Part shown: positions 1 to 7,019 of the stretch, piece after piece
Layout: each line of letters starts with the position of its first letter
Position numbering within the stretch: position 1 is the stretch's first letter
DNA from: a virus
Strand: one strand, 5' to 3'
IMG/VR virus record: IMGVR_UViG_3300023545_000090
Location: 1-7,019 of that record
Length of the DNA stretch: 7,019 nucleotides
Notes under the pieces: generated by a model
Database searches by the model: none
What the model was told of the DNA's origin: nothing
What the model saw: only the letters and a program-made list of their open reading frames with translations
Position numbers and translations under genes: made by a program

Positions 1-55
1 CTTTCTGCTTTGCGTTCTGCTACTGCTCTGCAAAAATATAAGGAAATTCAGAATA
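1..55. repeat. Terminal redundancy, copy 1 (identical to 6965..7019); overlap from linearising a circular genome
   Basis: CTTTCTGCTTTGCGTTCTGCTACTGCTCTGCAAAAATATAAGGAAATTCAGAATA occurs at both window ends with 55/55 identity. The reading frame is continuous across the junction. Confidence 0.95.
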
Positions 56-822
56 GCAATGACCCCGATTTTGCTAATCAAGTTTTGGCACACTTTGGTA
101 TTAAGCCTAAAGTAGACTCTCGTACCTCTATTTTTATAGGTGGTGATGATAAAACTTTAAGCATAAATCCACAAGTTAATACCAATTTCCTTGATGGTGG
201 TCAACCTGATATTAAGGCTATTGGTGTTGGTGATTTGTCTGCTGGTTGCAAATTTACTGCTTCTACCTATGGTATAATTATTGGTATTTATCGTGCTGTT
301 CCTCAACTTGATTACTCTCATGTTGGCATTGACCGTAATTTGTTTAAGACTGACGCTACCGATTTTCCTATTCCAGAACTTGATAGTATCGGTATGCAAA
401 CGCAATACCGTTGTGAACTTAGTGCTCCTTTGCTTGGTTTGTGTCCTTCTCTTACTGGTGATGTTTTACCTATTTCTTCACCTGTTGATATGTCTGTTAC
501 TTATGGTTATTCGCCTAGGTATGCCGAATTAAAGAGCGCTCGAGATTATTTCGAAGGTGGTTTTTGTGGTACCTATTCATCTTGGGTTACTGGTTATGAT
601 GAAACTTTTTTGCGTCTTTGGCGTCGCAATCTAGGTTCCCAGTCTTCTGCTAATTATGGTAGCATTGACGATTTATTTAAATGTCGTCCGTCTATACTTT
701 ATCCTATTTTTGTAAATCAATGGTCGGGTACAGTTAATGACGATAAGTTGCTCATTGGTAGTGTTAATACTTGTGTTGCTGTCCGTCCATTTAGTATGTA
801 CGGTTTGCCTTATTCAAAATAA
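1..822 (+). CDS. VP1: Microviridae major capsid protein (VP1 / F-like), C-terminal part; continues from 5735..6964 across the circular junction
   Basis: The frame is open from base 1 to TAA at 820..822 and matches the open ORF running off the 3' end. The listed TTG start at 10 is an artefact. The motif block LSALRSATALQKYKEIQ...ANQVLAHFGIKPKVDSRTSIFIGG resembles the conserved microvirus capsid core (ALQ-[KR]-[WY]-x-E ... HFG ... D-x-R ... GG). Confidence 0.9.
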   Translation, partial: LSALRSATALQKYKEIQNSNDPDFANQVLAHFGIKPKVDSRTSIFIGGDDKTLSINPQVNTNFLDGGQPDIKAIGVGDLSAGCKFTASTYGIIIGIYRAVPQLDYSHVGIDRNLFKTDATDFPIPELDSIGMQTQYRCELSAPLLGLCPSLTGDVLPISSPVDMSVTYGYSPRYAELKSARDYFEGGFCGTYSSWVTGYDETFLRLWRRNLGSQSSANYGSIDDLFKCRPSILYPIFVNQWSGTVNDDKLLIGSVNTCVAVRPFSMYGLPYSK

Positions 823-838
823 TTTAAATTTTTTTTAT

Positions 839-1288
839 ATGAAAGCTAAAGATAAAGTTGTTTTTGTACCACCTGTTTATGAAGAGGTACAACACGAAGT
901 TACTTCTGTAGATGATAAGAATAATCCTTTGCGTACTTCTTTTCATACTGACATTTCTCTGTTGCAGCGTATAGATACTATGCGTGCTGATGCACAGACT
1001 TTGCGTGAAATTAAGGAATCTTTGCAGCCTATGATTGATACCTCGAATTTCCGTACTCAGTTCGAAGATACTTTTGGTTCTTTGACTGATGATGAGTTAA
1101 TCAATTCTTGTCCTTCTCGTTACACTCAGACTTCTAGTGAAAAAATGTCTTATCTTAAAGAACTTGCTGCTAAAGATAAAGAGGTTCGTGATAAGGCTGC
1201 TGCTGCTCTTAAGGAGAAAGAGGAAAAAGAAAAGGCTGAAAAAGAAAATGCTGAATTTCAGTCTCGTTTACTGGAAATCTTTAAGTAG
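839..1288 (+). CDS. Putative internal scaffolding protein (VP3-like), 149 aa
   Basis: ATG at 839 lies 17 nt after the VP1 stop. The listed ORF start at 737 would overlap VP1 and encode a hydrophobic off-frame artefact. The protein is acidic with a Lys/Glu-rich helical tail (KDKEVRDKAAAALKEKEEKEKAEKENAEF). Its size and position next to the capsid gene fit microvirus scaffold proteins. The function is inferred, not recognised by a strict motif. Confidence 0.55.
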   Translation: MKAKDKVVFVPPVYEEVQHEVTSVDDKNNPLRTSFHTDISLLQRIDTMRADAQTLREIKESLQPMIDTSNFRTQFEDTFGSLTDDELINSCPSRYTQTSSEKMSYLKELAAKDKEVRDKAAAALKEKEEKEKAEKENAEFQSRLLEIFK

Positions 1289-1296
1289 TTTTGCCT

Positions 1297-2748
1297 ATGT
1301 TGTCTATTATAAATTTTAGGAGTATTGCCGTTTTTGGCGGTGCTCCTTTTCGTTTAACTAAATGTACCGCTCTCGGTTCTGCTGGTGCTGGTGCTGCTGG
1401 TGGTGCTACTGTTGGTGGTGTCCCTGGTGCTTTAGTTGGTGGTGCTTTAGGTCTAGCCGGTTCCTTGCTTGGTGGTCTTTTTGGAAATCATAATACCAAT
1501 AAGACTAATAAGATGAATTATAAAATCATGCAAGAGCAGAATCAATTTAATAAAGAGGAAGCTCAAAAAAATCGTGATTGGCAAGAAATGATGTATCGTA
1601 TGTTTGGAACTTCTTCTGCTAAGGCTAATGATCTGCGTTCTGCAGGTCTTAATGCTTTGTTAGGAGATGTTTCTGCTAGTGGTAACGTTGGTAGTGGTGC
1701 TTCTGCAACTGCTGCTGAATCTGCCAATATGTTGCCTTCTGATTACTCTTTTGTTGGTGACGCTGCTGAAAGTGGCTTGGCTGCCTATAATACAACTCGT
1801 TCTGTTGATGCGTCTGTTTCTTTGCAAAAGTCTCAAGAGAATGTGAATAAGTCTATTGAGGGTGTTAATAATGCACAAAAAGGTCTTATGGAATCTCAAA
1901 CAGATATGCAGAAAATGACTTATAGATTTGCTATGGATACCTATCAAAATAGGTTATTACAAGAGCAATTTAAAGCAGAGTTGTCCAATTGGCAGGGTTT
2001 TGATGCTATGTATGATGCACGTCTTAAGGCTTTCAGTCTTTACAATGTTATGCCTCAAGAAGTAGAAAAAAATGTTGCTCAAACAATGTCTTTTTATGCG
2101 TCTGCCTTTCGTGATATTGCTGCGGGTAAATATACCCTCAAGCAAACTGAGAATTATGGCAAATGGTTATCTATTCAACAAACTTTTGCACATGCTGCTA
2201 CGGTACAAAGTAGTGCAGCTTTGATGCAAGGTCGTGCTGCTTTAACGAATGCCAATACCAATGCTGCTTATCTTAAACAGTTAGGTGGTTACTATGGAGC
2301 TTTGACTTCGGGTCAACTTATGTCTAATCAGATGCAACAATATTATACTGACTTTATGTTGGGTAAAATGCCTATTGGTAAGGCTGAAAGCATTTTGCGG
2401 AAAACTCCCTATAAGCATTTGCTTGATTTGAATATTCAGCAAAATGAATGGTCTTTAAACAAGTTGATGCAAGAGCCCGATTTGATACGTTCTTTGAGTG
2501 GTATGTACAAATCCGAAACGTCTCTTACCAATAAGCGTGTTGATAGTTATGATACCGATAAAGTCTTTGAGCGTATTGAATCCACTTCACGTGTATTTAA
2601 CAATGTTGCTGAAGGTGCTAGTAATTTTTTACCAAAGGTTCGTTTTAAGAAGGGTGCTGATAACACTCCGCCTGCTCCAGCTAGTGGTAAATCTTGGCTT
2701 GATGCGTATCGCGAAAACCCTAATTATAGCCCTACGGGTTATAAATAA
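1297..2748 (+). CDS. VP2: Minor capsid / DNA pilot protein (VP2, H-like), 483 aa
   Basis: This is a long ORF directly after the scaffold-like gene. The first ATG is at 1297; the TTG at 1291 is less likely. The N-terminal Gly/Ala-rich hydrophobic segment GSAGAGAAGGATVGGVPGALVGGALGLAGSLLGGLFG is followed by a Q/N/A-rich helical region. This is typical of the poorly conserved microvirus pilot proteins. Stop is TAA at 2746..2748. Confidence 0.75.
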   Translation: MLSIINFRSIAVFGGAPFRLTKCTALGSAGAGAAGGATVGGVPGALVGGALGLAGSLLGGLFGNHNTNKTNKMNYKIMQEQNQFNKEEAQKNRDWQEMMYRMFGTSSAKANDLRSAGLNALLGDVSASGNVGSGASATAAESANMLPSDYSFVGDAAESGLAAYNTTRSVDASVSLQKSQENVNKSIEGVNNAQKGLMESQTDMQKMTYRFAMDTYQNRLLQEQFKAELSNWQGFDAMYDARLKAFSLYNVMPQEVEKNVAQTMSFYASAFRDIAAGKYTLKQTENYGKWLSIQQTFAHAATVQSSAALMQGRAALTNANTNAAYLKQLGGYYGALTSGQLMSNQMQQYYTDFMLGKMPIGKAESILRKTPYKHLLDLNIQQNEWSLNKLMQEPDLIRSLSGMYKSETSLTNKRVDSYDTDKVFERIESTSRVFNNVAEGASNFLPKVRFKKGADNTPPAPASGKSWLDAYRENPNYSPTGYK

Positions 2749-2754
2749 TAGATT

Positions 2755-2786
2755 GGGCGCAAGGTTAATTCCTTGCGCCCTTTTTT
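2755..2786 (+). terminator. Rho-independent terminator closing the long + strand transcription unit
   Basis: A perfect 10-bp GC-rich stem pairs GGGCGCAAGG (2755..2764) with CCTTGCGCCC (2771..2780) around the loop TTAATT. It is followed by TTTTTT (2781..2786) and starts 7 nt after the VP2 stop. On the minus strand the same hairpin lies 7 nt after the stop of the antisense ORF, but no U-tract follows it there. Confidence 0.75.
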
Positions 2787-2787
2787 G

Positions 2788-3048
2788 CTATATTTTCTTT
2801 ATACATATTGTACATTCTATTGTTTTTCGTCTTTTATCTGCCAATAATTCTGATTTATAGCAATATATTGCTCCACCTGTTATTTGCTTTGTTCCGTATC
2901 CATCTTCTCCATATTCGCTTTGGATAATGTCTAGGAGATAGTGTACTGCGTTTCTCTTTAGTCTGAATGGATTACCGTTTAAGTATTCTTTTTCAGCTAT
3001 TACTTTGCCTTCTACTGTTTCTTTGTAGTTATAAACTAATTTATACAT
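2788..3048 (-). CDS. Hypothetical 86-aa protein encoded antisense to all other genes
   Basis: The ORF runs from ATG (3046..3048 on the minus strand) to TAG (2788..2790). The translation has globular-like composition (MYKLVYNYKETVEGKVIAEKEYLNGNPFRLKRNAVHYLLDIIQSEYGEDGYG...) and is not the L/V/I/F-rich junk seen in spurious frames. The only + strand ORF touching this interval is the off-frame 2498..2860 artefact. It stays stop-free for 86 codons on an A-rich strand. I recognise no family. Confidence 0.5.
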   Translation of the reverse strand: MYKLVYNYKETVEGKVIAEKEYLNGNPFRLKRNAVHYLLDIIQSEYGEDGYGTKQITGGAIYCYKSELLADKRRKTIECTICIKKI

Positions 3049-3131
3049 AACTATATCTATTTAAATGTTTATTGTAAAAAGACTTTCTTTTTATCTATTG
3101 CTAAGGTACGAATTTTCTCCGACACTACCAA

Positions 3132-3168
3132 TTAAATGAGTTAAATATCTGTTAAATGTACGTTAAAT
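3132..3168. repeat. Four helically phased (G)TTAAAT repeats; a fifth copy lies at 3061..3066
   Basis: TTAAAT occurs at 3132, 3141, 3152 and 3163, with spacings of 9, 11 and 11 bp. The last three copies are preceded by G. The repeats sit 85-120 bp upstream of the antisense ORF start. Confidence 0.6.
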
Positions 3169-3269
3169 AATGCAAACACGTTTTCAGATAATTCTCATCT
3201 AGCATAAATACCTTCCGTAAAAATCTATATTTTTTTATGAAATAATAAAAATTTTATATTATACTATTT

Positions 3270-3340
3270 ATGTATCTGTTTTGTATTTGTGTGCGTGCGC
3301 ATTTTATACGTACGTACACAATTTAACTAAACAGATACAT
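3270..3340. repeat. Nested imperfect palindrome / ssDNA hairpin (12-bp outer stem plus 12-bp inner stem)
   Basis: The outer arms ATGTATCTGTTT (3270..3281) and AAACAGATACAT (3329..3340) are perfect reverse complements. The inner arms TGTGTGCGTGCG (3288..3299) and CGTACGTACACA (3309..3320) pair at 12/12 positions if two G-T wobbles are allowed. The loop is CATTTTATA. Confidence 0.8.
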
Positions 3341-3386
3341 TACTTTGGTTTGTCTGTTAGAAAAACCTTAGTTTATCGCGGAAAAG

Positions 3387-3406
3387 TTTGTAACTGCTTT
3401 GTAACT
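3387..3406 (+). repeat. Tandem direct repeat TTTGTAACT x2 with 11-bp periodicity
   Basis: TTTGTAACT occurs at 3387..3395 and 3398..3406, separated by GC. The perfect palindrome GAAAATTTTC follows at 3417..3426. Confidence 0.6.
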
Positions 3407-3535
3407 ACCTTTTTATGAAAATTTTCTCCCGAAAATTCCACTCTCTTGTTATAGGTAGGCAAAAGTGGGAATACACTTTCCTAATTACTGCACTTTTGTT
3501 CCTTAGTAACTATTTTACTAATAAATGTTAACAAA

Positions 3536-3568
3536 TTTGGTTGTTTCAAAAACATTTCCTTATCTTTG
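3536..3568 (+). promoter_or_regulatory. Candidate Bacteroidota-type promoter (-33 TTTG / -7 TAnnTTTG)
   Basis: TTTG at 3536..3539 and TATCTTTG at 3561..3568 are separated by 21 nt. The ATG of the first small ORF lies 5 nt downstream at 3573, which would imply a very short or absent leader. This is a motif match only. Confidence 0.3.
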
Positions 3569-3572
3569 CACC

Positions 3573-3782
3573 ATGAAAAATGAATTTATAAAAATTATCA
3601 TCAAAGTAGCTTTGTATGCACTTGGATTGATAGCTGCTTATTTTGGTGTCTCTTCTTTGTCATCATGCAGTACGTCTCACAATATAGTTGCAGGTGGTCG
3701 CACTATTATTGTTAGTGTTGATACCACAATTGTTAAACATAACGGCTTTGTCCGTTCTAAAAATTTTAAGCCTTATGAATAA
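3573..3782 (+). CDS. Small putative lipoprotein, 69 aa (predicted mature peptide about 38 aa)
   Basis: The internal ATG at 3573 gives MKNEFIKIIIKVALYALGLIAAYFGVSSLSSC. This has a basic n-region, a hydrophobic core and a lipobox-like L-S-S-C with Cys32 encoded at 3666..3668. The listed 3525 start would add 16 residues upstream of the promoter-like motif. The stop codon region overlaps the next ORF start (ATGAATAA). Confidence 0.55.
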   Translation: MKNEFIKIIIKVALYALGLIAAYFGVSSLSSCSTSHNIVAGGRTIIVSVDTTIVKHNGFVRSKNFKPYE

Positions 3783-3954
3783 AAGTTCGTCTCGCTTTTT
3801 TATCGTTGAAGTTAACGGTGTTCAGTATGTAGTTAAATTTGGTAAGATTGACGAATTTGTTTGTCTGTTTTTGCCTTCTGTTGTTGTTGTTTCTTCTATG
3901 ACAACTTCACCTGTTCAGTGGGAACATGAATACCAATGGTATAAACGTATTTAG
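3775..3954 (+). CDS. Hypothetical 59-aa protein
   Basis: ATG at 3775 overlaps the end of the preceding ORF by 8 nt, a translational-coupling arrangement. The protein contains a hydrophobic stretch, FVCLFLPSVVVVSSM. The upstream part of the listed ORF (3688..3774) is out-of-frame overlap with Leu/Val-rich translation. No family recognised. Confidence 0.4.
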   Translation: MNKSSSRFFIVEVNGVQYVVKFGKIDEFVCLFLPSVVVVSSMTTSPVQWEHEYQWYKRI

Positions 3955-3963
3955 TTCTCGCTT

Positions 3964-4173
3964 ATGACTGCCAAAGATTATTTGACTGCTCTTAAGGTAA
4001 TTCGTGAAATTCAGCGTAAGCAGGCATATTGCACTGGTCAATCTAAACCTTATCTTGCCGATACATTGAAAGAAATTGAATTGTATTGCCCTCTCGATTT
4101 TTCAAAAAGTGGAGGTCGTGTTACAGACAAAACTATTTTAAGTAGTTATGATGGTAATTTATTTAGTTCATAG
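3964..4173 (+). CDS. Hypothetical 69-aa protein
   Basis: ATG lies 9 nt after the previous stop, and the ORF's own stop lies 2 nt before the rep ATG. The translation is non-repetitive and hydrophilic (MTAKDYLTALKVIREIQRKQAYCTGQSKPYLADTLKEIELYC...). No family recognised. Confidence 0.5.
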   Translation: MTAKDYLTALKVIREIQRKQAYCTGQSKPYLADTLKEIELYCPLDFSKSGGRVTDKTILSSYDGNLFSS

Positions 4174-4175
4174 TT

Positions 4176-5729
4176 ATGGCTCTCTTTCCTCGTTGCAATA
4201 ATCCCGTGCTCGTTGCTGGTCGTCATGGTTTGACTCATGTTGGTTGTCACTCTTGTATTCAATGCCGTGTTGCTGCTCAAGAGCATTTATGTAAGATTTT
4301 AGAGGTTGAGGCCTCAAAACATAAATATGTTGAATTTATTACTAATACGTATGACGATTTACATTTGCCCTACATTGATACTTCTTTTCTCTATCCTTTT
4401 GGTTATGCTCTTCGTGTTCCTAATCGGGTTATTAAAAAGTATAATAGGAAAACTAAAAGTTTTTACTTTGTAGAGGATAAAATTTCTAAATCGTTTCAGC
4501 TTACTGATTTTTCTACTATTGATACTGCTCCTATGTTGCGTGATTATTACGCTCGTATTGATAAATATTATAGTAGATTTCCCTCTCGTTCCCGTGGTAT
4601 TCGTAATAATTCTGTTGTTCCTATACTATGGTATGATGATATTCGAAAATATATAGGTCGTTTAAGAAAATGGTTTTTAAAAGAATATGGAGAAACAATT
4701 CGTTACTACATTATTTGCGAGTATGGTTCCCAATCGTTCCGTCCGCATTATCATCTCCTATTATTCCACAACTCGCCTAGAGCGAGAGCAGATTTTAGGG
4801 TTGTTCGAACTTTGCCCCAATCCACCAAAGAAAATCCCCGAGAAATTTGTGTTAAACTCGATTTGGCTGCGTTATGGGTCTACGGTGATACGACTACAAA
4901 GGTTACAGACGGCAACATGCAGGAATATGTTAGTAAGTATCTTACACAACATTCTGACTTCCCTCGAGTGCTTGACAAGTTTCCACAAAGGAGTTTCCAT
5001 TCCATCTTATTGGGTTCAAAGGACAGATCAGAGGTTAAAGAATTATTCAAGGCTAGAGATTTCGAAACACTTACAACTGATTATGTCGTTAACAAGAAGG
5101 GTATTCGAAGATCTGTTTCCATGTCCGATGCGTATTACTCTCAATTTGCCGTTAGATTTACAGGTTCTTCCGTCTTTAATGTTGAGCAAACTTCTACCCT
5201 ATTTCGTTCGGTTGTATACGTTGCCAGACGATTTTTCACTTCCCATGGAGAAATTTATGACGATTCGTCCGTAAGAGAGTTTTTATTGTGGTTGTTTAAA
5301 CCTTCCACTATTGAGTTATATAAATATACATATCAGTTTCGGGCTGTTCATTGGTATGCAGTTACTTTTGCTAAACCGGTTTATAATAGTTCTGATTCTG
5401 TTAATCCTTTAAAGTCGTTGCTTTATGCTGCTCACCATCACTATTCGTTATCCTCCTATTTAGGTTTGGATTTTTATGAATGTCTTAAGTTACGTTTTGA
5501 CTTCATCGCTTGGAAAGATTATCAAAATATGGTTCAGTATTTCCAAAATTTGGAAAATGATAAATTATTTGCTTATGAAAATTATGCAAGTATTTCTTCG
5601 TTTACTGGTACATATGATTTTAATTGTTTAAAAACACGGTCTATTTTTCAGTATCAAGTTCAAAAAGCTAATATGGCTTTTGTTGAAAATATTAAACACC
5701 GTGATGTTGTTGATTCTTATAAAAATTAA
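4176..5729 (+). CDS. VP4: HUH-superfamily rolling-circle replication initiation protein (VP4 / phiX174 gpA-like), 517 aa
   Basis: Motif I is FITNTYD (aa 54-60, nt 4335..4355). Motif II is HYHLLLF (aa 191-197, nt 4746..4766). Motif III is YVSKYLTQ, with two tyrosines in a Y-x-x-x-Y arrangement (aa 251-258, nt 4926..4949). The N-terminus has the Cys cluster C7...C24-x2-C27-x2-C30 common in microvirus Rep proteins. Confidence 0.92.
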   Translation: MALFPRCNNPVLVAGRHGLTHVGCHSCIQCRVAAQEHLCKILEVEASKHKYVEFITNTYDDLHLPYIDTSFLYPFGYALRVPNRVIKKYNRKTKSFYFVEDKISKSFQLTDFSTIDTAPMLRDYYARIDKYYSRFPSRSRGIRNNSVVPILWYDDIRKYIGRLRKWFLKEYGETIRYYIICEYGSQSFRPHYHLLLFHNSPRARADFRVVRTLPQSTKENPREICVKLDLAALWVYGDTTTKVTDGNMQEYVSKYLTQHSDFPRVLDKFPQRSFHSILLGSKDRSEVKELFKARDFETLTTDYVVNKKGIRRSVSMSDAYYSQFAVRFTGSSVFNVEQTSTLFRSVVYVARRFFTSHGEIYDDSSVREFLLWLFKPSTIELYKYTYQFRAVHWYAVTFAKPVYNSSDSVNPLKSLLYAAHHHYSLSSYLGLDFYECLKLRFDFIAWKDYQNMVQYFQNLENDKLFAYENYASISSFTGTYDFNCLKTRSIFQYQVQKANMAFVENIKHRDVVDSYKN

Positions 5730-5734
5730 TTATT

Positions 5735-7019
5735 ATGGCTAATAAAGTTTTAGGTATGCACCGCCTTAAAAATAAGGTAAACCGCAATGCGTTCGATTTG
5801 TCTCACCGTCACATGTTTACCGCCCAAGTTGGCGAATTGTTGCCAGTTTTTACTCAGTGGGTTAATCCTAATGAGACGTTCCAGATTGGGTATAATGGTA
5901 AAACACGTACCGCTGCCCTTAATTCTGATGCGTTTACTCGTATACGTGAAAATATACAGTATTATTTTGTACCTTTTCAGTCTCTTTGGAAGTACTTTGA
6001 GCAACAGGTTAATAATATGACTAAAGGTGACGCCGGACAGAATATTTCTAAGTTTGCAGCTAGTTCAACCGATGCATTTCCTATTTCTACATCACTTCCT
6101 TTCATTTCTTATGTTGATTTGGCCTCTTGGTTAGATCTTATGTATCAGCATTTACTTGGTGCTGTTCATGCTTATTTAACCAAAGAAAGTTTTGAGAATG
6201 CTACTCCAGTTGGCTTTAAAGATTTCTGTTCAAGATCTTCGTTTTATAGTGATGTTTTTATTTGTGACGGTTACCGCTTGGTTCGTGCCGGTAAATTGCT
6301 TATGTCTTTGGGTTATGGTAATTTTGTTAATGTTATTCAGTACGATATTTTTGCTCAAGCTATTAAGTTTTGTTCTGATAACAAAAAATGGGATAAGGCT
6401 TCTTTTGTATCTTCTAAGTACTCCTTAGACCTTACATCTTTTGAGTGTTCTTCTCTTCTTAATAGTCCTAATCTTTCGATTTTGCCTTTGTTGGCTTATC
6501 ATAAGATTTGTAATGACCATTATCGCAATGAAAAGTGGCAACCTTTTGAGCCTTGGACATGTAACATTGATTATTTGTTGCCTACTTCTAACATGAATGC
6601 TAAAAGTTTCATTAGTGAGACCTCTTTTGTTAGTTTACGGTCTTCTATTCTCGATTTGGAAAACTCTAATCTTCCTATCGATTATTTTACTTCCGTTCTT
6701 CCTCGTGCGCAGTATGGAGATGAGTCTGCAGTTTCTGTTGGTTTGAATAATACAGATGCACTTTTCCGTATTAATGATTCTGCTGATGGTTCTAAAGGTG
6801 CAATTTTTGGCGGTAGTTCTTATAGTGCAGGTGATAGTTTAGAAAAAGCCAATTCTGCGCCTGTTCCTGCTCATGATGGTTATGTTGCTCCTGTAAGAAC
6901 TACTTCTACAGGTCTTCGCCTTGTTGGCTTTAGTGGTAATCTTACTGCTGATGCTTCTTTGAAACTTTCTGCTTTGCGTTCTGCTACTGCTCTGCAAAAA
7001 TATAAGGAAATTCAGAATA
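5735..7019 (+). CDS. VP1: Microviridae major capsid protein (VP1 / F-like), N-terminal part; open at the window end and continues at 1..822
   Basis: ATG at 5735 lies 5 nt after the rep stop, and the frame has no stop through 7019. It is probably absent from the ORF track because it lacks a stop inside the window. The N-terminus MANKVLGMHRLKNKVNRNAFDLSHRHMFTAQVGELLPVF carries the N-x-F-D-L-S-H ... T ... G-x-L-x-P capsid signature. LPLLAYHKICNDHYRNEKWQP matches the conserved A-Y-x-x-I-x-N-[DE]-x-Y-R block. The combined product is 683 aa. Confidence 0.92.
   Translation, partial: MANKVLGMHRLKNKVNRNAFDLSHRHMFTAQVGELLPVFTQWVNPNETFQIGYNGKTRTAALNSDAFTRIRENIQYYFVPFQSLWKYFEQQVNNMTKGDAGQNISKFAASSTDAFPISTSLPFISYVDLASWLDLMYQHLLGAVHAYLTKESFENATPVGFKDFCSRSSFYSDVFICDGYRLVRAGKLLMSLGYGNFVNVIQYDIFAQAIKFCSDNKKWDKASFVSSKYSLDLTSFECSSLLNSPNLSILPLLAYHKICNDHYRNEKWQPFEPWTCNIDYLLPTSNMNAKSFISETSFVSLRSSILDLENSNLPIDYFTSVLPRAQYGDESAVSVGLNNTDALFRINDSADGSKGAIFGGSSYSAGDSLEKANSAPVPAHDGYVAPVRTTSTGLRLVGFSGNLTADASLKLSALRSATALQKYKEIQN
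6965..7019. repeat. Terminal redundancy, copy 2 (identical to 1..55)
   Basis: 55/55 identity with the window start. Confidence 0.95.

Follow-up and report, generated by a model that had tools for sequence, protein, structure and literature searches.

The window, by which we mean the whole 7,019-nt stretch of DNA that was analysed, is a complete circular genome of a gut microvirus, and since its ends overlap by 55 nt the true genome length is 6,964 nt. Its Rep protein (VP4) matches the Pfam family REP_ORF2-G2P, and the host is probably a Bacteroidetes species. A previous reading of the sequence alone (the sequence-only reading) had drawn attention to about 0.8 kb devoid of + strand genes in an otherwise compact genome, and this was borne out: the VP2 stop at 2748 and the next credible + strand start, the ATG at 3573, are separated by 824 nt. 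Apart from this interval (2749-3572), the circle is compact and has no long part that is free of + strand genes, and junctions elsewhere are as tight as those between the VP4 stop (5729) and the VP1 start (5735), between the ORF upstream of VP2, which ends at 1288, and VP2, which starts at 1291, or between an ORF at 3964-4173 and VP4, which follows from 4176. The GC content of this A/T-rich region drops to 25-30%. The only + strand ORFs inside the interval are 3281-3418 (45 aa) and 3415-3531 (38 aa), and both lose their frame in relatives because 1-nt indels are scattered across the region, in agreement with the earlier statement that no credible + strand ORF is present.

Alignment with related genomes, which the sequence-only reading had proposed as a check, showed that the interval is composed of two modules of opposite behaviour, an optional antisense gene on the 5' side and a universal non-coding core on the 3' side. 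The two share a frame made of a terminator hairpin (2755-2780) and a promoter (3536-3568), each of which was found in 39/39 genomes, and the same architecture is seen in independent assemblies from human and dog samples. The 3' part is present in every relative and the 5' part is variable, or absent in many. The proposal of a single regulatory, origin or accessory module was thus right as to the kinds of element present and wrong as to their unity, as the interval splits into one universal and one dispensable part; likewise, the expectation that the retained non-coding DNA is functional stands for the 3' part of ~460 nt and falls for the 5' part of ~300 nt, which is coding and not retained. 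It had also been considered that close relatives might lack the region, or that it might be an insertion of host DNA. The conserved part is missing from no relative, and nothing host-like was found in the window's own interval. The interval is best explained as the control region of the phage, at whose edge an optional passenger gene has been inserted. Its features are as follows.

2755-2786, + strand: predicted intrinsic terminator closing the VP2 transcript; stem GGGCGCAAGG/CCTTGCGCCC, loop TTAATT, then TTTTTT
2788-3132, - strand: module 1, the antisense gene with its promoter
2788-3048, - strand: antisense accessory gene, 86 aa, of an orphan protein family, as indicated by intact orthologues, dN/dS and family size
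3101-3132, - strand: predicted promoter of the antisense gene; -7 box TACCTTAG at 3101-3108, -33 box ATTG at 3129-3132
3110-3535, + strand: conserved, structured, non-coding core, present in all relatives; with the main promoter it makes up module 2 (~3110-3572)
3140-3168, + strand: iteron-like repeats, three copies of GTTAAAT starting at 3140, 3151 and 3162, exactly 11 nt apart
3229-3256, + strand: nearly invariant A/T block, TTTTTTTATGAAATAATAAAAATTTTA
3270-3340, + strand: hairpin A; outer stem 3270-3281/3329-3340, inner 13-bp stem 3287-3299/3309-3321
3321-3327: fourth GTTAAAT copy, inverted, at the foot of hairpin A
3344-3376, + strand: possible second promoter, for which relatives carry TTTG-N21-TAGCTTTG
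3347-3367, + strand: hairpin B, small and invariant, overlapped by the possible second promoter
3420-3437, + strand: hairpin C, stem AATTTTC/GAAAATT, following the second TTTTTATGAAA copy (3410-3420)
3458-3500, + strand: hairpin D, 10-bp stem GGCAAAAGTG/CACTTTTGTT, with two invariant G·T pairs at the base
3536-3568, + strand: predicted main promoter of Bacteroidetes type, TTTG-N21-TATCTTTG

The strong terminator that had been read at the start of the interval was confirmed as a conserved structure, a hairpin with a 10-bp stem containing eight G-C pairs and a 6-nt loop, followed by a run of six T. The hairpin is kept in 39/39 genomes with paired stem changes (e.g., in L037, L032, and L034), the stem of L037 reading GAGCACAAAGA/TCTTTGTGCTC after a compensatory change. 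With its G+C-rich stem, its T run and its conserved structure, 2755-2786 has all the features by which intrinsic terminators are predicted. The terminator scan flagged the same hairpin on the - strand too, where the T-tract is weaker and consists of a merely T-rich tail (AATCTATTAT); on that strand the hairpin lies 7 nt past the stop codon of the antisense gene. Promoters were scored by the consensus that Bayley et al. reportedly described in 2000 for the Bacteroidetes primary sigma factor, -33 TTTG and -7 TAnnTTTG, with both boxes required at a spacing of ~19-21 nt. The promoter-like motif noted earlier at the end of the interval is present, but it is of this Bacteroidetes type; no other full match occurs in the non-coding DNA, and 39/39 genomes have the motif at the same place relative to the ATG (-35 to -37). 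Matches to a generic sigma-70 promoter in the window were at chance level (20 vs 22 expected). The main promoter ends 4 nt before the ATG at 3573, so that its mRNA would be leaderless or nearly so, and the ORF starting there encodes a lipoprotein-like product of 69 aa.

The antisense ORF mentioned in the sequence-only reading proved to be real and conserved. Intact orthologues of 83-86 aa are found in L001, L002, L008, L009, L020, and L022, the frame is open in relatives at 42-67% amino-acid identity, and dN/dS is 0.10-0.61 in 18/21 pairs (those with unsaturated dS), with a dN about five times that of VP4 and VP2 from the same genomes. By these substitution patterns the ORF is a real protein-coding gene under purifying selection. 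The protein family comprises 668 clusters, all of ~83-113 aa and confined to contigs of ~7 kb, with none above ~9 kb; at 50% identity it collapses to 22 clusters, beyond which no distant relatives were found. The predicted fold of the 86-aa protein is beta-beta-alpha-beta-beta-beta (AlphaFold2 pLDDT 87). The protein had no match in Pfam, PHROG, NCBIfam, PADLOC or PDB sequences and no fold match in PDB (TM below 0.4), and the hits in the viral structure library were limited to a family member and some uncharacterised proteins from phages. One family member bears the JGI label "predicted type IV restriction endonuclease" (P0051), for which we found no support. Standard annotation of the two GenBank relatives missed the gene or recorded part of it.

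Among 95 related genomes the antisense gene is intact in 26, reduced to a 3' remnant in 30 and absent from 39, and on this distribution it is therefore a dispensable, accessory gene, and a fast-evolving one to judge by its substitutions. The remnants in the 39-genome set are all 3' ends adjoining the terminator. A full TTTG-N18-22-TAnnTTTG promoter lies upstream of 24/31 intact antisense genes, and its -7 box ends 50-54 nt before the antisense ATG in 18 of these 24, 201-202 nt before it in five, where an extra small ORF lies between, and 219 nt before it in one. The promoter in the window is degenerate, with one mismatch in each box with respect to the TAnnTTTG and TTTG of relatives, which means that the gene may be weakly expressed here. 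The best sigma-70 match on the - strand (3078-3050) was discarded as the antisense promoter, since it ends 1 nt before the ATG and is thus unusable. With its own predicted promoter and terminator and its variable presence in close relatives, the antisense unit fits the description of a moron. It resembles the morons of tailed phages also in its fast evolution, in the hairpin just past its stop, and in its location at the boundary between functional modules; it is unlike them in being carried by a 7-kb single-stranded DNA microvirus on the strand opposite all other genes, and the prophage expression typical of morons is not indicated here. We found no description in the literature of an opposite-strand moron-like gene in Microviridae.

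Going by its evolutionary pattern alone, the 86-aa protein most likely targets the host or rival phages; it might, for instance, inhibit a defence system or exclude superinfection. A more far-reaching version of this, which we consider rather improbable, is that the clade represents an ambisense microvirus whose 86-aa protein is a small effector of a new kind. Made from the double-stranded replicative form alone, it would either disarm a Bacteroides defence system or, with the divergent main promoter ~400 nt away, make up a simple genetic switch for a carrier or persistent state. If this were true, the repeated loss and rapid divergence of the gene would represent an arms race with the hosts.

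The core is the sole part of the + strand outside the transcription unit delimited by promoter and terminator. Scored in 20-nt bins from 3129 on, it shows an occupancy of 0.72-1.0 and an identity of 0.66-0.96, and its overall nucleotide identity of 88% compares with 75-81% for VP1, 82% for VP2, and 85.5% for VP4. Frequent 1-nt indels in the core rule out a coding frame; a hidden protein on the + or - strand was accordingly dismissed, the short ORFs shifting frame between relatives. No tRNA and no Rfam 15 family was found in the interval, either in the window or in 38 relatives, the best Rfam match (29.9 bits vs a gathering score of 85) being to a miRNA hairpin model and reflecting hairpin shape only. 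In one relative, L025, the core lacks ~120 nt on its 5' side and begins at the A/T block, so ~3110-3228 is dispensable; the same genome carries a 450-nt insertion after hairpin D, and the deletion and the insertion together imply that not all of the core is essential. The next Rep relatives among GenBank phages are only ~25% identical, so that the core cannot be traced by sequence beyond the clade. Repeats are concentrated in the core. GTTAAAT occurs seven times in the genome (2.8 expected), with four of the copies within 3140-3327; relatives preserve the 11+11 spacing, with good conservation of copy 1 and of the inverted copy and a looser form, GTTAAWT, for copies 2 and 3. The 11-mer TTTTTATGAAA at 3232-3242, within the A/T block, recurs exactly at 3410-3420.

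The claim that the region holds structured repeats was upheld by single-stranded DNA folding, in which 3050-3575 gave z = -6.8 and the segment containing hairpin A (3255-3355) gave -19.9 kcal/mol and z = -6.2. Hairpin A, with a nucleotide identity of 93.7%, has the loop CATTTTATA (3300-3308) and two invariant G·T pairs in its inner stem, shows compensatory changes at 3290:3318 (TA 64, TG 16, CG 1) and 3275:3335 (TA 72, AT 4), and is more stable on the + strand in 33/33 genomes. The 4-nt loop of hairpin C differs between genomes in both sequence and length (TCCC, TCCT, CCC, TCT), and the stem is invariant, so that covariation speaks neither for nor against this hairpin; several core helices are invariant in this way and thus uninformative. 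Judged by covariation, the best-supported helix is hairpin D, where 82 distinct cores show TA 63, CG 18 and one broken pair at 3466:3492, and GC 72, AT 10 and no broken pair at 3467:3491. Seven pairs change on both sides, a value reached by 0/500 shuffles, and slid controls gave 0-2; the compensatory changes recur when 82 distinct cores are compared. The alignment has 237 G·T cells, six invariant G·T pairs among them, each of which would turn into an A·C mismatch on the - strand, and pairing amounts to 98.9% on the + strand vs 88.3% if the - strand is taken. The core is thus, as far as comparative evidence goes, a conserved structure specific to the packaged strand, as in complementary-strand origins, with a bias that hairpin A shows clearly and that is not evident in hairpin D, which is more stable on the + strand in just 14/33 genomes. 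A + strand bias of this type fits both single-stranded DNA and + sense RNA.

On balance we lean towards the core being a cis-acting replication and control region that ends in the main promoter, the replication role being suggested by its anatomy. The + strand operon would start at 3536-3568 and run round the circle through the small ORFs, VP4 (Rep), VP1 (capsid), and VP2 (pilot), and its transcription would stop at the hairpin terminator at 2755-2786. The passenger gene would be an autonomous opposite-strand unit, with its promoter at 3101-3132, its gene at 3048-2788 and the shared hairpin as terminator, and could be expressed only from the double-stranded replicative form. In the core of ~410-460 nt the conserved hairpins would form on the packaged + strand and serve as cis-acting replication signals. 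One role of the core may be to let the host machinery prime complementary-strand synthesis on the incoming single-stranded DNA, and the other is probably Rep recognition together with the nick site. Candidate elements of the Rep nick site are the hairpin A loop CATTTTATA, the three GTTAAAT copies with their inverted copy, and the A/T block; no sequence homology ties any core element to priming or to Rep nicking.

This arrangement recalls the filamentous phages M13/f1/fd, which likewise have a non-coding stretch of ~500 nt in a single-stranded DNA genome, full of + strand hairpins and bracketed by an upstream terminator and by the promoter of an operon including the rolling-circle initiator. 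It is in these hairpins that the filamentous phages have their complementary-strand origin, their + strand nick site and the repeated sequences bound by the initiator. The REP_ORF2-G2P family that this Rep matches includes the filamentous gene II protein. There is, however, no sequence similarity between the two regions; the virus studied here belongs to a different family and has an icosahedral capsid, a packaging hairpin is not expected in a microvirus, and the probable Bacteroidetes host has different promoter rules. Microviruses offer a second parallel, as hairpins with compensatory changes are conserved upstream of Rep in other, small microviruses, where it has been proposed, on the model of phiX174, that they prime the complementary strand (PMC9865509, section 3.8). 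These and the other priming hairpins of microviruses (the phiX174 n'/PriA site, the G4 origin, "reekeekee", "roodoodoo") are like those of the core in being conserved intergenic hairpins of the packaged strand with compensatory substitutions. They differ in being single structures of 13-64 nt in short gaps, in contrast to at least two covarying hairpins and repeats over ~460 nt in the present clade, with no sequence similarity, and their function is established for phiX174 and G4 only.

Other readings of the interval have to be weighed against a replication and control region. The 3' half of the core could be transcribed and act as RNA, either as a structured 5' leader or as a small RNA controlling the downstream operon, with hairpins C and D as RNA helices. 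A start for such a transcript might be the second promoter, as the pattern TTTG-N21-TAGCTTTG lies ~229 nt upstream of the ATG and is exact in 15/39 genomes, and its -7 box is exact in most cores; hairpin D, with its compensatory changes and with invariant pairs that G·U would also allow, looks as an RNA helix should, and it is no more stable as + than as - strand DNA, which points the same way. However, the -7 box of this promoter is broken in L037, L024, L032, and L026 and in the window, where it reads TAGTTTAT. There is also no terminator and no match to a known RNA family, the best-conserved element, hairpin A, would be upstream of the putative start, and the operon is already served by the fully conserved promoter at 3536-3568, so that we regard an RNA role as unlikely. 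That the interval has no function, being filler, DNA in decay or an artefact of assembly, and that the antisense ORF is a chance frame, is hardly credible: low GC does allow short repeats and promoter-like matches to arise readily, the sigma-70 matches do not exceed chance, and the antisense cassette is truly decaying in many lineages, but the core surpasses the coding genes in conservation in all relatives and shows compensatory changes, the antisense ORF stays open at the amino-acid identities given above with dN/dS below 1 and belongs to a family with hundreds of members, and the architecture recurs in the independent human and dog assemblies.

The core could also be an attachment site for XerC/XerD, used as double-stranded DNA or as a folded single-stranded hairpin as in CTXphi. 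Krupovic and Forterre place the dif-like att site of Bacteroidetes proviruses upstream of Rep, that is, in the same VP2-to-Rep interval, and describe inverted second att copies reminiscent of CTXphi (PMC3091885); like these sites and those of enterobacterial gokushoviruses, the core lies in non-coding sequence that separates VP2 from Rep. The geometry of hairpin A is suitable, with two stems of 12-13 bp around an internal loop, and the XerD arm TTATGTTAAAT ends in GTTAAAT at its 3' side; two of the copies match this arm at 9/11 positions. Searches for the site and for its products gave a different picture. The Bacteroidetes-type dif (as given in the PMC3025954 supplement) had no match, half-site matches were at chance, and relaxed dif-like matches numbered six (4.25 expected), none of them a 28-bp site with XerC/XerD arms and a 6-bp spacer. 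A scan with conserved VP4 peptides detected 0 prophages of the clade among genomes of 185,579 species, so that both the 28-bp dif-like site and integrated copies, as known from those proviruses, were not found for this clade. In the long contigs that carry this phage, the junctions with foreign DNA fall within VP1 or VP4 and outside the core, and these contigs look like chimeric assemblies. We consider an attachment site decidedly improbable. The contigs set aside as integrated forms and treated as chimeric were L104 and L040/L076, in which Firmicutes-like genes are joined inside VP1 or VP4, and L045, with junctions in VP1. One flank of L045 is an alpha-galactosidase gene of Bacteroides finegoldii (100% amino-acid identity), and the other (ClpB) is not adjacent to it in the B. 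finegoldii reference genome.

Among human-associated phages, gut microviruses rank with the most abundant. To our knowledge almost none of those with Bacteroidetes hosts is culturable, and maps of their control elements are lacking. Seen as a control region with a passenger gene, the locus supplies elements that can be tested, namely a terminator, a promoter conserved throughout, two hairpins that show covariation, and phased repeats, and these are a starting point for synthetic or reporter Bacteroides microviruses and for locating the replication origins of the lineage. The antisense slot offers a natural insertion site that tolerates cargo. It would also follow that a microvirus of ~7 kb can carry, and repeatedly lose, an independently transcribed gene on the opposite strand, its transcription being predicted; surveys have described microviruses with very limited accessory gene repertoires (PMC9239249). 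A distant microvirus of 7.07 kb has an unannotated gap of 827 nt at the same position, and this gap contains a 20-bp hairpin.

The window covers the complete, circular genome of a microvirus. Its terminal 55 nt are identical (1-55 = 6965-7019), an assembly overlap which makes the true length 6,964 nt. All recognisable genes are on the + strand and are listed here together with the antisense gene and its predicted promoter:

5735 to window end, then 1-822, + strand: VP1, major capsid protein, spanning the circle junction
to 1288, + strand: small ORF
1291-2748, + strand: VP2, pilot protein
3048-2788, - strand: antisense gene of 86 aa, open in relatives and under purifying selection
3101-3132, - strand: predicted antisense promoter, TACCTTAG at 3101-3108 and ATTG at 3129-3132, one mismatch in each box
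3573-4173, + strand: three small ORFs
3573-3782, + strand: first gene after the main promoter, 69 aa, with a signal peptide and a lipobox-like LSSC motif (MKNEFIKIIIKVALYALGLIAAYFGVSSLSSC)
4176-5729, + strand: VP4, rolling-circle Rep (Pfam REP_ORF2-G2P)

Other gene junctions comprise a few bases (e.g., VP4 stop at 5729 and VP1 start at 5735), and the 824 nt from 2749 to 3572 are, as the sequence-only reading had claimed, the sole long stretch of the genome with no + strand gene; the frames of two short ORFs on that strand within it are not kept among relatives. The terminator and the promoter-like motif which that reading had placed at the two ends of the interval were both recovered in 39 of 39 genomes. 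The terminator, directly after VP2, is a hairpin at 2755-2780 followed by TTTTTT, with paired changes in its stem among the 39 genomes. The motif TTTG-N21-TATCTTTG (3536-3568) fits the Bacteroidetes promoter consensus, reportedly that of Bayley et al. 2000, and is the only full match to it in non-coding DNA; generic sigma-70 matches showed no excess over chance. Its distance to the ATG at 3573 is fixed, and the -7 box ends 4 nt before this codon, so that the mRNA would be leaderless or nearly leaderless. Most simply, the + strand would be read as one operon that starts at 3573 and continues past the circle junction to 2786; no + strand DNA other than the interval would then lie outside the transcription unit. 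Over the whole window there are 18 copies of the -7 motif TAnnTTTG where 10.5 are expected, a count that none of 200 shuffles attained. Of these, 14 are on the + strand and several lie just 5' of gene starts, such as 1286-1293 before VP2; the copies might serve as internal promoters or simply reflect base composition. The 69-aa gene has the highest conservation among the small genes (88% nucleotide identity), and its protein gave weak family matches (YgdI/YgdR lipoprotein, E = 0.12).

Relatives comprised two GenBank genomes of ~84% identity (PV067919 from human samples and MG945894 from dog faeces), 40 further IMG/VR records with a VP4 identity of 82-92%, and 82 further loci from a metagenome motif scan, mostly on contigs of 6.2-7.3 kb. 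The nearest Rep beyond the clade among GenBank phages is only ~25% identical, which indicates an isolated clade of unusually large microviruses. Alignment of the relatives upheld the conservation of the interval for one part of it only, and thus divides what had been read as a single module into two: a core (~3110-3572) found in every relative, and the antisense gene, which across the 95 genomes whose interval was measurable is intact in 26, a remnant in 30 and absent from 39, and is hence dispensable.

The core is broken up by many 1-nt indels and is therefore not coding, and its conservation exceeds that of the genes. Compared with the window, mean nucleotide identity is 88% for the whole core and 93.7% for hairpin A (3270-3340), against 85.5% for VP4, 82% for VP2 and 75-81% for VP1. 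The heptamer GTTAAAT is present three times exactly 11 nt apart (3140, 3151, and 3162), and hairpin A has an inverted copy at its foot (3321-3327); together these make up four of the genome's seven copies, where 2.8 would be expected genome-wide. An exact 11-mer, TTTTTATGAAA, is found at 3232 and 3410, each time within a nearly invariant block, and GTAACTA occurs only at 3401 and 3506. The related genome L025 sets limits on how essential the core can be, as it lacks the first ~120 nt and carries a ~450-nt G+C-richer insertion (L025 3148-3610) inside the core, just after hairpin D (3458-3500). This insertion, which may be a small mobile element or captured DNA, holds several hairpins and two copies of TCTGAGCGCAACATAATAGACG(C/T)TATGACA (at 3159 and 3343), and had no match in Rfam.

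The structured repeats proposed for the interval are real: the ssDNA fold has a z of -6.8 relative to shuffled sequences, and hairpin A alone one of -6.2. In 33 cores, 7 of 65 predicted pairs had changed on both sides, a number reached by 0 of 500 shuffles, with slid controls giving 0-2. Among 82 distinct cores the best covariation is in hairpin D (3458-3467 with 3491-3500), where 3466:3492 is TA in 63, CG in 18 and broken in one, and 3467:3491 is GC in 72, AT in 10 and never broken; in hairpin A 3290:3318 is TA (64), TG (16) or CG (1), and 3275:3335 is TA (72) or AT (4). The other core helices are invariant, so that covariation cannot judge them. Six G·T pairs are invariant and one-sided changes go via G·T. 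Pairing in the core is 98.9% on the + strand, where the - strand would give 88.3%. In each of 33 genomes the + strand version of hairpin A is the more stable one; for hairpin D this is so in only 14 of the 33, which is no + strand advantage.

An ssDNA phage requires a complementary-strand priming site on the packaged strand, a Rep nick site, and promoters. The core would be the place for host priming of the complementary strand and for nicking by Rep, because it is the sole presumably untranscribed, non-coding, strand-biased, hairpin-rich, and repeat-bearing segment and lies immediately 5' of the Rep operon. We lean towards this overall explanation, i.e., a control region with a putative role in replication plus an optional antisense gene. 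It resembles the ~500-nt intergenic region of filamentous phages, which likewise runs from terminator through origin hairpins to initiator promoter, and single conserved hairpins with compensatory changes 5' of Rep have been read in the same way in other microviruses (PMC9865509). PQ007434 (PQ007434.1, L205), a distant microvirus of 7,071 nt with a Rep ~26% identical, has, in the corresponding place behind its pilot gene, an 827-nt unannotated gap (3640-4466) containing a terminator-like hairpin, TAnnTTTG boxes, and a perfect 20-bp G+C-rich hairpin (z = -5.2). This architecture thus recurs without sequence similarity, and large gut microviruses may often have long control regions.

That the 3' part of the core is instead an RNA leader or small RNA is unlikely. 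In 15 of 39 genomes there is an exact copy of a second promoter-like pattern, TTTG-N21-TAGCTTTG (window 3344-3376), from which a transcript would include hairpins C (3420-3437) and D. However, four other cores and the window have a broken -7 box, the window with TAGTTTAT at 3369-3376 (+) where most relatives carry TAGCTTTG, and hairpin A sits 5' of the pattern. A XerC/XerD attachment site, as proposed for Bacteroidetes proviruses in the same VP2-to-Rep interval (PMC3091885), is less probable still, given that dif-like sites were not above chance, that no prophage of the clade was found among genomes of 185,579 species, and that the long contigs appear to be chimeras with breaks inside VP1 or VP4. 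The sequence-only reading had argued against filler, and conservation and covariation of the core make filler or artefact scarcely credible.

The antisense ORF is a real gene, as its frame is kept in relatives, pairwise dN/dS is 0.10-0.61 (18 pairs with unsaturated dS) and a profile search returned a family of 668 clusters at 90% identity, all of ~83-113 aa and on contigs of at most ~9 kb. Orthologues of 83-86 aa were intact in 6 of the first 38 relatives, with 42-67% amino-acid identity and DNA far more diverged than the remaining genome. Its dN is ~5 times that of VP4 (0.074) and VP2 (0.081) in the same seven genomes, and its median dN/dS is ~0.36 versus 0.12-0.15 for these two. The stop codon lies 7 nt from the shared terminator hairpin, and all remnants in the 39-genome set are the 3' end adjoining the terminator, which indicates repeated loss by deletion from the promoter side. 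The gene behaves as a moron-like accessory gene; from this evolutionary pattern its product might, very tentatively, act against host defences or competing phages. AlphaFold2 gave a confident beta-beta-alpha-beta-beta-beta model (pLDDT 87) with no counterpart in a PDB fold search (TM < 0.4), and the only hits in a viral structure library were one member of its own family and phage proteins that are uncharacterised. None of the profile libraries searched recognised the protein, and an exhaustive HMMER search gave 22 clusters at 50% identity and none more distant. The JGI label of one family member, P0051 ("predicted type IV restriction endonuclease"), is unsupported by profile or fold searches and is probably an annotation artefact.

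The canonical - strand pattern TTTG-N18-22-TAnnTTTG is found 5' of 24 of 31 intact copies, with 50-54 nt from -7 box to ATG in 18 of these 24 and 201-202 nt in five, in which an extra ORF of 41-44 aa lies between box and ATG (MKVMVTIKFINVNGKGQITVKDGQKEDVINMLLAVGYGILKIEQ; L002 6769-6903 (-), L020, and three metagenome loci). This suggests a two-gene antisense operon in these five genomes; no family match was found for the extra ORF. In the window the antisense box is TACCTTAG where most relatives carry TACCTTTG, and since the possible second + strand promoter is also non-canonical here, the window may be a variant in which both drive only low expression.

The elements themselves (terminators, Bacteroidetes promoters, origin-type hairpins, and moron-like genes) are of known kinds. 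Two features are unusual for a microvirus: a conserved non-coding region this large and rich, and an opposite-strand gene of a large family which its promoter motif predicts to be independently transcribed. A literature search found no description of such a gene in microvirus genomes, and a survey of 13,000 genomes reported only limited accessory repertoires (PMC9239249).

Contigs of more than 8 kb, other than L045, have the phage joined at a point inside VP4 or VP1 to Firmicutes-like genes (L040/L076 6736-8250; L104 4647-13124), including an ECF sigma factor with an adjacent unidentified ORF, an MMPL-type transporter, and LytTR regulators, and are most likely assembly or amplification chimeras. 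L045 (contig ERZ773195 NODE-1670, 15.6 kb) holds a phage copy without ~690 nt of VP1, flanked by an alpha-galactosidase gene of Bacteroides finegoldii (100% amino-acid identity, strain JCM 13345) and by a gene for ClpB; in the B. finegoldii reference genome the two are non-adjacent, and the contig is probably a chimeric assembly. It provides the sole hint of a host genus, Bacteroides.

What the first reader, a model, noticed from the sequence alone, without database searches (positions are those of the whole stretch)
2788..3048. Antisense 86-aa ORF in a family where all known genes share one strand
In characterised Microviridae (phiX174-like phages, Gokushovirinae) every gene is viral-sense. 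This 86-codon ORF is on the other strand and converges on VP2 with the terminator hairpin between them. Its upstream region carries phased repeats. Its translation looks like a real soluble protein with mixed charged, aromatic and Gly residues, ending in C-x2-C (TIECTICIKKI). It uses AGA Arg and A-ending codons, whereas + strand genes mostly use CGT and T-ending codons. A divergent small gene beside a promoter/operator-like region resembles a regulatory or immunity switch, an anti-defence gene or a moron. I see no obvious helix-turn-helix, so the function is open.
Basis: partly seen in the sequence, partly recalled or inferred. Interest (0 to 1): 0.7.

Follow-up and report, generated by a model that had tools for sequence, protein, structure and literature searches.

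The report
Conserved antisense gene in gut microviruses
A small gene on the "wrong" strand of a gut single-stranded-DNA phage is real and widespread, has its own Bacteroidota-type promoter and is gained, swapped and lost like an accessory cassette, which contradicts the working rule that microviruses carry genes on one strand only.

Summary
The 86-codon ORF at 2788-3048(-) is a genuine protein-coding gene. It belongs to a family of at least 578 clusters (90% identity) of 82-91-aa proteins on microvirus-sized contigs. In 19 distinct microvirus genomes it lies antisense to every other gene and converges on the pilot-protein gene VP2.

Evidence that it is a gene:
- Only this frame is stop-free in 16 homologous regions.
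- dN/dS is 0.08-0.37, and every bootstrap interval is below 1.
- AlphaFold gives a confident beta-beta-alpha-beta-beta-beta fold (pLDDT 93).

It sits in a self-contained unit. This has a near-invariant Bacteroidota-type promoter (TTTG-N20-TACCTTTG, degenerate in the window), a ~50-nt leader without a Shine-Dalgarno sequence and with a covarying 7-bp stem-loop, the ORF, and the shared VP2 terminator hairpin.

The cassette's history is decoupled from the backbone's. It is 67% identical between genomes whose VP1, VP2 and Rep are only 27% identical. It is 34-48% identical between genomes with 85-91% identical Rep. It is duplicated in one genome and deleted or decayed in nine different ways.

No known family or solved structure matches, so the function is inferred: most likely a small cytoplasmic effector in phage-host conflict (anti-defence). 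The C-x2-C motif is not conserved, and the A-ending codons reflect strand bias. Published microvirus surveys delete reverse-strand genes by rule.

The parts
2788..3048 (-). 86-aa protein-coding gene (ATG 3048-3046, stop 2790-2788); predicted beta-beta-alpha-beta-beta-beta fold
   Evidence: ORF; 37 and then 578 homolog clusters of 82-91 aa; only stop-free frame in 16 homologs; dN/dS 0.08-0.37 with CI below 1; AF2 pLDDT 93.1, pTM 0.77
2755..2780 (.). GC-rich hairpin (GGGCGCAAGG-N6-CCTTGCGCCC) between the convergent VP2 and antisense genes. It is an intrinsic terminator with a T-run for VP2. It is the only terminator-like element available to the antisense unit, which meets it without a T-run.
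   Evidence: Terminator scan; conserved in all relatives next to the gene or next to the empty site
3049..3094 (-). Predicted 5' leader (~45-50 nt): A/T-rich, no Shine-Dalgarno sequence, conserved TTAAAT box at -11 to -16. The transcription start near 3094 is inferred, not measured.
   Evidence: Position relative to the -7 box; Bacteroidota mRNAs lack SD sequences, have A-rich leaders and a mean 5'UTR of 52 nt (PMC7366714)
3076..3092 (-). 7-bp stem-loop or palindrome in the leader (window AAAAAGA-AAG-TCTTTTT; relatives [A/G]AAAGGA-AAG-TCCTTT[T/C])
   Evidence: 95.7% of cells paired; 2 pairs with compensatory changes; covariation score reached by 0 of 500 shuffles; no compensatory changes in slid controls. 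Energy alone is not significant.
3101..3132 (-). Promoter of the antisense unit, Bacteroidota sigma-ABfr type. In the window it reads ATTG-N20-TACCTTAG (one mismatch in each box). In relatives it is a perfect TTTG-N20-TACCTTTG at -59 to -63 from the ATG.
   Evidence: consensus from PMC7366714; chance expectation 0.57 matches per 7-kb window on both strands. Activity not measured.
2786..3138 (-). Extent of the dispensable cassette (promoter, leader and ORF), defined by comparison with natural empty-site genomes
   Evidence: Empty-site junction in L007 and L008 copy 1 and in the complete 6,742-nt genome L035. Boundaries are approximate to a few nt.
3140..3168 (-). Three phased ATTTAAC repeats (11-nt spacing) just upstream of the -33 box. 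They are part of the backbone, retained in gene-less genomes. Possible UP-like or bent-DNA element, or another backbone function.
3344..3376 (+). Divergent + strand promoter-like element (window TTTG-N21-TAGTTTAT; relatives ...TAGCTTTG), an inverted near-copy of the antisense promoter ~265 nt away
   Evidence: Inferred from sequence only.

Best explanation
The ORF is a real gene inside a self-contained, dispensable accessory cassette of about 350 nt that sits antisense in a Bacteroidota-infecting microvirus.

Shown:
- The reading frame is conserved under purifying selection, and the product is predicted with high confidence to be a compact 86-aa alpha/beta protein with no signal peptide or membrane segment.
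- The cassette carries a near-invariant host-type promoter (TTTG-N20-TACCTTTG), a leader without a Shine-Dalgarno sequence and with a covarying stem-loop, and it ends at the VP2 terminator hairpin.
- The cassette is exchanged between very different microvirus backbones, occurs as divergent alleles on near-identical backbones, is duplicated in one genome, can share its promoter with other tiny ORFs, and has been deleted or inactivated many independent times.

Inferred:
- It is transcribed by the host primary-sigma RNA polymerase from the double-stranded replicative form, independently of the + strand programme.
- The antisense orientation aims its strong promoter into the VP2 terminator and away from Rep and the early genes.
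- The protein is a conditionally useful cytoplasmic effector in phage-host (or phage-phage) conflict. Most probably it is a small binder that inhibits a host defence system, which would pay off only on hosts that carry that system.

Sub-probabilities: real gene 0.97; independent accessory cassette 0.85; anti-defence as the specific role about 0.35-0.4.
For: Gene reality:
- Homologs are 82-91 aa in 578 clusters.
- Only this frame is open in 16 homologs.
- dN/dS is 0.08-0.37, with CI below 1.
- AF2 gives pLDDT 93.
- A-rich wobble positions mirror the T3 bias of the + strand genes, whereas spurious antisense ORFs do not show this.

Orientation and synteny:
- The gene is antisense and convergent with VP2 in 19 distinct microvirus genomes.

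Transcription unit:
- A perfect Bacteroidota promoter sits at a fixed distance from the ATG, and the promoter/leader block is almost invariant even where the backbone proteins are ~27% identical (consensus).
- The leader stem-loop covaries.
- The terminator hairpin is present.

Accessory and mobile behaviour:
- L010 has VP1, VP2 and Rep at 27% identity but this protein at 67%. L017, L018 and L021-L023 have Rep at 86-91% but this protein at 34-48%.
- For the divergent alleles, dS is 1.2-1.85 against a backbone dS of 0.4-0.76, which indicates allele replacement. L018 has dS equal to the backbone but dN four times higher.
- MG945831 carries tandem paralogs.
- Extra 41-aa and 52-aa ORFs sit behind the same leader in some genomes.
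- Empty-site genomes exist.
- There are nine different decayed alleles. Only 1 of 6 backbone-sampled and 3 of 6 leader-sampled genomes are intact.

Cytoplasmic small protein:
- There is no TM segment or signal peptide and the net charge is near neutral, judged from the sequence.
- There are no family hits.
Against: - No transcription or protein data exist. The promoter is recognised by consensus only, and in the window itself both boxes carry a mismatch (ATTG, TACCTTAG).
- The functional assignment rests entirely on evolutionary pattern. There is no similarity to any known anti-defence protein, no PADLOC, Pfam, PHROG or NCBIfam hit, and no convincing PDB fold match (best TM 0.42 or lower). The only structural neighbours are uncharacterised phage proteins.
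- Overall dN/dS is below 1, so there is no direct sign of an arms race apart from one pair at 0.56.
- The promoter/leader is far more conserved than the protein and survives in genomes where the ORF has decayed (L019, L020, L024). This could mean that antisense transcription or the DNA element itself has a role beyond the protein.
- The host is inferred only from promoter type. No prophage or host-genome match was found.
Confidence: 0.45

Rival explanations
1. Transcriptional regulator or immunity switch. The protein binds DNA (the leader palindrome, the phased repeats or the divergent + strand promoter), autoregulates, and tunes or represses the + strand programme, for example in a carrier or lysogenic state.
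For: - The two promoters are back to back, ~265 nt apart.
- A conserved palindrome lies immediately downstream of the promoter, a typical operator position.
- Conserved basic and aromatic residues sit at the start of the helix (F28-R-L-K/R-K/R-x-A-x-H-Y).
Against: - The fold shows no HTH, RHH, AbrB-like or other known DNA-binding architecture.
- The net charge is near neutral.
- The gene is deleted or decayed in 5 of 6 backbone-sampled genomes, while the + strand promoter and repeats stay. It is therefore not needed to run the phage programme.
- The protein diverges to 34-48% identity while the palindrome is almost invariant.
- There is no evidence of lysogeny: nothing was found in one genome for each of 185,579 species.
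Confidence: 0.15
2. Superinfection exclusion or inter-phage competition factor. It is expressed constitutively from its own promoter to block related microviruses.
For: - Competition between microviruses is a documented selective force, and hypervariable regions in the pilot protein confer exclusion (Kirchberger 2021, cited in PMC9239249; the content of that paper is from my own knowledge).
- The cassette sits next to the VP2 3' end and shows allelic diversity, duplication and exchange.
Against: - There is no membrane anchor or signal peptide, features that I recall as usual in injection-blocking proteins.
- The known microvirus mechanism lies within VP2 itself.
- Frequent loss in virome genomes fits a host-dependent benefit as well or better.
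Confidence: 0.15
3. The conserved promoter/leader, or antisense transcription itself, is the selected feature (for example RNA priming of complementary-strand synthesis, or immediate-early transcription from a hairpin promoter on the incoming single strand). The ORF is then a passenger that exploits it.
For: - The promoter/leader block is nearly invariant across backbones and outlives the ORF in L019, L020 and L024.
- The virion strand is the template for this gene only.
- The intergenic + strand folds with z = -6.3.
- The antisense promoter and an inverted near-copy pair in the ssDNA MFE in 8 of 13 genomes (duplex about -14 kcal/mol, z -5 to -7). The geometry would direct RNA polymerase into the ORF.
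Against: - Genomes L029-L033 and L035 have lost the -7 box and leader yet are complete virome genomes, so the element is not essential.
- The two arms show no compensatory substitutions, since the + arm is nearly invariant while the antisense arm varies.
- The cassette in unrelated backbones (L010, L015, L016) has no such partner.
- The arm similarity is largely explained by both being promoters.
Confidence: 0.08
4. Chance ORF or annotation artefact in a non-coding spacer.
For: - Minus-strand ORFs of 82-95 aa occur by chance elsewhere in the window.
- 7 of 8 GenBank records leave the region unannotated.
Against: - The frame stays open at 34-97% identity in hundreds of clusters.
- dN/dS is below 1 with bootstrap support.
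- Start, stop and length are conserved.
- The fold is confident.
- Promoter and leader sit at a fixed distance from the ATG.
Confidence: 0.02

Closest known systems
Phage 'morons' (independently transcribed accessory genes inserted between conserved phage genes, in the sense of Hendrix and colleagues; definition recalled from my own knowledge)
   Same: It has its own promoter and a terminator. It is inserted between two conserved genes (VP2 and the early region). It is present in some close relatives and absent in others, is non-essential, and is exchanged horizontally.
   Different: - It sits in a ~7-kb ssDNA microvirus, not a tailed dsDNA phage.
- It is antisense to the whole genome.
- Its base composition is fully adapted to the virion-strand bias and does not look foreign.
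- Its terminator is shared with VP2.
- Prophage expression is unknown, and no lysogeny was detected.
Anti-defence loci of phages and plasmids (anti-CRISPR operons, T7 ocr-type early genes, anti-defence islands in plasmid leading regions)
   Same: It encodes small ORFan proteins behind a strong, conserved promoter. The locus holds variable gene content (1-2 family copies, or 41-aa and 52-aa ORFs). It shows rapid turnover, allele replacement and frequent loss.
   Different: - There is no sequence or fold similarity to any known anti-defence protein.
- There is no associated HTH (Aca-like) regulator.
- The protein is not acidic, so it is not a DNA mimic.
- No functional test exists.
Known microvirus accessory genes (methyltransferases, M15 peptidases) and the inter-family recombination described by Kirchberger et al. 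2022
   Same: These are accessory genes shared across microvirus families on a short island of raised nucleotide identity. The published peptidase example has 74% AAI against 21% VP1 AAI. Here the figures are 67% against 27%, and the only nucleotide-level match to the pig microviruses is 2815-3170.
   Different: Those genes are on the VP1 strand and have recognisable functions. This family is on the opposite strand and would have been removed by that study's curation rule.
Single-strand promoters (F plasmid Frpo; RNA-polymerase-primed minus-strand origin of filamentous phages; both recalled from my own knowledge)
   Same: The template for this gene is the strand that enters the cell. Two inverted promoter-like arms could rebuild a duplex promoter on ssDNA, pointing into the gene.
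   Different: There is no covariation between the arms. The partner is absent in other backbones that carry the cassette, and the element is dispensable. This is a resemblance only.

Membership tests
Phage moron / independently transcribed accessory cassette | Present in some genomes and absent from closely related ones at the same site | tested here: met
   Empty site in L007 and L008 copy 1 and in L035. Partial deletions in L020, L024 and L029-L033 on backbones with 83-91% identical Rep.
Phage moron / independently transcribed accessory cassette | Own promoter | tested here: inconclusive
   A perfect Bacteroidota consensus TTTG-N20-TACCTTTG is conserved at -59 to -63 in relatives and is degenerate in the window. 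No transcript data are available.
Phage moron / independently transcribed accessory cassette | Own terminator | tested here: inconclusive
   A strong hairpin at 2755-2780 follows the stop codon, but it is shared with VP2 and lacks a T-run in the antisense direction.
Phage moron / independently transcribed accessory cassette | Base composition distinct from flanking phage DNA | tested here: not met
   The region is as T-rich on the virion strand as the rest of the genome, or more so. The A3 bias mirrors the T3 bias of the + strand genes.
Known anti-defence protein families | Sequence or structural homology to a characterised inhibitor | tested here: not met
   No hit in Pfam, PHROGs, NCBIfam, PADLOC or PDB sequences. 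Foldseek against PDB gives best TM 0.42 or lower. No dedicated anti-defence library was available.
Known anti-defence protein families | Inhibits a defence system | not testable with these tools
   Requires plating or competition assays.
Canonical microvirus proteins (VP1-VP5, VP8, J/K/E-type) | Homology to, and the same strand as, the core genes | tested here: not met
   No PHROG or Pfam match to any microvirus protein family. The gene is on the opposite strand in all contexts.
Zinc-ribbon / C-x2-C metal-binding small proteins | Conserved Cys pairs | tested here: not met
   The first Cys of the C-x2-C is Trp in most homologs. Only C63 is nearly invariant.
HTH / RHH / AbrB-type phage repressors | Recognisable DNA-binding fold | tested here: not met
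   The AF2 topology is beta-beta-alpha-beta-beta-beta with a single long helix. No such families or folds were retrieved.
Type IV restriction endonuclease (JGI label on P0021) | Match to a nuclease family model | tested here: not met
   There are no Pfam, NCBIfam or PADLOC hits even at E up to 1. The label occurs on one cluster only.
Frpo-like single-strand promoter | Conserved hairpin on the entering strand that rebuilds the promoter boxes, supported by covariation | tested here: inconclusive
   The arms pair in the MFE of 8 of 13 genomes with z of -5 to -7. There is no covariation, and no partner exists in L010, L015 or L016.

The most novel reading that the evidence does not exclude
This is the only gene whose template is the packaged strand. 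It could therefore be transcribed directly from the incoming single-stranded genome. The antisense promoter and its inverted near-copy ~265 nt away would pair into a duplex promoter that points host RNA polymerase into the ORF. That would give an immediate-early (for example anti-defence) product, or an RNA primer, before the vulnerable double-stranded replicative form exists. This would be a phage counterpart of the single-strand promoters in plasmid leading regions.
Probability: 0.08. Interest if true: 0.92.

Novelty: new variant of a known kind. Interest (0 to 1): 0.75.

Why it matters
Microviruses are the dominant ssDNA phages of the human gut, and they are annotated on the assumption that all genes face one way. 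The largest curated survey states that it removed every gene oriented opposite to VP1, and it concludes that microvirus families rarely if ever exchange genes across families (PMC9239249). Another study removed opposite-direction genes from microvirus prophages (PMC9753089).

This family shows that the rule hides a widespread gene that:
- is under purifying selection,
- has its own promoter,
- moves between very different microvirus lineages, and
- turns over rapidly.

It gives a concrete candidate for how tiny ssDNA phages of Bacteroidota deal with host defences or competitors, and it offers a compact, strong Bacteroidota promoter/leader module. It also supports re-annotating the thousands of existing microvirus genomes without a strand filter. 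The gene's presence or absence may be a marker of host-strain adaptation in gut viromes.

Tried and rejected
1. Homology: Pfam, PHROGs, NCBIfam, PADLOC and PDB sequence searches, with both a single sequence and a profile, gave nothing meaningful for the 86-aa protein. The companion 41-aa and 52-aa ORFs also gave nothing.
2. Fold: Foldseek against PDB returned only low-TM FKBP-, PAS- and roadblock-like matches. BFVD returned one microvirus homolog plus uncharacterised phage proteins.
3. The C-x2-C as a metal site is rejected, because it is not conserved.
4. Codon usage as a sign of foreign origin is rejected, because it reflects strand bias.
5. The sigma-70-like TTTACA-17-TATAGT at 3078-3050 is rejected as this gene's promoter. 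It ends 1 nt before the ATG, and such sites are no more frequent than in shuffles (3 found against 5.3 expected).
6. Prophage or host search: protein-pattern and DNA-pattern scans of genome contigs found nothing. The first scans of viral contigs and metagenome contigs by protein pattern also failed. DNA patterns later worked.
7. The long-range ssDNA pairing of the promoter looked like covariation at first. It turned out to be a second promoter in inverted orientation, and no compensatory changes were found.
8. Rfam and tRNA scans of the window and L026 found nothing.
9. The JGI label 'type IV restriction endonuclease' is unsupported.
10. The P0051 match (a 926-aa repeat protein) is a short-motif coincidence.
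11. Taxon name: a VP1 search places the backbone near PV067919 only, with everything else at 32% identity or less. I could not test membership of 'Alpavirinae'.

Full report
**The genome**

The window is a complete circular microvirus genome. It has a 55-nt terminal overlap, so the genome is 6,964 nt. Its + strand genes are:
- VP1, starting at 5735 and running across the ends (683 aa; phrog_514)
- a 149-aa protein
- the pilot protein VP2 (1291-2748; pilot-protein PHROGs)
- small ORFs
- Rep (4176-5729; PF23343)

The closest GenBank record is PV067919, at 82% nucleotide identity. Everything else is at 32% identity or less over the N-terminal half of VP1 that I searched.

**The observation**

The ORF at 2788-3048(-) exists as described. 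It converges on VP2 with a 10-bp GC-rich hairpin (2755-2780) between them. It is preceded by phased ATTTAAC repeats and uses A-ending and AGA codons. Length alone is not evidence, because chance minus-strand ORFs of 82-95 aa occur inside + strand genes in the same window.

**Is it a gene?**

- A first search found 37 homologs at 65-97% identity, almost all exactly 86 aa, on contigs of about 7 kb.
- A profile of diverse members found 578 clusters (90% identity), all 82-91 aa. Among the 120 listed, no contig is longer than 10.8 kb.
- An exhaustive HMM scan of 1.84 billion representatives found only about 15 clusters at 50% identity, all about the same length.
- Across 16 homologous regions down to about 40% identity, this frame has zero stops. 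The other five frames have 54-131 stops.
- Nei-Gojobori dN/dS is 0.08-0.37, and every 95% bootstrap interval excludes 1.
- AlphaFold2 on the family alignment gives pLDDT 93.1 and pTM 0.77. The strands are at 2-12, 15-23, 52-57, 60-68 and 74-85, and a helix is at 31-48.
- Third positions are 59% A, the mirror of the 56% T in the + strand genes. Spurious antisense ORFs lack this pattern. So the virion strand keeps its T bias at wobble sites whichever way a gene points. The codon usage does not indicate foreign origin.
- The C-x2-C is not conserved.

**Orientation and synteny**

In 19 distinct microvirus genomes the gene is on the strand opposite to VP1, VP2 and Rep, immediately downstream of and convergent with VP2. 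These genomes come from human, pig and dog faecal assemblies, GenBank, IMG/VR and one NCBI assembly. Seven of the eight GenBank records with a homolog leave it unannotated.

**The transcription unit**

Upstream of the ATG, relatives carry a perfect TTTG-N20-TACCTTTG at -59 to -63. This matches the Bacteroidota primary-sigma consensus, -33 TTTG and -7 TAnnTTTG (PMC7366714). The expected number of chance matches is 0.57 per 7-kb window on both strands.

The block TCGTACCTTTGCAATAGATAAAAGGAAAGTCCTTTTAC is nearly invariant. This holds even in L010, L015, L016, L025 and L028, whose backbones are very different. In the window each box has one mismatch (ATTG, TACCTTAG), so its promoter may be weaker.

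The predicted leader of about 45-50 nt is A/T-rich and has no Shine-Dalgarno sequence, as expected for Bacteroidota. It starts with a 7-bp stem-loop. That stem-loop is 95.7% paired, has two compensatory pairs, and its covariation score is reached by 0 of 500 shuffles. Slid controls show no compensatory changes. Palindrome symmetry would covary in the same way, so this result does not separate an RNA hairpin from a DNA operator. Transcription itself has not been shown.

**Accessory and mobile behaviour**

- Backbone and cassette histories differ.
  - L010 shares 27% identity in VP1, VP2 and Rep with the window, but 67% in this protein.
  - L014-L016 are similar cases.
  - L017, L018 and L021-L023 share 86-91% Rep identity, but only 34-48% in this protein.
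  - For the pig microviruses, the only nucleotide-level match to the window is 2815-3170.
- Synonymous divergence supports this.
  - For same-type alleles, dS equals the backbone's (0.67-1.19 against 0.64-1.13), with dN about twice that of VP2.
  - For other-type alleles, dS is 1.2-1.85 against 0.4-0.76, which indicates allele replacement.
  - L018 has backbone-like dS but four times the dN (omega 0.56).
- MG945831 carries two tandem paralogs.
- Some genomes place a 41-aa or a 52-aa ORF between the same leader and this gene.
- Two independent assemblies (L007, L008) and a complete 6,742-nt IMG/VR genome (L035) show an empty site that lacks exactly promoter, leader and ORF.
- Nine different decayed alleles were found:
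  - a frameshift with a lost stop codon (L019)
  - internal deletions that keep the first 18-20 codons (L020, L024)
  - a 5' truncation (L030)
  - remnants of the last 11 or last 3 codons (L031, L032)
  - scraps (L029, L033)
  - complete loss (L035 type)
- Among genomes sampled without reference to the ORF, 1 of 6 (backbone motif) and 3 of 6 (leader motif) are intact.

**Function**

No library or solved structure informs it. Foldseek neighbours are low-TM FKBP-, PAS- and roadblock-like folds, plus uncharacterised phage proteins. By my reading of the sequence, the protein has no signal peptide or TM segment and is near neutral in charge. It has no HTH.

The combination of features points to a conditionally beneficial conflict gene:
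- a strong conserved promoter,
- a small ORFan product,
- allelic replacement,
- duplication,
- companion micro-ORFs,
- purifying selection where present, and
- frequent loss.

I rank the roles as follows: anti-defence about 0.35-0.4, regulator about 0.15, and superinfection exclusion about 0.15.

The antisense orientation is most simply explained as insulation. The promoter fires into the VP2 terminator and not into Rep and the early genes. This is an inference.

**The speculative reading**

The virion strand is the template for this gene alone. The intergenic + strand is highly structured (z = -6.3). The antisense promoter and an inverted near-copy, which is a + strand promoter about 265 nt away, pair in the ssDNA MFE of 8 of 13 genomes (z -5 to -7). 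The geometry would aim RNA polymerase into the ORF.

Several results count against this reading. The arms do not covary. The partner is missing where the cassette sits in other backbones. Genomes without the element are complete. I give this about 0.08.

**Novelty**

Searches of the held literature found no description of a genuine antisense microvirus gene.
- Kirchberger et al. [quoted passage not shown]
- Zucker et al. 2022 also removed opposite-direction genes.
- In the study of reekeekee- and roodoodooviruses, reverse-strand calls appear as a gene-predictor error, where a missing Rep was replaced by four reverse-strand genes (PMC9865509).

Inter-family exchange of an accessory peptidase is known, so the mode of spread has precedent. 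The strand, the family and the promoter-bearing cassette are new. I therefore rate it a new variant of a known kind (moron-like accessory cassette), with interest 0.75.

Noticed in passing
L026 1-1500 and 10468-10529 (ENA ERZ27291894 k141_70495): A 10.5-kb non-microvirus element carries a Rep-like 501-aa protein, SSB, an M15 peptidase, a 265-aa tyrosine integrase and an Ig-like 409-aa protein. It also holds a ~620-nt microvirus fragment (repeats, promoter, leader, an intact 83-aa homolog, the terminator and a scrap of VP2) on the strand opposite to its own genes. The fragment is bracketed by 139-nt GC-rich direct repeats that recur on the contig, and the GC-rich repeat region also contains internal palindromes. 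It may be a real capture (integron/attC-like?) or an assembly chimera. No Rfam or tRNA hits.
   Followed up: partly
window 1-55 and 6965-7019: A 55-nt exact terminal repeat shows that the window is a complete circular genome of 6,964 nt. VP1 (683 aa) starts at 5735 and runs across the ends.
   Followed up: yes
window 3040-3530 (+), especially 3270-3340: The non-coding region folds far better as ssDNA than shuffles do (-59.7 against -33.4 kcal/mol, z -6.3). It includes a long hairpin (arms 3270-3284 and 3326-3340, 93% complementary) with an alternating purine-pyrimidine GC core (GTGTGCGTGCGC ... ACGTACGTAC). This is a candidate complementary-strand or Rep origin. L014 has (CGCA)n-type repeats at the equivalent place.
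   Followed up: no
window 3140-3168: The phased ATTTAAC repeats (11-nt spacing) are retained in genomes that have lost the antisense gene. They are also conserved in pig microviruses and in L026, so they have a role independent of the ORF.
   Followed up: partly
window 3525-3782 (+), probable start 3573: An 85/69-aa ORF has an N-terminal hydrophobic segment and a lipobox-like LSSC, so it is a putative lipoprotein. It is 48-54% identical in L010, L014 and L015, whose VP1 and Rep show only 25-35% identity to the window's or no detectable match. It may therefore be a second laterally shared accessory gene, on the + strand. A perfect TTTG-N21-TATCTTTG lies at 3536-3568.
   Followed up: no
L003:6962-7084, L019:5452-5577, L012:2818-2976; L015:1260-1523 and 1556-1819: Other tiny antisense ORFs share the same promoter and leader. 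One is a conserved 41-aa ORF (MVTIKFIN.NGKGQITVKDSQKEDVIN.LLAVGYGILKIEQ) and another is a 52-aa ORF. In MG945831 there are two tandem paralogs of the 86-aa family. None matches any family.
   Followed up: partly
window 3101-3132 (-) and 3344-3376 (+): The antisense promoter and a divergent + strand promoter-like element are inverted near-copies that share TTTGGT..GTC..AGAAAA..CCTT.G. The three genomes with decayed ORFs (L019, L020, L024) are among the five in which the two arms no longer pair well. This is a post hoc observation on a small sample.
   Followed up: partly
L003 1-205 versus 6396-6599: The first 205 nt of this longer-than-unit-length JGI contig are an inverted copy (91%) of a segment in the small-gene and non-coding region. 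This could reflect an inversion variant of the accessory region or an assembly artefact.
   Followed up: no
P0021: JGI names one family member 'predicted type IV restriction endonuclease'. No Pfam, NCBIfam or PADLOC model supports this, even at E up to 1.
   Followed up: yes
L032, L031 deletion junctions: The left breakpoints of the independent deletions cluster in the promoter spacer (after TTTGGTAGT...GAGAAAA). At least one (L032) joins AGAAAA in the spacer to AGAAAA in the last codons (VEK*). This suggests microhomology-mediated slippage as the loss mechanism.
   Followed up: partly
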